Positions 1-64,000 of a stretch of DNA of 64,000 nucleotides are shown here, in pieces. Below the pieces are notes generated by a model, which saw only the letters and a list, made by a program, of their open reading frames with translations, did not search any database and had not been told where the DNA came from. Positions within the stretch are counted from its first letter, which is position 1. Each line of letters starts with the position of its first letter. The translations under genes were made by a program, and so were the position numbers. The DNA lies in the NCBI GenBank assembly GCA_050010515.1, contig JBEKKX010000006.1, positions 1 to 64,000 of the forward strand, given 5' to 3'. This DNA is from Candidatus Bathyarchaeia archaeon (GTDB lineage Archaea > Thermoproteota > Bathyarchaeia > Bathyarchaeales > Bathycorpusculaceae).

Positions 1-28
1 TATTCCAAAGGAAAAATCAGGTGAATTC

Positions 29-412
29 ATGCCGTTAATAACGCTTAAAACAATAGGAGCATTCATCTTTTGGGGAAAGATAATCGCCAAAAGTAGGCAT
101 GAAGACCTAATAAAAATGGTTACAGACGCAAATGATAAAGAAAAACTGAAAGAAATTACGAAGGACATAACTGATGCAAGACCATTAGTTGAGGAAAATA
201 AGGGCTTCATTTTAGAAATATCAAAAAAACTAGGCATTTTGAAACCTTATACCGAAAAAGATTTGATAGGTGACCCAGTGATATTAAAAGCTGCTAAAGA
301 AACCATTGACAGCGACAAAATATACGATGGCACAGAAGCGTATAAAGGCTATATGCCTTTATCAGATGACGAATTAAGATTAGTAAACGAATACATCTTG
401 GCACATAGCTAA
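29..412 (+). CDS. hypothetical protein
   Basis: 127-aa ORF with AGGTGA SD-like motif upstream; AT-rich; no family recognised. Confidence 0.55.
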   Translation: MPLITLKTIGAFIFWGKIIAKSRHEDLIKMVTDANDKEKLKEITKDITDARPLVEENKGFILEISKKLGILKPYTEKDLIGDPVILKAAKETIDSDKIYDGTEAYKGYMPLSDDELRLVNEYILAHS

Positions 413-478
413 GTTTTCATGGATGATAAGTCTTAAATCTGCATAGCATAGAAATAGACCAAACAAGGGAAAACAAAA

Positions 479-811
479 ATGAAGAAAATTCAAATCAATG
501 GGGCAACTAAGTTTTTGGTTCTTGTTATTAGTGTGGTAGACCTCATTGTGGGGGGTCTATCGGCTTTACAAAGTGGTTCTATCATTTCATATACTGCTTT
601 ATTTATATTTTTTCTAATAGTTTTGGCTTTAGCTTTTTCTTCTGAAACGTTCGAAGATAGTGAGAGCGAACGTAGATTAGTCAACCTTGAAAATGAGAGT
701 TCTGAATGTGCTAAAAGATTAAACAAGCTTGAGGGTGATGTTCTTATTCTGAACCAAAAGTGCGACGAATTGTTAAAACAAATTCAAAAGCAAGAAAAAA
801 CTTTAAGTTAG
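479..811 (+). CDS. hypothetical membrane protein (2 TM helices plus C-terminal coiled coil)
   Basis: Two hydrophobic stretches followed by a heptad-like charged tail. Confidence 0.6.
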   Translation: MKKIQINGATKFLVLVISVVDLIVGGLSALQSGSIISYTALFIFFLIVLALAFSSETFEDSESERRLVNLENESSECAKRLNKLEGDVLILNQKCDELLKQIQKQEKTLS

Positions 812-909
812 CTGTTTTTATGTTTAAACTAAAAAATGCTTTTTAGCTAGAGCAACCTAATTGATTTAGAAATCGAGTAAGCATCAATCTTAGTATTAAT
901 GGGGATGTA

Positions 910-1524
910 ATTATAGAACCTCTGTACGCCGACTTACATATTCACACTGTTTATTCTTCTGACTCCCTTATTCAGCCGAAAACTTTGGTTGACCAGCTTG
1001 TAGCTCATAGTTTCATAAAGGTTGCAGCCGTAACCGACCATGACAGTGTAAGAGGCTGCAAGGCTACGGTTGAGTTGGCTTCGGCTTATCCTGACATTTT
1101 GATTATTCCAGGCGTTGAAATTAGCACGCTGTATGGCGACATGTTGATTTTGGGCACTGAGGAGTTGCCGCCAAGACCTTGGACGCCCGAAGCTGTGGTT
1201 GATTACGCCAAAAGCACAGGCGGAGTCTCTATTGTAGCGCATCCTTATCGTGAGTATGGCATGGGCGATTTAGCGAGAAACTACAAAGTTGACGCCATAG
1301 AAGTCCTAAACGGCGGGTCCACATCAGTAGCGAATAACCAAGCCAAAGAGCTTGCTAAAAGTATGGGTTTGCCTGGGACAGCTGGCAGCGATGCCCATAA
1401 ATTGTCAGAGTTGTTTAGTGTCTGCTCAAAGATTGATGCTTCTTTAGATGTTGACTCTGTTTTGAGGGCGATTAAGAAGGGTTCTGTATCAGCGCAGGCG
1501 GCGAGAGGGTCAATACATATTTAA
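910..1524 (+). CDS. PHP-domain metal-dependent phosphoesterase
   Basis: Motifs DLHIHT (in frame at 931, upstream of the ORF-track start 985), TDHD, PGVEI, AHP, GSDAH. Start uncertain (ATT 910 or ATA 913). Confidence 0.85.
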   Translation: MIEPLYADLHIHTVYSSDSLIQPKTLVDQLVAHSFIKVAAVTDHDSVRGCKATVELASAYPDILIIPGVEISTLYGDMLILGTEELPPRPWTPEAVVDYAKSTGGVSIVAHPYREYGMGDLARNYKVDAIEVLNGGSTSVANNQAKELAKSMGLPGTAGSDAHKLSELFSVCSKIDASLDVDSVLRAIKKGSVSAQAARGSIHI

Positions 1525-1566
1525 AACAGCATTTCATTTTTAACCGTTAACTGTTAACAACAAGGA

Positions 1567-2832
1567 TTGGTTTGCTTGCAAGTTGGATTTTTGGGCGGCG
1601 CCAGAGAAGTTGGCAGAATTGGTATAACTGTTAAGTCTGAGAAAAGTAAGGTTGTGTTAGATTACGGCGTCATGCTTGATCATGAACCGGGTTTTCCAAT
1701 GCATGTTCCGCCGAAAGAAGTTGAAGCGATAATTTTAACTCACAGTCATCTTGACCATTCAGGCGCCATACCAATGTTTTATATTAACGATAAGAAGCCG
1801 CTGTACGCGAACAGGCTTAATTTGGAGTTAACGCAGATTCTTATTCAGGATTTTATTCATTTGTCTGGTTATTATTTACCTTTTGAGTATCTTGAGCTTG
1901 ATGCTATGATGCATAACAATAGGCATTTAGATTTCGGTGTTGAAGAAGCCATCGGTGACATGAAGTTTAAACTGTTCGATGCTGGTCATACGCCTGGAAG
2001 CGCTCAGGTGCTCATTGAGGCGGATGGCAAGAAGATTCTTTACACTGGCGACTACAACATGGAAGACAGTAAATTGTTAAAGGGTGCATCGATGGATTAT
2101 GGAGATTTAGATGCAGTTGTCACTGAGAGCACCTATGCAAGTGAGGATCATACACCGCGACCCGAGCTTGAGAGAAGTTTTGTTGAGGCGGCGACTGAGG
2201 TGGTTGAGCGAGGTGGAACCGTTCTGGTGCCAGCGTTCGGTGTGGGACGTGCCCAGGAAATTGCTTGTGTTTTAGCAGCGAATCATTTTGAGTACCCTGT
2301 TGTTTTGGATGGGATGGCTCGGGAAGCTAGCAGAATAATAATGAACTACAAAGAGTTCCTTAGGGATCCGAGGCTTTTTATGAATGCTATACACTCGCTT
2401 GATTGGGTTGATGGCTGGCGAGACCGACGGAGAGCATCGAGGGATCCGGGCGTGATTATTTCGCCTGCGGGCATGTTGAAGGGTGGTCCATCACAGTTTT
2501 ATGTTTCTAAAATAGGTAAAAAGGCTGGTAACGCTATTTTCTTGGTTAGTTATCAGATTCCAGGAACACCTGGCAAACAGTTATTGGATAAGGGTATCAC
2601 TATGATTGATGGAAAAGTAAGTAAGGTTAAGGCGCAGTATCGGCATTTTGATTTCTCTTCCCATTGCGGTGCAAGTCAGCTCAAAGAAGGGCTGCGGCGG
2701 CTTGGAGGTAAACCTAAAGTTTTCGTTGTTCACGGCGCCGAGGGTAACTGTGAACTTTTGGCGAATTGGGCGAAAACTGAGTTGGGGTTGGATGCTGTGG
2801 CGCCGAGGACTGGAGAAACCTACGAGATATAG
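1567..2832 (+). CDS. MBL-fold/beta-CASP ribonuclease (aCPSF2-like)
   Basis: GGAREVGR, THSHLDH, AGHTPGS, YTGD, ESTY, FSSH, VHG motifs. Confidence 0.9.
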   Translation: MVCLQVGFLGGAREVGRIGITVKSEKSKVVLDYGVMLDHEPGFPMHVPPKEVEAIILTHSHLDHSGAIPMFYINDKKPLYANRLNLELTQILIQDFIHLSGYYLPFEYLELDAMMHNNRHLDFGVEEAIGDMKFKLFDAGHTPGSAQVLIEADGKKILYTGDYNMEDSKLLKGASMDYGDLDAVVTESTYASEDHTPRPELERSFVEAATEVVERGGTVLVPAFGVGRAQEIACVLAANHFEYPVVLDGMAREASRIIMNYKEFLRDPRLFMNAIHSLDWVDGWRDRRRASRDPGVIISPAGMLKGGPSQFYVSKIGKKAGNAIFLVSYQIPGTPGKQLLDKGITMIDGKVSKVKAQYRHFDFSSHCGASQLKEGLRRLGGKPKVFVVHGAEGNCELLANWAKTELGLDAVAPRTGETYEI

Positions 2833-2842
2833 GCTGTTTGTT

Positions 2843-3394
2843 ATGAAGATTGGTATTTTGGCTGTTGGGGAAATAGCCTCTGATGTGCTGGTTGGGCTTC
2901 AGCAGGGTTTAGTTAAAACTTTTCCTGATACCGCTTGCACAATTATTAAGAAAGTTTTGCCTGTTCCTAAGCTGGCTTTTGATAAGAAACGTAACCAGTA
3001 CAGTTCCAGCGTGATTCTTAATGAAGTCAGGGCTTACGCGTCTAAAAGCGAAAGGTTTCATGGGGTTTTAGGGGTGGTTGATGTTGACATTTTTGTGCCT
3101 GAATTGAACTATGTGTTTGGTGAAGCGTACACTCCTGGAAGGGCTGCTTTGATTTCGTTGTGGAGGCTTAAGCCAAAGTTTTACGGTGAAAGTGCTGGCT
3201 CGGCTGTTTTTGTGTTGCGGGCTTTGAAGGAGTCTATTCATGAGTTGGGGCACACGTTGGGTTTGCCGCATTGCCCGAGAAGCTTGTGTGTTATGCATTT
3301 TTCTAATTCTATTTTTGATACGGATAAAAAGCAAAGCTTATTGTGTGACCAATGTTATTTGGAAGCGGCGTTAGCTATTAACAATTTAGGGTAA
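2843..3394 (+). CDS. archaemetzincin (zinc metalloprotease)
   Basis: HELGHTLGLPHC-x4-CVM zinc motif and C-terminal CxxC. Start moved to ATG 2843, just after the upstream stop. Confidence 0.9.
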   Translation: MKIGILAVGEIASDVLVGLQQGLVKTFPDTACTIIKKVLPVPKLAFDKKRNQYSSSVILNEVRAYASKSERFHGVLGVVDVDIFVPELNYVFGEAYTPGRAALISLWRLKPKFYGESAGSAVFVLRALKESIHELGHTLGLPHCPRSLCVMHFSNSIFDTDKKQSLLCDQCYLEAALAINNLG

Positions 3395-3400
3395 ACAACT

Positions 3401-4297
3401 GTGGCTGAGCAAGATAAGCTGGACAAGTTCAGGTTTCAAATTGTTTATTTGGCTCCGATACTGGTGAGCCTTGTTTTCGGTTTAGGCTGCGCTTACTTGC
3501 TGATGCCACAGCCGCAGTCGACGGCTATTCCGGTTACGCCTATTCCTAACAACACTCCCGCCGCACCAGTTGGCAATGCTCTCTACTTTGTCGTTATTGT
3601 CGCGATTAGTGCAGCGGTGTTTTATCTTTTGATTAAGCGGCGAAGCAAAAGAATCATTAAAGGACTAATCGTTGTTGCCATGACTGCTGCGTCTTTGTTG
3701 TTGTCGCTGGTTTACTTGAACGCAATTTTGAACGCAATTTCGGCCTATTTTCCAAGCTTGGACACCCTATCCGTACTCATACTCCTATCGGTAGTCATTA
3801 CGGTACTGTTTGACCTTGCGATTTTCCGTTTAGGCAGCATACCTCGAAACGCAGCTGTAGTCGGTATTGGCGGTGCATTGGGTATCTTCTTCGGTTTCTC
3901 AATTCCATTATGGAGTGCAGTGTTGATTTTGGCGTTTTTGGCAGCGTATGATGTGTTTGCGGTTTATCGTGGTCCAGTGGGTAAAATTGCTCAGTCCTCA
4001 GGGGGAATGGATCAGCTTCAGGGTTTGAGCTTCTCGTTTAAGGATATTCAGATGGGGCTTGGCGACTTAGTTTTCTACTCTATGCTGACTGGAGCGATGT
4101 TCTTCAGTTTCTTACCCAGCAGTCATATTATAAATATTCTACCATGTCTAATGTCAATAGTTGGCATTATGGCCGGTTCAATCATAACGTTTTATATGCT
4201 TGAGAAAAAAGGAATCTTTCCAGGCTTGCCTTTCCCAATCATGCTAGGGTTAGCAGGCGGATTAATCACTGGTCTGGTAATCCTTCCGCTTCTTTAA
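3401..4297 (+). CDS. presenilin-family intramembrane aspartyl protease
   Basis: Multi-TM; YD (AAYDVFAV), GxGD (GLGDLVF) and PAL-like (PGLP) motifs. Confidence 0.88.
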   Translation: MAEQDKLDKFRFQIVYLAPILVSLVFGLGCAYLLMPQPQSTAIPVTPIPNNTPAAPVGNALYFVVIVAISAAVFYLLIKRRSKRIIKGLIVVAMTAASLLLSLVYLNAILNAISAYFPSLDTLSVLILLSVVITVLFDLAIFRLGSIPRNAAVVGIGGALGIFFGFSIPLWSAVLILAFLAAYDVFAVYRGPVGKIAQSSGGMDQLQGLSFSFKDIQMGLGDLVFYSMLTGAMFFSFLPSSHIINILPCLMSIVGIMAGSIITFYMLEKKGIFPGLPFPIMLGLAGGLITGLVILPLL

Positions 4298-4625
4298 TTA
4301 GTAAATGTGTTTAGGCAAAATACCTGATTAAAATTGACTTCTCCCAGATTTTCTGTAAGCTTTTTCAAGCTCTTTTTATTATATAAGGCTTAAATCGACT
4401 TTAGGCTGCCGCGTAATGGTCAAAAAAAGGCAAATGATTGTTAAGGTTGGTCAAAGAATGTATAACGTTTGGAATGAAACATGGCATGTTTATTGTGTCG
4501 TAAACGAGGAAATTAATGGTTGAATTGTTCAAAGGCGAAAGAGGACGCGAGTCAGTATTCAAAGCATTAGCCTGATAGACTCGAATGGCTACTTGATATT
4601 TGGCTGTGTACGGCATTTTTTGGCA

Positions 4626-6137
4626 TTATCGTTCTGTGGTGAAGTTCAAAGCCGCAAAACGGGCAGAACTTCTTGTTGATGGCAAGCCGGGCTGCTGTAG
4701 CTGAGTTCCTCTGCGCTTTGCAACGATAACTGCGGCTATCGCGATGATTATTGCCACAACAACAACCGCTATAATTATGAGTTGATAAACAGATAGAAAG
4801 TTTGCAAGACCATTTAAAGCATTGGGCGTTGATTGTGTCCACCACTGGTTTATGGAAGCAGAGTTGAAGGCAGACACGTCAGACTGCAGGTCTTGTTCGC
4901 TGAACCCGCTTTGCCCTGCCGGCGGAAGTGTCAACATCTGATTCGTGTCTACAGTTATTGTGTTGTTTGTGATTGGATCAATGAAATAGACCGGGCCGTC
5001 AATGACCTGAACCGTCGTCACCCCGTCGGAGACGTTTACAACATACTTCGTATTTTCGCCCGCGATCACTCCTTGAGGTACTTGGACTAAATGCGAGTTA
5101 CGCTCGTTGATGTATGCGGTTCCATAATGTATCAAAAATACTCCGCCCTCAACGACTAACGCGACTGCCGCAGCAGTTCCAACTAATTCTCCAAATAACG
5201 CTACCGCAAGTGTTGCTTCTAACGGCATTGATATTAGCATATCTTTAGCATCTTGTCCCCAGATTGGAGGCAGAGCAGCATCCGATGGAACCACAAAATA
5301 GGCGATTTGATTATCCGGCGCAGGTTCCGATGTAAGACCTACCCAACCGGCAGCAGTATTTCCGTCCAAATACACGGTCCCATCCTGATAAGGGTAGGTG
5401 AAGCTGACAATCGAGTTGGTGCCAGTTAGAACTGTGTTTCCAGAGCCCATTTGGCCTGAAGAAAGCGGCACATTCACGCTTGTATTTGTAAACCATGACG
5501 GGCCTTTGACTAGTGCAACGCTGCCTAAAAATCGGTCGAACGTCGGCTGCGTTGGCGTGGGCGAAGACGTTGATGGAGCTGACGTTGAGGTTGGTACGCC
5601 GCTTTCTAGTACCCCATACCACGTGCCCGATCCTGAGACGGTTCCAAGGGGAGAAGTAGTGGTTAAGGTGTATGTTCCGCTGACGTATGTAGCGTAGGGA
5701 AAATTGCCATTAGCTGTGCCTTCGGCCGTTCCAAGGCTCTGATAGCCTCCGCCTGAACCACCGAAGTTGACAAAAGTCCATGTGTCGCCCGGACTGCTAT
5801 GAGCTATATTTCCCCCGATGTTGAAGCGAAAAGCCTGAGCACCGCTAGAGTCTAGAAGCCACCAGCCGGCGCTGTCGGCGGTTTCGCTGAATGTGCCGCT
5901 GTTAGTGAACGGCTGCACTATTACGGTTGTGGTCTGGCCGGCGTCGTTCGTCAGGTTCCAAACTTGGGCGCTCGTCGCCATGCTGTTTGAAGTTTCAGTG
6001 CTAAGCTGAGCATACAGCGGCGTTATCTGTGCCGCAAACAGTAATAGAACGCATAGGACTGGAATGATAACCTTGAACGGATTGGCGGCTTTAGTGGTGA
6101 ACCTAAAGAGTACGTCGGTAACTTTTCTTTTTTGCAT
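4626..6137 (-). CDS. secreted, membrane-anchored protein with FecR-like domain
   Basis: Signal-like N-terminus, S/T/P linker, FecR-like segments (GNTVLTGTNS..DGTVYLDGNT; VPQG..TTVQVIDGPV), C-terminal TM. Likely start ATG 6137. Confidence 0.7.
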   Translation of the reverse strand: MQKRKVTDVLFRFTTKAANPFKVIIPVLCVLLLFAAQITPLYAQLSTETSNSMATSAQVWNLTNDAGQTTTVIVQPFTNSGTFSETADSAGWWLLDSSGAQAFRFNIGGNIAHSSPGDTWTFVNFGGSGGGYQSLGTAEGTANGNFPYATYVSGTYTLTTTSPLGTVSGSGTWYGVLESGVPTSTSAPSTSSPTPTQPTFDRFLGSVALVKGPSWFTNTSVNVPLSSGQMGSGNTVLTGTNSIVSFTYPYQDGTVYLDGNTAAGWVGLTSEPAPDNQIAYFVVPSDAALPPIWGQDAKDMLISMPLEATLAVALFGELVGTAAAVALVVEGGVFLIHYGTAYINERNSHLVQVPQGVIAGENTKYVVNVSDGVTTVQVIDGPVYFIDPITNNTITVDTNQMLTLPPAGQSGFSEQDLQSDVSAFNSASINQWWTQSTPNALNGLANFLSVYQLIIIAVVVVAIIIAIAAVIVAKRRGTQLQQPGLPSTRSSARFAALNFTTER

Positions 6138-6332
6138 GTGTACCCTTATCCTACAAGCACTTGGGAATCTGAAGGGTCGATATAAAATGATTTGAATATA
6201 AAATTTATGAAGCTTAAAAACAGAATATACAAACAAGACTGAAAAGCTATTCAAAGGTAAACTCAAATTATAGAAAGTCTAGAGTCGGGGATTGCAAAAT
6301 TCAAAAGTAATTCTAATTTGGCGTTAATGATT

Positions 6333-7673
6333 TCATTTTGGAAAACGTAACTTTTGATCGGGGCTATCGCGTCTTTTTCTAAACTTTAAAACTGTAATAG
6401 CAACCGCAACAGCAACCAGAATGCTTGTTGCAATCACATAAAGGTAAACCGTATTCGCATAAAACGGCGAGGAAGTGTGTTGTTGAGGCTGAGGCGATGT
6501 CGTGGGTATAAGTCTTGTGTCGTTCCAGTAAATGATGCTTTTGTATCCTGCAGATTCGAGCGTTTGCGACGGGTAAACTATGTCTAGATTATTACCGTTC
6601 ATTTGCAGGAGTGTGGAGACGCTCATGCCGATGTCAATAGTAAGTGAATCTGCGTTCCATAGTCCCCAGATTTTGTCTTTTGGTCCGCGAAAACCGTAAC
6701 CATAAGCTGCAGGGAGAACATACGCTGTTCTGTCGCTTACTGGACTGATTGTTCTAGGGTTAGCTTGAACATACTGCCAGAACTGCTTCATAGCGTCGAG
6801 CTGTCCTTGCTGTAGAACGTTTTGAGTCCAGTTTTGGTTGCTGTCAAACACGATGATGTATTTTGCGTCATTTTCATATGCCAGTAGCATATCGTTGTAA
6901 AGTGCTGGACCTGACTCGATTTGCAGATTGTACGTCAAAGTTATCATGACCCCCCAATCCTTGTTGAAAGCGGTGGCTGCCCCTCTGCAAAGAGCCACAT
7001 TCAGTTGCCGGCTATCATTCGCCCAGCCAGTTTGCCAGCCAAATTCTGCAAAAACCGTATTATACCCTGCTTCATAATCGTACCAGTAAAGCGCATAGTC
7101 TGAGGTGAACAATTGATATTCTGTTGGGTAAGCAAAATTCTTGGTAATTGCGTATGCTCCGCTGCGTATCCACCAATTAAGGGTACTAACATACTTGTTC
7201 GCCGCGTCACTATAGTTTTCTGCCGCTGCGTTACCATAGTTTCCTGCCGCTTTGACAATCGGGTAATTGGTCTGGTCAAGTTGCTTTCCACCTTCTTCGT
7301 CACCATAATAAATTCCAAGAAAACTGTTGCCCCAATTGTTCTTGGCAGCTTCAAGCCATTGACTTGAGGGATAATTAGGTTCATCGGAGTAAACTATGAA
7401 GGTCATGCCCTTGTCATAGACGTACTGGCTGATGATAGTAAGTCTTGTTAGATTATAGTTTCCAGTGCATCCAATTACAAAGAAATTCGTGTAAGAACTA
7501 ACATTATCGATTAATTGTTCAGTTGTAGCGATGCTTTCGAAGGCGACATCGACGCCAAAGTAAAGGCTTGGCGGAGTCTGCGTGGTGGTCGCTTTGGCTG
7601 TCAAGGTAGGGTTTAGGAAAAGTGGTAAAATCAGTAACAGAATAAGCAGAACTGTCAGTTGCTTAAATTTCAT
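6333..7673 (-). CDS. secreted, C-terminally anchored hypothetical protein (possible glycoside hydrolase-like barrel)
   Basis: Signal peptide, Y/W/N-rich body, YGDEEGG motif, C-terminal TM plus basic tail. Function is inference. Confidence 0.75.
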   Translation of the reverse strand: MKFKQLTVLLILLLILPLFLNPTLTAKATTTQTPPSLYFGVDVAFESIATTEQLIDNVSSYTNFFVIGCTGNYNLTRLTIISQYVYDKGMTFIVYSDEPNYPSSQWLEAAKNNWGNSFLGIYYGDEEGGKQLDQTNYPIVKAAGNYGNAAAENYSDAANKYVSTLNWWIRSGAYAITKNFAYPTEYQLFTSDYALYWYDYEAGYNTVFAEFGWQTGWANDSRQLNVALCRGAATAFNKDWGVMITLTYNLQIESGPALYNDMLLAYENDAKYIIVFDSNQNWTQNVLQQGQLDAMKQFWQYVQANPRTISPVSDRTAYVLPAAYGYGFRGPKDKIWGLWNADSLTIDIGMSVSTLLQMNGNNLDIVYPSQTLESAGYKSIIYWNDTRLIPTTSPQPQQHTSSPFYANTVYLYVIATSILVAVAVAITVLKFRKRRDSPDQKLRFPK

Positions 7674-7776
7674 TTGCTCTAGAATGAAAATTCTATGAAC
7701 TAATAAGACTTTTCCAAAATCAGCAAATAATAAACAAAACGGGATTAAAGCTGAATTCTATTGGTTCTTTTAGTGC

Positions 7777-8394
7777 CTACTTATCTGGGCATTTGTCTTT
7801 GAGAGGGCATTCTGAGCTTCGGCGTTTCTTGCAGTACTCAAGGTTTAATCGAACAAGTTGGGATTCGTAGCGTTCCACGTCTTCTGGGCTTAGACCGATC
7901 TTTTGTGCCGTAGCAACTGCTATTGGCGAAGGCTTCGGTTTTGCTTTTCCCCAGATTCCGCGCAGTTCCCTTAGGAATATGTTTACGCCTACAGGGCCAA
8001 CCCCTTTGAACTCTTGTAAGCGCCTCTCCAAGTCTTCTGGACCGTTTGATTCGGCATGGAGTCGTTCGAGGTCGCCGTACTTTTCTTTAAGCGTTTTTGC
8101 GATTCCCAGAAGGTTTGTGGCTGTTGAAAAGTCATATCTAGTGTAACCGCCAGAATCAAGAACTTCCACGAGGCGGTCCCATCCGGCTTCTAATATGGCA
8201 TCAGGGCTTGTCAGCTCCTCTTGTTCAAAATAAAGGTAAGTCTCCTTGGCGGTTTGGGCTGAGATTCTTTTGGCAAAAAGAACCGAAGCCAAGAACCATT
8301 TGAACCTATCCTCAGATTTAGATAAGTCAAGGCCAAGCTCATGTGAGTAACTTTGCAGCTTAGATAATGCTTCCTTCACGGTCATGAAAAGCAA
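7777..8394 (-). CDS. HhH-GPD superfamily DNA glycosylase-like protein
   Basis: LQEFKGVGP helix-hairpin-helix motif; C-terminal Cys cluster remnant. Confidence 0.8.
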   Translation of the reverse strand: MLFMTVKEALSKLQSYSHELGLDLSKSEDRFKWFLASVLFAKRISAQTAKETYLYFEQEELTSPDAILEAGWDRLVEVLDSGGYTRYDFSTATNLLGIAKTLKEKYGDLERLHAESNGPEDLERRLQEFKGVGPVGVNIFLRELRGIWGKAKPKPSPIAVATAQKIGLSPEDVERYESQLVRLNLEYCKKRRSSECPLKDKCPDK

Positions 8395-8769
8395 GCCAGT
8401 TTATAATATGATTAAGTCAGATAAAAGTGTTGGATGAGAGCAAATTTTCAGGATGCTTTCGGAGTCTTCAGCGTATAGACGGGATAAAAGGGGGCGGGTC
8501 AATTTTACCCTTAAATTTCATTAGTTAAATTGAAGGGGGAGGGGAGGTACTTTTTAGCTAGTGAAAATAGCTCTAAAAATCAGCTTCAGGTAGGGTAGAC
8601 CCATTTTTGTCCCGAATTCCTCAATCAAAAATGAAGGTATTTCGTCAGCCAGCTTCCTTTACAACCCCTTTTTTATCTGCTTATGGATGCAAAATCCGGT
8701 TTATCAGGGGAAATTGAAAAAGCTTTTTAGTAAATCACGTAACAAATATCTAGTCTCAATTTAAGGAGA

Positions 8770-9048
8770 ATGAAAATCGTGAGTTGGGACAGTAAATTTT
8801 TCAAACAAAAGAATGTTTTTGGAACACAAACAGAACCGAGTGAAAGAACCACTAATGGAGAAAACAAGTTTATACGTTGTTCAGGTTGCAATCAACAGAT
8901 TGGCACTGTGTCAACCACGCTTTATGAAATCGATGAAAAGCATTATTGTTCAGAATGCTATTTTCGAACGATAGTTAATCAGGCTGTAGAAAGAGACCAT
9001 GTTGACATAAAACGTGAAAAAGAAGCGCTAAAACAACGATCAACATAA
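8770..9048 (+). CDS. small zinc-finger protein
   Basis: CSGC...CSEC; AGGAG SD upstream. Confidence 0.7.
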   Translation: MKIVSWDSKFFKQKNVFGTQTEPSERTTNGENKFIRCSGCNQQIGTVSTTLYEIDEKHYCSECYFRTIVNQAVERDHVDIKREKEALKQRST

Positions 9049-9229
9049 TTGGCAAAATAGAGCGTTGGCTACTTATCTTATTTTGCAAGGCTTTCATTAA
9101 CCCTGAAGAGACACCTACTTTACTGAGTATGAGTGCTCACCCACGCATCATTTTTGGGGCTGTTCTGGTACGGGCTACATCGCCAATCCAGCACCGTTCA
9201 AATTGAAAAAAATTGAGAAAAACGCTATT

Positions 9230-10372
9230 TTATGTTGTTGGTGGTGGAGGCCTTGCTCCAAGAACAACAGTTACGTGTATCTGTGAGGTTCCTCTAATAA
9301 CAGTTATGAGCAGATTGTCGCTTGGCAGAGTATTTTCTTCTAAGTAGCTTGCTAAATCATCGCCGTTGGTGATTTTTTGGTTGTTGAAGGCAATTATAAT
9401 GTCGTTGACTTTTAATTTGCCATCTGAGGGTCCTCCGCTCACTATTGACGCAATTCTACAGCCATAAGTAACGCTGGCGCCGGTCTGCTGGGCTAAACTA
9501 TAACTCATGTCCTCTTCTTCGATTCCTAAGTAAGAGTGCCCATTGTATGAGCCGGTTGTTATCAAATCATTTATTTCTTTTAGTATGGTGTCTGATGGAA
9601 TAGCAAAGCCTAATCCTTGTGAATTAGAAACTATTGCTGTTGTAATACCTACTACGTTTCCAACTGCATTCAGCAGGGGCCCTCCTGAATTTCCAGGGTT
9701 TATAGGTGTGCTTGCTTGGATGATGTTAGCTATTGAGTAGTTTCCAGCTATGTCTGGTTCTGTTATTGTTCTTCCTAGTGCGCTTACAACGCCTGTTGTT
9801 AAGGAACCTACCAGTCCATAGGGATTTCCAATAGCGATGACTGATTCGCCCACAGCTAATGTGGATGAACTTGCGATATCAAGCGGTTTAAACTCTGATG
9901 CAGGTGCATTAACGGAAAGAACTGCTAAGTCAGAGTACGGGTCTGTTCCTAGAACTGTGGCTGAGTAGCCGTTTCCATCTGAGAAGGTGACGCTTAAGTC
10001 TGTGGTGCCTTGAACAACATGGTAATTAGTTAATACAACGGTTCTGCCTGAAACGATGTAGACGAAACCGGACCCTTCCTGGATACCGCCGCTGATGTCG
10101 CCTTCTATTAAAACGATTGAGCTACGTACGTCTTCATATAAAGCGGTTAGTGACGTGCCATTCTGCAGAATGGTGATATTTTGGTAAGTGGCGTTTTGGA
10201 AGCCTTTGAGGTCAGAAACTTGACTTTCTAAACCCGTAACTTGACTGTTTAGGCTATTCACTTGACTGTAGGTGATGTAAAAACTCGCTAATGCTCCAAC
10301 TAGTAACCCTGCCGCAAACAGGAGTATTAGAAGGCTAGCTAAAACTTTACTAGAACGCTTGGACGTCATCAT
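9230..10372 (-). CDS. HtrA/DegP-like membrane-anchored serine protease with PDZ domain
   Basis: TNYHVV, DLAVL, GNSGGPL catalytic triad motifs; N-terminal TM; C-terminal PDZ. Confidence 0.92.
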   Translation of the reverse strand: MMTSKRSSKVLASLLILLFAAGLLVGALASFYITYSQVNSLNSQVTGLESQVSDLKGFQNATYQNITILQNGTSLTALYEDVRSSIVLIEGDISGGIQEGSGFVYIVSGRTVVLTNYHVVQGTTDLSVTFSDGNGYSATVLGTDPYSDLAVLSVNAPASEFKPLDIASSSTLAVGESVIAIGNPYGLVGSLTTGVVSALGRTITEPDIAGNYSIANIIQASTPINPGNSGGPLLNAVGNVVGITTAIVSNSQGLGFAIPSDTILKEINDLITTGSYNGHSYLGIEEEDMSYSLAQQTGASVTYGCRIASIVSGGPSDGKLKVNDIIIAFNNQKITNGDDLASYLEENTLPSDNLLITVIRGTSQIHVTVVLGARPPPPTT

Positions 10373-10421
10373 TCCATTACGCCTTGGAAAGAAAGTTTGC
10401 AGTTTTAGAAGATAAAAGTTG

Positions 10422-11423
10422 CTATTTTCTGCGGTCTATGATCTCCATTGCTTCAGGTCCAGTGCCAATTAAAACGACAGGCACTCCTGTTTTGTTTTCA
10501 ACTTCCTCTACGAAGTCTTTTGCTTCCTTTGGCAGGTCACTGTATTGTTTGGCACCTCTGCAGTTTGGGAAAAGGCTATCCAGTTTTGTCATTGCCGCTT
10601 GTGTGGCACCGTTTATCTTAGCGGTTTTCTTTGCTAACTCAAAATCAAATGGTGCTGAGCGTCTGTCTCTGCCTGTTCCAGCTGCCACTTCAAACCAGCC
10701 TCTTTTCTGCGCTTCCTCTTTTGTTATTTCTCCAGGTAACGGTCCGGCGCCAACTCTTGTTATGAATGATTTATAAACTATTAGAACATCGTCAACTCTT
10801 GTTGGTCCGACTCCTGCTTCTGAGGCGATGGCTGATGCGCCTGTATCTCTTCCAGTCACGTATGGGTAACCGCCGCTCAAGAACAGTGATAACATGAAGC
10901 CTTGTGTGCCTTCAAGAAGCACTTTTTTGCCTTCATCTAAGCCATCGTTGACTTCTTTCACTTGGTCAGTAAGGTACGGCTTCAACTCAGGGATGTCTTT
11001 GGCTAGTTTCGCTGTCCGTCGGACGCGTTCTTCAATGGCTGGTCCAACGCCCCAACCTGTGGTTCCAATACCTTTGTTGACGGCGCTTGCCTTGTCTTGG
11101 GCGCTGTGCTTTTCCTCAATTATTGAGGCGTTCTGGTCTACTCCTATTCTGCCCTGCACTTTTGTGAGTTCTACTTCTTCAAAAAATTTCTGAACATGGA
11201 TGTTTGCACCTGCCGCAATGAGCAGGCGTGTTTGAGGGTTTAAGAAGGCTGCGGGAACCATGTGTAAAGCGTATTTTTTGCCTTCGTACCAGACGGTGTG
11301 TGCTGCGTTTACTGAGCCGGTTCTGACGCAGAAATCAAGTTTGTCTTTGAGGGCTAAATAAGAGATTATTTTTCCTTTGCCTTCGTCTCCCCAGAAGGCA
11401 CCGACAATTACCGTGCAAGGCAT
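10422..11423 (-). CDS. purA: adenylosuccinate synthetase (short archaeal type)
   Basis: GAFWGDEGKGK, NAAHTV, EGTQG, TRVGAGP motifs. Confidence 0.96.
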   Translation of the reverse strand: MPCTVIVGAFWGDEGKGKIISYLALKDKLDFCVRTGSVNAAHTVWYEGKKYALHMVPAAFLNPQTRLLIAAGANIHVQKFFEEVELTKVQGRIGVDQNASIIEEKHSAQDKASAVNKGIGTTGWGVGPAIEERVRRTAKLAKDIPELKPYLTDQVKEVNDGLDEGKKVLLEGTQGFMLSLFLSGGYPYVTGRDTGASAIASEAGVGPTRVDDVLIVYKSFITRVGAGPLPGEITKEEAQKRGWFEVAAGTGRDRRSAPFDFELAKKTAKINGATQAAMTKLDSLFPNCRGAKQYSDLPKEAKDFVEEVENKTGVPVVLIGTGPEAMEIIDRRK

Positions 11424-11475
11424 TTCAATTTCACCGTTGACAAGTCATCTCAAGAATTATTTAAACATAGGGCAT

Positions 11476-11670
11476 CTAACACGGCTTATTTTCACTTTTT
11501 CGTTTCTTTTCTTCGTTTATCAGTTGAGCTAAAGTGTATGTAACATAGGCTGAGAAACTATGAATGCCTTTTTTAATTACGTATTCCTCTTTGATCTTAA
11601 GCCACTCGTTAAAAAAGTAATCATAAACTTCAGCCTTTACAGTGATGCTTTTAAAGCCTTTTTTCGGCGT
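11476..11670 (-). CDS. small RHH-like protein (64 aa), ACG at the expected start
   Basis: Hand translation: (T/M)PKKGFKSITVKAEVYDYFFNEWLKIKEEYVIKKGIHSFSAYVTYTLAQLINEEKKRKSENKPC; GGGGGA SD-like upstream; no canonical start codon in frame. Confidence 0.55.
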   Translation of the reverse strand, partial: TPKKGFKSITVKAEVYDYFFNEWLKIKEEYVIKKGIHSFSAYVTYTLAQLINEEKKRKSENKPC

Positions 11671-11758
11671 TTTGTTTCCCCCTTAAGTTAGTTAGCGAAA
11701 GTACATTTATATAAGGTTTCTCAATACTGCTGAATTCACCGTTAATTATATATTCAAT

Positions 11759-11774
11759 CGTACTGTAAAGTACG
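11759..11774. promoter_or_regulatory. palindromic operator candidate CGTACT-GTAA-AGTACG
   Basis: Perfect 6-bp arms between a TATA-like tract and the TTG start at 11794. Confidence 0.4.
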
Positions 11775-11793
11775 GAAGTGGGGATTGGGAGTT

Positions 11794-11940
11794 TTGCCAC
11801 GAAAAGGCTACAAATGCATAACAGTCACAGAAAAAGTTCATGCAGATATCAGAAAAAAAGCAGCGGAAACCAACCTTACTATGAGAGGATACGTTGAATA
11901 CTTGATTGCTAAGGATAAAGTTGCAAAAGAAGGAAAATAA
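11794..11940 (+). CDS. small RHH-like protein (48 aa)
   Basis: Hand translation MPRKGYKCITVTEKVHADIRKKAAETNLTMRGYVEYLIAKDKVAKEGK; strand-helix-helix pattern; GGGAG upstream. Confidence 0.65.
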   Translation: MPRKGYKCITVTEKVHADIRKKAAETNLTMRGYVEYLIAKDKVAKEGK

Positions 11941-12137
11941 TTGTGCCCATTAAGGTCCTTCAATCTAACGACCGCGTTGCTGAAGTACAATTTATATGTG
12001 ATTGCTGTGGCAAACTAGTAAGAACCAGTGTAATAACAAGGCAGGAAGCTGACGCTAAAAAAGACACAAAAATAACTTGCTGCCAATGCAAACATACCCA
12101 AAACAGCAAGAATTAACCCCTGATTTTTAAAAGAAGC

Positions 12138-12518
12138 TTAAGAACGCCTGTTTGCCGCTTCGTTATCGATTCTCTCTAAAAGTCTAATCACTATTTTGCC
12201 CTTTAGTTTTTTTTCTTTTTCTGTAATGGTGTTTCGTGAATCGCAGATATCGTCTAAAATTATTCCTTTTTCTTCATCCAGTATAACAGGGTATACTCGA
12301 CAGCCTGAAGGCCTATCAACGTAAACGTTGCATTGGCATTTTTTGGGGTTGTAGAAAACGCAGTAGCCTTCTCGGTTTTTGAGTTGTGCATAGCCTTGCC
12401 TGTCATATTTTACGAAGTAGTTTTTGCTGAAGCCTTTCTTTTCTAACCGTGCGATGTCTTTTTCGGATAGAAGCATTTCAGTTTCTGTACAACAGATACC
12501 GCAGTTTGAGCAACGCAT
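12138..12518 (-). CDS. YkgJ family cysteine-cluster protein
   Basis: CxxCGxCC...CVFY...CNVY..RP.GC.VYP. Confidence 0.85.
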   Translation of the reverse strand: MRCSNCGICCTETEMLLSEKDIARLEKKGFSKNYFVKYDRQGYAQLKNREGYCVFYNPKKCQCNVYVDRPSGCRVYPVILDEEKGIILDDICDSRNTITEKEKKLKGKIVIRLLERIDNEAANRRS

Positions 12519-12573
12519 AAGCTTGAAGTGTTTTGGCTTGTATTTTTGTTTTTATGCTTCTTTTAGTAACATT

Positions 12574-12810
12574 TTAGGCGGCTCTTTGCAGTAAATTTGA
12601 ATTTAACAGTTCAGCCCAAGCGACGTTTCTTAATGGTATACGGGTGGTTCTGCGGTTTCCGTATGGAGTGTACTCGATTAGACTGTTTTTCCCTGAGCCC
12701 TTATGGATTCCGATTAATTGCACATTTATTATCACGGCACCATCTTTTAAGTGCAGGTTAACGTTTTTTCCAATGTAAGATTTGGCGCTGTTAACGCTGA
12801 AGTTCTCCAT
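12574..12810 (-). CDS. small hypothetical protein, possible Sm-like fold
   Basis: IGKNVNLHLKDG..I pattern resembles the Sm1 motif. Confidence 0.65.
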   Translation of the reverse strand: MENFSVNSAKSYIGKNVNLHLKDGAVIINVQLIGIHKGSGKNSLIEYTPYGNRRTTRIPLRNVAWAELLNSNLLQRAA

Positions 12811-12817
12811 TGCCTTT

Positions 12818-12955
12818 TCACCATTCTTGTTCTTGGTCAGCTATTTTGATCCAGCATTGTTGGCAGATGGGCAATTTTTCGCCTTTTATCTCAATGTATA
12901 GTTTGATGTTTTCGTTTTTACAGTCGTCTTTCCAAGGGTTTTTACAATGCTCCAT
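12818..12955 (-). CDS. 45-aa Cys4 microprotein
   Basis: Hand translation MEHCKNPWKDDCKNENIKLYIEIKGEKLPICQQCWIKIADQEQEW; GAGGT SD; stop lies 7 nt before the next gene. Confidence 0.7.
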   Translation of the reverse strand: MEHCKNPWKDDCKNENIKLYIEIKGEKLPICQQCWIKIADQEQEW

Positions 12956-13188
12956 GTATCTTACCTCTGAAATACCGCTTTAGCATTTAGCGCTTTTAAG
13001 GTGGTTGCAGAAACTACTGTTTGAAGCAGGGGAGGGGTGAGTGAAAGTAAAACTTTTGGCGCTTTCAAGGCTTAAAGGGCTGCTTTAAGAAAAAAAGGTT
13101 TATGCTTTGGACAATGATATTTTGGCTTGCGCCGCTATTTTTTTGGAATCGTGTTGTATACTATCTTGTATTGGGCGGTTCTATTGAG

Positions 13189-13731
13189 TTAAAGGTTAAT
13201 TATTTGCGGCGTTATGGTTTCCTTTGTTATTTTTAGCAATCCAACAGATGGTTTATGCATGAAAGATGCTGGGTCAGTGGGGCTTCCAGGGTTAATAAAG
13301 AGATTTTTTTCTTCCCATTTTATTTTGGAAGCATGCGTATGCCCATAAACAAAAACGTTGAAACCATTCTCTTTAGCTATTTTCACCATCTTACCTGAAC
13401 CTTGAAGAACGTTCGGATTATGCATTACGCCTATTTTCCAATCGAAAATTTTAAGTGAATTAAGCTCAGGTAAAGCAGCGCTGACTTCTTGATCATCCAT
13501 GCTGCCATGAACCGCTAAAACTGGTGCAATCTGTTCTAATTCGTCAATTACTGATAATTCCACTAAGTCGCCAGCGTGTATAATGAAATCTGCATCCTTT
13601 AAGACCTCGAAAACTTTTTTGGGAATACACATGGCTCTTTTAGGGATATGAGTATCAGAGATTAACCCGATGATTTTAGCGGCTTCGAAACTTGCCGTCT
13701 CTCGATTAGTTATTGTTTGCATGCTGGTCAT
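13189..13731 (-). CDS. YfcE/MJ0936-family metallophosphoesterase
   Basis: ISDTH, HAGD, GHTH, NPGS motifs. Confidence 0.9.
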   Translation of the reverse strand: MTSMQTITNRETASFEAAKIIGLISDTHIPKRAMCIPKKVFEVLKDADFIIHAGDLVELSVIDELEQIAPVLAVHGSMDDQEVSAALPELNSLKIFDWKIGVMHNPNVLQGSGKMVKIAKENGFNVFVYGHTHASKIKWEEKNLFINPGSPTDPASFMHKPSVGLLKITKETITPQIINL

Positions 13732-13920
13732 TTTGCGGTTGACACCAAAGTGGCGCTATCTTAGTTGTTAGAATGGGTAAGTATAAAAATTTTACATTTC
13801 AAGAACTTTTGAGCATTTTAGAGTTACAGGGCACCCTTCTTTTTCTCCACGGCAAGGTATCTCCAAAAAAATAAAAGGTAAATTGGGCGGTGAGCAAATA
13901 CTAAGAAAGCTTGCTTAATG

Positions 13921-15279
13921 TTAGCTCATGAACCTTTTCACGGTTTCATAGAGCACACTTGTTCCGTAAACAAGGTTTTCTATAGTTATTCGCTCGTCGA
14001 TGCCGTGCATTCGTTTATTTAATTGATCGTTTGGTTCATCTGGAATCATTGGTTGGAAACCATAGCATATGCTGCCTTTTTCTCTAAAGAATCGTGAATC
14101 CGTTCCGCCAGTGGCTAGTGTTGGTGTTACTCCGCAGTTGGGTTCAAATTCTCTAAGAACACTTGTGATGGTACTGTAAAGTGGTGTTTCTGTTGATGAT
14201 TCAGAACCGTCATGCACTTGAAGAAACTCAAAAGTCAATTTTTCTAAGCCCACATCTTCGAGCAAACCTTTGATTAAATCAATTGTTTTAACCACATTTT
14301 GCCCAGGAAGTATTCTGCAGTCAAATACTACGTCGCATTCTGAAGGTATAATGTTCTCTTTGACACCGCCATGAATCATAGTTGGTGTAATAGTCATTTT
14401 AGTCCGCGGTCTAATTTCCTCAGCCAAAGCTCTGTCTTTTTTTGCTAACTCATCTAATATTTGTTCGCTTTGCTTGGGATTGGCAAGTAAACGTGCAAAC
14501 GGCTCATTAAGCTCGGGATTATGCTTTGCTATTTCAGCAAGATACTGCTTAAGTGTGGGAATATACATGGTTTCCGGCTGGTAATTTCCAAGTTTATCGA
14601 TGACTTTGTATATGCGCATAATAGCGTTATCAGCTGTGTTTGGAGTAGAACCGTGACCTGGAGTTCCTTTTGCTTTTATTTTAAGCCATAAAATTCCTTT
14701 TTCTGCCGTCTGCACCGTAAAGACGTTTCCTTTTTCTGTTGGAACAGCCAGTCCTCCGCCTTCATTAAGCACGTATGGGCACCAAATTTTTTCTCGGTAA
14801 TTCTGCAGAAGGTAGCCTGCCCCTTCTTCACCCCCTTTTTCTTCATCTGCAGTAGCTGCCAAAACGACATCGCCTTTAAGTTTGACATTATTTTTCTTTA
14901 AAAGCTCCATGACTAGCACTTCGCTGGCTGTCATGCTTTTCATGTCTATGGCTCCCCTGCCATAAACGTAATCGTCCTTAATTGTGCCGGCAAACGGGTC
15001 AACGGTCCATTCGTTTGGGTTAGCTGCAACCACATCAAGATGCGACAGTAAAAGGAGGCTGGGCTTTTCACCTGTTCCCTTAAGCCGTGTGATTACGCTG
15101 CCTCTTCCGGGCGCTGACTCGATAATTTCTGTCTTGAATCCTTCATTAGCTAAGTACTGTGCTAAGTAAGTGGCTGCTTGGGTTTCGTTTCCTGGCGGAT
15201 TTGTTGTATCTATCCGTATTAACTCTCTAAGCAATTGAGTGACTTCTTGCTTTACCGCATTTAAAATTTGAGGTGGCAT
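13921..15279 (-). CDS. M20 family metallopeptidase/deacylase
   Basis: SHLDVV, GRGAIDMK, DEEKGG, GGTD, MHG motifs. Confidence 0.92.
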   Translation of the reverse strand: MPPQILNAVKQEVTQLLRELIRIDTTNPPGNETQAATYLAQYLANEGFKTEIIESAPGRGSVITRLKGTGEKPSLLLLSHLDVVAANPNEWTVDPFAGTIKDDYVYGRGAIDMKSMTASEVLVMELLKKNNVKLKGDVVLAATADEEKGGEEGAGYLLQNYREKIWCPYVLNEGGGLAVPTEKGNVFTVQTAEKGILWLKIKAKGTPGHGSTPNTADNAIMRIYKVIDKLGNYQPETMYIPTLKQYLAEIAKHNPELNEPFARLLANPKQSEQILDELAKKDRALAEEIRPRTKMTITPTMIHGGVKENIIPSECDVVFDCRILPGQNVVKTIDLIKGLLEDVGLEKLTFEFLQVHDGSESSTETPLYSTITSVLREFEPNCGVTPTLATGGTDSRFFREKGSICYGFQPMIPDEPNDQLNKRMHGIDERITIENLVYGTSVLYETVKRFMS

Positions 15280-15354
15280 TATTTTTTCGAAGCTCCTGTA
15301 TGTGTCTAGGCGTTTTTTCTCTTAAGAGTATCTATTACAATGTTACTGTTGCCC

Positions 15355-15389
15355 TGTTCAACTGGAACGATTTTTTGTTTATTGAACAA
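15355..15389. promoter_or_regulatory. inverted repeat TGTTCAA...TTGAACA in the divergent M20/Lrp promoter region
   Basis: Arms at 15355-15361 and 15382-15388, just upstream of a TTTATATA box. Confidence 0.3.
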
Positions 15390-15423
15390 TGATGTTTATA
15401 TATGATGCTAAAATCGCTATTGA

Positions 15424-15948
15424 ATGATAAAGTTGGTTGCAATGAAAGAACTTAAACCTATAGATTACAAAATATTGTTTGAATTAATGAAGGATTCTCA
15501 TAGAAGCGATAGGCAACTAGCAAAATCCCTAGGTGTTTCCCAACCTACGGTGACCCGAAGAAGAGCTATGCTTGAAGAAAACTTCATAGAAGGATACACT
15601 GTTATACCAAAGTTTGGTCAAATCGGGTTTGAAATAGCAGCTTTCACATTTTTGAAAAGCAAACTTAAATTTAAAACAGGTGAGGAAAAAACTCAAGCTT
15701 TACAGAAAATGAAGGACTGGTACATGAAGCAATCCAATGTGATTCTTGTTTTGGACGGAAGAGGAATGGGTTGGGATGCTGTCTGCGTTTCGCTCCATGA
15801 AAACTTCTCAAATTTCGCTGAGTTCATAAGAGCGCATGATTCAGAACTGTCTGAGTGGGTAGTTGAAAGCCAAACTTTCCATGCTGATTTGAAAGCTGGA
15901 ATCACAATCAAGCCATTCCACCTTAAATATTTGACAGCACCAAAATAA
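15424..15948 (+). CDS. Lrp/AsnC family transcriptional regulator
   Basis: N-terminal wHTH (IDYKILFEL..DSHRSDRQLAKSLGVSQPTVTRR). Confidence 0.88.
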   Translation: MIKLVAMKELKPIDYKILFELMKDSHRSDRQLAKSLGVSQPTVTRRRAMLEENFIEGYTVIPKFGQIGFEIAAFTFLKSKLKFKTGEEKTQALQKMKDWYMKQSNVILVLDGRGMGWDAVCVSLHENFSNFAEFIRAHDSELSEWVVESQTFHADLKAGITIKPFHLKYLTAPK

Positions 15949-16405
15949 ATCAGCATAAACTGCCTTACTTTTAAAGCGTAAGACGGTTAACACGCTCTCC
16001 TTGCATTTTATTTCCTTTTTTTCAAAATATTTGCCAAATATCTGCTTTCTGTCGGATCAGGGTAGCCTTTTTGCTTGGTAATTTAACTACCAAAAAGAGT
16101 ACCCCTTCAGGTTAGCCAGCTTTTCAAACGAGCCTTTGCATGTTGTTGACGAAAACGCATGGTTAAAAAATGCATTTCCTTAGCTAAATTTTTAAAAAAG
16201 TGGGCAAACTCGAAGCTTATCAATGGTTCATCTTTGTTTTATTTTCTTTAGCAACCGCTTTTTAGGAAGCTTCGGTTTCTTTGTTCTCGAGGTCTCTACA
16301 GCCAAACCGATCAACCCGTCTTTTAATCAGTTGTTGACTGCATATAAGGTTTGATATGTTTTTTGCTTAGGGAAGTTAAATTGTGAACAATAAGTTTAAT
16401 GTTTT

Positions 16406-16543
16406 GTGGTTGGAGGGCAGGTTTGTGTGTGTTGGCTACTCATTGCCATCCGTCATCGAGGAGAAAGGAGAAGGCTTCGAAAACGGAAAAATTCTTTTGG
16501 CTTGAGTGGTTTAGCCTTCAACCTTAACTTACCCTCCAATCAC
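16406..16543 (+). ncRNA. candidate structured ncRNA (nested long hairpin)
   Basis: Five nested complementary segments with G-U pairs in a convergent intergenic region; no known family recognised. Confidence 0.4.
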
Positions 16544-16630
16544 TAACAAGACTCAAGATACTGCAAGAATACTTAAAAGAATTATGAATCAAAAATAAGG
16601 ATTAAAAATATGAGGAAAAAAAATATTAGC

Positions 16631-17194
16631 TTACCCTATCGCTAAAACGCCTTCCAAAATATTTGTTTCAGGGACATCCAGTTGCTTAGACAACCATGCC
16701 TTCAGAATAGAAGAAAACTTTGGAAGTGCACCATTATAAGTGATAATTTGGTTACCCTTAAGCGCATCAGCTTGGAAAACCTTCTCATCTTCCTTATAGC
16801 AAAAAGACAACGTTTGAGCTTGGAAAGCTAAAGTTTGAAAATCTTCCCACTGCTTGCACCGCAAAATCACGGAAGGTTTACCCTGAAGCACCGGAACAGG
16901 TGCAGTTTGACTTGTTTGCTCTTTGACTGCTGCAGGAAGTGCTTCTTTGGGTGTGCTGGGTGTGCTGCTTGACATGTAGGTGATCAAGTTTGTTACTTCT
17001 TTCTGTAGACTGTTTATTTTTTCTTCAACTTTTTCTACTTTACCACTTAATTCGCCTGTGTCTCCAAGTTGCTCGGTAACCGTTGCCAACTCATTAATCA
17101 ATTTGTCTAAATCTTTCTCATGTTCTTTGAGAACGTTTACTATGAAGTCTAAAGCCTCTAATGAATCATCCTTTGACTGTGGATTCTTCGCCAA
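16631..17194 (-). CDS. hypothetical protein with N-terminal coiled coil
   Basis: 187-aa ORF: heptad pattern, linker, globular C-terminal domain. Confidence 0.75.
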   Translation of the reverse strand: MAKNPQSKDDSLEALDFIVNVLKEHEKDLDKLINELATVTEQLGDTGELSGKVEKVEEKINSLQKEVTNLITYMSSSTPSTPKEALPAAVKEQTSQTAPVPVLQGKPSVILRCKQWEDFQTLAFQAQTLSFCYKEDEKVFQADALKGNQIITYNGALPKFSSILKAWLSKQLDVPETNILEGVLAIG

Positions 17195-17458
17195 TCTATA
17201 TATCCCTCATGCCTGCCAACTCATTATGAGGAGACTGTAAATAAAGATAGCGAATCCTCAAGCAATATCACAGTAACGGCATACCTATAACTATTAAGAA
17301 TCATTCTTTCTAATATATGATGATTTACGATACTATATGACGGTTTACGATACCATGTTTGCGTTTCCCCCGCCTGCCCACACAAATAAAGTAGCCTACT
17401 GCCACCAACGCTATGGTCATTCCAACGGCATTTCCATATACAACCACAAGTGGAAAGC

Positions 17459-18568
17459 CTAAGCTTGAACCTCAGGACTGGAACCTGGAGGCATGGATGC
17501 TTCAGGTACAGGTTGAGGTGCAGGTTGCGTAACATCTGTTGGAGGTGCAACTGGTTCAGTGCTGACCTCGTTTTTAGGGGAGCATTGGGTTGTGGTTAAA
17601 AACTCCTCACTGGGTTTTAATTGCTGTTTTAGTTGTTCCTTGAAAATTTCTCGGCTGCGCTCAATAACGCTTTCTCTATTGCTATCAACATCGATTTTAT
17701 TGATGGTGCTCTTTAGCTCATCAATGTTAACTTTGAAGTTAGTCTCGGCAGCTAAATTCTGCAGGACGCTTTCAAGCTGACTGATTTCTTCCTTGTTTTC
17801 TTTGTCTCCAACAACCTTGCCGAGTAAAAGGTCGTTTAACATGAAATACGCTGAAATCACTGCTTTCGCATCCTGAAAGTTCGGATGATTCTCTTTAAAT
17901 TCATCATCAACGCTTAAGCCGTGAAAGTACCCGTACGCCGCTTTTAAGATGCTGTAGGCTTCGTTTGAGGCTTCTTTTGGAATCTGGCTTTTTACGGCGG
18001 AAGAAATTTTTGAAAAGTCCAAGTTAAAAGGCGGCATCGTTTGCCCCAAGAAACTCAGGTTCTCACCAAAATCGTTGGAGTAGCCTTCTATCCGTTGCCA
18101 ATTTATTCGCTTCGCCTGCAAGCCAATCAGGACATCAAACGAATGGTCAATGATGCCTACTGAAGTGTTAATTACCCCTAACAACTCGTTTCGTCTCAGA
18201 GAGGCTTTCTCCTCTTTCTCGTTGTTCTCCTTAGATTTCCGTTGATCCTCAAGATGGTCCGCAAGCATTCCGTTAACTTGACCGACCAATTTACCAAATA
18301 AATCGGTCTTTTCCTTGGTGAAAAACGCGTCAGTAACACCCTTCCACGTTACGCTTAACTGGTTCCCAAAATTCTCAATGTGTGTTATCTCATAAACTGG
18401 AATTTCCTTGACGACAATCCATTGTTTTTTACCCAAACCTTTGGCAACAAAAAACTTTACTGTGCTGTCAGAAACCTCAACTTTAGCTACCTGAATACCC
18501 TTCTGCTTTTTTTTCGGCGGGTCCTCTTGACCTGCAGAATCGCTAGATTGCTTTCTCTTAAGTCTCAT
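17459..18568 (-). CDS. hypothetical protein
   Basis: 369-aa ORF; beta-rich N-terminal domain, helical body, P/T-rich tail. Confidence 0.7.
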   Translation of the reverse strand: MRLKRKQSSDSAGQEDPPKKKQKGIQVAKVEVSDSTVKFFVAKGLGKKQWIVVKEIPVYEITHIENFGNQLSVTWKGVTDAFFTKEKTDLFGKLVGQVNGMLADHLEDQRKSKENNEKEEKASLRRNELLGVINTSVGIIDHSFDVLIGLQAKRINWQRIEGYSNDFGENLSFLGQTMPPFNLDFSKISSAVKSQIPKEASNEAYSILKAAYGYFHGLSVDDEFKENHPNFQDAKAVISAYFMLNDLLLGKVVGDKENKEEISQLESVLQNLAAETNFKVNIDELKSTINKIDVDSNRESVIERSREIFKEQLKQQLKPSEEFLTTTQCSPKNEVSTEPVAPPTDVTQPAPQPVPEASMPPGSSPEVQA

Positions 18569-18723
18569 TTTGCATCTATCTTTAATTGATTTTTCAATTT
18601 ATAAACCAATGCATTAAACGCTGCTAAAGTTAGCTGCAACTTGATACTTTTAAGGAAGCTTACATGGCTCTTTAGCCTAGCGATTTGTGTGTGCACAACC
18701 TACCCTCCTAGTCTACTAGATGC

Positions 18724-18765
18724 TTCTAATATGCTTCAAATATGATTCAACATAGTTCAACATAG
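18724..18765. repeat. four imperfect tandem 10-11-bp repeats
   Basis: TTCTAATATGC TTCAAATATGA TTCAACATAG TTCAACATAG, in a divergent promoter region. Confidence 0.55.
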
Positions 18766-18871
18766 AAGTAATTCCCGCACTTTCTACATGAAACAGTGCT
18801 CTTTTTACATGTGAAGAGTTTAGTTACGTTGGTTTTAGACAAGGTTTTAGAACATTCCCGAGTAAGTAGTC

Positions 18872-19210
18872 TTGAAGGCGGAGTTCATGAGCAAAACGGG
18901 TTTTGTACCATCCATAAAAGAGAGCGAACTCAAGGAAGGCCACATGAAACCCGTGCGTGTCAGGGGCAGGCCTATTTTGCTGGTGCGGCAAGGCGGCGAA
19001 GTTTTTGGAGTGTCAAACCTTTGCCCGCATGAGGGGTGCTCTTTTGAAGGAGGAATCCTGAAAGGTTACGTGGTTATGTGTCCATGTCATGGCTGGAAGT
19101 TTGATGTGCGAAATGGGCAATACCAAGAAATCCCGCAAGTAAAGCTGTTGAGCTACCGATGCAAAATCGAAAACGGAAAAATATACATTGAAATCAAAAA
19201 CAATGAATAG
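18872..19210 (+). CDS. Rieske [2Fe-2S] ferredoxin
   Basis: CPHEG...CPCHGWKFD motifs; start may be ATG 18887. Confidence 0.92.
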   Translation: MKAEFMSKTGFVPSIKESELKEGHMKPVRVRGRPILLVRQGGEVFGVSNLCPHEGCSFEGGILKGYVVMCPCHGWKFDVRNGQYQEIPQVKLLSYRCKIENGKIYIEIKNNE

Positions 19211-19314
19211 TACGTTTCGGATTCGACTCAAGCTCTTGGACATGTTAAATACCCGATTTTCTGGAGCTGATGAGAAAGTGAGTCACAATGTTAAAAACTA
19301 TTGAAAAGTTAGGA

Positions 19315-19620
19315 TTAAATGTGTTTTTGTGGCTTCCATGTGCAGTTGATTGCTTTGTTCTCGCAGGCTAATACGCATGGAGCGTTGTTGGTTTCGGGTT
19401 TGCAGGAAGAGCAAGTGTACTTTATTTTTTTCCGATGCTCCTCCACAACTGACGCTACAGTTTTATCTTCAAGGTCAATAAGCATAGCCTCTATCTGAAG
19501 AGCAGATTGGGAACACTGCTTAACGCATTTGCCACAGCCACTGCACTTGTCTGTGTCAATAGTTATATAATACTCGCCTGAACCATCACTGTAGCCATAA
19601 TGCGTAATAATAGCCCTCAC
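19315..19620 (-). CDS. 4Fe-4S ferredoxin (BzdM-like)
   Basis: HYGYSDGSGEYYITIDTDKCSGCGKCVKQC...CSSC..PCVLAC; GTG start at 19620 after GGAGA SD. Confidence 0.85.
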   Translation of the reverse strand: MRAIITHYGYSDGSGEYYITIDTDKCSGCGKCVKQCSQSALQIEAMLIDLEDKTVASVVEEHRKKIKYTCSSCKPETNNAPCVLACENKAINCTWKPQKHI

Positions 19621-19627
19621 TCTCCGT

Positions 19628-20539
19628 CTAAGATTTTTGCGCCTTCTCATACAGCGCCTTACCAAAAAGCGCTGCACCAAATGCGCCAGCAACCATTGGG
19701 TCTAAACCGTTTTCCCTCCAATTAGGCATCGGCAAACACTTCACGCCCAAATCAACCTCTATTCTGCTCACGATTCCAATGTTTTTCGACTGCCCCCCAG
19801 TGATAACAAGTTCTTTTTCTAAACCTACCCTGTTGATCAAGTTAGCCATGCGCACTGCCATAGCCCGCGTGTAAGCAGCCAACACTTTTTCTTTAGACCA
19901 GCCCTTACGCAACAGTCCCATTGCTTCGGTTTTTGCAAAAGCCACGCACGTGCAGCTTACTGGCGGCGGCTCTTCATCAACCTTCAGTGAGATTGCACCG
20001 ATTTCTTCGATAGGAATCTTTAGCAAATCAGCGAAAACTTCCATGCCTCTGCCTGTTCCAGCCGCGCACTTATCATTCATCAAAAAAGAAACAACTCTGC
20101 CCGTCTCATCACAGCGGATGGCTTTGATGTCTTGTCCTCCAACATCCAGCACGGTTCGGACGCTTGGTCCCCAAATGTAATTTGCGCCTTTAGCGTGGCA
20201 AGCAATTTCCGTTATCGCTTTGTTTGCCATGGGCACGTTAACTCGCCCGTAACCTGTGCCAACAATGTATTTGAGGTCACCGACTTTTAGCCCAGTTCCC
20301 TCCAGTGTCCAGTCTAAAGCTTTTTTGGCGCTTTCAGGACTGTTAGAGCCAGTTCGTGTTATTCCCCAAGAGTACGCTTCACCATTAATCATTATGGCAG
20401 CTTTAGAACTGACTGAACCAACATCAACGCCTGCAGTGATTATGTCCCTGCTTGTCCACTTCTTGCCAGAGACCACGTGATGGTATTCACGCCAACGCCA
20501 AAACTCAAATTCCTCTCTAACACTGCTTGGCTCTTTCAT
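19628..20539 (-). CDS. ASKHA ATP-dependent activase, benzoyl-CoA reductase BzdQ-like subunit
   Basis: FWRW N-terminal extension, GVDVGSVSSK, TGYGR, EIACHAKG, DVGGQD, MNDKCAAGTG, CTC. Confidence 0.85.
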   Translation of the reverse strand: MKEPSSVREEFEFWRWREYHHVVSGKKWTSRDIITAGVDVGSVSSKAAIMINGEAYSWGITRTGSNSPESAKKALDWTLEGTGLKVGDLKYIVGTGYGRVNVPMANKAITEIACHAKGANYIWGPSVRTVLDVGGQDIKAIRCDETGRVVSFLMNDKCAAGTGRGMEVFADLLKIPIEEIGAISLKVDEEPPPVSCTCVAFAKTEAMGLLRKGWSKEKVLAAYTRAMAVRMANLINRVGLEKELVITGGQSKNIGIVSRIEVDLGVKCLPMPNWRENGLDPMVAGAFGAALFGKALYEKAQKS

Positions 20540-21321
20540 TTTTTACCCTCCTTAGCTCGGGTTGCCGCTGTAAGAGCTGCACCTAAAGCACCAGCATAAT
20601 CAGGAAAATCAGGAATCAACACATCAACCCCCAGCTTTCTCTTCAGTGACGCAACAAAACCAACGTCCTTAGCTACGCCGCCAATCAAAACCACATCGGG
20701 GTTTACGCCTAACCTTTGAACCATGGATGAAATTCGGTCAGCCATCGCATCAAAAACCGCCCGGGCAATTTCAGGTTTAGACTCCTGTCGGTGAATAAGC
20801 GAAACAACATCTGATTCGCCGAAGATAACGCAGGAAGCGTTTATGGGGCTTGCGCGTTCCGCCTTAAGTGAAAGCGGGCCCATCTCCTCCAATTTCACTT
20901 CTAACGCTCGCGCCATAGCCTCTATGAATGCTCCTGCACCAGCAGCACACCTTTCGTTAACGATAAAATCAACCATAAGTGCTTTCTCATCGCATTTAAC
21001 GGCTCTTGCCTCTTCAGCGCCGACATCAATTATCGTTCTGGCTTTTGGAAAAAGGTAAACTCCTGCTTTAGCGTCAGCGCCCATCATGCTTACAGTGCCT
21101 TTAGCGTAAGGCGCCATTTCCATAGCTGACCCCGTAGCAACAAAATAAACTACATCAGAAATCTTCAGGTCGGCGTCTTTTAATGCTTCGTTTACTGCTT
21201 CTTCAGCGGCTTTGGCAGGGTCGAACCCTGAGAAAGCTTGCCCCCTTGAAACAACAGCATCATCTTTTAGCACTACCGCTTTTACTTTTTGAGTGCCTAA
21301 ATCTATTCCGACAGTAATCAT
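20536..21321 (-). CDS. ASKHA ATP-dependent activase, BzdP/BcrD-like subunit
   Basis: GIDLGT, DVGAEEAR, NERCAAGAG, ASCVIFGES; 4-nt overlap with the next gene. Confidence 0.85.
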   Translation of the reverse strand: MITVGIDLGTQKVKAVVLKDDAVVSRGQAFSGFDPAKAAEEAVNEALKDADLKISDVVYFVATGSAMEMAPYAKGTVSMMGADAKAGVYLFPKARTIIDVGAEEARAVKCDEKALMVDFIVNERCAAGAGAFIEAMARALEVKLEEMGPLSLKAERASPINASCVIFGESDVVSLIHRQESKPEIARAVFDAMADRISSMVQRLGVNPDVVLIGGVAKDVGFVASLKRKLGVDVLIPDFPDYAGALGAALTAATRAKEGKK

Positions 21322-21331
21322 GAATTCACCC

Positions 21332-22675
21332 CTAAATATCCGCTCTTGCCGTTAACATCTCAAGGAACGCTTCAACACGCGTCTTCATTTGCCCAACGTC
21401 TTCCCTAGTGTACTCAGTGTCAAGATAGTACATGGGAATATTTATTTTGTCAAGAGCTTTCTTGATTCTGTTATATTCCATTGCGTAGAGCATGCAGCCT
21501 CGCACTACATAGTAAATAACGCCTTGAACGTTCCATTCCTTAACCTTGTTTAATAGCCAGTTGATCCTGTCTTCGTTTCCGTCGCTTGAAGTGAAGCAGG
21601 GGCAAGTGGAAGCCATAAGGTACCGTTCTCCAATAGCGTTAAGCATGTCATCCATGGTCCATTCATCTACGCCGACTGGGTCGTAGAGAATTTTCTCGCC
21701 TGAACAAAGCTCGTCTGCAACGATAATGCCTTTAGGATTAGCTTCCTCAACCAGAGTTGGCAGCTTCCAATTATCAGGCCAAAACATCGGTGTACCAGTT
21801 ACTAATACCCGCGGGGTCTCAGGAGAACAAACCCAATCTTTCCTCTGCGCTCTTTTTTCCAGTTCATCACATAAGACCTCAGTTTTCTCCGTCCACCGCA
21901 CTTTATCATCCCACAAGTATGCTTGATTAACCAGCATAGCGTCTCTGCCCATAATTACTGGTTGACCTTTACGCAAATCCTGTAAGCGGCGAAAAGCTTT
22001 TGTTGCCTTCTGTGTCTGCTCAATAGCCTCTTTCAAGCTTTTCCTTGTAATTTTGTTGCCCGTAAATTCCTCAATTTGCGCTTTCATGAGTTTTATTTCA
22101 TCATTCCAAAAACGAAGTGAATGAGCAGAATCTTTAACCCTTGGAATATTCATTCCCCAAACAGTCTTGTAATCACTTAAAATTTCGCTCAGTTTAGTCA
22201 TTCCGTCACATGTTAAAACACTAATCAAAGCATCGCTCAACTCAAGAAAAGGCGAAAGCCCAATCATTTCCGCGCCTATAGTTGAACGAATAACTGGGCA
22301 AACCTCCACTGGCACAACCCTGTCGCCAACTTTAGAAGCATCATACCAGCCTGAATTTACCCTGACTGGAATGGCATCAGCCGCTAAAATCAGCTCTGTC
22401 GGAGCAAACAAGCACATGTAACCAATAACTTTCTTTCCCTTCTCCTTCTCAGCCAGAATCTCAGTTGGACGTTTACCAAACAAGTTTGCGATTTCATCAA
22501 AATACTTCATGGCTTCAGGCCTGTTAGGGTCAGTTTTTTTCATGCGCTCAATATTCTCAGCCATAATTTTCTGAGACGCCGTTTTGATAGAGTTTCTAAG
22601 TTCCTCTATTTCTTTTGTAGAGATTTCAGGTGTGTACTTTTTTTCAGTTTTTTCGCTTTTCATTTTTTTCTTCAC
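21332..22675 (-). CDS. 2-hydroxyacyl-CoA dehydratase superfamily protein, double-cubane cluster (DCCP)-like reductase
   Basis: Cys motifs YMC, VCPVIRS, TCDG, DELCSG, TCPCF, RGCMLY; C-terminal TEY..EDVGQMKTRVEAFLEM. Confidence 0.82.
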   Translation of the reverse strand: MKKKMKSEKTEKKYTPEISTKEIEELRNSIKTASQKIMAENIERMKKTDPNRPEAMKYFDEIANLFGKRPTEILAEKEKGKKVIGYMCLFAPTELILAADAIPVRVNSGWYDASKVGDRVVPVEVCPVIRSTIGAEMIGLSPFLELSDALISVLTCDGMTKLSEILSDYKTVWGMNIPRVKDSAHSLRFWNDEIKLMKAQIEEFTGNKITRKSLKEAIEQTQKATKAFRRLQDLRKGQPVIMGRDAMLVNQAYLWDDKVRWTEKTEVLCDELEKRAQRKDWVCSPETPRVLVTGTPMFWPDNWKLPTLVEEANPKGIIVADELCSGEKILYDPVGVDEWTMDDMLNAIGERYLMASTCPCFTSSDGNEDRINWLLNKVKEWNVQGVIYYVVRGCMLYAMEYNRIKKALDKINIPMYYLDTEYTREDVGQMKTRVEAFLEMLTARADI

Positions 22676-23652
22676 TCACTTGTTGATGGTTCTAGCCAGT
22701 TTCTTGATTTGAATACTGTTTTATTTCCAAGCTTCACTTTTAAGGCATCTTCGTAGGGGCACATTTCGGCGCATCGCAAGCATAACATGCACATTGAAGT
22801 GTTTATTTTTCCTCCCTTCTGTTCATACACATCTGGTACTTGCAATTGGCATACCCTCTTGCAAACGCCGCACTTTGTGCATTTTTCCTCATCTTTTTCA
22901 ATATGAAGCAGAGGTGCCCACTTGAAACCCTTAAACCTATTCACAACTGCTAATGAGGCGCCGGTTGGGCAGAAGCGGCACCAAACTCTTCTTATATAGA
23001 AGGAGCCCACCAGCGTCAAACCGACAAAAGTAATAGCGATTATTTGACTTATATTTTGGCCAGCATAAGTGATGATGTCTTGAGCATAGGGGTAATTAAG
23101 GTTAATCTGATTAACAACTAATGGGCCCTTCCATGGAACAACTAGTGGAATCATGGGATCAAGCAGAACACTGTATATTCGGAAGGGACCAGCCAGTAGT
23201 TGCGCCATAACAACGGCAAAGTTGAAATTTGGAGGCGGTTGGATTCGCCATAAGACAGCGGGTAAAAACAAGAAAAACAACAGTATTACGTATCTTGATT
23301 GATGTAGGCTCTTGTTAAGTTTTTCAGGAATATTTCGGTAGCGAATGCTGAACGCTTTTCTTAGTGGAATCAATAGATCCATGAGTAAGCCGAATGGGCA
23401 AAGCCACCCGCAATACAGTCGACCTAAAACAATAGTCATTGCAAAAACAACAATTAGCACATAGAGAAGCGGAATAGAATAGGTGAACACATAAAATATG
23501 GCTGCAAAAGCGACCGCCTGAATGACTAGCCTAATGTAAGTTATTCTTGTCGCTAAGTTCTTCTTCCATATTAAAATGGTAAGTATCCCTGCTACCCCAA
23601 GTCCTGCAAGTACTGCAATTCTTAGTATGTCGCCTATGATTTCCCAGATCAT
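22672..23652 (-). CDS. NapH/MauN-like membrane-bound 4Fe-4S protein
   Basis: TM helices, GRLYCGWLCPFG, RRVWCRFCPTG and two CxxCxxCxxxC motifs. Confidence 0.88.
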   Translation of the reverse strand: MIWEIIGDILRIAVLAGLGVAGILTILIWKKNLATRITYIRLVIQAVAFAAIFYVFTYSIPLLYVLIVVFAMTIVLGRLYCGWLCPFGLLMDLLIPLRKAFSIRYRNIPEKLNKSLHQSRYVILLFFLFLPAVLWRIQPPPNFNFAVVMAQLLAGPFRIYSVLLDPMIPLVVPWKGPLVVNQINLNYPYAQDIITYAGQNISQIIAITFVGLTLVGSFYIRRVWCRFCPTGASLAVVNRFKGFKWAPLLHIEKDEEKCTKCGVCKRVCQLQVPDVYEQKGGKINTSMCMLCLRCAEMCPYEDALKVKLGNKTVFKSRNWLEPSTSE

Positions 23653-23706
23653 TTTTTTCCCATTTTAATTGGTATAGTTGAATTATGAGTTTATCAATGT
23701 GCTAAT

Positions 23707-24054
23707 TCAAGCACTATTAGTTTCCTGCACCTGCCATTGAAACTCACTTCTTAAATTCAAATTCGGGTGCCTTGTTAGGAAGTCAACCAGTATTCCTCTT
23801 ATAAGCAGTGCTGGCGAGAAAACGGTTTCCAAATCACTTAATAAACCGATTAAACCAACAATCCAGGCGTAACCTGCCAACGGTATCGAGTTAAAAATTA
23901 TAGTTACTGCACCGCCTTTGAGAGAAGCACCTACACATGCAAAGTGACTTGCGATGTAACGGAGATGTGAGGCAGTACAAACAACTAATCCATATAAAAG
24001 TCCACGAGTAAACGCTCCATGATACAGATTAGAGGCTTCAGGTATGAACGACAT
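23707..24054 (-). pseudogene. truncated DsbD_2/TauE-like membrane protein remnant
   Basis: GLLYGLVVCTASH..YIAS..IFNS..AGYAWIVGLIGL resembles the N-terminal half of DsbD_2-like proteins; second Cys absent; sequence loses TM character after about 75 aa. Confidence 0.4.
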
Positions 24055-24164
24055 GCGGAGGTCTCGATAAATTTTTAATAATCAAAATATGAAGAGAACC
24101 TTTTAAATCTTCCATATCTTTGCCGCCTCGTCAGTTTCTTTCAGTTTTGGCAAGAAAACTTGGG

Positions 24165-26429
24165 TCATGAAGGAGGAGGTATTACACGTGTATTGTACTC
24201 TTTCAGATATGCCAAGTGCGCTGAATCGTAGGGGTAGCTTTCAGCTGTCGTGTACGGAAATCCACTCATGCCCATGAAAGGCAACGGGTCAACGGTAAAG
24301 CTGAATCCATAGCCCCATCCTCCAGGCGGATCTTTAAACCAGCACGCTACAAAAAAGAAATAATCTCTTTCCATGCCCTTGGCTGGTGCCGTGAGATTGC
24401 TGACTGGAAAGTCCAGAGTAACTTGGTCGCCTTGTCGTCCGATTACATACATGTTGTCTGCATTTTGAACTAGCGCGGTTACATCGCCATATCGTGTGAA
24501 GTTTCCGGAAGACGTTGAGTTGGTATCCCACACTTGGCTTAGAGTTGCGATGGGGCTAATTTTTTGAACTGTTATTTTCTGTTGAGTAGTAAGGTCAACT
24601 CCAATGTAGTCGTAGGTTACATTCCACCAATTGACAATTCTAATCTGGTAATCGCTTAAGCCTGTGGGAAATAGGCCTGTTAAGTCCACCACGAAAGTTC
24701 TAGGGTTAGAATCTGAAGGTATTGGCATCTGCCTGTCCTGTGGGACAGGAATCCACGTACCGTTTGGATATTTAACTTCCATGTATGAGGGTGGAGTAAT
24801 TTGCGTGCCATTTGGTACAAGTCCTTGGGCAGCTGCCGCTTTAAAGCTGTTTACCCAATTGTCATAAGCGCCAGGTGATCCCCAATCAACCATTCCGTTG
24901 ATTACAAGTTTGATTTGTTTTGCAGAGGATAAGTTACCTAAGTCTAGCGTTAATTGGTTTAAGTAGATGTTGTTCCATGACGGACTAAGAGCCCCATTGT
25001 TGCCAGGCGTGAAGACACCGTCAAGCTTTGAAATTTGAGGTAATACATTTTCCTCTTTCGCGTTGGTGCCGCTTGGTCCCCAAACATAAGTTGCACTGAC
25101 TGGTGATATTACGCTGGTTTGGTTAACTGTGTAGATTTGATCGTTTAAGCCTTGGTTTAGGTAATTGGTTACACTTGAGTAAACGTCGGTACCTACTGGG
25201 TGGTCAACAACTAGCAGGTACGCTGCGTCCAAGTAGAAGATTTCATCCGCTTGTTGAAAAAGAGTCATGTCATAGTAATTGTTGCCATTAATGTTTTTTA
25301 TTGCTAGCAAGTTTTTGTCAAGTTTTACGTTGTCCCATGGATTTCCTCCGATATACACGATGTTGCCGTTACTAGTCATGTAGCCCATGTATCCTAACCA
25401 GCCAGCGTTTGAAACGTCAGTAACATAAGAGTAGCCTGTTCCATTCCACGTGTACAGCGACGGGCAAGATGCATATCCGCTGATTAAGGTGTAGGTTGCA
25501 ACTAATATTAGCCAGTCATTTAACGTGAAAGTAATTGTTGCGCTAGTTGATCCGTCGCTCCAATAGGAAAATGCTAAAACTCCAGTCCCAACACTAAAGG
25601 GGGTTGGGCAAGATACGGTGTATTGTCCTACTGGCAGAAGCGCAATATATGGCGTATCATGGGTTACTCCGTTGAGTGTAAAAGGCAAGGGTGTGGAACC
25701 ACCGCCGGATCTGGCAATTTCAAGCGTGTGGTAGCCAGTCTGTACTATTGTGAATTCTCCGCCTAAAGTGTTCAGTTTGACGGTGTGCGTTCCTATTGTT
25801 GTTGCGTTAACCGTGAATTCCACAGTTTGGGTTGTACTTGCGTTCACTTGAATAACTCTTGCTTCTACCAAGGCACCATCAACTGTTACAATAACATAAA
25901 GGCTATCCGATTGAGTGGTTGGGTTTTTTGCAGTGGCGGTCACGTTAACTGGTTGATTTGGCCAAGCTTCATATGGATCAAAAACGAGGTTGTATAAAAT
26001 TATTTTGCTTGATCCCGGAGGAGCAGGGTTAATTACGAACATTCCTGTCAAATCGCCGACTTGAACGGTATAATTGCCAGGTGTAGTTTCGATATCGGTG
26101 AACTGGACAAGTTGAGACGCACCGCCCTCGAGCGTTACGTTTTCGGTGTCTTTTATTGCATTGTTGATTTCAAGGTTTAGCGTTTGGTTGCCTTCTAAAG
26201 CGCCGACGTTTGTTACGTTAACTGAGATTTCTACGGCATCTGTCACGTTTGTTTCAGGTGGATTGATGGTTAGGTTTGTTAGGGTAAACTTAGCGGGCTT
26301 AGGCGTCGCTGCTATCACGCCTTGATTTTGAAGATAAAGGTAGGCTCCTGCAGCCGAGCCTATAATGATAAGGTCAATAATCAGTATCGCTTTCAATTTA
26401 ACTATGGCTGAATGAGATAGCATTCTCAT
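24165..26429 (-). CDS. membrane-anchored extracellular protein with two CARDB-like Ig domains and a large C-terminal domain
   Basis: N-terminal TM; repeated ISVNVTNVG / VTATAKN Ig-like strands; SCPSLYTWNG...PLPFMGMSGFPY..YNTR domain. Confidence 0.8.
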   Translation of the reverse strand: MRMLSHSAIVKLKAILIIDLIIIGSAAGAYLYLQNQGVIAATPKPAKFTLTNLTINPPETNVTDAVEISVNVTNVGALEGNQTLNLEINNAIKDTENVTLEGGASQLVQFTDIETTPGNYTVQVGDLTGMFVINPAPPGSSKIILYNLVFDPYEAWPNQPVNVTATAKNPTTQSDSLYVIVTVDGALVEARVIQVNASTTQTVEFTVNATTIGTHTVKLNTLGGEFTIVQTGYHTLEIARSGGGSTPLPFTLNGVTHDTPYIALLPVGQYTVSCPTPFSVGTGVLAFSYWSDGSTSATITFTLNDWLILVATYTLISGYASCPSLYTWNGTGYSYVTDVSNAGWLGYMGYMTSNGNIVYIGGNPWDNVKLDKNLLAIKNINGNNYYDMTLFQQADEIFYLDAAYLLVVDHPVGTDVYSSVTNYLNQGLNDQIYTVNQTSVISPVSATYVWGPSGTNAKEENVLPQISKLDGVFTPGNNGALSPSWNNIYLNQLTLDLGNLSSAKQIKLVINGMVDWGSPGAYDNWVNSFKAAAAQGLVPNGTQITPPSYMEVKYPNGTWIPVPQDRQMPIPSDSNPRTFVVDLTGLFPTGLSDYQIRIVNWWNVTYDYIGVDLTTQQKITVQKISPIATLSQVWDTNSTSSGNFTRYGDVTALVQNADNMYVIGRQGDQVTLDFPVSNLTAPAKGMERDYFFFVACWFKDPPGGWGYGFSFTVDPLPFMGMSGFPYTTAESYPYDSAHLAYLKEYNTRVIPPPS

Positions 26430-26522
26430 GGCACTCTTACACGTTAATGCAAGTTAGTATGTGATTATAACCATTAAAGTGTTTTTGTTTCTGAAAAATA
26501 ACTGATTTTCTTTTTGCTGTTG

Positions 26523-26542
26523 TTGTGATTTTGCAATCACAA
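26523..26542. promoter_or_regulatory. palindrome TTGTGATT-N4-AATCACAA, operator candidate
   Basis: Perfect 8-bp arms about 95 bp upstream of the 754-aa gene. Confidence 0.45.
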
Positions 26543-26596
26543 AGTTATGTTGGGAATAAAGAATCTTTTTTTAGTTTATTAAGCGATTGTTAAAAT

Positions 26597-27967
26597 TTAT
26601 GGGCATTCTGGTTCAATATGAACTGTGACAACCGCGTTTGCAAAGCGCTCTTTTGTTTCTTTCTCAACCTGTGAGGCAATCCTGTGGGCTTCTTTTATAT
26701 GAATCTGTTTGGTGAAGCAGCAGTCAATGTTAATGTAACGTTTACCCTCAGCAGCGTAAGTTACTATTCGCTTTATTTGCAGGTTACCACCGATGCCTTT
26801 GGCAACTTCGTAAATGACTTTGCTAAGCTGTGTTTCGTTCACCTCGGCGGCAGGAACCGCAATACCAGAAGGCTCTATATGTACAGTAACGTTTTCAAGC
26901 GGATTAATTTCAGCTTTCATTCTTCGTTCGATAGTTTCAGCTATTTTATGTGCTTCTTCAACTGACAGCTCAGGATCCACGTAGGCGTGCAAGGTAATGT
27001 AGAATTTACCGCCAGTGTAAATAGTGGAGATTTCATGCACCTCTTTTACGCCCTCCACAGTTGCTAGTTTTTCTACTAGCTGGTCCATTTTTGTTTCTTT
27101 TTCTGATGGTTCAATATGGATGGTGGCGTCTACATTGCCAAGAGCTTGCTTCAAGTCAACTTCAATGTTAGATACTAAAGAATGCGCCTCTTCCAACGGC
27201 ATATGGCTTGGAACTTGTACGGATGCATCAATGAAAATTTTAGAGCTTACTTTGCGAACTTTCAGGTTTTCAATTTTCACGATGCCCTCATGTGAAAGAA
27301 TCACTTTTCTTGTTTTCTGCACAAGCTCCTTTGATGCCGTATCGCTTAGTTCCATCACACTGGATCGCACGAGCTTAACGCTCAAATAACTAAGCATAAC
27401 TCCGAGGAGAATTGATGCCAACGCATCTCCATAATAAAAGCCTAAAGTAGCTAAGCCAAACCCCAGCAGAGCCAGCAAAGTTGAGCTTAAATCTGAAACA
27501 GCGTCGTAAAAACCGACTTTCATAGAGGGACTTTGTATATGCTCGGTTTTCTTGAAAACCGTAACTCTTAAAGAAGCAATAAAAAGAGCGTAGCCTATCG
27601 CAATGAAACCCGCAAACTCTACTCCTTTAACAATCTGCGTGTTCTCTATCAATCTTATTGCGGCTTCGTAAAAAATTAAGAATGCAACTGCAATTAAGAC
27701 TACTCCACCAATGAGTCCACCTATGGTTTCAAACTTCTCATGTCCGTAAGTGTGTTCCTCGTCAGGAGGCTTAATTGAAGCGCGAACTGCAAAAAACAAC
27801 ATTATAGTTGACACAACATCAAGCAATGCATGTAAACCGTCGCTCTGTATAGCTAAACTTTTAACAATCCAGCCTATCGAAAGCTCAACTATTACAACGC
27901 TAAAGATTGCAATAGCTGAAATCTTCAATGCTTTAAGTTTGTATTTTCCTTCGCCAGAGCCTTGCAT
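26597..27967 (-). CDS. cation diffusion facilitator transporter with three C-terminal dimerisation domains
   Basis: SDGLHALLD, PPDEEHTYGHEKFE; HIEP motif occurs three times. Confidence 0.9.
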   Translation of the reverse strand: MQGSGEGKYKLKALKISAIAIFSVVIVELSIGWIVKSLAIQSDGLHALLDVVSTIMLFFAVRASIKPPDEEHTYGHEKFETIGGLIGGVVLIAVAFLIFYEAAIRLIENTQIVKGVEFAGFIAIGYALFIASLRVTVFKKTEHIQSPSMKVGFYDAVSDLSSTLLALLGFGLATLGFYYGDALASILLGVMLSYLSVKLVRSSVMELSDTASKELVQKTRKVILSHEGIVKIENLKVRKVSSKIFIDASVQVPSHMPLEEAHSLVSNIEVDLKQALGNVDATIHIEPSEKETKMDQLVEKLATVEGVKEVHEISTIYTGGKFYITLHAYVDPELSVEEAHKIAETIERRMKAEINPLENVTVHIEPSGIAVPAAEVNETQLSKVIYEVAKGIGGNLQIKRIVTYAAEGKRYINIDCCFTKQIHIKEAHRIASQVEKETKERFANAVVTVHIEPECP

Positions 27968-28158
27968 TTTATTAATCTAAATATGCTCATAACAAGGGCG
28001 ATTTAAGAATTGCGGGAGAAAATAAACCAACCAATTTTGAATCCAAACGCTCTTTACGCCGCTCTTAATTTATATCCCAACCCCAAACTATTTCTCCCGC
28101 CTAATTTCCCTTTTTCTTTTTTTATTGCCTCAACCTCTTAGACCTAATGACTTAAGAT

Positions 28159-28611
28159 TTTGAACCCCGACTAAAGTGGAGATGCAGCCGCTTTTTCCCT
28201 GATTGTTGACGGGAATTAAGCAAAACCCTTAACTTTTTCCATTGAAGAGATAATCCTTGCGAGAAGTTGAATGATGAGCTTTCTACGGACGTCGAGTAGT
28301 GGGATTTCGAAATTGTCTCTTTTTGTTTTAATGCTTGTGTTCTATTCGAAATCTAGGTTTCTAACCATGACGTTTCTGTCTTTGTATGGTTTAATTCATG
28401 GTGTTGCATGTGTGCCTGGAAGCAGGGTAAGCGCGGTTAAAAGTCTACTCCGTTATGGCGTTGATGTGCTTCAACATGGGTTGGGCTCGTCAATTCCAGC
28501 CGACTTTTGAGATTCCTCTCCATGTGAGCCACGTAGTTTCACCATAAAGCCCCTATTAATTTCATTATTTTTTATTGGAGGAGGATTTGAACCCCGACCA
28601 AGGTGGAGATG
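28159..28611. repeat. 26-bp direct repeat pair (28159-28184 and 28586-28611)
   Basis: TTTGAACCCCGAC(T/C)AA(A/G)GTGGAGATG, 24/26 identical. Confidence 0.7.
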
Positions 28612-28860
28612 TCACCCGCGATTCCCCTTTTTTTATGGATGATTCGCGATACTGAAATCGTTAGGTTTAGAAAGAAATGATGTTAGGCATAGATGTTCTG
28701 CTGTTTGTTTGGGAACCAGCATCCTCAGATATGTTATTCCGTAAATGGCTCTTTCTTTTTTAAAGAAAAAATATTTTGGTCAAATGTATCTAAAAGTTAA
28801 AAGCCTAAAATCGATAGGCATTTAGGTTTGAAAATAAGTATTAATGGAAACGGTTGATGC

Positions 28861-30147
28861 TTGATGGCTTTAGTAAAAATAAGCAAAATCTTAGAAGGAT
28901 GCTGTCTAGACCAGAAAGTAACTATACGCGGCTGGGTTTACCGTAAACGTGAAGGAAAAGAACTTGTTTTCCTAGTAATCCGCGATTCAACGGGAGTAAT
29001 CCAATGTACAGTTAAAAAAACTAGTCCCTGCTGGAACGAAGCACTACGCTTAACAATTGAATCTTCACTCACGCTTGAAGGCACCGCCAAACAGGACAAG
29101 CGTGCCCCAGGCGGATACGAGATAAGCATAGAAAACTTGACGATTATCGGTTTAGCAGAAACCTTTCCAATTGCGAAAGATAAAAGCGAAGAATTCATCC
29201 GTGACATGCGGCACCTCTGGCTTCGCAGCCGAAAAATGAATTTAGTCATGAAGGTTCGCGCTGACGTGTTAGAAGCAACACGCGAATACTTCAAAAGCCA
29301 AGATTACACAGAGGTTTCGCCGCCGATGTTTATTTCCGCGGCAGTTGAAGGCGGCTCAACTCTTTTCGGCTTAAAATATTTTGATCAAGACCTTTACCTG
29401 ACGCAGAGTTCTCAGCTTTATCTGGAAATTTTAATCTATTCTTTAGAAAATGTTTATTGCATCGCTCCCTCGTTTCGGGCTGAAAAAAGCAGGACAATTA
29501 GGCATTTAACTGAGTACTGGCACATTGAAGGCGAATGGCCGTTTGCGGATATGAATGATTTAATGAAGTTTGAAGAAGGCTTAATGATGCATGTTTGCCA
29601 AAGCATCGGCGACAAATGTCAAAAAGAATTTGCAGAGTTAGGCGCTGACATATCAAAGTTGAAAGCAGTAAAGACTCCGTTTCCAAGGATAACTTATGAA
29701 GAAGCAATCAATAGACTTAAAGTTAAAAATCAAGCGTTAAATTGGGGTGTTGATTTAGGTTACGAGGACGAGAAGGTTTTAGCTGAAGATTTCGGCAAAC
29801 CCTTCTTCGTTTATGATTACCCTACAGCGATTAAGGCGTTTTATTGCAAGACGTACCCTGACCATCCTGAAGTTGCAATGTCGGTTGATATGATGGTTCC
29901 ACGGATAGGCGAAATCAGCACAGGCGGAGCAAGAGAAGAAGACAAGGACATACTTATTCAACGTATGAAAGAGCAGGGCTTGAAACCTGAAGATTACGAA
30001 TGGTACCTTGACCTACGGCGCTACGGCACCGTGCCCCATGTTGGCTTCGGCATGGGACTAGAGCGATTGATAACTTGGATGCTTGACCTAGACAACATCA
30101 TCGACGCTATTCCATTTCCGAGAACAACCCGCAGGTTCTACCCATAA
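28861..30147 (+). CDS. asnS: asparagine--tRNA ligase
   Basis: OB-fold N-terminus, LTQSSQLYLE, FRAEKSRTIRHLTEYWHIE, YGTVPHVGFGMGLER. Confidence 0.92.
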   Translation: MMALVKISKILEGCCLDQKVTIRGWVYRKREGKELVFLVIRDSTGVIQCTVKKTSPCWNEALRLTIESSLTLEGTAKQDKRAPGGYEISIENLTIIGLAETFPIAKDKSEEFIRDMRHLWLRSRKMNLVMKVRADVLEATREYFKSQDYTEVSPPMFISAAVEGGSTLFGLKYFDQDLYLTQSSQLYLEILIYSLENVYCIAPSFRAEKSRTIRHLTEYWHIEGEWPFADMNDLMKFEEGLMMHVCQSIGDKCQKEFAELGADISKLKAVKTPFPRITYEEAINRLKVKNQALNWGVDLGYEDEKVLAEDFGKPFFVYDYPTAIKAFYCKTYPDHPEVAMSVDMMVPRIGEISTGGAREEDKDILIQRMKEQGLKPEDYEWYLDLRRYGTVPHVGFGMGLERLITWMLDLDNIIDAIPFPRTTRRFYP

Positions 30148-30158
30148 TATTTTTTTGT

Positions 30159-30869
30159 TTACGGGTAACCCGTAAAATACTCCAGTTTTAACTGTGCTTT
30201 CTGCAAGCCGATGCTTACGACAAGTGTCTTCATCGCTGCAACCATCGGCGGCGGTCCACAAACATAAAACACGTTTTCCATGTAATCAGGCAATTCCTTC
30301 TTAATCATATCTGCAGTGATTACGCCGGTTGCACCTTTCCATTGACTGGTTGCTTCGTTAACGATAAAAACGACTTTTAAATTCTTGTTTTCTTCTTGCA
30401 TTTTCTCAAGTTCTTGTTTGAATGCTATATCATTTTGCGTGCGGCAACCATAGAAGAGCGTAATTTTCGAGTTCAAGCGTTTGTCTGCGGCGTATTTGCA
30501 TATGCTCACAAAGGGGGTTATTCCTATACCTCCTGCAAGCAACGCGATTTTGGGATACTCACCCTCAAAAGTGAATTGTCCATATGGCGCGTCTATTCTT
30601 GCCCAGTCGCCTACTTTAACGGCTTTTAAAGCCATTGAATATTCGTGATCAGTCAGTTTTTTAGTAAATTCAAAGTGTTCTTTTTCTGTTGGGCTGCTGC
30701 TAAAACTAAAATGGTGAGTTAACTCTTTGTCGCCCTGTTTTATAGTTGTGAAAAAGTATTGCCCCGGCTTGTAAGCTAATTCAGGCGGTCTGGAAAACCT
30801 GTAACTGGTTACATCAGAAGTTCTAGGTATAATTTCTTTGATTTTCGTTTCAAGCTTCATAAAAATCAT
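30159..30869 (-). CDS. FAD/NAD(P)-binding ferredoxin reductase-type oxidoreductase
   Basis: PGQY, AGGIGITP, YVCGPPPM motifs. Confidence 0.88.
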   Translation of the reverse strand: MIFMKLETKIKEIIPRTSDVTSYRFSRPPELAYKPGQYFFTTIKQGDKELTHHFSFSSSPTEKEHFEFTKKLTDHEYSMALKAVKVGDWARIDAPYGQFTFEGEYPKIALLAGGIGITPFVSICKYAADKRLNSKITLFYGCRTQNDIAFKQELEKMQEENKNLKVVFIVNEATSQWKGATGVITADMIKKELPDYMENVFYVCGPPPMVAAMKTLVVSIGLQKAQLKLEYFTGYP

Positions 30870-31202
30870 GTCGCTATTTAGAATGTGCGGATTCTAGTAT
30901 AATTATTAGATTACAATAAACTTTGCGGCTAACTCGTAAGGCAATATATCAATCTAAACATGGTTAAGCAAAGAAAAGATAACTAAACACTTTAAGAAAA
31001 AAGGGTTGGAATGGGGCAGACAACGGAAAAATTGCTATTCTCGTTGTGCAGATGAAGCTATAAAAACGCTTGAATCTTTAGTCTTAGAAATTGGCAAATA
31101 TAGGCATCAAGAAAGAAAAATGTATGAAATCCCCCGAAAAGCTTTAAAATGAAACTGCAGAATTCAAGGGTTAATACAGCGAACTTGGGGAAAACACTAA
31201 AA

Positions 31203-31805
31203 ATGAGTGACGATCTGGTAACGAAATTGGCGAATCCAGCACCGCTAGGACTTTTAGGCTTTGGCGTAACTACTGTTCTACTTAACTTGGTTAACGCAGG
31301 GGCTTTTCCTCTGGACACAATGATTTTAGCTATGGGCATAGCTTACGGAGGATTAGCACAGGTTATTGTTGGAATAATGGAGTTCAAAAAAGGCAACACT
31401 TTCGGTACTGTAGCTTTCATGTCCTATGGCTTGTTCTGGTGGAGTCTCGTGATGCTTTTGGTTTTACCGAAGCTTTCGTTCCTAAGTGGATTCAGTGCTC
31501 CTTCTGCGGCTTCAATGGCGGCATATTTCATAATGTGGGGAATCTTTACCTTCGCCATGTTCTTTGGTACATTGAAGGCTAATCGCGCTTTGCAGTTCGT
31601 ATTCGGGAGCTTAACCATACTATTCTTCATGTTAACAATAAGAGAGTTAACTAACAACCCCACTCTGTTTGGATCAGTAACGTTCAACACAATCACTGGC
31701 ATTGAAGGCGTCATATGCGGCTTAAGCGCAGTATATCTTGGCGTAGCTGAAATCTTAAATGAAGCCAACCATAAAACTGTCTTACCAATTTACCCTACAA
31801 GCTAA
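31203..31805 (+). CDS. satP: acetate uptake transporter (SatP/GPR1/FUN34/YaaH family)
   Basis: [24 protein letters not shown] motifs; likely start ATG 31203. Confidence 0.92.
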
Positions 31806-31908
31806 AAAATAACTAAAATAACTAATTCCTTTTTTATTTTTCAATAAAATGACTGAAAAACTTATATTCTTTAGAGTTTACCCTTCCCAGCAATTTAGGT
31901 TGAGTGAA

Positions 31909-33867
31909 ATGTCAGAAGATAGTTTACCATTTGACGAGAAGTTTTGTCCAAGTATTGCAAAATTTTCTAATGGAGAAAAACGAAAGCAAGAATGGGAGAA
32001 ATCAATAAAGAATCCGCAGGAATATTGGGTGGAAAAAGCAAAAGCCATCGATTGGTTTAAGCCATTCAGCAAGGTCCTTGATGATTCTAACCCGCCGTTT
32101 TACAAGTGGTTCCCTGATGGAGAACTAAACATTTCCTACAACGCCCTAGACAGGCACGTGAAAAGTAACCGTAAAAACAAGCTTGCCTACATTTGGGAAG
32201 GCGAAATGGGAGAAGTAAAAACTTACAGTTACTATCAACTTTACCGAGAAGTAAACAAACTTGCAAAAGTACTAAAAGAATTCGGCATCAAAAAAGGCGA
32301 CCGCGTCGCAGTTTTCCTCCCCGTTATTCCTGAGTTGCCAATAACTTTGCTTGCAACAACAAGAATCGGTGGAGTCCACACAGTAGTCTTTTCAGGATTT
32401 AGTGCTGAAGCATTAACCGACAGAGTAAATGACAGTGGAGCAAAAATCCTAGTAACAGCAGACGGTTCCTTCCGAAGAGGAAAATCAATCGCCATTAAAG
32501 ACAACGCAGACCGCGGATTACCAAACATGCCTAATATTGAAAAAGTTATTGTTGTAAAACGGACTGGTCAACCTGTTCAGATGAAGGAAGGTAGAGATGT
32601 ATGGTATCATGATGCTCTTGCAAACGCAGGCGCAGACGCCTACGTGGAACCAGAAAGCATGAAATCTACAGACCCGCTATTCATCCTTTACACTTCAGGA
32701 ACTACAGGGAAACCAAAAGGTGTTCAGCATGGGATAGGCGGATACCTTGTCTGGGCTTATTGGACGCTCAAGTGGGCTTTTAACCCAACTGACGAGGATA
32801 TTTTTTGGTGTGTTGCTGACATCGGCTGGATTACCGGGCACACATACAACGTTTATGCACCGTTAAGCCTAGGCGTTACCGCATTCATTTTTGAGGGGAC
32901 ACCTGATTACCCCGCGCAAGACCGATGGTGGGACATAATTGAAAGACACGGCATAACCATCCTCTACGCTACACCAACCGCCATCAGAATGTTCATGAAA
33001 TTCGGTGAACAATGGGTAACAAAACATGACCTAAGCACCCTACGCATTCTAGGCTCAGTAGGCGAACCAATAAATCCTGAAGCGTGGAAATGGTACTACA
33101 GCGTCGTTGGCAAAGAAAAACTCCCAATAATTGACACCTGGTGGCAAACGGAAACTGGCGGATCTATGATTTCCCCCACCTCAGGAATAGAACTCACACC
33201 GTTAAAACCTGGCAGCGCAACGTTCCCAATGCCAGCAGTCAACGCTGACATCTACGATGAGAAGGGACAGCCAGTACAAGCAGGCACTAAAGGTTTTCTA
33301 GTAATCAAATCGCCATGGCCTGGAATGTTGCAGACAATTTGGAAAGACCCCGATCGATTCAAGCAAACTTACTTTGGCAGGTGGCCGGGAATATACTATT
33401 CTGGCGACTATGCTGTCCGAGACCCTGAAGGCTACTTCTGGCTCCTTGGCAGAGCCGACGAAGTTCTCAAAGTTGCCGGACACCGAATAGGAACAGTAGA
33501 GCTTGAAAGTGCATTGGTTGCGCACCCAGCGGTTTCGGAAGCAGCAGTAATGGGTAAAGAGGACGCAGTGAAAGGCGAAGTTCCAGTGGCATTCGTTGTT
33601 CTGAGAAGCGGTTTCACGCCGTCAGACGAACTTCGTGCAGAACTCATTAAGCGGATTAGAACCGCAATAGGCCCAATAGCCACTCCAGACGCTGTTATTA
33701 TAGTTAACAAGCTGCCAAAGACACGAAGCGGCAAAATCATGCGCAGACTACTTAAAGCAGTACTGTCCGGAGCACCACTCGGCGACACATCAACAATTGA
33801 AGACGAAGGCTCAATTGAAGACATAAAAGCAACATACGACGAGCTGCGAAAGCATCTAACTAAATAA
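31909..33867 (+). CDS. acs: AMP-forming acetyl-CoA synthetase
   Basis: YTSGTTGKPKG, DTWWQTETGG, LPKTRSGKIMRR; likely start ATG 31909. Confidence 0.95.
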   Translation: MSEDSLPFDEKFCPSIAKFSNGEKRKQEWEKSIKNPQEYWVEKAKAIDWFKPFSKVLDDSNPPFYKWFPDGELNISYNALDRHVKSNRKNKLAYIWEGEMGEVKTYSYYQLYREVNKLAKVLKEFGIKKGDRVAVFLPVIPELPITLLATTRIGGVHTVVFSGFSAEALTDRVNDSGAKILVTADGSFRRGKSIAIKDNADRGLPNMPNIEKVIVVKRTGQPVQMKEGRDVWYHDALANAGADAYVEPESMKSTDPLFILYTSGTTGKPKGVQHGIGGYLVWAYWTLKWAFNPTDEDIFWCVADIGWITGHTYNVYAPLSLGVTAFIFEGTPDYPAQDRWWDIIERHGITILYATPTAIRMFMKFGEQWVTKHDLSTLRILGSVGEPINPEAWKWYYSVVGKEKLPIIDTWWQTETGGSMISPTSGIELTPLKPGSATFPMPAVNADIYDEKGQPVQAGTKGFLVIKSPWPGMLQTIWKDPDRFKQTYFGRWPGIYYSGDYAVRDPEGYFWLLGRADEVLKVAGHRIGTVELESALVAHPAVSEAAVMGKEDAVKGEVPVAFVVLRSGFTPSDELRAELIKRIRTAIGPIATPDAVIIVNKLPKTRSGKIMRRLLKAVLSGAPLGDTSTIEDEGSIEDIKATYDELRKHLTK

Positions 33868-33890
33868 TTTCTTTTCTTATTTTTTTTAAA
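33867..33890 (+). terminator. T-rich archaeal terminator-like tract after acs
   Basis: TTTCTTTTCTTATTTTTTTT directly after the stop codon. Confidence 0.45.
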
Positions 33891-33943
33891 AAAAATCATA
33901 AATTATTTTACGTTAGTGATTACTAATGCCTTTAGATTAACTG

Positions 33944-35050
33944 TTAAAAGTGGAATTTGTGGCTTTTTTGCACTTCAGTGTCGAATTCTTTTGCTAATTC
34001 TTCAAGAAGCGTTCGTTGCTGGAACGTAAGTTTTTCTGGAACTGACATGCCTATGCGTATTAGTATGTCGCCTTTGCCATAAGCCCTGAAATGTGGCATT
34101 CCTTTTCCCTTCAACGTTATGACTTCGCCTACCTGCGTTCCTGGATGAATCTTGATGGTTGTTGGTCCTTCAAGGGTGGGAACGGCTATTTCAGCGCCTA
34201 ATGCTGCTTGCGGATAAGTGATTATGGCTACGTGCCATAGGTCGTCTCCTTCCCTTATAAATTGCGGGTGCGGCTTAACGTGAACGACGACATAGAGGTC
34301 GCCTGGTTCGCCATCGTCAGACGCCATTTCTCCTTCTCCTCTGAGCCTAAGCTGATTACCTTCATCTATGCCCATTGGAATTTTAACGGTGATTTTACGG
34401 CGTATCCTAACCCGCCCTGTACCATGACAATTACTACATGGCTTTTCAATCAGTTGGCCTTTTCCTTTACATGTTGGGCAAGCAGTCACTTGCACGTACA
34501 TCCCGAAGCCGCTTTTGCGCATATTTTGCACTTGACCCGAACCGCCGCACCTTGGGCAAATTTTAACGGAAGTGCCTGGGGCAGCGCCTGAACCCTCGCA
34601 TACATTGCATTTTTCAGTTCGTGGGATTTCAATTTCTTTTTCGGCTCCGTTAGCAGCCTCTTCCAAGGTTATTTCAAGGTCATAAGCTAAGTCTTGGCCT
34701 ATGTTTCTTCTTTCGCCTCCGAATCCCCCGCCGAAGAAAGTTCGGAAAATGTCCCCGAAACCCATGTCTCTAAAAACAGAGTCAAAGTTGGCACCTCTGA
34801 AAATGTCTTCTGAACTGTATCTTTGGTCAAAACCTGAATGGCCAAGGGTATCGTATTGTTGTCGTTTTTGGTCGTCGGAGAGAACAGCATAAGCTTCAGA
34901 GATTTCTTTGAATCTTTCTTCTGCTCCAGGAGACTTGTTTCGGTCTGGATGGAATTGCATTGCCAGTTTTCTGTAAGCGTCTTTGATTTCGTCCTTTGAT
35001 GCGTTGCGTTGTACGCCTAGAACTTCGTAGTAGTCTCGTTTTTCAGCCAT
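33944..35050 (-). CDS. dnaJ: chaperone DnaJ
   Basis: J domain HPD, G/F region, four CxxCxGxG repeats. Confidence 0.97.
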
Positions 35051-35082
35051 TAGATTTTACCGCTAAATCAGCATCTATTATT

Positions 35083-37008
35083 TTATTTGACTTTGTAATC
35101 TTCTGAATCAACCACTCTCTCTTGACCTGATTCTTCGGGACCTGGACCTTCAGGACCGCCGCTTGGGGGTGGTTGGGGTCCTGTTCCTGCTTCTGGTCCT
35201 TGGCCTGGTTGTTGCTGTCCCTTCTGTTTTGCGTATTCTGCTGCTGCTTGCTGGTAAACCTTCGTTCCGACATCCTGCAGTACCTTCTGGAGTGCGTCGG
35301 ATTTTGTTTTCACCAGTACCATGTCATTGCTTGCTAGAGCGTTTTTGAGTTCTGTTACTGCCGCGTCGATTTTTCCTATTTCTTCCTGTGTGATTTTGCC
35401 TGCAAGGTCTGTCTTTGTTCGTTCCGCCGTGTAGACTAGGCTGTCAGCGTTGTTGCGCAGTTCAGCTTCTTCCCTTTTCTTTTTGTCTTGCTCTGCGTAT
35501 TGGTCGGCGTCTTTGATTAAACGTTCCTTTTCTTCTTTAGATAGCTTGGTGGATGCGGTTATGCGTATTTTTGATTCTTTTCCTGTGCCTAAGTCTTTGG
35601 CAGTTACGTTCATTATACCGTTGGCGTCGATGTCGAATGTCACTTCTATCTGTGGGACGCCTCGTGGTGCAGGCGGCAAATCTACGAGGTTAAACATGCC
35701 AAGTGAAACGTTGTCCCCTGCCATTGCACGTTCGCCTTGGAGCACGTGGATGGTGACTGCTGTCTGGAAGTCCGCTGCTGTCGTGAAGATTTGGCTTCTC
35801 TTAGTTGGAATGGTCGTGTTCTTTTCCATTACTTTAGTGTGTACGCCGCCCATGGTTTCTACACCGAGCGACAATGGTGTAACGTCAAGTAAAAGTAGGT
35901 CTGTGACTTCGCCTGTTATGACTGCTGCTTGGATGGCTGCTCCTATTGCAACGCATTCCATGGGGTCAAGTCCACGTTCGGGCGCTTTGCCTAAGATTTG
36001 CTCAACAAACCTTTGAACAAGTGGCATTCTGGTCATTCCGCCGATTAGAATGATTTTGTCGATTCCTTGCGGCGTCAGTTTTGCGTCTTCAAGAGCTTTC
36101 AGAAGGGTAGGTTGTGTTCGCTGCACGATTGGTTGCGCTAAAGATTCCAGTTTAGTTCGCGTTAATGTTAGGTGTAGGTGTTTTGGTCCTGAAGCGTCTG
36201 CTGTTAAAAATGGCAGGTCGATGTCGGTGCTCATCAGCGCTGAAAGCTCAATTTTGGCTTTTTCCGCGGCTTCTTTAAGCCTAGGCATTGCCATTCTGTC
36301 GCCTGAGACATCTATGCCTGTTTGACGTTTGAACTCGCCTAAAATGTAGTCCATGACTGCTTTGTCAACGTCTGTTCCGCCGAGTTGGGTGTCACCGCTT
36401 GTGCTGAGCACTTGGAAGACTCCTTTGCCAAAATCCATTACTGTGACGTCGTGTGTTCCGCCGCCGAAGCTGAACACGAGAATTTTCATTTCTTGCTGTA
36501 CCTTGTCTATGCCGTATGCGAGGCATGCAGCTGTGGGTTCGTTGACTATTCGCATGACTTGGAAGCCTGCAATTTCTCCTGCATCTTTGGTTGCTTGGCG
36601 TTGGTTGTCATTAAAGTGTGCTGGAACAGTAATGACTGCTTTGCGCATAGTGCCGCCAAGGTAGGTTTCTGCGTCCTTCTTTATTTTTTGCAGTATGAAT
36701 GCTGAGATTTGCTGGGGACTGTACTCTTTTCCGTAAACGTTGACTTTGTAGTCAGTGCCCATTTTGCGTTTTATTTCAAAAATTGTTCCTTCTGGGTTGG
36801 TGGCTGCTTGGCGTTTCGCTGGTTCACCTACCAAGAGTTGTCCGTCTTTTGTGAAGGCAACAACTGATGGGAACATTTTTCCCGCCATTGTAGGGCCTTC
36901 TGCGCTTGGGATAACTGTTGCGTGTCCGCCTTCATATATGGCGGCTGCTGAATTGGTTGTTCCCAAATCTATTCCTAATACTTTTTCACTTGTTTTTTGA
37001 TTACTCAT
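35083..37008 (-). CDS. dnaK: chaperone DnaK
   Basis: [43 protein letters not shown]. Confidence 0.97.
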
Positions 37009-37554
37009 TTACTTTTTTTCCTCCATTTGGTTACTTTGATTGTTTTTTGATGGTTTGACTGCTACTTTGACGATGGTGGGTCGAATTACTTTGCCCTTCA
37101 TCATGTAGCCTTTTCTTATTTCCTCAATCACGGTGCCGTCTTCAACATCGTCTTGCTCTACAGCGGCAATAGCGTTATGACGTGTGGGGTCAAAAGCTTT
37201 GCCCTCTGGGCTTTCTATTGGAGTGACACCTTCTTGCTCAAGAACCTTTCTGAGCTTTTTCAGCGTCATTTCCACGCCTTCTAGCAAGGATTCGGGCGAT
37301 GTTGAGATTTCGCCGTTTTTAACCGCTAACTCCAGCTCATCCACAACATCCAGTAGTTGGATGACTAAGCGTTCGGTGCAGTAATTCTTGGTCTGCTCCG
37401 CTTCACGGTCAAACCGTTTCTTAAAGTTATCAAGGTCAGCCTGCAAATACTTAAGCCTAGTCAAATAATCTTCTGCACGTTTCCGCTCACAATCCAGAAG
37501 CTGCTCTAGCTGGTCAACAGACTTCTCTTCTTGCTCTTTTTGTGCATCAACCAT
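37009..37554 (-). CDS. grpE: nucleotide exchange factor GrpE
   Basis: ADLDNFKKR, FDPTRHNA, KGY...VIRP; abuts dnaK. Confidence 0.95.
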   Translation of the reverse strand: MVDAQKEQEEKSVDQLEQLLDCERKRAEDYLTRLKYLQADLDNFKKRFDREAEQTKNYCTERLVIQLLDVVDELELAVKNGEISTSPESLLEGVEMTLKKLRKVLEQEGVTPIESPEGKAFDPTRHNAIAAVEQDDVEDGTVIEEIRKGYMMKGKVIRPTIVKVAVKPSKNNQSNQMEEKK

Positions 37555-37691
37555 TTTACGCTAGCTCCTTGTGTTTAAAAGCAATCTAACAATCAAACAA
37601 AAAAATTTTTCGCCTTAAAAGGCTTTACCTTTAAAATGTGCAAAGTTAAGAAAAAACATCAAAATTTGTAATAAGTAATTGGTTTTATCGA

Positions 37692-37972
37692 CTAGTGTTT
37701 CAACTGTTTCTTAACTGCTTCTTCGGCTGCTTTGACTGCTTCGGGTAGTTTGTCGCATTTTGTTCCTCCGCCTTGTGCAAAGTTGGGTCTTCCGCCGCCT
37801 CCGCCGCCAAAAATCGGTGCAACCTCTTTCACTATTTGGTTTGCGTTTACGCCTTTTTGCACCGCGTTTTCTCCAGCCATAACCATGAGTCTGCAGGTTT
37901 TTCCGTCAGAACCATAAAACAGCGTTACGGTTGCTGGGTTGCGCTTGATAATCTCCGCGGGGTTTTCACCAT
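37692..37972 (-). pseudogene. orphan 3' fragment of alaS (C-Ala/DHHA1 domain)
   Basis: MVKT/frameshift/EIIKRNPATVTLFYGSDGKTCRLMVMAGENAVQKG..GGGGGGRPNFAQGGG..AVKKQLKH aligns with the C-terminus of alaS at 42315-42610. Confidence 0.85.
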
Positions 37973-40900
37973 GGGCGCCTATTCGGCAAGTTTTCTTTTG
38001 ATTACCATATTTATCATAAATTTATCATTAGAATTTGCTTAACTAAAAACAAGAAATTTCTTTAATGATTATGTCGGATTTTCTTTATTCGCGATATTAA
38101 TTAGCGCAATCTTTGCTGCCATTCGAACACGGCTTTCATAATTGTTATGAGAATCAGCCCTGTATTTAGAGAATTTTGGTAAAGGTGATTTTATTATATT
38201 TGTTAGAAGCAATATCGCTGCGCTATCTCCGATTATGTCCAAAGACTCGATGATCTCGAGCCTATAATCCAAAGCCTCGAACCATTCCTCTTCCTTCGGA
38301 GGAATAAAATCTTCATAAAGCCTTATCAACCTGTCTGTGGCCGATCTACTTGCAATTTTGCCCAACGTAATTACCGTCTCTTTCCAAAGCTCTGTCGGAT
38401 TTCCGAAAGTTGGTTGGTTCATCCAATTTAAGCCCTTGGCAACTTGCCTTTTATCTTCAAAAATCTGCATTAAGCTCGTGATTGATTTAGCATTTCCTAT
38501 TTCCCCGAGTGCCCGCACAATCGATATTTTTGCATTATAATCCGATTCTGTTGAAAGCAGGTTAAGCAAAGGTGTCACTCCAACTCCACTCTTAAGTTTA
38601 CCTATGGAATCTATTGCGGATATTCTGACTTGCGGGTCGGAATCAGTCAAGAAAGAGATTAACGGTTTCATAACTTGATTTCCTCCAATTTCACCTAGCG
38701 CGTCAGCCACAGCCTGCCGTATTTTCGGTTGGCCGCTTTTCATAGGTACTATAAGCGTTTCAACACTATTTTGATCACCGATTTTTCCAAGGGCGATTAT
38801 CGAATGAATCCGAGTTTTTTCATCGCTTGTTTTTACAAAAGAAGTTAGTAAATCGACCGCGCTCTTCGTTCTCATGCGGCCAAGTCCATCAATAGCCAGC
38901 AATCTAAGGTCGGGATTCTTCTCTTGTTCTCTTGATATTTGTAGAAGAATATTTTCTGCTTCTCCCCCACCAATCATTTCAATAGCAAGCATAATCTCTT
39001 TTTCATATCGTCCTTCATTGCTTTTCATGAATTCGACCAAAGGTTCAATTCCCGAATCTATTCTTAACTCGCCAATAGCTTCGATTATACAATTCATGTG
39101 AGTAGATGTGCCCTCTCTCAAAACTTGCACTAGTAAAGGAAGTGCTGCTTCAACTCCTAAGGCTTGGAAGGCATCAAATATGTGTCGTCTGTTTTCTGTT
39201 TTCTTATTACAAAGCAGGTCGACCAGCGCGGGTATCGCTTTGTTACTACCAATCATTCCCAACGCAATTATAGCATTTTTTGCAACAATTGTATCGGTCT
39301 CGTTCAATAACCCAATAAGTGGTGTTAATATGTCATTTCCGCCAATTCTACCCAGTGCTTCAATTGCTCGACTTCTAACTTGTTTATCGTCATCAGATAG
39401 CAACCCAAGAAGCGGTTTGATGGCTGCCCTATTCTGGGTTATGCCTAGTGCCTCTGAGGCGCTAATCCGAATCCACTTATTTGGACTTTTTAGTAGTTCA
39501 ATAAGCGAAATAGTTACCTTGTCATTCCAATTCTTCTGGAGATTTTCACTTGTAAAAAGTATGTTTCCTATAGATTCTGTGGCTGATGTTACAACCATTT
39601 CGTCGGTATCTTGAAGGGCGGTTAGCAGGAATTCAAGTGATTCTTCAGTACATTTTTTTCCTAATATCTCAATTACAGATTTTTTAGTATAAGCATCAGC
39701 GTTATCTGCCATTTTCAAGAGTTTTTTTGTTATGTTTTCGTTTTTTATCTTTGACAACGCTCTTACAATTGCATAACGCAAAGACAAGTCTTGTTTGTCC
39801 TTAAGTGCATTGATCAAGCCTTCGACTGCTTCATTACTTCCTACTTCTGATAAGGAATTAATTGCTTCGTTCCATACATCAGAATCTTCGTCATCTAGCG
39901 CTTTTATCAAGTACTCAGTAACTCTATTATCACCAAGTTCTCCTAGCGTCTTTATCGCAAAGACCTTAAAGTTGCCTTTAATCGCTAAATTGCCGATTAT
40001 ACCTATACTGGTTTCAGGCCTTTTGAGTTTACGTGATAAATTTATTACAAACGTTTCCCAGGTAGGTTCTTGGGACTTAAGGATCTCGTTTATCATGGAT
40101 ATATGAATATCCTGTTTTTTTCCTTCCATCATCATTACAAGATACTGAATGGTTCCCCTCATAATTCTAAATTTTTTCGCTTCATCGATAAAATTGTTCA
40201 AATCATTGATTATTTCTGCTTGTTCTTTTTTTTGCCATTGGTAATCAGATCCGTAAATTATCCATCTTGCCATGACATATTCGAAAAATGCCTCGTAAGC
40301 AAAGCCTACTACTCTATCCCCTTCCCAATTAAGATAGGTAATAAGATTTTCGCTAAGTATCTTACTCAACACTGTTTCTAAATCAGCTGTTGTATCACCA
40401 AGAAGAGCTATTATTTCTGTTTTTGGCAGTTCGCTTTTTTGTTTCTTCTTAAGTTCGGCCACGAATTTGTACATTTGTTCTGTGGCTTTACTCTCTTTAC
40501 CTGTATGTTCGAGCTTCCTTAACCAATATTGATCGAATATTTCAATTCTTCGAACGTCACTAGGAAGATTTTGACCTTCAAATCCTTCGGCAAGAAATCT
40601 CAACATTAGCGGATGCAAACAGATAGCCCTGAGTTCCTTTACAAGAGTTCCCTTGAGTTGATATAACCGCTTATATAATGTCCATGCTTCTTTGAACTCT
40701 TTTGCATTAAACTCATTGAAGCGCAGGTCGTTTTTCATGAAAACGCGGCCTTTTTTTGAGTAAAGGCGATCCAGGAATCCTTCATTATCCTTCAGGAAGA
40801 ATTCCCAATCCATGTCTCGACAGCTAATATAGAATTTGATTCTGTTACCGATATTATTTTGAACTATATCTGCCAAGTCTCTTTTGATCGCCTGTGGGTT

Positions 40901-42314
40901 AGGGGATTCGTTAATTGCGTCTAAAAATACTATCAAATCAAAGTTTTTTTCGTTTAGGGCTTCATTCAAATTTGGCATTAACTGATCAAGATTAGGGTAA
41001 TCCTGCGCGTTAAGAGCATCAATCAAATGTTGTTCAAGTGACCCGTTGATATACATGCTGTTTAGGAATAATACTGGTCGACTATCCATGAGCTTTTCAG
41101 ATAAATGACAGAGAAGGTTAGTCTTTCCAATTCCGGCTTCGCCAACAACAACACATGCGTTTTTTTCTTGCTGATCTAGAAATTCGTCGAACTCTTTTTC
41201 TATCTCTGCGCGTTTGACGTACAGATTTGGAATGTACTTTTTGCTTCGATCAATTGCACTTCCTTTAAGGTCTTGCATTTGATTTATAACCTGTTCTTTG
41301 CATGTTTGCAATATCTTTAGGAATGTTATTTTAGGGTGAATAACAGGAGTTTGTTCGAGTAATGCTCTTGTGTACGCCGAAGCGACAAGTGCAGCGTAGG
41401 AATGCCAATCATCATTTTTTCTATCATCAGAATAATCGCAAATGCCGCGCACTATTAAGTAGCCTACTTGTTGATCCCACGTGGCTTCAGCAGTACCTGA
41501 CCCTTCCATTTCAAAAGCTCTTACCCCAAATTGATCTCTTAACTGATCTCGTTTCCGAGCATTTTTAAGAAGCGTGTTCCCAGATGCGACTGAGCCAATA
41601 AATACTCGAGGCTGCCCTGCAATTCTTTTAGGGTCTTCAGGATGATTAATGAAGATTTCAGGATTATTTGAACTAACTAGGATATCGGTTTTTTCTGAAG
41701 GACGCTCAATCTTTAGCTTTTTCATACCTTGCTTAATGAATTTAAGCCATGGTCGGTCTCCCTCAATTTCCAATGCTTCCATACGTCGAACTGAAGCAAG
41801 TAAATGCGAACTTGGGGGTCTTGGCAAGGGTCTAACAATGATATTTTCTGTTTCTTCCTTAACAAAATCATATTGTATTACGCCATTCTGACCAGATACT
41901 ACTATGTCTCCTAAACGAACATGCTCAGTGGTTTTTTCGGGGTTCGGTGCTCCTCCAGCGATACCTACCATTATAATTGAGTTAATGTTAGGGAAGTCTT
42001 CTAATAACATTGTAGTCTTACTAGCCGCAATGTTATTTCCCATTCCGGCAAGAAATAAAACTACAATATGCGTTCCTCCGTTTAATGCGTGTATTTGTCC
42101 TATACAATAAGTTCGTGGTGACCGAGCGCCTGTTGAATAAGATTTTGTTTTGTTCATCATTGCTTTTACAGCGGCATACTCCTCAGGCAATGCAGTAAGT
42201 ATACCAATTGAAGCCTGCTTGCACTCCGGTGCGCTATCCACATTGCTTGACATGCAACATAGATAAAGATAGGATACCTAAAAAACATGCGCTAATTTTA
42301 GATTGCCAGTTTTC
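37973..42314. mobile_element. inserted single-gene defence islet at the alaS 3' end
   Basis: Bounded by two homologous alaS 3' ends; visibly AT-richer than alaS and dnaK; no integrase present, so mobility is inferred. Confidence 0.45.
38069..42253 (-). CDS. PNP_UDP (nucleosidase)-STAND/NACHT NTPase-HEAT repeat protein, NLR/Avs-like
   Basis: PNP motifs (TALPEE, MVGIAGG, ASGN, FEMEG, RGICDYSD); Walker A GEAGIGKT, Walker B IVFLDAINE, ISCR, HPLML; many HEAT-like repeats (VR..A.EALG.IG). Confidence 0.88.
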   Translation of the reverse strand: MSSNVDSAPECKQASIGILTALPEEYAAVKAMMNKTKSYSTGARSPRTYCIGQIHALNGGTHIVVLFLAGMGNNIAASKTTMLLEDFPNINSIIMVGIAGGAPNPEKTTEHVRLGDIVVSGQNGVIQYDFVKEETENIIVRPLPRPPSSHLLASVRRMEALEIEGDRPWLKFIKQGMKKLKIERPSEKTDILVSSNNPEIFINHPEDPKRIAGQPRVFIGSVASGNTLLKNARKRDQLRDQFGVRAFEMEGSGTAEATWDQQVGYLIVRGICDYSDDRKNDDWHSYAALVASAYTRALLEQTPVIHPKITFLKILQTCKEQVINQMQDLKGSAIDRSKKYIPNLYVKRAEIEKEFDEFLDQQEKNACVVVGEAGIGKTNLLCHLSEKLMDSRPVLFLNSMYINGSLEQHLIDALNAQDYPNLDQLMPNLNEALNEKNFDLIVFLDAINESPNPQAIKRDLADIVQNNIGNRIKFYISCRDMDWEFFLKDNEGFLDRLYSKKGRVFMKNDLRFNEFNAKEFKEAWTLYKRLYQLKGTLVKELRAICLHPLMLRFLAEGFEGQNLPSDVRRIEIFDQYWLRKLEHTGKESKATEQMYKFVAELKKKQKSELPKTEIIALLGDTTADLETVLSKILSENLITYLNWEGDRVVGFAYEAFFEYVMARWIIYGSDYQWQKKEQAEIINDLNNFIDEAKKFRIMRGTIQYLVMMMEGKKQDIHISMINEILKSQEPTWETFVINLSRKLKRPETSIGIIGNLAIKGNFKVFAIKTLGELGDNRVTEYLIKALDDEDSDVWNEAINSLSEVGSNEAVEGLINALKDKQDLSLRYAIVRALSKIKNENITKKLLKMADNADAYTKKSVIEILGKKCTEESLEFLLTALQDTDEMVVTSATESIGNILFTSENLQKNWNDKVTISLIELLKSPNKWIRISASEALGITQNRAAIKPLLGLLSDDDKQVRSRAIEALGRIGGNDILTPLIGLLNETDTIVAKNAIIALGMIGSNKAIPALVDLLCNKKTENRRHIFDAFQALGVEAALPLLVQVLREGTSTHMNCIIEAIGELRIDSGIEPLVEFMKSNEGRYEKEIMLAIEMIGGGEAENILLQISREQEKNPDLRLLAIDGLGRMRTKSAVDLLTSFVKTSDEKTRIHSIIALGKIGDQNSVETLIVPMKSGQPKIRQAVADALGEIGGNQVMKPLISFLTDSDPQVRISAIDSIGKLKSGVGVTPLLNLLSTESDYNAKISIVRALGEIGNAKSITSLMQIFEDKRQVAKGLNWMNQPTFGNPTELWKETVITLGKIASRSATDRLIRLYEDFIPPKEEEWFEALDYRLEIIESLDIIGDSAAILLLTNIIKSPLPKFSKYRADSHNNYESRVRMAAKIALINIANKENPT

Positions 42315-45158
42315 TTAGCAAATGCCCAGTTTGTTCAATTGTTTCTTTACTGCGTCTTCTGCTGCATTTACTGCCTCTTTTAGTTTCTCTGGTTTTGTTC
42401 CGCCGCCCTGCGCAAAGTTGGGTCTTCCACCTCCGCCGCCTCCGATAATAGGCGCAACTTGACGGATTACTTCAGCTGCATTGAAGCCTTGGTCCACTGC
42501 TAATGATCCAGACATAATAACTAGACCGGACGTTTTGTCAGTTTTTCCTCCGAAGACAGTTATTGTGCCTGGATCTTTTTTGATTAATTCACTGGCAAGC
42601 TGAATCATTGGTGCTACGTCAACGCCAGAAAACTCTCGTCTTATTACTTTACATTCCCCGAGAATCGTTATTCCTTCTGTCGTTTCCGCAATAAAATCTG
42701 GTCTCACTTGTTTGCTTTCTTTTTCAATAACAAAGCTTTCCTTTTGGGCTAGTTCCTTGATTAGCTTGCGTTTCTCAACATTTGCCTCCTTGAGTTCTTT
42801 GACGATTTTCTCAGCCGTCTTATCCAACTTGTTCGCAGGAGCCGTCAAAACTTCTGAAACCTTCCAGAGCAGGCTTTCCTGTTTCTGTACTGCCTTTAGC
42901 GCTTCCAGCCCAACTGCGTAGCCTAAGCGTTCCACGCCGTCCTGTACGCGTTCGGTGTAGACGATTTTTACAAAGCCGACCTCGCCAGTGCTTCCCAGAT
43001 GTGTTCCAGCGCACGCTTCAACGTCCCAATCGCCAGTTTTCACCACTCGGATATCTTTGCCAGGTACTGCACCGCCTTGGTAGAGTCTGAAGCCGTAACG
43101 TGCTTCCGCCTCGTTGCGCGGTAGCCAAGTTGTCTCAACCTTCATGTTAGCGCCTATCGCCTGATTAGCCAATATCTCAATTTTATGAACTTCTTCAGTG
43201 CTCAGTCTTCGGTAATGTGAAATGTCAAGGCGTGAAGTTTCCAAGCCCTTCTGAGTGCCTGATTGCCAAACATGCTCGCCTAAAACCCGTCTTGCAGCAC
43301 CATTAATTAGGTGCGTAACCGTATGCGCCTTCATCAAAGCGTAACGTCTGTCCCAGTTGAGAACGCCGTGAACAGTGCTGCCTTCTTTGAACGTTGGCGA
43401 TGTGCTGAGTTTGTGCACTATGATTTTACCGATCTTTTGGGTGTCAACCACGTCAAACTTTGAAGCGCCAACTGTTAGCCATCCGTGGTCTGCTGGTTGC
43501 CCTCCGCCCTCAGGGTAAAAGCATGTTCGATCCAACACGACGTACTTGTCGTTGATTATTTTGAGGACTTTAGCGTCGAACTCACGCATATACGTGTCGG
43601 CATAGTACAGTTGTTCTGTTGCTGGCAGTTGCTCAGCCACTTTCTCGAGCGTTTTCTCGGCTTGGGTTTCTTCCTCTTCGACGGGTTTGGTTGCTTGCAT
43701 GTGTCGTTTAGCGATTAACGCGTAAAAGTTCTCCGGAACCTCCACTTGCACGCCTTCTTTTTCAGCTGCTTGCTTAACAATTTCTGGTGGAAGCCCATGC
43801 GAATCATACAGTTCTGTCAGCGTATCCATTGGTAGTTTGCCTGTGCCTTTTGCTTTCAGGTCGCTGGCTATTCGTTTAACCATGCCTTCTCCGCGTTTGA
43901 GCGTGTCTTCAAACTTTTCCTCCTCAACCTTGAGCATTTCAACGATTTCGTTTTGCATTTCTTTGATGTGTGGGAAATCTTTTGACCAATAATCGACCTG
44001 CATATCCACGATATCGTACAGTTTTGCTGGCTCCATGTTGAGGGTTCGCATTAAACGGTAAACCTTGCGGTACAGCAGCCGCGCTAAGTATCCTTCCTGA
44101 ATGTTCGATGGCACAACCCCTTCAGACAGCATGAAGCTTAAGGTTTTAGTGTGGTCAGTTACTGCCCAAGCATTCTCAATCGGAATCAACACTTTATCAA
44201 GCGTTTCCATGTCAATTCCAGATAACTCTGACACACGTTTTCTAGTGACAAGCCGATTCGCGTTTTTGTCAACGCTAACCAGACCAGAATACTTCGCTAC
44301 ACGAGATAGAAAATCGTTGTCAACATTGGTTATTCCCGCCATGCTGAGAACTTTATCAAGCAAATTCCCGTAAATCGCTTGGAACAAGCTTGGCACACCC
44401 TGACTGATCCAGGTAAAGCGGTCAATGCCATAGCCCGTGTCAACCGTGCGAATAGGCAACTCGATGAAGTCGTCGCCGACAACCTTGTACTGCATGAAAA
44501 CCAAAGTGCCAACCTCTAATCCCCGCACGATGCATTCCACGTCTGGACCAGCGTTGCCGCCGCCAACCCACACATCCTCCTTGTAGACGACCTCCTCAGA
44601 TTTTATGCCAAGCACTTCAGTGGCAAAGCGGTGGTGAAAACGCACTGTTTCATCCTTCCAGTACACTTCCTTGTCAGGATAGTTGAATGCGTGTGCTCCG
44701 CCCATCTCGAAAATGGTTAAGTGCCTGCCAAAAGTTGGTCCAGTATTCGAAATATCCGTCAGCCTAATGCATGGCTGAGAAATCACCAGCGGATTTGCAG
44801 GTGGCGGAGAAATCCCCTCGGTCACGTAGGGCTGGAAGTCAATTATACTTGCATGCGTTAAGTAAATGTCTTTTCGCCATCGGGCAACAACCGGATAAGG
44901 TTTAATGCGGGTATGCCCATTCTTCTCAAAAAACGAAAGAAACGCCTCCCTCATCTCGGAAAGGCTGAAACTTTTCTTTGTGGCTGGATTATTAATGAAA
45001 GTGTAGTATCCGCATTCGTCGGAGCTGGATTCGCCGCAAGTTTCCTGCTCAGGGTTCTGAGTCCAATAATACTCACCGCATTTTGGACAATGCTTCCTAA
45101 CGAAACCTTCCTGTTTAAAGAATGGAAGAGCATAATCTTCTGCCGTAAACTGCTTCAA
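42315..45158 (-). CDS. alaS: alanine--tRNA ligase (archaeal type)
   Basis: SQPCIR, VDTGYG, FYPEGGGQ, editing motifs HTVTH and ACAGTH, C-terminal GGGGGRPNFAQGGG. Confidence 0.97.
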   Translation of the reverse strand: MKQFTAEDYALPFFKQEGFVRKHCPKCGEYYWTQNPEQETCGESSSDECGYYTFINNPATKKSFSLSEMREAFLSFFEKNGHTRIKPYPVVARWRKDIYLTHASIIDFQPYVTEGISPPPANPLVISQPCIRLTDISNTGPTFGRHLTIFEMGGAHAFNYPDKEVYWKDETVRFHHRFATEVLGIKSEEVVYKEDVWVGGGNAGPDVECIVRGLEVGTLVFMQYKVVGDDFIELPIRTVDTGYGIDRFTWISQGVPSLFQAIYGNLLDKVLSMAGITNVDNDFLSRVAKYSGLVSVDKNANRLVTRKRVSELSGIDMETLDKVLIPIENAWAVTDHTKTLSFMLSEGVVPSNIQEGYLARLLYRKVYRLMRTLNMEPAKLYDIVDMQVDYWSKDFPHIKEMQNEIVEMLKVEEEKFEDTLKRGEGMVKRIASDLKAKGTGKLPMDTLTELYDSHGLPPEIVKQAAEKEGVQVEVPENFYALIAKRHMQATKPVEEEETQAEKTLEKVAEQLPATEQLYYADTYMREFDAKVLKIINDKYVVLDRTCFYPEGGGQPADHGWLTVGASKFDVVDTQKIGKIIVHKLSTSPTFKEGSTVHGVLNWDRRYALMKAHTVTHLINGAARRVLGEHVWQSGTQKGLETSRLDISHYRRLSTEEVHKIEILANQAIGANMKVETTWLPRNEAEARYGFRLYQGGAVPGKDIRVVKTGDWDVEACAGTHLGSTGEVGFVKIVYTERVQDGVERLGYAVGLEALKAVQKQESLLWKVSEVLTAPANKLDKTAEKIVKELKEANVEKRKLIKELAQKESFVIEKESKQVRPDFIAETTEGITILGECKVIRREFSGVDVAPMIQLASELIKKDPGTITVFGGKTDKTSGLVIMSGSLAVDQGFNAAEVIRQVAPIIGGGGGGRPNFAQGGGTKPEKLKEAVNAAEDAVKKQLNKLGIC

Positions 45159-45221
45159 ACTTTTGGCACTCCATTTTCATTGACTGTTCTTTAGCTTTTA
45201 ATGGGTACTAGATTCATGCAT

Positions 45222-46592
45222 TTAAATAATTTCGCCCAACTTTCTAACTAAAGAAGAATGCCAGCCCTCAATCATCGGCTTAGATTCATAAAGCTGTTTT
45301 TCCAACCCGTAACGCCTAAGCGGTTTGGTAAGATGTCTCTGTGACCTTGTCGAAGTCAAGTACAGACCAGCGTTAAGCGTTCTAGGTAGGGCTGATTCTT
45401 TCTTGGTTAAGTCGCCATATTCCGCTCCGCATTTTTCACAGCGGAACCCTTGGTTTTTGCCCATGGACTTCAAGCGTTTACCGCAGCATGGGCAGAGCGG
45501 ATTCTCAAATACCGTTTTCGGCGCAAGGTTTAGGATGTTAATTTTTTCAAGGTTAATTGTTAACGGCTTGCTTGACGTTGGCTTATGCACTGCACCATAA
45601 ACCTCAACGCTGTCGCCAACGATGAGTTCTCTTGCGATTTTGCGTAGGCTACCAGTTGGTTCGTAAGCGGCGCAATCTACTTCTGCCGAATCATCTTTAA
45701 TTGAAAAGATAACGTGGCGCAGGGGAACTATCCGCGGGTTCTGCGAAACAACGCCTTTAGCGATTACTGAACTGTAAGGTTCAATCTTGCTTAATGCTTC
45801 AACAGGCTTTAGGTGGGCATCGGTGCCTTGGTTTGAACGGAAAATAACCCAGCGCTCAACACTTTCAAGCGGCTTAATCATGCCGTAAGCTTTCTTTACT
45901 ATTTCTGGCGATTCGCCTCTTATGCCGAAGAGAATTGGGTCTGGACCTCGAGGTGTAATGATTACTCTGCGCTTCTCACAATCAACATTGTTAAAAGTGT
46001 AAGGCTGCAATTGCTGATCCATCTCAAAAATGGATACTTCATCAACTTTCCTCTTTGAACCCCAATTCTGCGGTGCCCTATAAGCAATTAACTCGTACGT
46101 GTGGTCGCAGTTGAGGGTTTCGCCAACGGCTGCCAACGCGCCAATGATGCCTCTGCAAGAGTTAAAGCCTAACGCTTCAGCCCCAAACTTCTTGATTAGC
46201 GCCATTGCTTCTTTGAGTTTTACAATGCTTGTTTCAGTTTTTTTCGCAAAAACCCCCAGTTCCTCGGGGATTTCTTGCCCCTTCAAAAAGACTATTCCAG
46301 GGTCTGTGCCTTTCTCTTTGATGGCTGAGTTTTCTTCCCATAAAGTTATAGCTGACTCTTTTATTTGCTCTTCAAATGTGGCGTCATACTTGAATCTTAG
46401 GCAGAGGGCACCGTTGCCTCTTGTTTTCCATGGCACGTTCGGATTAAGCCTGATCAAGCTTGGATAATCAGTAAATTCAACGTAAAACTTTTCAAGCTCT
46501 TCAATAAGTAATGCCGCAAGATAGGTTGTGCAACCCCCCTTCGTTGAGTCTGTATCGTCCAGCCCAATGTGCATTACCTGTTGCCTATTCAA
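45222..46592 (-). CDS. tiaS: tRNA(Ile2) agmatidine synthetase
   Basis: GLDDTDS..GGCTTY, RLNPNVPWKTRGNGA, GPDPILFGIRG, SNQGTD, zinc ribbon, HLTKP. Confidence 0.95.
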   Translation of the reverse strand: MNRQQVMHIGLDDTDSTKGGCTTYLAALLIEELEKFYVEFTDYPSLIRLNPNVPWKTRGNGALCLRFKYDATFEEQIKESAITLWEENSAIKEKGTDPGIVFLKGQEIPEELGVFAKKTETSIVKLKEAMALIKKFGAEALGFNSCRGIIGALAAVGETLNCDHTYELIAYRAPQNWGSKRKVDEVSIFEMDQQLQPYTFNNVDCEKRRVIITPRGPDPILFGIRGESPEIVKKAYGMIKPLESVERWVIFRSNQGTDAHLKPVEALSKIEPYSSVIAKGVVSQNPRIVPLRHVIFSIKDDSAEVDCAAYEPTGSLRKIARELIVGDSVEVYGAVHKPTSSKPLTINLEKINILNLAPKTVFENPLCPCCGKRLKSMGKNQGFRCEKCGAEYGDLTKKESALPRTLNAGLYLTSTRSQRHLTKPLRRYGLEKQLYESKPMIEGWHSSLVRKLGEII

Positions 46593-46673
46593 AGCAGCTG
46601 CTCTCCAAGCTAAATTAGAGAATTAAGCAGCGAAGGTAAAAAATATTGTTAGCCAGAAGCGAAGGTTAGTCTA

Positions 46674-46964
46674 TTATTTATTGAAGAATGGGGTTTGTTC
46701 AAAAATTACTTGTTCTTGCAGTGTTGTTTGACGTTTTTCACTTATTATCATGGTTAGTTTCGAGTTTATTTTGCCGATTTTCTCGATTCTTTTTGCTACG
46801 ATATATTTGAATTTCTCCATGTTGTCTGCTTTTACGTTTGCGATTATATCATAGACGCCCCAGAGGTTATGCGCTTCTTAGACGCCTTCAATCTTTTTAA
46901 GCGATTTCAGTACTTGATTTTCAGCTCCTATTTCGGTACTTAAGAGGATATACGCTGTTGAGAT
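46674..46964 (-). pseudogene. Lrp/AsnC ligand-binding (RAM) domain pseudogene
   Basis: ISTAYILLSTEIGAENQVLKSLKKIEGV*EAHNLWGVYDIIANVKADNMEK...; in-frame TAA at 46878-46880 where paralogs have Glu; ATC at the start position. Confidence 0.8.
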
Positions 46965-47260
46965 TTTCTTAACAAACTCCTTTCATTTTTGGGGGCGGGG
47001 CGGTTGGATTCAGAGGTTTGGGGAATCTTTCTTGTTCAAGGGAAACGAAAAATGCTCGATAGGTGTCCAAACCTCTTCACCCAACCTATAAAAAATTCAG
47101 TGCATCTGTTCACGGGGAGAGTTCTTACTATGATGTGGCTCCTTCCTAGCTTACTATTGTGGATTTGCACGTTTGCTTCCATTCTCTCACTGCTCCAGAC
47201 ACACTGAGATGTTAAGATGAGTTGTACAAAATTTAAAATTATGTGACTAGCATGATACAG

Positions 47261-47407
47261 TCACAACTTGACATTCATTGTGCGGAAGTTTGGAAGTTTT
47301 TGTTTGTTGAGCTTAATTTTAGCGTAGTGGTTTCTGGCATGGATCTATAGTTCTTTTCCGTTTTGGAAGTCGGTTCTGCACCATGGGCATTTGAATTCTA
47401 CTTTTAT
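47261..47407 (-). pseudogene. C2H2 zinc-finger microprotein remnant
   Basis: IKVEFKCPWCRTDFQNGKEL*IHARNHY matches F-x-C-x2-C-x3-F-x5-L-x2-H-x3-H; in-frame TAG at 47345-47347; ATA at the start position. Confidence 0.6.
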
Positions 47408-47518
47408 TAGTTATCGTTTTTAAGTTTGTTTCTAGGTAATTTAAGGCTGCGTATTTATCTAAAAATAGCAATCGCGGTTCTTTGAGGTTATTATAAAAGA
47501 AAGGGAGTTTAAATGATG

Positions 47519-47755
47519 TTATTTTTCTTCAACGACAATCATTGTTAATGTTGACCGTACTTTGTCTAGTCGTCGAATGCGCCACGTTACTATTTCTTTT
47601 AATTTATCCATGGTGTCTGCTTTGACTCTTGCCACTATGTCGTAGACTCCGTAAACGGCTGATGCTTCTTCAACACCCTCGACTTTTTTGAGTTCTTTCA
47701 GCACGTCAGATTCTGAACCTATCTCGGTATTTATTAAAACAAAGGCTGTTGGCAT
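47519..47755 (-). CDS. stand-alone Lrp/AsnC ligand-binding (RAM) domain protein
   Basis: AFVLIN.E.G.E..V...EGVEEA..VYGVYDIV..V...VRSTLTMIV. Confidence 0.9.
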   Translation of the reverse strand: MPTAFVLINTEIGSESDVLKELKKVEGVEEASAVYGVYDIVARVKADTMDKLKEIVTWRIRRLDKVRSTLTMIVVEEK

Positions 47756-47873
47756 ATCAATCCAATCCTATAATAATTGAGTAGTTAAGTATGCATTAAA
47801 ATGTTTCCTAGGAAGCTCTCAAGTTACCGTTTGATGTCATCTAAAATATATAGAAATTGGGCAAATTATCATT

Positions 47874-48902
47874 CTACTTCTTTCGTATAATTTTTATACC
47901 TGCCCATTGTAAGGCTCCATAAGACACGACGAGCCGGAACCATAGGCTCACAACCCTTGTCAGCAAAGTAACAGAAACACTTAGTGCTGCGGGGATTCCA
48001 AGTGCAGTAAATGAAATGCTCATGATTAATTCAGGAAACCCGAAAAATGTTACGCCTACAGTCTGGAGCGTCCCAGTTAAGGTGAATACAATGAGCACTT
48101 TATCAACGGGCACGGGATAACCTAATGCAATAAAAGTCAAAAATATAACAGATACTTCGAAAATAAAGCTTATAACGGCATATATGATGGGTTTAACTAG
48201 CGCTTTGGGATTCGCCTTCAATTGTTCCATGCCTAAATGAAATTTACCCAACACCCCATCTGCTTTAAGCATAAAATTTTGAGGGTTCCACCTTTTTCTG
48301 AAAAAAGACGCTATGCGTATGCCCCAGTTTAGCAAAGTTTTGGTTGCTTTTGGCTTAAGGCTCACGTAGTAAACGAGCAGAAGGGATAAAATTGAGAGAG
48401 CTAAGACAAAGGCAATTAAAAAAGTAACTATGAAAGGCAAGGGATAACTAATAAGTACTAATCCTAAACCAAGACCTAAAGCAACAACAGTCATTGTTAT
48501 GGTAAAAATTTTTTGTCCAACGACAGAAGCACCTATTTTTCCCGAAGCTTCATTTGAGTCCTTGGTTAAAAAATAAGTTTTAGATATTTCCCCAGACCAA
48601 CCCAACTGCGGAACTGTTGCGTCAAAAAATAATCCAACCCACGTTAACAACAAAGCCTTTCGTTTGCTGATTTTTACTGATAAATTATTTAGCAAGTTAC
48701 GCCAAACGAGCGAAGAGAAAAATGCAAACATAAAATATGATACAAAAGCACATGCATAATAAGCAAGATTTGTCCTTGAAAGTATGTCCAAAACTTGCGC
48801 AGGATTGATGAAGAAGTAAAAATAAAGAATGAAGGCTATTAACCCTAATATTAAAACTGTAAGAATCACGTTTAGACGCAGCGGTCTTTTAGTTGTGTTC
48901 AT
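47874..48902 (-). CDS. UPF0104/LPG synthase TM-domain (flippase-like) membrane protein
   Basis: About 8 TM helices; FFDATVP..GWSGE, ELIM, LLTR pattern. Confidence 0.8.
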   Translation of the reverse strand: MNTTKRPLRLNVILTVLILGLIAFILYFYFFINPAQVLDILSRTNLAYYACAFVSYFMFAFFSSLVWRNLLNNLSVKISKRKALLLTWVGLFFDATVPQLGWSGEISKTYFLTKDSNEASGKIGASVVGQKIFTITMTVVALGLGLGLVLISYPLPFIVTFLIAFVLALSILSLLLVYYVSLKPKATKTLLNWGIRIASFFRKRWNPQNFMLKADGVLGKFHLGMEQLKANPKALVKPIIYAVISFIFEVSVIFLTFIALGYPVPVDKVLIVFTLTGTLQTVGVTFFGFPELIMSISFTALGIPAALSVSVTLLTRVVSLWFRLVVSYGALQWAGIKIIRKK

Positions 48903-49145
48903 TTAGGTTTTCAAGCCTTTGATTAAACACTCAGCACCTAATCTATTAAGCGTACCCAACCTGTTAAGTCACATTTTTCACTTTATTTCTTAAGAATAAT
49001 CGGAATCAGCAACCAAAGACGCTTAAGCCAATAACTAAAAAGCAAGGCTGATAATTTGTCTGGTAGGAATGTTACAGTAAGTTATAAACAAAATTAATTT
49101 TCCACATTATAAAACAAAAAATAAGAGAATGATGGTTCGTCGGCT

Positions 49146-49391
49146 TTATTCTTCCATCATTATCAACGTTAACGTTGACCTGACTCTGCTTATGTTTCTT
49201 ACTTTCCGCGTTACCGTTTCCCTAAGTTTTTCCATTGACTCAGCTTTTACTTTAGTAATTATGTCATATACGCCATAAGAGTAGTATGCTTCTTCTACGC
49301 CTTCAATTTTTTTAATTTGCTCAAGAACTTCTTCTTCCGAGCCTGATTCAACGTTTATCAATACAAAGGCTTTAGGCATTTCTATCTCCAC
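49146..49391 (-). CDS. stand-alone Lrp/AsnC ligand-binding (RAM) domain protein
   Basis: Paralog of 47519-47755 (AFVLINVESG, YGVYDII, VRSTLTLI). Confidence 0.9.
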   Translation of the reverse strand: MEIEMPKAFVLINVESGSEEEVLEQIKKIEGVEEAYYSYGVYDIITKVKAESMEKLRETVTRKVRNISRVRSTLTLIMMEE

Positions 49392-49498
49392 TCATACTTA
49401 GTAGGCTCTTAATTAAAATATTTCTGCCATAAAAGACAAATTTTTCAATCAATTCTATGAGGACTATTCTATTCTAAAAGAAAAGTTAAGAAAAAAAA

Positions 49499-49771
49499 TT
49501 GGTTCATTGTACAAAATGTGGCAAATTAAACCCTAACAGTGCTACCCACTGTTATAACTGTCGGACTCCGCTTTATGGCGTTGACTGGAGAGGCTGTTGG
49601 CGTGAGCATCGACATCGGTATTACGAAGACGAATATGATCATATCAAGGAGGTCCCAGTGGCTTTGGGCTTTCTAATTTCAGGTGTAATAGTAATTTTTA
49701 TGACGTTCGCCTTATTTTTCATCTTTCATTATTTTTCACGGTTTTTGGTCTATAGGGTTAGTCCTGATTAG
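49499..49771 (+). CDS. zinc-ribbon membrane protein, possibly degenerate
   Basis: CTKCG...CYNC zinc ribbon followed by a TM helix; C-terminus may be frameshifted. Confidence 0.55.
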   Translation: MVHCTKCGKLNPNSATHCYNCRTPLYGVDWRGCWREHRHRYYEDEYDHIKEVPVALGFLISGVIVIFMTFALFFIFHYFSRFLVYRVSPD

Positions 49772-49945
49772 TAGGCGAACTTATACGCGGAGGTGATGCT
49801 CAACCGCAGATACAGGCAACCGCGCCTCATTAGTCTGCTTACATGTTTAAAGTAAATCATTCTTGATTGCACGTTTTTGCAGTTCAGCACACAAAAGAGT
49901 TATATTAAGTCAGCTTGAAAGGTGTAAGTTATTGCGGGGAAAGCA

Positions 49946-51574
49946 ATGGTTAAGTATATTTTCGTAACAGGCGGCGTGTTAAGTTCGGTCGGCAAAGGCA
50001 TATTGACTTCTTCCATCGGTAAAATGCTTCAGGCTCGAGGATTAAAGCCTACGGTTGTAAAAATCGACCCTTACGTAAATGTTGATGCGGGAACGATGAA
50101 TCCGTACATGCATGGTGAAGTCTTTGTGACCGACGACGGAGGAGAAACAGACTTAGATTTAGGCTGGTACGAACGCTTCTTAGATTTAAGCCTCAAACAA
50201 GAAAACAACTTAACCACTGGCATGGTTTATAAATCTGTTATTGAGAAAGAGCGGCGAGGCGACTTTTTAGGACGATGCGTCCAAATTGTGCCACATATAA
50301 CTAACGAAATTAAAAATCGCATTAAAATCGTGGGCAAAGCTACATGTGCAGATATTGTTTTGACTGAAGTTGGCGGAACAGTTGGCGACATTGAAGGCTT
50401 GCCATTTCTGGAAGCTATTCGCCAGATGCGTATTGATGAAGGCTATGAGAATACGCTTTATGTACATTTGGCTTTGGTGCCCATTTTAGATGTTACTGGT
50501 GAAATGAAAACCAAACCCTTACAGCACAGCGTTAACGAGTTAAGAGGCATCGGTATTCAACCTGATACTATAGTGGCTAGAAGCCCCAAAATGATTGATG
50601 ATGAAGCCCTCAGAAAAATAGCTTTGTTTGGCACTATTCCGGAAAGCTCCGTTTTCTGCTCTTATAACGCTGAATCCGTTTATCAGGTTCCGCTTATTTT
50701 AGATAAGCAAGGTATGGGCGATTTCATATGTCAAAGATTAGCTATTAAATGTGACACTAAAGATTTCGGTGCTTGGCAGCAGTTCGTTGAAGGACTGGTA
50801 AATCCAAAAAATGAGGTAAAGATAGCGTTAGTAGGCAAATACGCTGGGTTAGCTGACAGTTATGTAAGCATGACCGAAGCACTCCGGCACGCTGGCGGCG
50901 CATGCAAGACTAAAGTTTGCATCTCTTACTTAGAAGCTGAGAAACTGGAGCATGAACCTCAATGTGTAAAAGACCTTGCCAATTTTGACGGAGTTTTCGT
51001 TCCTTACGGATTTGGTCCAAGAGGAACTGAAGGCAAAATTGCAGCTGTCCAGTTTGCCCGAGAGAATGATATTCCATTCTTAGGCATTTGTTACGGTTTC
51101 CAATTAGCAGTTATCGAGTATGCTCGAAACGTTTGCGGGTTAAAGGATGCAAATAGCACGGAAATTAATCCTGAAACTCCATATCCAGTCATAGACCTTA
51201 TGCCTGAGCAGCGTGGCATAGAAATTAAGGGCGCAACGATGCGTTTGGGTGCGCATAAAGTGATTTTGCAAAAAGGTACGCTTGCCTATAGCATGTACGG
51301 GCAAGAAGAAATTTACGAGCGCCACAGACACCGCTTTGAAGTTAACTTGGACTACCAAGAAAATCTAAGAAACAATGGTTTATGCTTCACTGGCAAAAGC
51401 ACTGACGGCAGAAGAATGGAAACCTTAGAGTTGCCAAAAAACTACTTCTTCTTTGCCTCTCAGTTCCATGGAGAATTCAAAAGCCGACCTGGAAGACCTT
51501 CACCTGAATACTTCGGGTTTATCCAAGCATGCATTAATAAAAAGCTTGGAAAACCAAAAGCCATTATTTCTTAG
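49946..51574 (+). CDS. pyrG: CTP synthase
   Basis: KYIFVTGGVLSSVGKG, KTKPLQHSV, GICYG, RHRHRFE, FHGEF. Confidence 0.97.
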   Translation: MVKYIFVTGGVLSSVGKGILTSSIGKMLQARGLKPTVVKIDPYVNVDAGTMNPYMHGEVFVTDDGGETDLDLGWYERFLDLSLKQENNLTTGMVYKSVIEKERRGDFLGRCVQIVPHITNEIKNRIKIVGKATCADIVLTEVGGTVGDIEGLPFLEAIRQMRIDEGYENTLYVHLALVPILDVTGEMKTKPLQHSVNELRGIGIQPDTIVARSPKMIDDEALRKIALFGTIPESSVFCSYNAESVYQVPLILDKQGMGDFICQRLAIKCDTKDFGAWQQFVEGLVNPKNEVKIALVGKYAGLADSYVSMTEALRHAGGACKTKVCISYLEAEKLEHEPQCVKDLANFDGVFVPYGFGPRGTEGKIAAVQFARENDIPFLGICYGFQLAVIEYARNVCGLKDANSTEINPETPYPVIDLMPEQRGIEIKGATMRLGAHKVILQKGTLAYSMYGQEEIYERHRHRFEVNLDYQENLRNNGLCFTGKSTDGRRMETLELPKNYFFFASQFHGEFKSRPGRPSPEYFGFIQACINKKLGKPKAIIS

Positions 51575-51642
51575 CAATCAAGGGTAATAGTAGAAAAAGC
51601 TATAATGCATGATTGACATGAGACGGTAAGGATTGGTTAAAA

Positions 51643-51933
51643 ATGACTGAAGAAGGAAAATGGGATTCAAACGGTTTTGACAAGCTAATGAAAAATAGCA
51701 AAAACGAACTTTCAGATTTACAGAACCAGCAGCAAAATTTAATGATGAAGTTTTGTTTGCGTGCCTTGAGAGTTTATCAAGCTACAAGGCCAGAACCGCT
51801 AAGACCTAATGAAGTCTCTTTGCTAATTAAGAACGAACTGAACAACGTTATTGCTGACCTTACAGCGCAGTCAAACTTGGATAACATTGCTAAACTTGTA
51901 AAGGAAGAGTGGACTAAACAGCCTAAACCATAG
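51643..51933 (+). CDS. hypothetical protein
   Basis: 96-aa helical ORF. Confidence 0.6.
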   Translation: MTEEGKWDSNGFDKLMKNSKNELSDLQNQQQNLMMKFCLRALRVYQATRPEPLRPNEVSLLIKNELNNVIADLTAQSNLDNIAKLVKEEWTKQPKP

Positions 51934-52570
51934 GTTAACTACCTTAACACTGTTTTTTCCATGCGACCGTAACTGGCATGCAAAGGCTTGTTTGAGACAC
52001 TGGCAAAGCGAGGCCTACCCGCACTTTTGAGGTAATTTTCACTCAATAGTGCGCATACCTACCCGTACCTCATTTTTTAAACACGGTTCACCAGCTAAAA
52101 ACTATGTTGCCCCTCTCCTCATTTAGCTATCAATTTCGGGAACAAATTGACAAGCGCTCCCTGCCTGCACGCTGAAAAATACGAGAACAAAATAGAATGG
52201 GCTGTCGGGTGCATGAGCCTTCAAAAGTGAACCCAACTTGTTTTTTCCACTGAAAACTGATATAGTCGCAAGAATCAACCCATAACCTTACTCTACCGCA
52301 TAAGTCCTACAGGTCATTAAAAGGTCGGTCAAAACTGCCTTCTTGCCTGCGTTCTTGCCCATCTCAGAAATTTAAAACTCGCCCGAAACTTCAATGGCAA
52401 AAATGTGACAAATTAATGTCCCTCCTAACATTGGATTTACGCCACATAAAGGACCCGCTATGAAAATAAATTTGGTGTATGACTTTTGCTTTTTTATGCA
52501 TTGCAGTTCATAAGAAACATTAAAAGGATTAGCATACAACCTATTCTTATAACTATAAATCGTTGGTGAA

Positions 52571-53869
52571 GTGTTGAGCGACCATTATGCACCTCTAGTA
52601 GGAGACAGCTATGCTCCTGAAAAGATAAGAGTAATTATTCCAGTGGGCGGAAAAGCAACACGCCTCTTGCCGTTGACGGCTGAAACAAGCAAAGCCTGCC
52701 TACGCTTTTTGAACAGGCCGCTAGTAGAGTTTTCTCTTTTGTCGCTGGCAAGCCAGGGCATTCGCAACTTTATCTTCGGAGTTAAAGGCTATACCAACTA
52801 TCGAGACCTGTATGACTATTTTGAGTCAGGCTATGGATTCTCAGCACGTTATAACATAAAGCCACGCATCCACATAAAATATCAGCCTAACGTTGATGAT
52901 TTGGGAAGCGCTGATTCAGCAAGAATAAACATGGAGTACTATGAACTTAACAACCCAGTTTTCGCAGTACAAGGCGACAACATTTTTGACATAAAAGTTA
53001 AGAGCTTAATTGATTATCATAAAGAAAAATGCGCCACCTTAACCATAGTGTTGCGAGAAGTTGATAACGTTGAAGGCTTAGGCATAGCTGACATCGACAA
53101 GAACGGTCGCATACAAAGATTTGTCGAAAAGCCACTGCCTAAAGACGCTCCTAGTAACCTTGCGAATACAGGTTTGTACGTGTTATCACCTGAAGTGAAA
53201 AAGATTTTCATGGAAAAAGGCGTTAAACAAATCATTAAAGAAAGAAAGAGGTTAGACTTCGGTTACGACTTCATTCCCTACGTGATTCAGACTGGACGCC
53301 CAGTGTATGGCTACACGTTGAAAGGCAACTGGTTTGACGTGGGCACACCTAAAAACTACTTAGAAGCCATGAAGAACATGCTGCACGGCGGCTTCTCAAC
53401 CCTAAACGATTTCGGCGGAAGACTAAAAGAGGGAGACCTAATTTGGGTTCAAGGCGAAAGCAATGATTCAGAAAAATGCCGTCTAGAAATTATCCATAAA
53501 ATAAAACAAAAGAAAATCACTATTGAAGGCGCTGTTTTGATTGGGAGACATTGCCAAATTGAAGATGGCGCAAGAATTGTGGATTCATGCATTGACAATT
53601 TCACTAGAATAGGCAAAAACGCTGTAGTATCCAACTCGGCAGTAATGGACAGAGTGATAATCGGAGAAAACGCTGAAGTATTCGAAAGCATAATCGGCAG
53701 ACACGTAATTGTTAACTCAAGCCAGCGTAAACCAACAAAAATAACCGCCATCTCAGTAATAGCAGACGATGTAAAACTAGAAGAAGGCTGCTCCCTTACA
53801 GCGTCAAAAATTTACCCACACCAGTACATTCAAGGAGAATTCCAAAACCAAACAATAATAGCAAACTAA
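52571..53869 (+). CDS. NDP-sugar pyrophosphorylase with C-terminal left-handed beta-helix
   Basis: GGKATRLLPLT..SK, FVEKP, NTGLY, DFGYDFIP, WFDVGT, hexapeptide repeats; sugar and nucleotide specificity not determinable. Confidence 0.88.
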   Translation: MLSDHYAPLVGDSYAPEKIRVIIPVGGKATRLLPLTAETSKACLRFLNRPLVEFSLLSLASQGIRNFIFGVKGYTNYRDLYDYFESGYGFSARYNIKPRIHIKYQPNVDDLGSADSARINMEYYELNNPVFAVQGDNIFDIKVKSLIDYHKEKCATLTIVLREVDNVEGLGIADIDKNGRIQRFVEKPLPKDAPSNLANTGLYVLSPEVKKIFMEKGVKQIIKERKRLDFGYDFIPYVIQTGRPVYGYTLKGNWFDVGTPKNYLEAMKNMLHGGFSTLNDFGGRLKEGDLIWVQGESNDSEKCRLEIIHKIKQKKITIEGAVLIGRHCQIEDGARIVDSCIDNFTRIGKNAVVSNSAVMDRVIIGENAEVFESIIGRHVIVNSSQRKPTKITAISVIADDVKLEEGCSLTASKIYPHQYIQGEFQNQTIIAN

Positions 53870-53889
53870 GCATTATTGTCAATTAAATA

Positions 53890-54066
53890 ATGATGAAATT
53901 GGGTAAACTAAACGGCTCGAAAAAGAGGACTAATCCAATTGTTCAGAACCCAACAGAACTACTTACCGGTTTAGCCAAAAGAGTACAAGTTACAGAACCA
54001 GTGAAGCAAGAGCTAATGAAGGCATCAGCGTTAGGAATAGAAAAGAAACTATCGAGGTCTAAGTAA
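53890..54066 (+). CDS. possible 58-aa hypothetical protein
   Basis: Open frame MMKLGKLNGSKKRTNPIVQ...SRSK fills the gap; no motif. Confidence 0.25.
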   Translation: MMKLGKLNGSKKRTNPIVQNPTELLTGLAKRVQVTEPVKQELMKASALGIEKKLSRSK

Positions 54067-54094
54067 CAAAAAATTCAGCAAGATGTCAGATAAC

Positions 54095-54649
54095 TTAAGC
54101 TTTGAACCACTTGAAAATTAAATACTTAATTTTACCTGAAGCCAAATCTGGCACCGCAATAATAAACCGTTTGCGCACTGTGGTAGCTAGCCGTCCAGCT
54201 TTAACAATCTCGGTTGCTGAAATGTCTGAGCCTGTCTTCTTTACCGAGACCATGTAAGGGGCATGTTCAACGCCTGGACCGTACTTGTAAACGGCGAAGT
54301 CGCAGCCAAACTTTATTCCAGGAGTAACTATTAAGCCGCTGTCCCTAAGGTCGTGGTAAACAGCGTATTTCTCTTCAAATTCATCGTATAACTGTTTAGC
54401 TTTTTGCCTTAGCTTTTTGAGGCTAACCTTGCTCTCGTCTGGATCCTCGTAAATTTCTATTTTCTTGTTCTCGACAAGGTACAAGCCTTCCATCAAATCC
54501 AAAATTAGTGGAGCATCAAACTCTGGAATTTTAGGTTTAGGAATCCCAACTGGCTTCCCGTAATATCCTGCTTTGTATAGTTGAGAGCCTTCAGTAGAAT
54601 TCCACACAACTAAGAAGTTATCGATGAGTTCAACTTTTATTTTTGGCAT
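54095..54649 (-). CDS. endA: tRNA-splicing endonuclease, catalytic subunit
   Basis: VYHDLRDSG..V.PGIKFGCDFAVY..GP..EHAPY...GRLATTVRK (Y/H/K triad). Confidence 0.92.
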   Translation of the reverse strand: MPKIKVELIDNFLVVWNSTEGSQLYKAGYYGKPVGIPKPKIPEFDAPLILDLMEGLYLVENKKIEIYEDPDESKVSLKKLRQKAKQLYDEFEEKYAVYHDLRDSGLIVTPGIKFGCDFAVYKYGPGVEHAPYMVSVKKTGSDISATEIVKAGRLATTVRKRFIIAVPDLASGKIKYLIFKWFKA

Positions 54650-54664
54650 TGAAGTCGGCTCTTG

Positions 54665-55324
54665 TTACATGATGAACGAAAGCATCCGTGCTGCGTCCGC
54701 TGCGTCTTCAGCTTTGTCAGCGCTGTTTTCTAGCAGTTGAAGGATTTCTCTCAGAAGCAAAAGCACTGGAACGTCAAGTTTGCCGTTGAGAACTTTTATG
54801 GTTAATGCTCGGTACTGGTCGTCAACTATTCGCTCAGCGATTTCTACGTCTTTAGCTCTTTCTAGGGTTTTTTGTGAGCCGTAGTTTAGAACCATCATTG
54901 TTTCCCTGAGCTTAAGCACGGTGTCCAAGACAGCTAAAGAAAGCTTAAGCAAGTCTTTTTTGACTTCTGGTGAAATGTTCCAGTTGTGCTCCATTATTTC
55001 AACTAAATAATAAGCGATTCCTTCTGAGAAATCGGCTATTTCGCTTGATAAATTTGTAAATCTCAAGAAGTCTTCACGGGCAATCAAAATGGCGCCTATC
55101 TCTGCTAGCTCTTGAGAAACCATACGTCTTGCCTTGACAACTTCTTCTTCGCCTGTTCTGATTTCGCTGAAGAGCTTTCTTGCGTTTTCCCTGTCGCCGC
55201 TTGCAAAACACTCAGCAAGTTGAGGAATTTTCCTTGAGACATCGACAACCTTACGTAGGTTATCTTGACAAGCGTTTAGGGCTCTCCGTTTCACGCGCTC
55301 TTCTGTTTCTGATGGAAGTACCAC
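54665..55324 (-). CDS. DUF47/PhoU-like protein
   Basis: REDFLR, ERIVDD, LENSADKAEDAAD helical repeat motifs. Confidence 0.8.
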   Translation of the reverse strand: MVLPSETEERVKRRALNACQDNLRKVVDVSRKIPQLAECFASGDRENARKLFSEIRTGEEEVVKARRMVSQELAEIGAILIAREDFLRFTNLSSEIADFSEGIAYYLVEIMEHNWNISPEVKKDLLKLSLAVLDTVLKLRETMMVLNYGSQKTLERAKDVEIAERIVDDQYRALTIKVLNGKLDVPVLLLLREILQLLENSADKAEDAADAARMLSFIM

Positions 55325-55395
55325 TTGTTCCCCCGCCTACGAATATCCCTGATTTATCATGTTACTATCAAGTGTTCATTAAAAAAGTTAGCTGC

Positions 55396-57171
55396 TTAAC
55401 TTTCAATTAATAAACCTAAATTTCCGAAGTTTATTTTTCCTTGGAAGTAACTGTGTAAGAGTTCTGGTAGGTCTTTGACTTGGGTTCGAACTTGTTGCCA
55501 ACTATCGCGGTCTCGTATGGTTACTGTGTTATCTTTTAGCGTATCGTAATCTATGGTTATTCCTAATTGTACGCCTGCCTCATCAGCTCTTGCATAACGG
55601 CGACCGATGGAGCCTGTTTCGTCTAATTCAACCATGAAACCCTCGTTCGCCAGCATCCTTTGCACTTCCGCTGCTTTGGTATCTAAGCCGTCTTTGCTCA
55701 TTAAGGGATAAACGCCAACTTGGACTGGTGCAATGCTTCTTGGAAAACTCATGACAACGCGGTCATCCTTGATGCCGTAAGCATACTCCAATGCCGCGTA
55801 AAAGAGCCTATCAGAGCCAAAACTTGGTTCCACCACATGCGGTATGAAGCGGGTGCCGCGAACAATCGTTTTTTGCCTGCTAATGTCTACTTGGTCAGCT
55901 TTGACTTCATAGTTTTCAACCATAAAGTAACCTTGCTTTTGCATGGCGTCAGCAACTTCCTGCGCAGGAAACTTAGCAAGCAGTGCCGCTACTTTTGAGG
56001 CTTCTTTCTTGTATATTGGACCAAGCTTAGCCATAATTGGCTTGACAACAAGCTCTTCTTTTTCGACAGGATTAGTGTATTCTTTGTAAACGGTCATGTC
56101 GACGCCGCTTGCTTTCATGTGGCACTTCAAATCGTAATCTGTTCGGTATGCATGTCCAGAAACTTCTACCCAGCCCCAACGGTCAACTAAGACTTCTTGG
56201 TCGAAGCTTTGGCTTGAGTAATGCGCTTTTTCCCAAGTGAGTTTTTCGATAAACCGCTGTTTCTCTGCTGGTACGCCGAGCTCCATTAAAAGTTTCTTCG
56301 CCATCACCATGAAAAACGCTTGCCATTCTGAGCGAATTATTTTCCGGTCAAGCGCTTCTCTAACTGTAAGGTCTGTTGTGTCCTCGCATTCTTTCAGCCT
56401 TGTTTCGCATAGTAGAATGGGCAATACTTCGTTTTCCACTTCCGGAAGCAAATGGCAGCATGGCTCTTCAGGATCAAAGAAGAACTCTAAATCAGCAATA
56501 GTGAACTCTCTCAACCTAATCAAGCCTTGCCTTGGCGAAATCTCGTTACGCAAAGCGTGACCGATTTGGATAACTCCGAAAGGAAGTCTTTCCCGCGCAA
56601 CATTGTAGAGGCGGTTAAACTCCACGAAAATATTTTGTGCTGCTTCCGGTCTCCCGTAACCAACCGCACCCGAGTAAGGACCAATAGTGGTTTTAAACAT
56701 TGTTAAGAAATGCTGTGGCTCGCCAAATTTGCCGCCGCAGTCGGGGCATAAAATGCCATGGCGCTCGATTTCTTCTTTAATCTCGTTTAAACTCATTTTT
56801 TCAGCTTCAGCCGAGCTAATGCCTGCTTTTTCCTCAAGCAAATGGTCAGCTCGGAAGCGACCCTGACAGTTTTGGCACTCAACCATCGGCTCCTTGAAAT
56901 GGTCCACGTGACCTGATGCTTCAAAGACTTTTTCGGGCGCAATTACCGATGATTCTATTTCGTAAATCCCGATTTTTTTAATGAAAAGGTCTCTAAGCTT
57001 AGCCTCAATATTCTGTTTCAACCGTGCGCCAAGGGGACCATAAGTTACAAAGCCGCCGCTACCACCGTAAATCTCAAACGATGGCCAGAAAAATCCTCTG
57101 CGGCGTGCCAACTCGTTTATGGCTGTGAACTTGTCGCATTCTGGTTTTGAGCATTTGGCGTCGTCGTTCAA
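55396..57171 (-). CDS. glyS: glycine--tRNA ligase (alpha2 type)
   Basis: RRGFFWPS.EIYGG, RPEAAQ, RNEISPRQGLIRLREF, AHYS, PHVVEPSFG, SIGRRYAR.DE. Confidence 0.96.
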   Translation of the reverse strand: MNDDAKCSKPECDKFTAINELARRRGFFWPSFEIYGGSGGFVTYGPLGARLKQNIEAKLRDLFIKKIGIYEIESSVIAPEKVFEASGHVDHFKEPMVECQNCQGRFRADHLLEEKAGISSAEAEKMSLNEIKEEIERHGILCPDCGGKFGEPQHFLTMFKTTIGPYSGAVGYGRPEAAQNIFVEFNRLYNVARERLPFGVIQIGHALRNEISPRQGLIRLREFTIADLEFFFDPEEPCCHLLPEVENEVLPILLCETRLKECEDTTDLTVREALDRKIIRSEWQAFFMVMAKKLLMELGVPAEKQRFIEKLTWEKAHYSSQSFDQEVLVDRWGWVEVSGHAYRTDYDLKCHMKASGVDMTVYKEYTNPVEKEELVVKPIMAKLGPIYKKEASKVAALLAKFPAQEVADAMQKQGYFMVENYEVKADQVDISRQKTIVRGTRFIPHVVEPSFGSDRLFYAALEYAYGIKDDRVVMSFPRSIAPVQVGVYPLMSKDGLDTKAAEVQRMLANEGFMVELDETGSIGRRYARADEAGVQLGITIDYDTLKDNTVTIRDRDSWQQVRTQVKDLPELLHSYFQGKINFGNLGLLIES

Positions 57172-57640
57172 TTTAGTTTACCTTTTTATGCTTAGTACCG
57201 TGAGTAGATTAAAAGGTTACTAACGAATTAGCGTGGTTATTCAAGCGATAGAGAGTAAAATTTTGGAACAGGCGATGTTGCTTGGTTTTTTTCGCTTATC
57301 AAAAGAGAGGATTGAGGCTTTTAGTGAACTAGCGTATGGTGCCTGTGACTGAAGCAAGCTCCCACTTGTTTTGCTACGCCTAAGCCTTCACGCATGTGGC
57401 GTCTATCTTCTTGGGCGAATGGACTGGTGGTCTGTCTTTTTAGGATGCTGCGCGGGAGTCGTTCTGCCTGTTCATCAGCCGGGTCAACTTGTCGATGATT
57501 TCTGGGAAGCTCCCTTGAATATGTCCGGTAATAGGTTGCCAATACCAATCCCACTGCTTATGTTTGCTTTTAGCCAAGCTTTTTCCAAAGGGGGAAATTA
57601 TATGCTATACTGCCCTAAAAAATGTTAGCAGACAACTATA

Positions 57641-57656
57641 CGCAAGTTTTATAAAT
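57641..57656 (+). promoter_or_regulatory. BRE/TATA promoter candidate
   Basis: CGCAAG followed by TTTTATAAAT about 50 bp upstream of ATG 57703; AGGAG SD follows. Confidence 0.5.
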
Positions 57657-57702
57657 AAACTAAGCCCTAGTGGTATCTATAAAATTTTAGGAGAAAAGAA
57701 AA

Positions 57703-60384
57703 ATGCAAAAGCTAAAAGGTAAAACTATGGCTATTTTATTTGCAGTAATTTTGACACTTTCAATGGAAGGTTCAATGATACTAATACCAACTACTAGCGC
57801 ACATTCACCTGGATGGAATATTCCAACATTTTCTTTCTGCAGTGTTTCACCTAATCCTGTAGGCAAAGGTCAAACCGTTAACGTTAACTTCTGGGTTAAC
57901 ATGCCTCCACCAACAGCGAGTGCACAATACGGCGACAGATGGATGGGTATGACAGTGCTAGTTACACTGCCAGACAAAACCACTACGACTCTAGGACCAT
58001 TTACATCCGATGACACAGGAGGATCACACAGTACCTACACGCCTACCCAAGTCGGCAACTACACTTTCCAAATGAGCTTTCCTGGACAAACATTAGCAGG
58101 CGCCAATGCAGCTCCGGGAACTCCCCCGGGAGTTGCGGGTAACCCGAGTGTTGGTGATTATTACCAACCCAGCAAAAGCAACGTATTTACTCTTGATGTG
58201 CAATCGACGCCAATAGGATATGTACCGGTAAATCCGCTTCCAACAAACTATTGGACACGCCCGATTAACGCTATAAACAACAATTGGTATTCGATTGGCG
58301 GGAACTGGCTTGGTCTTTCTGCATCGACATTTGCTGCGACTGGACAGTACAATGCTACCGGAGACTATAATCCGTATACTACAGCGCCACTCACCAGCCA
58401 CATATTATGGACAAAGCCGATAGCGTTCGGAGGCACAATCGGAGGAGAATTCGGCGGTAGCGAAGAAAGCAACTACTACGCAACTGCGCAGTACGAACCT
58501 AAATTTGCGCCAATAATCATGCAAGGCATACTCTACTACACTGATTATCCAGACACTTCGACTGACCCGACAGGCTGGACTGCAGTAAACTTACAAACTG
58601 GACAAGTAATATGGCAAAATAATATTACCAATGAAGTATTAAAATGCGGCCAAATACTCGATATGATAACACCTAACCAGTACGGAGCACTCACATACCT
58701 GTGGGCTGAGCCCTTAAGTGCAGCCGGCTTTATGGCTGCGGGTGCGTCTTTATCGATGTACGATGCAATGACAGGAAGCTATATACTAACCATTACCAAC
58801 ACTCCTGCGATGACACTTACTGAAGATTCACACGGCGACTTGATAGGCTACTACACTAATACTAGTTATGGCTTCGGACCTTCTGGGATGTTTGTCAGCG
58901 GGGCGTCGCTTACTATGTGGAACTCAACCGTATGCATCAATCTAGAAGTAGGAAACTATGCAGGTGGTCCAAATGTTGCAAATCAATGGATGTGGAGACC
59001 TCCACTAGATGCACAAATTCCGTTCGCTCCGGGAGTACAATGGTCAGCACCACTACCACTTACAGACAAGACAGGCAGCCCATTAACTTACATGATGAGC
59101 TATTTCGGTGAGACTTTCCCCGCGTATTTGCTAGGGATTTCGGCAGTTCAGAGCAATGTAGTATACTTGACAGGGTATAATTCGGGTAGCGGAGGAATGT
59201 TCTTCCAGTCTGGATGGGAAGAAGAACTAGGCGCCAGTGCAACCGACGGCACAATACTATGGGGCGCAATTAACCGGACCGAAGTACCATATTCAATTGT
59301 CTACTCTGGTGGTGTTTGGTCTGGAAGCGACGCTTACGTAGAACTCACTGAATCCACATTGTCAATCAGCAGTTACAGCCTCAGCACAGGCGCCCTACTA
59401 TGGGGACCAACTGCACTTCCAAATGTCAGTCCATATAGTTCACTCGGAGCAAACTCTTTAGTCGCTAATGGCAATATTTACATATGGGGCTACGGAGGAG
59501 ACGTTTATTCCTACAACATCCTTACTGGAGCTTTGAATTGGCAATATCACACGCCGCCCGGTGGCTACGAGTCTCCCTATGGTGTAGAGCCTATATGGAC
59601 TTTCACCGTAGGAACAATCGCTGGTGGTATACTATTCCTTCCCGAAGGCCACATGTACAGTCCACCACTATTCAGAAATGCACAGCAACTGGCTTTGAAC
59701 ATTACTAATGGAAAAGTAGTATGGAGCATGGATGCTTTCGACGTTACTAGCGCTCCCGCAGTGTCAGACGGCATCGCAACAACACTAAACGCCTATGACA
59801 ACCAGATATACGCCTGGGGAATGGGTCCTACCAAAACAACAGTTACGGCACCTGACATTGGCGTGACAACTGCCACACCAGTGACGATAACGGGTTCAGT
59901 AATGGACATCTCTGCCGGCTCACAACAAAACGCAGTAGCAGCAAACTTCCCCAACGGTCTTCCATGCGTATCTGACGCAAGCATGAGTCAGTGGATGGAA
60001 TTCGTTTACGAGCAGCAGCCGTGCCCAACAAACGTGACTGGTGTTCCAGTTACCCTGAGTGTTATTGACGCCAACGGCAACAACAGACCAATCGGCACTA
60101 CCACAACTAATGGCATGGGGACGTTCGCTTATACTTGGACACCTGACATTTCAGGCAATTACACTGTCATCGCCACCTTTGCAGGTACAAACGCATACTA
60201 TGGATCTTCAGCTGACACATACTTCTATGCTAGCTCGCCACCGGCAACACCAGCGCCAACCGCTACACCTGTAACAGGCCTAGCAACAATGTCAGCCCTA
60301 ACTTATGGAATCGCCGCTGCAATAATCGTAATAATCATCGCAATCGCCATAGTCGGCTTACTCTTACTAAGAAAAAAGCCATAA
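57703..60384 (+). CDS. secreted PQQ-like beta-propeller repeat protein with Ig-like domains and C-terminal TM anchor
   Basis: Signal peptide; repeated xTGxxxW motifs (QTGQVIW, STGALLW, LTGALNW, TNGKVVW); P/T linker; TM plus RKK tail. Confidence 0.85.
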   Translation: MQKLKGKTMAILFAVILTLSMEGSMILIPTTSAHSPGWNIPTFSFCSVSPNPVGKGQTVNVNFWVNMPPPTASAQYGDRWMGMTVLVTLPDKTTTTLGPFTSDDTGGSHSTYTPTQVGNYTFQMSFPGQTLAGANAAPGTPPGVAGNPSVGDYYQPSKSNVFTLDVQSTPIGYVPVNPLPTNYWTRPINAINNNWYSIGGNWLGLSASTFAATGQYNATGDYNPYTTAPLTSHILWTKPIAFGGTIGGEFGGSEESNYYATAQYEPKFAPIIMQGILYYTDYPDTSTDPTGWTAVNLQTGQVIWQNNITNEVLKCGQILDMITPNQYGALTYLWAEPLSAAGFMAAGASLSMYDAMTGSYILTITNTPAMTLTEDSHGDLIGYYTNTSYGFGPSGMFVSGASLTMWNSTVCINLEVGNYAGGPNVANQWMWRPPLDAQIPFAPGVQWSAPLPLTDKTGSPLTYMMSYFGETFPAYLLGISAVQSNVVYLTGYNSGSGGMFFQSGWEEELGASATDGTILWGAINRTEVPYSIVYSGGVWSGSDAYVELTESTLSISSYSLSTGALLWGPTALPNVSPYSSLGANSLVANGNIYIWGYGGDVYSYNILTGALNWQYHTPPGGYESPYGVEPIWTFTVGTIAGGILFLPEGHMYSPPLFRNAQQLALNITNGKVVWSMDAFDVTSAPAVSDGIATTLNAYDNQIYAWGMGPTKTTVTAPDIGVTTATPVTITGSVMDISAGSQQNAVAANFPNGLPCVSDASMSQWMEFVYEQQPCPTNVTGVPVTLSVIDANGNNRPIGTTTTNGMGTFAYTWTPDISGNYTVIATFAGTNAYYGSSADTYFYASSPPATPAPTATPVTGLATMSALTYGIAAAIIVIIIAIAIVGLLLLRKKP

Positions 60385-60409
60385 AAACAAAACAATAAAA
60401 CAACCACAA

Positions 60410-60437
60410 TCCCTCTTTCTTTTTCTTTTTTATTTTT
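60410..60437 (+). terminator. pyrimidine/T-rich terminator-like tract
   Basis: Long T-rich run (CCCTCTTTCTTTTTCTTTTTT...) downstream of the stop codon. Confidence 0.45.
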
Positions 60438-60645
60438 AAACGAAATTAATTCCGTTTCTATTTTGGCCTTATCAACCTTTGCTTTTATCCCTACCGTTTA
60501 TGTTGGTCTTTAGCCAAGGCTTCTCTTAAGAAAAAGTGAACCTTTACATAAGTTGCTTTAAACTGAATTAGCCGATAATCCTGCTTTGTGGAAACGCTTA
60601 AAACTATCAGTTGATATTTTAGCGGTTGAATAGGAGAAATGCCTT

Positions 60646-62049
60646 TTGGTTTCAGCAGAAAAAGGTAAACCAACCGTTGATGAGTTGCTTGCGAAAGCCA
60701 AGAAGCCTGCACAGTTAGCTTCTCCAATGCACAGGTTTTATGAGGGAAAAATGCAGGTCATCCCTAAATGCGCTATCAGAAGCGTTGACGACTTTGCCGT
60801 TTGGTACACCCCAGGCGTGGCTACGCCATGTAGAGAAATTCAAGCTGACCCTGACAAATCATTTGAATTAACTAATCGCTGGAATTACGTAGCAGTGGTT
60901 TCAGATGGAACGCGTGTTTTAGGTTTAGGCGACATAGGTCCTGAAGCGGCGTTGCCTGTGATGGAGGGAAAAGCGCTTTTGTTCAAGTATTTAGGCGGCG
61001 TTGACGCGTTTCCAATTTGCCTAGGAACCAAGGACCCAGATGAAATAGTTAGGATTTGTAAAGCTCTTGAACCGTCTTTCGGCGGCATTAACCTTGAAGA
61101 TATTGAGAAACCAAAATGTTTTCATATTCTTGAGAAATCCTGCGAACAACTGAATATTCCAGTTTGGCATGATGACCAGCAGGGAACCGCCACGGTGATC
61201 TTGGCAGGGCTAATTAACTCTTTCAGAATCGTGGGCAAAAAACCGCAAGAAAGCTTAATCACATTGGTTGGGTCAGGAGCAGCAAATATTCGGACAGCTT
61301 ATGTGCTTATGCGGTGGGGCATTAAACCAGGCAACATAATACTTGCCGACAGCAAAGGCGTTGTTCATAAGAGCAGAAAAGACATCACAAAAGAAGAAGA
61401 TCCATGGAAATATGATGTTGCACAGAAAACTAACGCTGAAGGCAGAACCGGCGACATCCAAGAAGCATTCAAAGGCGCGGATGCAGTTGTTGCTGCTTCA
61501 AAACCCGGTCCAGGCACCATTAAGAAAGAATGGATTAAAACAATGGCTAAAGATGCAATAATCTTTGCATGCGCTAACCCAATACCTGAAATTTGGCCTT
61601 GGGACGCAGAGGAAGCAGGAGCACGAATTGTAGCGACAGGTAGAAGCGACTTTCCCAACCAAGTGAACAACAGCTTAGGGTTTCCAGGTATTTTCCGAGG
61701 AGTCTTAGACGTTAAGGCAAAAACTGTCACAGACGACATGTGCATTGCAGCAGCGCAGGAACTGGCAAATTACGCCCAAGAACGTGGAATAAACGAGAAG
61801 GATATCTTGCCTAGAATGGATGAGTGGGAAGTTTTTCCAAGAGAAGCGGTTGCATGCGCATTAAAATCAATCGAGCAAGGCGTTGCAAGAATAAAACCCA
61901 GCAAGAAAGAATTATACGAACGGGCTTCCGCCATAATACAAAACGCCAGGCAATCAACTGAACTGTTGATGAAGCATGGATTAATTAAGCAGCCTCCAAC
62001 TGAGAGCGAACTTTTGAAACAATCTTCGAAGTTCGCCCAGTTTGCTTGA
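60646..62049 (+). CDS. NAD(P)-dependent malic enzyme
   Basis: YTPGVA, DGTRVLGLGDIG, VMEGK, INLEDI, HDDQQGT, ATGRSDFPNQVNN. Confidence 0.94.
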   Translation: MVSAEKGKPTVDELLAKAKKPAQLASPMHRFYEGKMQVIPKCAIRSVDDFAVWYTPGVATPCREIQADPDKSFELTNRWNYVAVVSDGTRVLGLGDIGPEAALPVMEGKALLFKYLGGVDAFPICLGTKDPDEIVRICKALEPSFGGINLEDIEKPKCFHILEKSCEQLNIPVWHDDQQGTATVILAGLINSFRIVGKKPQESLITLVGSGAANIRTAYVLMRWGIKPGNIILADSKGVVHKSRKDITKEEDPWKYDVAQKTNAEGRTGDIQEAFKGADAVVAASKPGPGTIKKEWIKTMAKDAIIFACANPIPEIWPWDAEEAGARIVATGRSDFPNQVNNSLGFPGIFRGVLDVKAKTVTDDMCIAAAQELANYAQERGINEKDILPRMDEWEVFPREAVACALKSIEQGVARIKPSKKELYERASAIIQNARQSTELLMKHGLIKQPPTESELLKQSSKFAQFA

Positions 62050-62153
62050 AAAGTTAGAGGTTGCATGGGAAGTTATTTAGGTAAAATCAGTCGTAGCCCA
62101 AATGGATTCACGAAGCAAAAAAGTTTAACAAAAATAAAAAATGTGGTTTTGAA

Positions 62154-62441
62154 TTAAAGTGGTGTAATTTTTACTATATTTCTTTTTTCAAGCCTTCGCA
62201 GCGCATCTAAGCACTCATCTTTTTTCTCGCCAGTAATATTTAGGTTGAGCATTATGTCCCTAACTGAAACTTCTGCTTTACCGAAATTTTGATGACGCTT
62301 GTAAAGATGTTGGACAATAGATTTTTCAAGCTTCCCACATCGCCAAGTAGTGTTGCGAATTAAAACAACGATGGTTCGGACAAGTGTCTGCTCTTTTGAT
62401 TTTCTTCCTCGCGAATCTCCCATCTCGCCCCACTGCTCCAT
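62154..62441 (-). CDS. small basic hypothetical protein, possible winged helix
   Basis: C-terminal DALRRLEKRNIVKI pattern. Confidence 0.6.
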   Translation of the reverse strand: MEQWGEMGDSRGRKSKEQTLVRTIVVLIRNTTWRCGKLEKSIVQHLYKRHQNFGKAEVSVRDIMLNLNITGEKKDECLDALRRLEKRNIVKITPL

Positions 62442-62516
62442 GTAAAATGCACCATAGTTTTTAAACGTTTGTTCCTCAGTGGAATAAAGCTTTAATCTTG
62501 GGAGATGGCAATTGTT

Positions 62517-62966
62517 TTATAGTGTTTTTTTGAGGTACAAGCCGTGTTTTTTGCCGTAGTATTTTTCTAGTCTACTGATTTTTTGGTACCCGTTGCTTTG
62601 GTAGAGTTTTAATGCGGTTGTGTTGTCTTCGCGGACTTCTAAATGACATTCGGTTATACCCTTTTGCTTGAGAATGTCTTCTGTTTCTTTTAGCATTTTG
62701 CTTGCAATGCCTTTTCGTCGGTAGGTTGGGGTCACGTTTATTGTTATTATATGCCCGTAGAGTGTATTGTTTTCTATTTCTACTTGTGCTATTATGAATC
62801 CTGCTATGTCGCTGTTTGCTTTGGCTGCTAATGCGATTGTATTGTAATCTGTAAGCAAGTAGGCTATTTGTCGTTTTGTGAAGGCTTCTTGGTCAAAGCA
62901 TTGCTCTTCAATTTCACAGAGCTTATCGATTAGCCTGATGGAAGCGGTTTCAATTTTTATTTCCAT
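62517..62966 (-). CDS. rimI: RimI/Ard1-like GNAT N-acetyltransferase
   Basis: HIITINV.PTYRRKGIA, LEVREDN..A.KLY, YY. Confidence 0.88.
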   Translation of the reverse strand: MEIKIETASIRLIDKLCEIEEQCFDQEAFTKRQIAYLLTDYNTIALAAKANSDIAGFIIAQVEIENNTLYGHIITINVTPTYRRKGIASKMLKETEDILKQKGITECHLEVREDNTTALKLYQSNGYQKISRLEKYYGKKHGLYLKKTL

Positions 62967-62985
62967 TTTATTATCTTAAGAATAA

Positions 62986-64000
62986 TTAGGGTAGAGGGTC
63001 GATTTTAATTTTTTCTGTGTTTACCGCTGAGGATACAGCTGGTTTTAGTTCAAGCCATTGCTGGGCTCCAAAGCCTATAATGAAGAATAACCACAATGTT
63101 ATGATTCTTGTAAGTATAGTGGCTGTGGCGCTCAGTGCTCCAGGGACACCCATTGAAATGAAAAGGGTAGTCATTACTGCCTCTGGAAGCCCAACTTCAA
63201 ACGGTATACCTACGGGAATTGATTTGACAGCTAAGAATATGGCTGAAGTGACGAGAATTACACTCCATGAAACTGGATGCCCAAGCGATACAAAGACAAG
63301 GTATGGTATGCTTAGACTAAAAAACCAAGATATAAGCAAATAGACCAGTGAATAAGCTATAGTCCTTGGGTTATGCCTGAACTCTTTCATTGAATCATGA
63401 AAGTGCTCTGTAATTTCGACAGCTTCTTCTTTCAATTTTCCCAGTTTCATTTTTCCAATACTGATTTTTTGCGCAAACTTTGTTATCCAATTGACTACTT
63501 TTAAGGTCCATTGCCGCTTGAAAGACAAAACAATCATTAAAACAAGTATTGCTATTATTGCTGCCGCAACTAATATAATCAGGTTGAAGACCAAGGGGTT
63601 AACGTTGCCTCCAAAGGTAAGTAACACTAATCCTGCGATTAGTGCAAAAGCGTTTATTGCGGTGCCAAGAAGCCTATGAGCATAGAGTGACGCTACCACT
63701 TTTCCGAATGAGCCGCATCCGTCTCTTGTAAGCAGATATGTTCGGGTTACTTCTCCGCTAATGGATTGCGCTGGAACAATGGTGTCAACGTACATGCCGT
63801 ACCAAACATAGAGGTAAGCTCGAACTATAGTCATTTTGATGGAAAGATGATTGGTTAACACATGCCAGGAAACTGTAAAGAATAACACTTGAAATAAACC
63901 GAACAATATGGCTATCGAATAAATAAGTGGATTGGCGGTTTTCGCGGTGGCAAATATTCCTAAAATGTTTACTTGGAACACATAAATGTACAAGAAAAAT
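62986..64000 (-). CDS. UPF0104/LPG synthase TM-domain membrane protein (5' end outside the window)
   Basis: Paralog of 47874-48902 (DTIVP..SISGE, PEAVM, ILTR); frame open to the window edge. Confidence 0.8.
   Translation of the reverse strand, partial: FFLYIYVFQVNILGIFATAKTANPLIYSIAILFGLFQVLFFTVSWHVLTNHLSIKMTIVRAYLYVWYGMYVDTIVPAQSISGEVTRTYLLTRDGCGSFGKVVASLYAHRLLGTAINAFALIAGLVLLTFGGNVNPLVFNLIILVAAAIIAILVLMIVLSFKRQWTLKVVNWITKFAQKISIGKMKLGKLKEEAVEITEHFHDSMKEFRHNPRTIAYSLVYLLISWFFSLSIPYLVFVSLGHPVSWSVILVTSAIFLAVKSIPVGIPFEVGLPEAVMTTLFISMGVPGALSATATILTRIITLWLFFIIGFGAQQWLELKPAVSSAVNTEKIKIDPLP

Follow-up and report, generated by a model that had tools for sequence, protein, structure and literature searches.

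How did a large immune-receptor-like gene come to lie between two versions of the 3' end of an alanyl-tRNA synthetase gene (alaS)? The question was raised by a 64,000-nt stretch of DNA (the window) from a peat-soil Bathyarchaeia archaeon (genome G000). The preliminary description of this DNA proposed that a defence gene had entered by replacing the end of alaS, with incoming DNA supplying a foreign C-terminus and no integrase being involved, and suggested further that the 3' end of this essential gene could serve as a hotspot for exchangeable defence cargo and lock the insert in place. The analysis reported here upholds the foreign tail, the native orphan and the lack of an integrase; the hotspot and the lock found no support. 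The imported piece is 4.8 kb long and consists of a substitute alaS tail plus the immune-receptor-like gene, spliced into alaS.

Layout of the locus and its cargo gene

The features of the locus, in window coordinates and in the order in which alaS is read, are as follows.

42735-45158, minus strand: native alaS body, residues 1 to ~808, with the aminoacylation, tRNA-recognition and editing domains and most of the helical linker (Pfam tRNA-synt_2c and tRNA_SAD; colinear with 8 congeners)
42315-42734, minus strand: foreign type-2 alaS 3' end, the C-Ala/DHHA1 module, residues ~809-947 (DHHA1 E-value 7.7e-16)
42254-42314, minus strand: 61-nt spacer from the alaS stop to the start of the cargo gene, within the imported segment (congeners lack a counterpart)
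38069-42253, minus strand: cargo gene, 1394 aa, PNP-nucleosidase/NACHT-like/HEAT (Pfam, PADLOC)
37974-38068, minus strand: A+T-rich 95-nt spacer from the cargo stop codon to the orphan, with the illegitimate junction at its lower end
37692-37973, minus strand: orphan, the native alaS 3' end, last ~94 codons plus stop (blastn; Pfam DHHA1 6.6e-13)
37009-37554, minus strand: grpE, first gene of the native grpE-dnaK-dnaJ block (Pfam GrpE 4.3e-46)

Both of the alaS C-termini originally described as flanking an NLR-like gene were recovered, one in the intact gene (42315-45158, minus strand; 947 aa, ending in KKQLNKLGIC) and the other in the orphan. In relatives, the grpE-dnaK-dnaJ block comes after alaS, and congener synteny picks up again at window position 37626, to the right of the orphan. 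The cargo gene is surrounded by housekeeping genes in G000, and there is no defence island there.

The product of the cargo gene has a tripartite layout of N-terminal effector, NTPase and C-terminal repeat sensor. Its N-terminus is a PNP/nucleosidase-like effector (PNP_UDP_1, 9.4e-17, residues 16-282) with E-M-E and C-D motifs that align with those of MTA/SAH nucleosidases, and PADLOC matched the protein to a PN-superfamily effector (1.4e-20). The NACHT-like STAND P-loop NTPase region spans residues ~352-483. Here the Pfam family NPHP3_N (PF24883) scored 25.7 bits, above its cut-off of 24.8, and NACHT itself (PF05729) scored 22.4 bits, below its gathering cut-off of 26.7; the PADLOC match to Avs2 (7.6e-17) covers the NTPase region 332-706 only. 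By inspection, the stretch GEAGIGKT at 371-378 would be the Walker A motif and the hydrophobic run ending in D at 445 (VFLDAINE) the Walker B motif; both stretches are invariant in an alignment with the best homologues, P0122 and P0123, which are 62-67% identical to the cargo protein. Residues ~760-1390 form a predicted HEAT-repeat sensor (HEAT_2, 1.2e-77). Judged by this domain content, the cargo is most likely a STAND/NLR-like sensor with a presumed antiviral role. In PMC10952713, PF01048 appears among the effectors that degrade (d)ATP in CBASS, Detocs and NLR-like systems. Like the Avs and bNACHT proteins and the Cap17-type PNP effectors treated there, the cargo combines effector, P-loop NTPase and repeat sensor in one polypeptide; it differs in that its match to Avs2 is confined to the NTPase region, its Pfam NACHT score is sub-threshold, its sensor consists of HEAT repeats, and its host is an uncultured archaeon.

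Among 401 genomes of the order, homologues of the cargo gene (GC 0.389) turned up in 2. The sole other genome of the genus with one is G001, where the homologue is fragmented, lies on another contig at a locus unrelated to alaS, and adjoins a type I restriction-modification system. No piece of alaS lies beside it, and two DUF72 genes upstream of it, considered as a possible displaced-end footprint, proved to be distant paralogues (29-36% identity). A metagenome search with the cargo returned, among the matches listed, only the window's own DNA (contig L100), and of two genome-contig searches one found nothing and the other only G001.

A foreign tail and a displaced native end

The body of the intact alaS gene is 75-94% identical at the nucleotide level to those of 20 congeners as far as window position ~42734-42750, and an alignment with 8 congeners is colinear, at 76.5-89.8% nucleotide identity, down to 42729-42748. 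From ~42734 to the stop codon, identity falls to ~50-57% against all 20 of the 20 congeners, the drop coming at alaS nucleotide ~2400. The maximum chi-square breakpoint was located at 42734-42750, within the interval 42700-42760 singled out beforehand; against G004, identity is 89.8% before it and 61.8% after. Codon composition shifts as well: GC3 is 0.321 in the tail versus 0.516 in the body, with 0.339 in the cargo gene and 0.455 in the orphan (mean of the window's 46 ORFs, 0.417±0.049). C-Ala is the modular tRNA-binding tail of alanyl-tRNA synthetase (AlaRS), and the tail swap coincides with the boundary of this module. The last ~420 nt of the intact alaS are foreign.

Among the two classes of alaS end found in the genus, type 1 and type 2, the foreign tail clusters with the ends of G044, P0001, P0003, P0005, P0006, P0007 and P0009 (SH-aLRT 97), and the clade as well as a 15-nt insertion is common to it and the tails of other genomes. 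Its best match is 64% identical at the amino acid level in a search of 5.8 billion proteins, 61% within the 120 genus genomes, and 59% in 332 family genomes outside the genus. Only one full-length alaS copy (42315-45158) is present in the G000 genome, so the chimeric gene must be functional.

The orphan behaves in the opposite way to the intact end. The nearest relatives' alaS ends match it at 84-86%, comparable to the gene body, whereas the intact end reaches 50-57%; this establishes that the C-terminus of the intact gene is foreign and that the native end was displaced. In blastn alignments it is colinear with the ends of G004 (85.5%) and G003 (83.8%) over 283-284 nt, and its amino acid identity to P0086, from the relative with the closest body, is 89%. 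In the tail tree it falls among type-1 ends, beside the relatives with the closest bodies. The intact end and the orphan are 71% identical over 203 ungapped nucleotides, or 77% by mean column identity in a MAFFT alignment. The tail alignment, at 129 columns, is too short for a decisive test of topology: in AU tests, neither a placement of the intact tail among type-1 ends (p 0.072) nor one of the orphan among type-2 ends (p 0.285) was rejected. The reverse arrangement, an intact end that is native and an orphan that is foreign, is excluded because the orphan matches the relatives as the body does. The orphan is thus the recipient's native alaS end.

This remnant is 282 nt long, ~90 nt of native sequence having been lost upstream of it, and the frameshift reported near 37958 was found as a 1-nt deletion at ~37959 relative to congeners. 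Its last 88 codons are open and end in KKQLKH. Since its dN/dS against relatives (0.16-0.23) is as low as that between intact genes, the displacement is recent.

Junctions and the route of entry

On the left side of the insert, the native-type alaS body continues in frame and unbroken into the foreign tail, and the transition zone, 42735-42805, is conserved between both tail types. On the right side, the ~90 nt of native alaS are gone, and the 95-nt spacer resembles neither native alaS nor congener sequence. The left side is therefore a homologous anchor and the right side a non-homologous joint with loss of recipient bases. The two junctions, at ~42735 and ~37973, have no sequence in common and show no att repeat. 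Between them lie the tail, one gene and the 61-nt and 95-nt spacers, with no recombinase gene. The absence of an integrase asserted in the preliminary description was confirmed for the surroundings: no integrase or transposase Pfam match was found among the window's 46 ORFs of at least 110 aa, PF00589 matches in the genome are confined to other contigs, and the 64-kb window has no tRNA gene.

Two explanations that dispense with horizontal transfer into this chromosome were considered. An assembly chimera of two populations with different alaS tails might be suspected because the unitigs of all four sequencing runs compared break at 37906-37935, inside the orphan, and in one run a relative whose native-type alaS is uninterrupted occurs alongside (loose end at 37946). 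However, Logan contigs cross both junctions with 0 differences in 4 of 4 runs, which stand for four coded studies and were not flagged as possible sources; the stretch was present, whole or in part, in 20 of the 22 runs listed. In addition, the 131-kb metagenome contig L100, possibly from the same source, is 100% identical over 20182 nt. The structure is not an assembly artefact, and the chance that it joins two populations is negligible. Local duplication of the alaS 3' end followed by rapid divergence of one copy would explain why one gene end occurs twice on one strand at a distance of 4.6 kb, but is just as improbable: the intact end differs from the orphan (71-77% identity) no less than from all congeners, its 15-nt insertion and its clade recur in other genomes, and its GC3 is shifted. 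Moreover, because the orphan is almost without decay, there was no time for a nucleotide divergence of ~45% to build up in situ.

More serious consideration was given to two routes that do involve imported DNA. An integrase-borne element of the e14/icd type, bringing its own alaS 3' end, could have integrated site-specifically into alaS and later decayed, with deletions removing the integrase, the other element genes, the right att core and the ~90 nt of native gene. The layout resembles that of e14 in icd with its icdC pseudogene (PMC13626634), and the two alaS ends do have an exact 17-mer in common, their longest match, 300 nt inside the tails. This 17-mer was nevertheless ruled out as an att core, since it falls within the conserved motif that codes for GRPNFA and does not exceed chance matches in length (the longest exact matches of the intact end with unrelated alaS ends are 11-20 nt); a crossover there also predicts the opposite of what is seen, namely native sequence upstream of the 17-mer in the intact gene. 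Neither an integrase, an excisionase nor any other element gene lies between the junctions or elsewhere in the 64-kb window, the contig has no PF00589 match, the junctions are without a common core, and viral-contig searches with the cargo alignment and with the tail gave no match in either case. We consider a decayed element unlikely. Somewhat less likely again is a history of two events, in which a type-2 tail displaced the native one and left the orphan, and the cargo was inserted between them later. In its favor, type-2 tails exist without cargo (G044) and the G001 homologue of the cargo sits at an unrelated locus. On the other hand, tail and cargo have equally low GC3 (0.321 and 0.339) and are only 61 nt apart, repeats or remnants of a second insertion are lacking, and two rare events at one spot would be needed.

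We favor, as the probable explanation, a single import of DNA in which a defence-type gene arrived together with a replacement tail for the essential gene alaS, by one-sided homologous recombination combined with an illegitimate join. From the arrangement just described we infer a single event, a recombination route and a gene order in the donor. The donor would be an unsampled relative within or near the genus, with a type-2 C-Ala module directly before a PNP-NACHT-HEAT gene. Its DNA would have paired with the conserved alaS body of the recipient, with the left crossover at ~42735-42805, and the right end would have been joined illegitimately inside the recipient's alaS tail, at the cost of ~90 nt of native sequence. 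The last 282 nt of native alaS would then have stayed behind as the orphan beside grpE. Such a route would amount to homology-facilitated illegitimate recombination without an integrase. Once in place, the cargo protein would sense a viral product through its HEAT repeats and oligomerise by way of its P-loop module; depletion of nucleotides by the N-terminal nucleosidase would lead to abortive infection.

Tail exchange among relatives and in known systems

The alaS-grpE adjacency was found in 13 of 26 congener loci and is ancestral; as anticipated, the content of the interval differs among congeners. None of the 26 loci, however, has the cargo gene or a recognised defence gene in the gap, the orphan structure occurs in 1 of 120 genus genomes (G000 only), and no other alaS flank examined carries the cargo gene. 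For the congeners without grpE adjacency (n=10), 33 of the 53 listed downstream ORFs were scanned and found to be assorted housekeeping genes or genes of unknown function, with no recognised defence system among the 33 apart from a HerA-like ATPase in G019. A dedicated defence hotspot at alaS is unsupported, and a narrow literature search turned up no account of insertion into alaS. The idea that the insert is locked in place also fails: a deletion of the cargo alone would spare alaS, and the new tail could still recombine with the portion of the orphan that is in frame.

What does recur in the genus is the tail itself. Type-2 tails turn up here and there across the genus tree, in at least five crown lineages in conflict with the body phylogeny, and the breakpoint is common to all; the C-Ala module is therefore exchanged repeatedly. 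In G044, a stretch of 736 bp and then a conserved 134-aa gene separate a type-2 alaS from grpE, with no cargo. An apparent second tail copy in G477 turned out to be a 96%-identical overlap of contig ends rather than an orphan. A broader reading, which we offer very tentatively and regard as improbable, is that the C-Ala tail is an exchangeable cassette of which two deeply divergent classes, alike in their breakpoint, move between lineages, with downstream DNA riding along and the body acting as an integrase-free anchor; the G000 gene would then be the first passenger caught on a general archaeal route by which accessory genes are gained beside essential ones.

Two known systems are instructive for comparison. 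The cryptic prophage e14, 15 kb long, occupies icd in E. coli K-12, recombines site-specifically by its own means and excises precisely (PMC13626634). The two cases are alike in that incoming DNA gives a housekeeping gene a substitute 3' end, the chimera is functional, and the native end is kept downstream as a pseudogene; they differ in that the archaeal insert measures 4.8 kb, holds one gene and lacks both an integrase and a common att core, that ~90 nt of the target were lost, and that the substitute end has diverged at ~45% of its nucleotides. The other system comprises the Rhs, CDI and T6SS effector-immunity loci, for which C-terminal displacement with orphan ends is proposed to proceed by homology-facilitated illegitimate recombination (PMC5361080). 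These loci also have a conserved 5' anchor that acquires a new 3' module with a downstream gene, the old end becoming a downstream orphan without any integrase, and both clean replacements (compare G044) and orphan-leaving ones (compare G000) occur. There, however, the variable tip is a weapon and the orphan is useful as immunity, whereas here the tip is the tRNA-binding tail of an essential archaeal synthetase. The module here is no toxin with a cognate immunity gene, the passenger behind it encodes a 1394-aa STAND protein, and the likeness is in mechanism only.

The locus is a clean natural example, with sequence and assembly support, of how an archaeal chromosome gained an accessory immune-type gene without mobile-element machinery; the event gave an essential aminoacyl-tRNA synthetase a new tail in frame. 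Prophage e14 and polymorphic toxin loci are the best-known cases in which a gene end is displaced and kept as an orphan; in this locus the process acts on a core translation gene in an uncultured archaeal lineage. That C-Ala is interchangeable between lineages at a fixed boundary has implications for the modularity of AlaRS and for alaS as a phylogenetic marker.

Origin of the two alaS ends

The Bathyarchaeia genome containing contig C6 amounts to 2.38 Mb; the name follows in part from the sources of proteins P0020 and P0038, whose alaS bodies are about 79-87% identical. The alaS region is organized as follows.

45222-46592, minus strand, tiaS
42315-45158, minus strand, alaS
38069-42253, minus strand, cargo gene encoding 1394 aa
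37692-37973, minus strand, alaS tail fragment (the orphan), Pfam DHHA1 (C-Ala fold) 6.6e-13
37009-37554, minus strand, grpE
After grpE, minus strand, dnaK and dnaJ

The preliminary description proposed that incoming DNA supplied a foreign C-Ala domain and displaced the native alaS end, leaving two tails flanking the cargo gene. In alignments with 20 congeners, the alaS body was 75-94% identical, and from nt ~2400 to near the end of the gene identity was down to about 50-57% in all 20. The maximum chi-square break fell at window position 42734 against congener G004, with identity dropping there from 89.8% to 61.8%; against G003 and G016 it fell at 42750. By blastn the body is colinear with relatives as far as 42729-42748. 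For the orphan (37691-37973), blastn shows colinearity with the alaS ends of these relatives (85.5% for G004, 83.8% for G003) at identities similar to those of the body; the intact tail is therefore the imported one and the orphan the original end, as proposed. About 90 nt of native alaS sequence expected between the two junctions is absent, and the orphan carries a 1-nt deletion at ~37959. Against G004, G003 and G016 it has a dN/dS of 0.16-0.23, which does not exceed the values among those intact genes themselves (0.17-0.27); the orphan has thus hardly decayed, so the displacement is recent relative to the divergence of the species. The chimeric AlaRS must be functional, since this genome (G000) has a single full-length alaS, its other match being a 33%-identical editing-domain protein. 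Such a chimera is plausible: the abstracts of PMC10485164 and PMC10036535 describe C-Ala as a modular, diverged domain for tRNA binding and report that some AlaRS forms do without it.

Other irregularities were seen in alaS of the genus. The gene appears as 2-3 frames in L038 (G004), L050 (G012), L064 (G022), L065 (G020) and L097 (G114), with identity to G000 shifting between the pieces (for example, 91% then 70% in G012), and at nt 673-1044 the G000/G004 identity dips to 75-81%, G003 being closer there. Taken together, these features hint at additional mosaicism, at indel errors in the assemblies concerned, or at both.

The arrangement in the window is not an assembly artefact. A 131-kb metagenome contig (L100), possibly from the same source, is identical over 20182 nt, and 20 of the 22 public runs listed contain this stretch in whole or in part. 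In all four runs examined, which were chosen from those not flagged as possible sources, contigs cross both junctions with no differences. Unitigs break inside the orphan (37906-37935) in all four; in one run, a loose end at 37946 runs on, by eye, into an uninterrupted native-type alaS, an indication that a close relative lacking the insertion co-occurs.

The cargo gene and its route of entry

The cargo protein is tripartite, with a nucleosidase-like N-terminus matching PNP_UDP_1 (residues 16-282), a STAND module of the P-loop type (Pfam NPHP3_N above the cut-off and NACHT slightly under it; 7.6e-17 to PADLOC Avs2) and a long HEAT-repeat region. It is probably an NLR-like abortive-infection sensor whose effector would deplete nucleotides, for three reasons. 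Its E-M-E and C-D motifs, which presumably contain the catalytic residues, line up with MTA/SAH nucleosidase chains; a table in PMC10952713 gives PF01048 effectors as (d)ATP degraders in CBASS, Detocs and NLR-like systems; and the homologue in congener G001 adjoins HsdM and HsdR. Among 101 genus genomes, a match covering the effector-plus-NTPase part was found only in G000 and G001; of the other 11 genomes matching the cargo, 10 do so only within the HEAT-repeat region and the last, G114, shows a single weak match (24% identity, residues 308-472). Across the order, 2 of 401 genomes have homologues. The G001 copy, the only one in the genus (L063, G001:C7, 3261-13832), lies in four frames with TGA stops beside a type I restriction-modification system with HsdM intact and HsdR in pieces, and the locus looks like a decaying defence island.

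The segment from 42734 down to 37974 (4761 nt) is without counterpart in relatives. GC3 is 0.321 in the foreign tail and 0.339 in the cargo gene, as against 0.516 in the alaS body, 0.455 in the orphan and 0.417±0.049 over the 46 ORFs of the window. This shared low GC3 and a spacing of only 61 nt between tail and cargo favour one donor and one event, although the two may have arrived in two steps.

Between the junctions there is space for one gene only. As anticipated, an integrase does not appear to be involved: the 46 window ORFs of at least 110 aa gave no match to a recombinase or transposase family, and all tyrosine-recombinase matches in G000 lie on other contigs. Neither a tRNA gene in the window nor a repeat common to the left and right junctions was found. 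The longest stretch identical in the two tails (17 nt, 42415-42431 and 37780-37796, in the conserved GRPNFA-coding motif) was rejected as the crossover site: it would put native sequence upstream in the intact gene, the opposite of what is observed. Exact matches between the intact tail and unrelated alaS ends are 11-20 nt, so the 17-nt match is no longer than these and was judged to be within chance; it spans five synonymous sites where four relatives differ and may be a short gene-conversion patch. The layout fits homology-facilitated illegitimate recombination, the model that PMC5361080 puts forward for arrays of orphans at T6SS and Rhs loci. The alaS body offers the homologous anchor, the joint on the other side is non-homologous and cost the recipient ~90 nt, and the old end is retained downstream as the orphan. 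The e14 element in icd, with icdC, has a look-alike layout but is integrase-driven (PMC13626634).

The alaS-grpE interval in congeners

The adjacency of alaS to grpE-dnaK is ancestral, since it is present in 13 of 26 congener loci. The gap in relatives is 0.6-2.7 kb and variable in content, including PadR-like regulators (G004, G100), a response regulator (G016) and three unknown ORFs that by eye look membrane-bound or secreted (G003); in G000 just 137 nt follow the orphan. At 9 of the 13 adjacency loci (G013, G001, G002, G010, G022, G020, G044, G114, G100), a conserved, intact gene of 130-134 aa lies directly upstream of grpE (L033 3188-3580; L034 15858-16262; L036 3704-4108; L096 15753-16157; L097 15872-16276; L098 5118-5519; and others). 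Its product starts MRRSLTVTPENDKK, has no Pfam match and may regulate the grpE-dnaK-dnaJ block or act as its partner. G012 has matching DNA at this position with no open frame of at least 50 aa, and the gene is absent from G000, G003, G004 and G016. In 10 congeners that lack the adjacency, 53 ORFs were listed downstream of alaS; the 33 of them that were scanned gave a mix of housekeeping genes and unknown ones. Directly downstream of alaS in G019 (L037, 14307-16843) lie a HerA-like ATPase (DUF87) and an unknown ORF of 359 aa, which could be a defence pair.

The comparison bears out a variable interval, but not the proposed exchangeable defence cargo: none of the 26 congener loci has a cargo homologue at alaS. 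A tail query matched 105 of 120 genus genomes, and a second alaS-type tail was found in G000 only, other second matches being weak and inside ~490-520-aa frames. An apparent second copy in G477, of the same family, was rejected as an orphan; two contig ends (L108 and L110) overlap there at 96% identity over 304 nt, reflecting strain heterogeneity or an assembly break. With the structure present in 1 of 120 genomes, a defence-specific hotspot is not supported. The suggestion that alaS locks the insert in place also fails, because deletion of the cargo alone leaves alaS untouched and recombination between the new tail and the orphan's in-frame part would still be possible.

Apparent exchange of C-Ala modules within the genus

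The nearest tails found are 59-64% identical in protein to the intact tail, and the alaS bodies of those genes are 75-88% identical to G000; all are of this genus except G381, which belongs to a neighbouring one. In a tail tree (41 rows, 129 columns), the intact tail groups with G044 and database proteins P0001, P0003, P0005, P0006, P0007 and P0009 in a clade termed type-2 (SH-aLRT 97), and the orphan falls among the type-1 tails, closest to P0086 (89%), also the closest-body relative. AU tests on this short 129-column alignment rejected neither placing the intact tail with type-1 (p 0.072) nor placing the orphan with type-2 (p 0.285). In the body tree, type-2 carriers are scattered, needing six changes, all forced by well-supported branches, and a constraint grouping them was rejected, with a p-AU of 2.6e-95 when it covered all eight and of 4.7e-8 when it covered the six crown rows. 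The P rows were drawn from hits ordered by their similarity to the G000 tail, so type-2 is over-represented; among species representatives of the genus, only G000 and G044 carry it. C-Ala generally evolves faster than the body (median tail-minus-body identity -13 points); the difference is -33 to -35 points in G000, G044, P0001, P0003 and P0006. In every type-2 carrier, similarity to the nearest relative by body is lost at one common place, G000 residues ~800-815, where type-1 control pairs remain 69-97% identical. G044 has neither orphan nor cargo and looks like a clean tail replacement, G000 like one that left an orphan. Beyond the event in the window, these trees and breakpoints add a further finding: within the genus, the C-Ala module appears to have been exchanged repeatedly at a fixed boundary.

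Follow-up and report, generated by a model that had tools for sequence, protein, structure and literature searches.

An NLR-like protein with a nucleosidase head, a STAND NTPase and HEAT repeats is encoded in an insertion at the end of alaS in a Bathyarchaeia genome

Results

One gene encodes a nucleosidase domain, a STAND NTPase and a HEAT solenoid

We analyzed a 64,000-nucleotide stretch of a Candidatus Bathyarchaeia archaeon genome (hereafter the window), whose minus strand encodes a large protein, P0001, downstream of an altered alanyl-tRNA synthetase gene (alaS). The features of this locus, with the evidence for each in parentheses, are as follows.

38069-42253, minus strand: intact receptor gene encoding P0001 (PNP-STAND-HEAT, 1394 aa; ORF list and translation)
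41339-42226, minus strand: PNP/MTAN-fold nucleosidase domain, residues ~10-305 (PF01048, MTAN alignment, Foldseek, tree)
40034-41236, minus strand: NACHT-like STAND NTPase, residues ~340-740 (PADLOC Avs2, profile matches, Foldseek)
38072-39988, minus strand: HEAT (PBS-lyase type) solenoid, ~20 repeats with a 31-aa period, presumed sensor (Pfam, periodicity)
37959-42770, no strand: inserted block of ~4.8 kb, low in G+C, with a foreign alaS 3' end and the receptor gene (GC, identity drop, bridging contigs)
42315-42740, minus strand: foreign 3' end of the chimeric alaS (C-Ala/DHHA1, residues ~809-947; DHHA1 match, identity)
37692-37958, minus strand: displaced, non-functional relic of the native alaS 3' end, 86 codons and a stop (blastx, congeners, repeat D1)

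An earlier note, made from the letters of the DNA, had called an open reading frame at these receptor-gene coordinates, and the two calls agree: the frame opens with ATG, has no internal stops and runs uninterrupted over 4.2 kb. The database record of the protein is 1390 aa long, with its start 4 residues downstream. A second record (L123) holds an identical copy, with 100% identity across 20,182 nt, and the P0001 sequence was the same in the contigs of several runs. The anatomy that the note had proposed, namely a PNP_UDP_1 domain followed by a NACHT-like STAND NTPase and HEAT repeats, was borne out by Pfam, AlphaFold and Foldseek, and all of its motifs (EMEG, RGICDYSD, GEAGIGKT, FLDAINE, ISCR and HPL) were located in P0001. 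The AlphaFold models were confident both for residues 1-760 (pLDDT 86) and for residues 306-760 (pLDDT 87.6, pTM 0.84), and the domain layout is far above chance expectation. P0001 reached none of the named defence models of PADLOC or NCBIfam (EruA, for example, scored 13.7 bits against a cut-off of 1000), and these searches gave no full-length match to a named Avs type, with the Avs2 models covering the NTPase only.

The nucleosidase domain groups with defence-associated PNPs

Pfam PNP_UDP_1 (PF01048) matched residues 16-282 (E = 9.4e-17, 61.6 bits against a cut-off of 25.1), and Foldseek assigned the first domain to an MTAN-like PNP fold, with TM scores of 0.74-0.77 against MTANs. In an alignment to MTAN structures, E25, E248-M249-E250 and D273 of P0001 align with MTAN E12, E172-M173-E174 and D197. 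These predicted catalytic residues are retained and were invariant in 17 of 17 members of the PNP family alignment, and in a Cap17-like CBASS protein the position of D273 is likewise an Asp. The domain carries the motifs FEMEG (247-251) and RGICDYSD (269-276), along with the family motifs VRLGD (112-116) and PRPPS (144-148). According to Rousset et al. 2023 (bioRxiv 10.1101/2023.01.24.525353), defence was lost in the active-site Asp mutants Cap17 D472A and DtcC D353A.

The claim that this PNP is of a non-housekeeping type was supported by both phylogeny and similarity scores. In a tree of 47 rows, P0001 fell into a 32-row clade together with one HNH-PNP protein and the PNP effectors of two CBASS operons, on a branch (93/91) that lies under the tool's star threshold and drew a long-branch warning. 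Housekeeping rows that included E. coli Mtn grouped apart (97/88, starred), and E. coli Mtn, DeoD and the housekeeping PNP of the same genome all lay outside the 32-row clade. Using blastp, the domain scored 64-92 bits against CBASS and HNH PNPs versus 33 bits against Mtn. The genome's separate housekeeping PNP, located elsewhere, scored 174 bits versus 65 bits for the P0001 domain. The best NCBIfam match of the first domain was the MTAN equivalog at 86.9 bits, under that model's own cut-off of 169, and the PADLOC CBASS-effector model scored lower still (71.3 bits).

When residues 1-760 were run through phmmer against a set of 1.84 billion representatives, 984 matches reached E<=1e-30. PNP domains 50-60% identical to that of P0001 are fused with TIR, NB-ARC+TPR, WD40, pentapeptide, patatin, kinase or receiver domains; P0166, which has the receiver and PNP domain pair of DtcC, is 56% identical to P0001 in its PNP. 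The family is abundant in cyanobacteria, myxobacteria, Chloroflexota, Planctomycetota and Methanosarcina. Relative to CBASS PNP effectors, the P0001 domain is only 27-30% identical, as measured on operon-context homologues rather than on the tested Cap17 and DtcC sequences; it has in common with Cap17/DtcC-like proteins K-N-D-x-W-x-x-Y-A-A after the catalytic Asp and the G-N of GMGNN. The P0001 subfamily has an additional insertion of ~28 residues that is absent from CBASS PNPs, so ATP as the P0001 substrate is an extrapolation.

The STAND module is NACHT-like and has changed effector

The NTPase contains a Walker A motif, GEAGIGKT (371-378), a Walker B motif, FLDAINE (443-449), ISCR (476-479) with R479 as the sensor Arg, and HPLML (547-551), and G374, G376, K377, D445 and P548 are conserved. 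Pfam NPHP3_N scored 25.7 bits (cut-off 24.8), while Pfam NACHT scored 22.4 bits, below its cut-off of 26.7. Foldseek assigned the second domain to a NACHT-type NBD-HD-WHD fold, closest to NLRC4, NLRP9, NLRP3 and NOD2, with Avs4 also listed, and the profile matches included NLRP3 and the Avs2 structure 9o4e. P0001 thus resembles bacterial NACHT proteins and animal NLRs in fold, but its Walker B reads D-A-I-N-E rather than the NACHT D[GAS]hDE given by Kibby et al. (bioRxiv 10.1101/2022.07.19.500537). That text distinguishes 25 NACHT clades, lists HEAT repeats as a sensor type of bacterial NACHT proteins and includes PNPase among the abbreviations of its Figure 2 architecture legend.

Avs2 (AVAST type 2) was the best named defence model for this region, with the PADLOC model matching residues 332-706 only (E = 7.6e-17) and the NCBIfam model giving 35 bits (cut-off 1000). 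P0001 differs from Avs2 in being unmatched outside the NTPase, in its effector and in its sensor, which is HEAT rather than the TPR-like, terminase-directed sensor of Avs2. Its closest STAND-HEAT relatives (P0005-7, P0123 and P0205) are 57-64% identical in the STAND module and bear a DUF4062 head in place of the PNP; the effector has therefore been swapped. In a recent preprint, DUF4062/NIR was shown experimentally to be an NADase effector of an Avs protein (bioRxiv 10.64898/2026.09.04.749371), such that the nearest chassis carries an NADase where P0001 carries a PNP.

The C-terminal region matched Pfam HEAT_2 (E = 1.2e-77, 8 stretches) and HEAT_PBS (E = 1.4e-39), and a profile search gave alphaRep matches. 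Its self-identity was 0.19 at lag 31 compared to ~0.09 at other lags. This presumed sensor is the least conserved part of P0001 among homologues (35-54% identity versus 57-72% for the STAND module).

The receptor gene was acquired by insertion at the end of alaS

The complete alaS (42315-45158) is now chimeric. Nucleotide identity to a congener's alaS drops from ~85% to 33-54% at the left breakpoint of the inserted block, which lies between ~42734 and ~42770, and divergence of the AlaRS protein begins near residue 809. G+C content is 0.38 in the block versus 0.45-0.47 in its flanks. In the foreign 3' end DHHA1 is still detectable. The segment differs from the congeners' C-termini, and its top identity to any alaS among 400 class genomes was only 55-56%. 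Downstream, the relic is 62% identical to the current AlaRS C-terminus by blastx, and its protein is near-identical to the C-termini of three congeners (G003, G013 and G001). A direct repeat, D1, pairs 37699-37901 with 42334-42536 (71%), and a second match lies within G000. Both junctions were bridged by contigs from three other runs; relatives' contigs diverge at 42768 and 37946, with insert-free relatives being deeper in these runs. The block contains the receptor gene and the alaS fragment and nothing else. Taken together, these data indicate that a horizontally acquired insertion replaced the C-terminal domain of alaS and left its native 3' end downstream as a relic.

The gene is accessory and sporadic: of 40 related genomes one carried it and 39 did not, its STAND module turned up in none of 150 further genomes of the family, and its own genome encodes no paralogue. 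These counts and its location in an insertion support the view that it is neither core nor syntenic. The congener's copy lies elsewhere in that genome, with type I R-M genes directly after it. This is the only defence-island context, since the neighbours in the window (alaS, grpE, dnaK, dnaJ and tiaS) are housekeeping genes and PADLOC gave no match among 10 neighbours apart from a weak one to DnaJ.

Discussion

P0001 is probably (we estimate roughly 70%) a horizontally acquired, single-chain NLR-like abortive-infection receptor of the Avs/bNACHT type with a Cap17-type nucleosidase output. The placement of its PNP, its accessory status and the lack of a full-length match to a named Avs in our searches support the one-gene receptor proposed earlier. 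It most resembles the diverse prokaryotic Avs/NLR-like proteins for which Rousset et al. describe an N-terminal Cap17-clade PNP: both have a defence-clade PNP followed by a STAND NTPase and by repeats at the C-terminus, keep the catalytic Asp and EME motif, and have a sporadic, mobile distribution. P0001 differs from them in its archaeal host, its HEAT (PBS-type) rather than TPR solenoid and its extra PNP insertion. PNP-STAND fusions and HEAT sensors have both been published, and the layout is already described as a kind in bacteria. Our literature search found no biochemical or genetic test of P0001 or of any archaeal or HEAT-bearing PNP-STAND protein. What is new here is a receptor gene inside an insertion that replaces the alaS C-terminal domain, together with the native 3' relic.

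We infer the ligand, oligomerisation, substrate and protective effect of P0001 as follows. At rest, the NACHT-like NTPase would keep the protein an inactive monomer. The HEAT solenoid would bind a protein made by a virus or another mobile element that has entered the cell; the known viruses of Bathyarchaeia include tailed ones with terminase, portal and an HK97-like major capsid protein. Nucleotide-dependent STAND oligomerisation within the same chain, rather than the cyclic-oligonucleotide-binding SAVED or phosphotransfer of Cap17 and DtcC, would then bring the N-terminal PNP domains together, and the clustered domains would serve as N-glycosidases with an adenine nucleotide as substrate. [quoted passage not shown]

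The same architecture might instead release a base from a non-ATP nucleotide or nucleoside, or make a signalling molecule, which we consider unlikely. Kaur et al. 2020 proposed that PNPase-superfamily conflict domains may produce a second messenger via base release, MTA/SAH nucleosidases are the closest solved folds, and the P0001 domain combines its low identity to CBASS PNPs with an insertion bearing conserved Arg/Pro motifs (PRPPS and the 180-207 segment). However, the four members named as tested in the literature consulted (Cap17, DtcC, fungal NLRN and sponge DDAN) cleaved ATP/dATP, and the inserted block carries no gene for a protein that would receive such a signal downstream.

Slightly less probable is that P0001, rather than being virus-directed, senses other conflict or stress, acting in programmed cell death, kin discrimination or plasmid exclusion, or as a guard, for example of the adjacent GrpE-DnaK-DnaJ Hsp70 system. 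Fungal PNP-NLRs function in allorecognition, Kaur et al. tie such systems to social or multicellular prokaryotes (compare the taxa in which the PNP family is rich), and one bacterial NACHT protein is reported as sensing DnaJ perturbation; the receptor gene also lies directly upstream of grpE-dnaK-dnaJ. It does so, though, because it was inserted into alaS, and the congener's copy sits by type I R-M genes instead, while the tested prokaryotic Avs, bNACHT and PNP systems in the literature consulted protect against phages.

A housekeeping or regulatory role (such as a STAND-regulated MTA/SAH nucleosidase in nucleoside salvage) or a dead passenger gene is very improbable: the MTAN equivalog is the top NCBIfam match and the neighbours are housekeeping genes, but that match falls far short of its cut-off, a separate housekeeping PNP exists, 39 of the 40 relatives searched lack the gene, and its frame is intact and identical across runs, with catalytic and P-loop motifs conserved.

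Domain layout and fold of the receptor protein

The earlier note had described the receptor as a PNP_UDP nucleosidase domain, a STAND NTPase and HEAT repeats encoded in one open reading frame, and this layout was borne out by Pfam and by structure models. We read the protein as a single-chain defence receptor of the Avs/bNACHT type, at a probability of roughly 0.7.

38069-42253, minus strand: receptor gene, a single unbroken open reading frame of 1394 codons

All of the motifs claimed for the protein were located in it, namely FEMEG (residues 247-251) and RGICDYSD (269-276) in the first domain and GEAGIGKT (371-378), FLDAINE (443-449), ISCR (476-479) and HPLML (547-551) in the second. Pfam placed PNP_UDP_1 (PF01048) at residues 16-282 (61.6 bits against a cut-off of 25.1) and many HEAT-type models, which begin near residue 756 and reach the C-terminus (HEAT_2, E 1.2e-77), with weak matches to P-loop/STAND models between these parts and no recombinase domain in the protein. 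The HEAT region has a clear period of 31 residues, corresponding to about 20 repeats. AlphaFold models built on homologue alignments were confident for residues 1-760 (pLDDT 86) and for residues 306-760 (pLDDT 87.6, pTM 0.84); since PNP matches dominated the Foldseek search with the 1-760 model, a separate model and search were made for the STAND module.

The PNP domain groups with defence-associated PNPs

Foldseek assigned the first domain to the MTA/SAH-nucleosidase-like PNP fold (target-normalised TM 0.74-0.77, identity 15-21%). Residues E25, E248-M249-E250 and D273 align with MTAN E12, E172-M173-E174 and D197, and this catalytic set is invariant in 17 of 17 family sequences aligned. D273 and E248-M249-E250 also align with a Cap17-like CBASS protein, so that the mapping to the active-site aspartates tested in the CBASS effector Cap17 (D472) and the Detocs effector DtcC (D353) runs through homologues rather than through those proteins themselves. 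A complex prediction with two copies of the PNP domain scored 0.00, which is neutral on MTAN-like dimerisation.

A phmmer search with residues 1-760 against 1.84 billion representatives returned 10,939 hits at E<=1e-3, 984 of them at E<=1e-30. Among the matches listed (150 and 120), the PNP domain of about 300 residues is 50-60% identical and lies at the N-terminus, at the C-terminus or in the middle of the protein. Its partners among these listed matches are HEAT repeats only (Methanosarcina), TIR, NB-ARC with TPR, NACHT with HEAT, WD40, pentapeptide repeats, patatin, protein kinase, a Roc/LRR module and a response-regulator receiver (database homologue P0166). The PNP family occurs in a defence setting, fused to STAND here and to TIR, NB-ARC, patatin and others in its relatives.

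Searching plasmids with the PNP domain gave 22 records, from which three proteins were taken for comparison: two that each directly adjoin a CBASS oligonucleotide cyclase, from Klebsiella grimontii (a "phosphorylase") and from Nostoc (with a SAVED domain), and an Agrobacterium HNH-PNP. All three scored above E. coli Mtn in blastp, while E. coli DeoD gave nothing significant and the housekeeping PNP of the same genome gave no match.

Blastp comparisons of the receptor PNP domain
Agrobacterium HNH-PNP: 92 bits, 29% identity
Nostoc CBASS SAVED-PNP: 82 bits, 30% identity
Klebsiella CBASS Cap17-like protein: 64 bits, 27.5% identity
E. coli Mtn: 33 and 25 bits in two fragments, 24% and 36% identity

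The PNP tree comprised 47 rows, none dropped: all 19 PF01048 matches from five genomes with family members, 21 family proteins hand-picked for architecture diversity from the 150 and 120 matches listed, the three plasmid proteins, E. coli Mtn and DeoD, the genome's own housekeeping PNP and the window PNP. A clade of 32 rows united the window PNP with all family members, both CBASS PNPs and the HNH-PNP at 93/91, a good support that is nevertheless under the tool's star level and comes with a long-branch warning on four rows. Housekeeping rows, including E. coli Mtn, formed a separate group (97/88, starred), and the receptor domain accordingly falls apart from the housekeeping nucleosidases, as the earlier note had anticipated.

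As evidence against the alternative of a housekeeping MtnN, the domain reached only 86.9 bits in the MTAN equivalog model (cut-off 169), belongs to a protein of 1394 residues rather than an enzyme of about 230, and is absent in 39 of the 40 relatives searched. A separate PNP_UDP_1 gene lies on another contig of the same genome and scores 174 bits, against 65 bits for the receptor domain. Moreover, two motifs common to the receptor and CBASS PNPs, K-N-D-x-W-x-x-Y-A-A following the catalytic Asp and the G-N of GMGNN, are lacking in E. coli Mtn; the receptor subfamily differs from the CBASS PNPs in an extra insertion of about 28 residues (~180-207). On these comparisons we class the PNP domain as defence-type rather than housekeeping.

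The STAND module is NACHT-like and matches Avs2 in the NTPase only

The middle module was closest in fold to the NACHT modules of NLRC4, NLRP9, NLRP3 and NOD2 (TMq <=0.53), with Avs4 and a STAND-TPR protein lower in the Foldseek list. Sequence profiles matched over about 400 positions to NLRP3 (E 1e-9; profile 355-730) and to the Avs2 structure 9o4e (E 5e-8). Walker A (371-378) fits the NACHT-clade pattern GxxxxGK[ST]. The NACHT Walker B signature is D[GAS]hDE according to Kibby et al. (bioRxiv 10.1101/2022.07.19.500537); the receptor has D445-A-I-N-E449, which agrees with it at the small residue and the final Glu but has Asn at the first of the two acidic positions. Pfam NACHT (PF05729) fell just below its cut-off (22.4 versus 26.7 bits), and the related NPHP3_N model passed (25.7 versus 24.8 bits).

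According to the earlier note, a full-length match to a named Avs type would take away the novelty, and none was found in NCBIfam or PADLOC. The cut-off is 1000 bits both for NCBIfam Avs2 (NF041813), which reached 34.8 bits, and for EruA, which reached 13.7. The PADLOC Avs2 model was matched in its NTPase part only (positions 311-694 of 1504).

STAND-HEAT relatives carry a different N-terminal domain

The best full-length homologue, the metagenomic protein P0003 (1425 aa), is 58% identical across 99% of the length. The next-closest STAND and HEAT relatives (P0005, P0006, P0007, P0123 and P0205) have STAND modules that are 57-64% identical and carry an N-terminal DUF4062 in place of the PNP domain. 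DUF4062, renamed NIR, has been shown to be an NAD-depleting effector of an Avs2 protein (bioRxiv 10.64898/2026.09.04.749371). That one STAND-HEAT chassis occurs with two heads, PNP and DUF4062/NIR, makes it a clear case of effector swapping in nature. The helical and winged-helix part of the STAND module is the most conserved (62-72%) and the HEAT region the least (35-54%). This combination of a conserved switch, exchangeable heads and diversifying repeats matches the pattern described for Avs/bNACHT proteins.

Another metagenomic relative, P0047, joins DUF4062 to the same kind of STAND module, but TFIIB cyclin repeats take the place of HEAT at its C-terminus; the repeats look archaeal in origin and are an unusual candidate sensor. 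The metagenomic protein P0044 has the same domains, per precomputed Pfam annotation only.

The receptor gene is rare among relatives

With residues 1-760 as query, a match was found in one of 40 related genomes (24 of the same genus and 16 from other families of the order). The STAND module alone, at E<=1e-10, matched in none of 150 other genomes of the family, and no paralogue was found in the receptor's own genome. Being so rare and sitting in an insertion, the gene is neither core nor syntenic, as the reading of the earlier note implies. The single congener copy lies on contig C7 of genome G001 (locus L013), with type I restriction-modification genes directly after it.

L013 3261-7484: congener receptor copy, reading spread over four frames
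L013 7744-13832: type I restriction-modification genes, HsdM and HsdR, the latter in two pieces

This copy could be taken for a pseudogene. However, its neighbours are broken as well (the upstream DUF72 gene in three pieces, the R-subunit gene in two), so frameshift errors in this assembly are at least as likely as decay.

A single-protein scan of genome contigs found no relatives; the alignment-based scan used two PNP peptide patterns only, which makes the family taxon list a biased sample. Among metagenome contigs, the scan recovered nothing but an identical copy of the window. In IMG/VR, the family alignment picked out 53 candidate stretches, of which none proved to be a relative, and the inserted block had no blastn match among phage records.

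The receptor gene entered within an insertion into alaS

The receptor gene lies between alaS and grpE-dnaK-dnaJ, together with a second copy of the alaS 3' end.

42315-45158, minus strand: alaS, upstream neighbour of the receptor gene, full length, DHHA1 retained
about 42315-42740, minus strand: foreign alaS 3' end, C-Ala domain, divergent from congeners
about 37959 to about 42735-42770, no strand assigned: inserted block of about 4.8 kb, foreign C-Ala domain and receptor gene
37692-37958, minus strand: native alaS 3' relic, 86 codons and stop, downstream of the receptor gene
33944-37554, minus strand: grpE-dnaK-dnaJ, just downstream of the receptor gene and relic

The relic codons nearly match the C-termini of congener AlaRS proteins, while the actual AlaRS C-terminus of the window is divergent. 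Near window position 42770, nucleotide identity to the alaS of the nearest congener drops to 33-54%, from about 85% before it, and protein similarity breaks near AlaRS residue 809. An independent repeat search recovered the alaS 3' duplication (37699-37901 versus 42334-42536, 71%), as did a genome search. The G+C content of the receptor gene is 0.38, compared with 0.45-0.47 in the flanks. These sequence features indicate that a block of about 4.8 kb carried in the foreign C-Ala domain and the receptor gene and displaced the native end of alaS. The insertion is a well-resolved case of gene entry, with the foreign C-Ala domain spliced onto alaS and the native end kept as a relic.

In three of four congeners examined, alaS is directly followed by grpE-dnaK, with spacers of about 0.75, 1.2 and 2.65 kb; in the fourth, about 16 kb separates them. 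The window spacer past the relic is 0.14 kb, and since spacer length differs among these genomes, the spot between alaS and grpE is variable. The spacer of about 2.65 kb belongs to the closest congener (contig C1 of genome G003, locus L010, 4760-7410) and holds open reading frames of 114-249 aa without a Pfam match.

With part of the alaS 3' end present on both sides, the insert resembles integrative elements that restore their target. No integrase or recombinase was found in the block, where the minus strand has only the alaS fragment and the receptor gene, a negative that is to be read with six shorter, unscanned plus-strand open reading frames (80-168 aa) within or overlapping the block; five of these overlap the receptor gene or the alaS fragment and one (37773-38042) overlaps the relic. 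Apart from the alaS duplication, the insert ends showed no short direct repeats that resembled att sites convincingly, and no close donor of the foreign alaS end was found, the best of 285 matching genomes among 401 searched in the class being 55-56% identical. The block could be a decayed integrative element or the outcome of homology-facilitated illegitimate recombination anchored in alaS; tRNA-targeted integration was rejected because the window has no tRNA gene.

An unlikely reading goes further than either mechanism: the receptor would be cargo of a minimal integrase-less module that targets the essential gene alaS, supplies a substitute C-Ala domain and leaves a relic, and would in addition be the first archaeal NLR-type receptor with an ATP-nucleosidase output, its HEAT repeats recognising an archaea-specific viral protein. 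As the substitute C-Ala domain is complete, the synthetase would stay intact in such a module. Were this true and such cassettes to recur, they would represent an undescribed route for single defence genes between archaeal genomes.

Both alaS alleles are visible in environmental metagenomes

The window stretch occurs in 20 listed peat and wetland metagenome runs under 19 study codes. Contigs of four runs were compared, and those of three (X8, X10 and X13), which are not among the seven runs flagged as possible sources, span both insert junctions with zero differences. Mis-assembly, which could have produced the alaS duplication, is rejected because contigs from these non-source runs bridge both junctions.

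Summed depth was 10-50 times higher over the alaS and grpE/dnaK flanks, with many differences, which points to related populations lacking the insert. Contigs ended loosely at 42768 (X10) and 37946 (X13), where the alaS of relatives should leave the window; by eye, the reverse complement of the X13 end seems to carry the alaS codons that precede the same point in congeners. Summed depth in X10 and X13 was 60-470 over the flanks 36800-37480 and 42930-43600, with many differences, versus 4-9 over the insert. In these two samples, the insert genotype appears to be far outnumbered by related Bathyarchaeia that lack the insert. Both alaS alleles are visible in peat and wetland metagenomes.

One X13 contig, at depth 2.6, joins window position 42444 to 37792 with 21 other letters between. 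This joint links the two alaS 3' copies and could be an insert-loss recombinant or a repeat-spanning assembly chimera. Another record, L123, matches the window at 100% identity across 20,182 nt and may come from the same population.

Proposed mechanism and relation to described systems

On the reading with most support, in which the receptor acts as Avs/bNACHT-type proteins do, the HEAT solenoid would bind a protein of a virus or other invader, nucleotide binding would let the STAND module oligomerise, the clustered PNP domains would cleave an adenine nucleotide, and cell arrest would be the outcome. Rousset et al. (bioRxiv 10.1101/2023.01.24.525353) report ATP/dATP as the substrate of Cap17, DtcC, a fungal NLR PNP and a sponge PNP. 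ATP/dATP as the substrate of the receptor PNP, which is 27-30% identical to the CBASS PNPs, would be an extrapolation carried over from those experiments. Tailed Bathyarchaeia viruses with a terminase, a portal and an HK97-like capsid protein have been described, so the ligands known for classical Avs proteins exist in this setting. In the paper on Bathyarchaeia viruses and defence, no mention of Avs was found in the main text.

The components of this architecture are already in print. Cap17-clade PNPs are reported at the N-termini of diverse Avs proteins (Rousset et al., bioRxiv 10.1101/2023.01.24.525353). Kaur et al. list effectors of the PNPase superfamily in NTP-dependent conflict systems, of which few are archaeal, e.g. 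in Methanosarcina. Sensor repeats of bacterial NACHT proteins include HEAT, and PNPase stands among the abbreviations in the architecture legend of Figure 2 (Kibby et al., bioRxiv 10.1101/2022.07.19.500537). A 2026 survey counts 589 prokaryotic STAND clades and 684 sensor clusters (PMC13581612), and its tables may already include the receptor family. As earlier reports exist for the class of architecture, for the effector and for the type of sensor, no new category is opened. The interpretation in the earlier note stands on the three tests it set itself (PNP tree, non-core distribution, no named Avs match), but the novelty it saw in the architecture does not. We found no characterised archaeal PNP-STAND protein in open-access papers and preprints, and the receptor is an uncharacterised archaeal example of a known architecture whose acquisition is well documented.

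Bathyarchaeia are an abundant uncultured class of archaea whose viruses have been described only recently. If our reading holds, nucleotide-depleting NLR-type immunity, for which bacteria provide documented cases and fungi and animals inferred ones, reaches this class, and the receptor offers a concrete starting point for finding a viral trigger.

Genes adjoining the insertion

No defence neighbour of the receptor was found in the window; such neighbours occur only at the congener copy (the type I restriction-modification genes). One bacterial NACHT protein is reported to sense DnaJ perturbation (PMC13581612). The adjacency of the receptor to grpE-dnaK-dnaJ is probably incidental, because it is a product of the alaS insertion and the congener copy lies elsewhere. 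Upstream, a homologue of TiaS (tRNA-Ile2 agmatidine synthetase, 45222-46592) and a lysyl-phosphatidylglycerol-synthase transmembrane-region protein (47874-48902) are encoded by ordinary archaeal genes.
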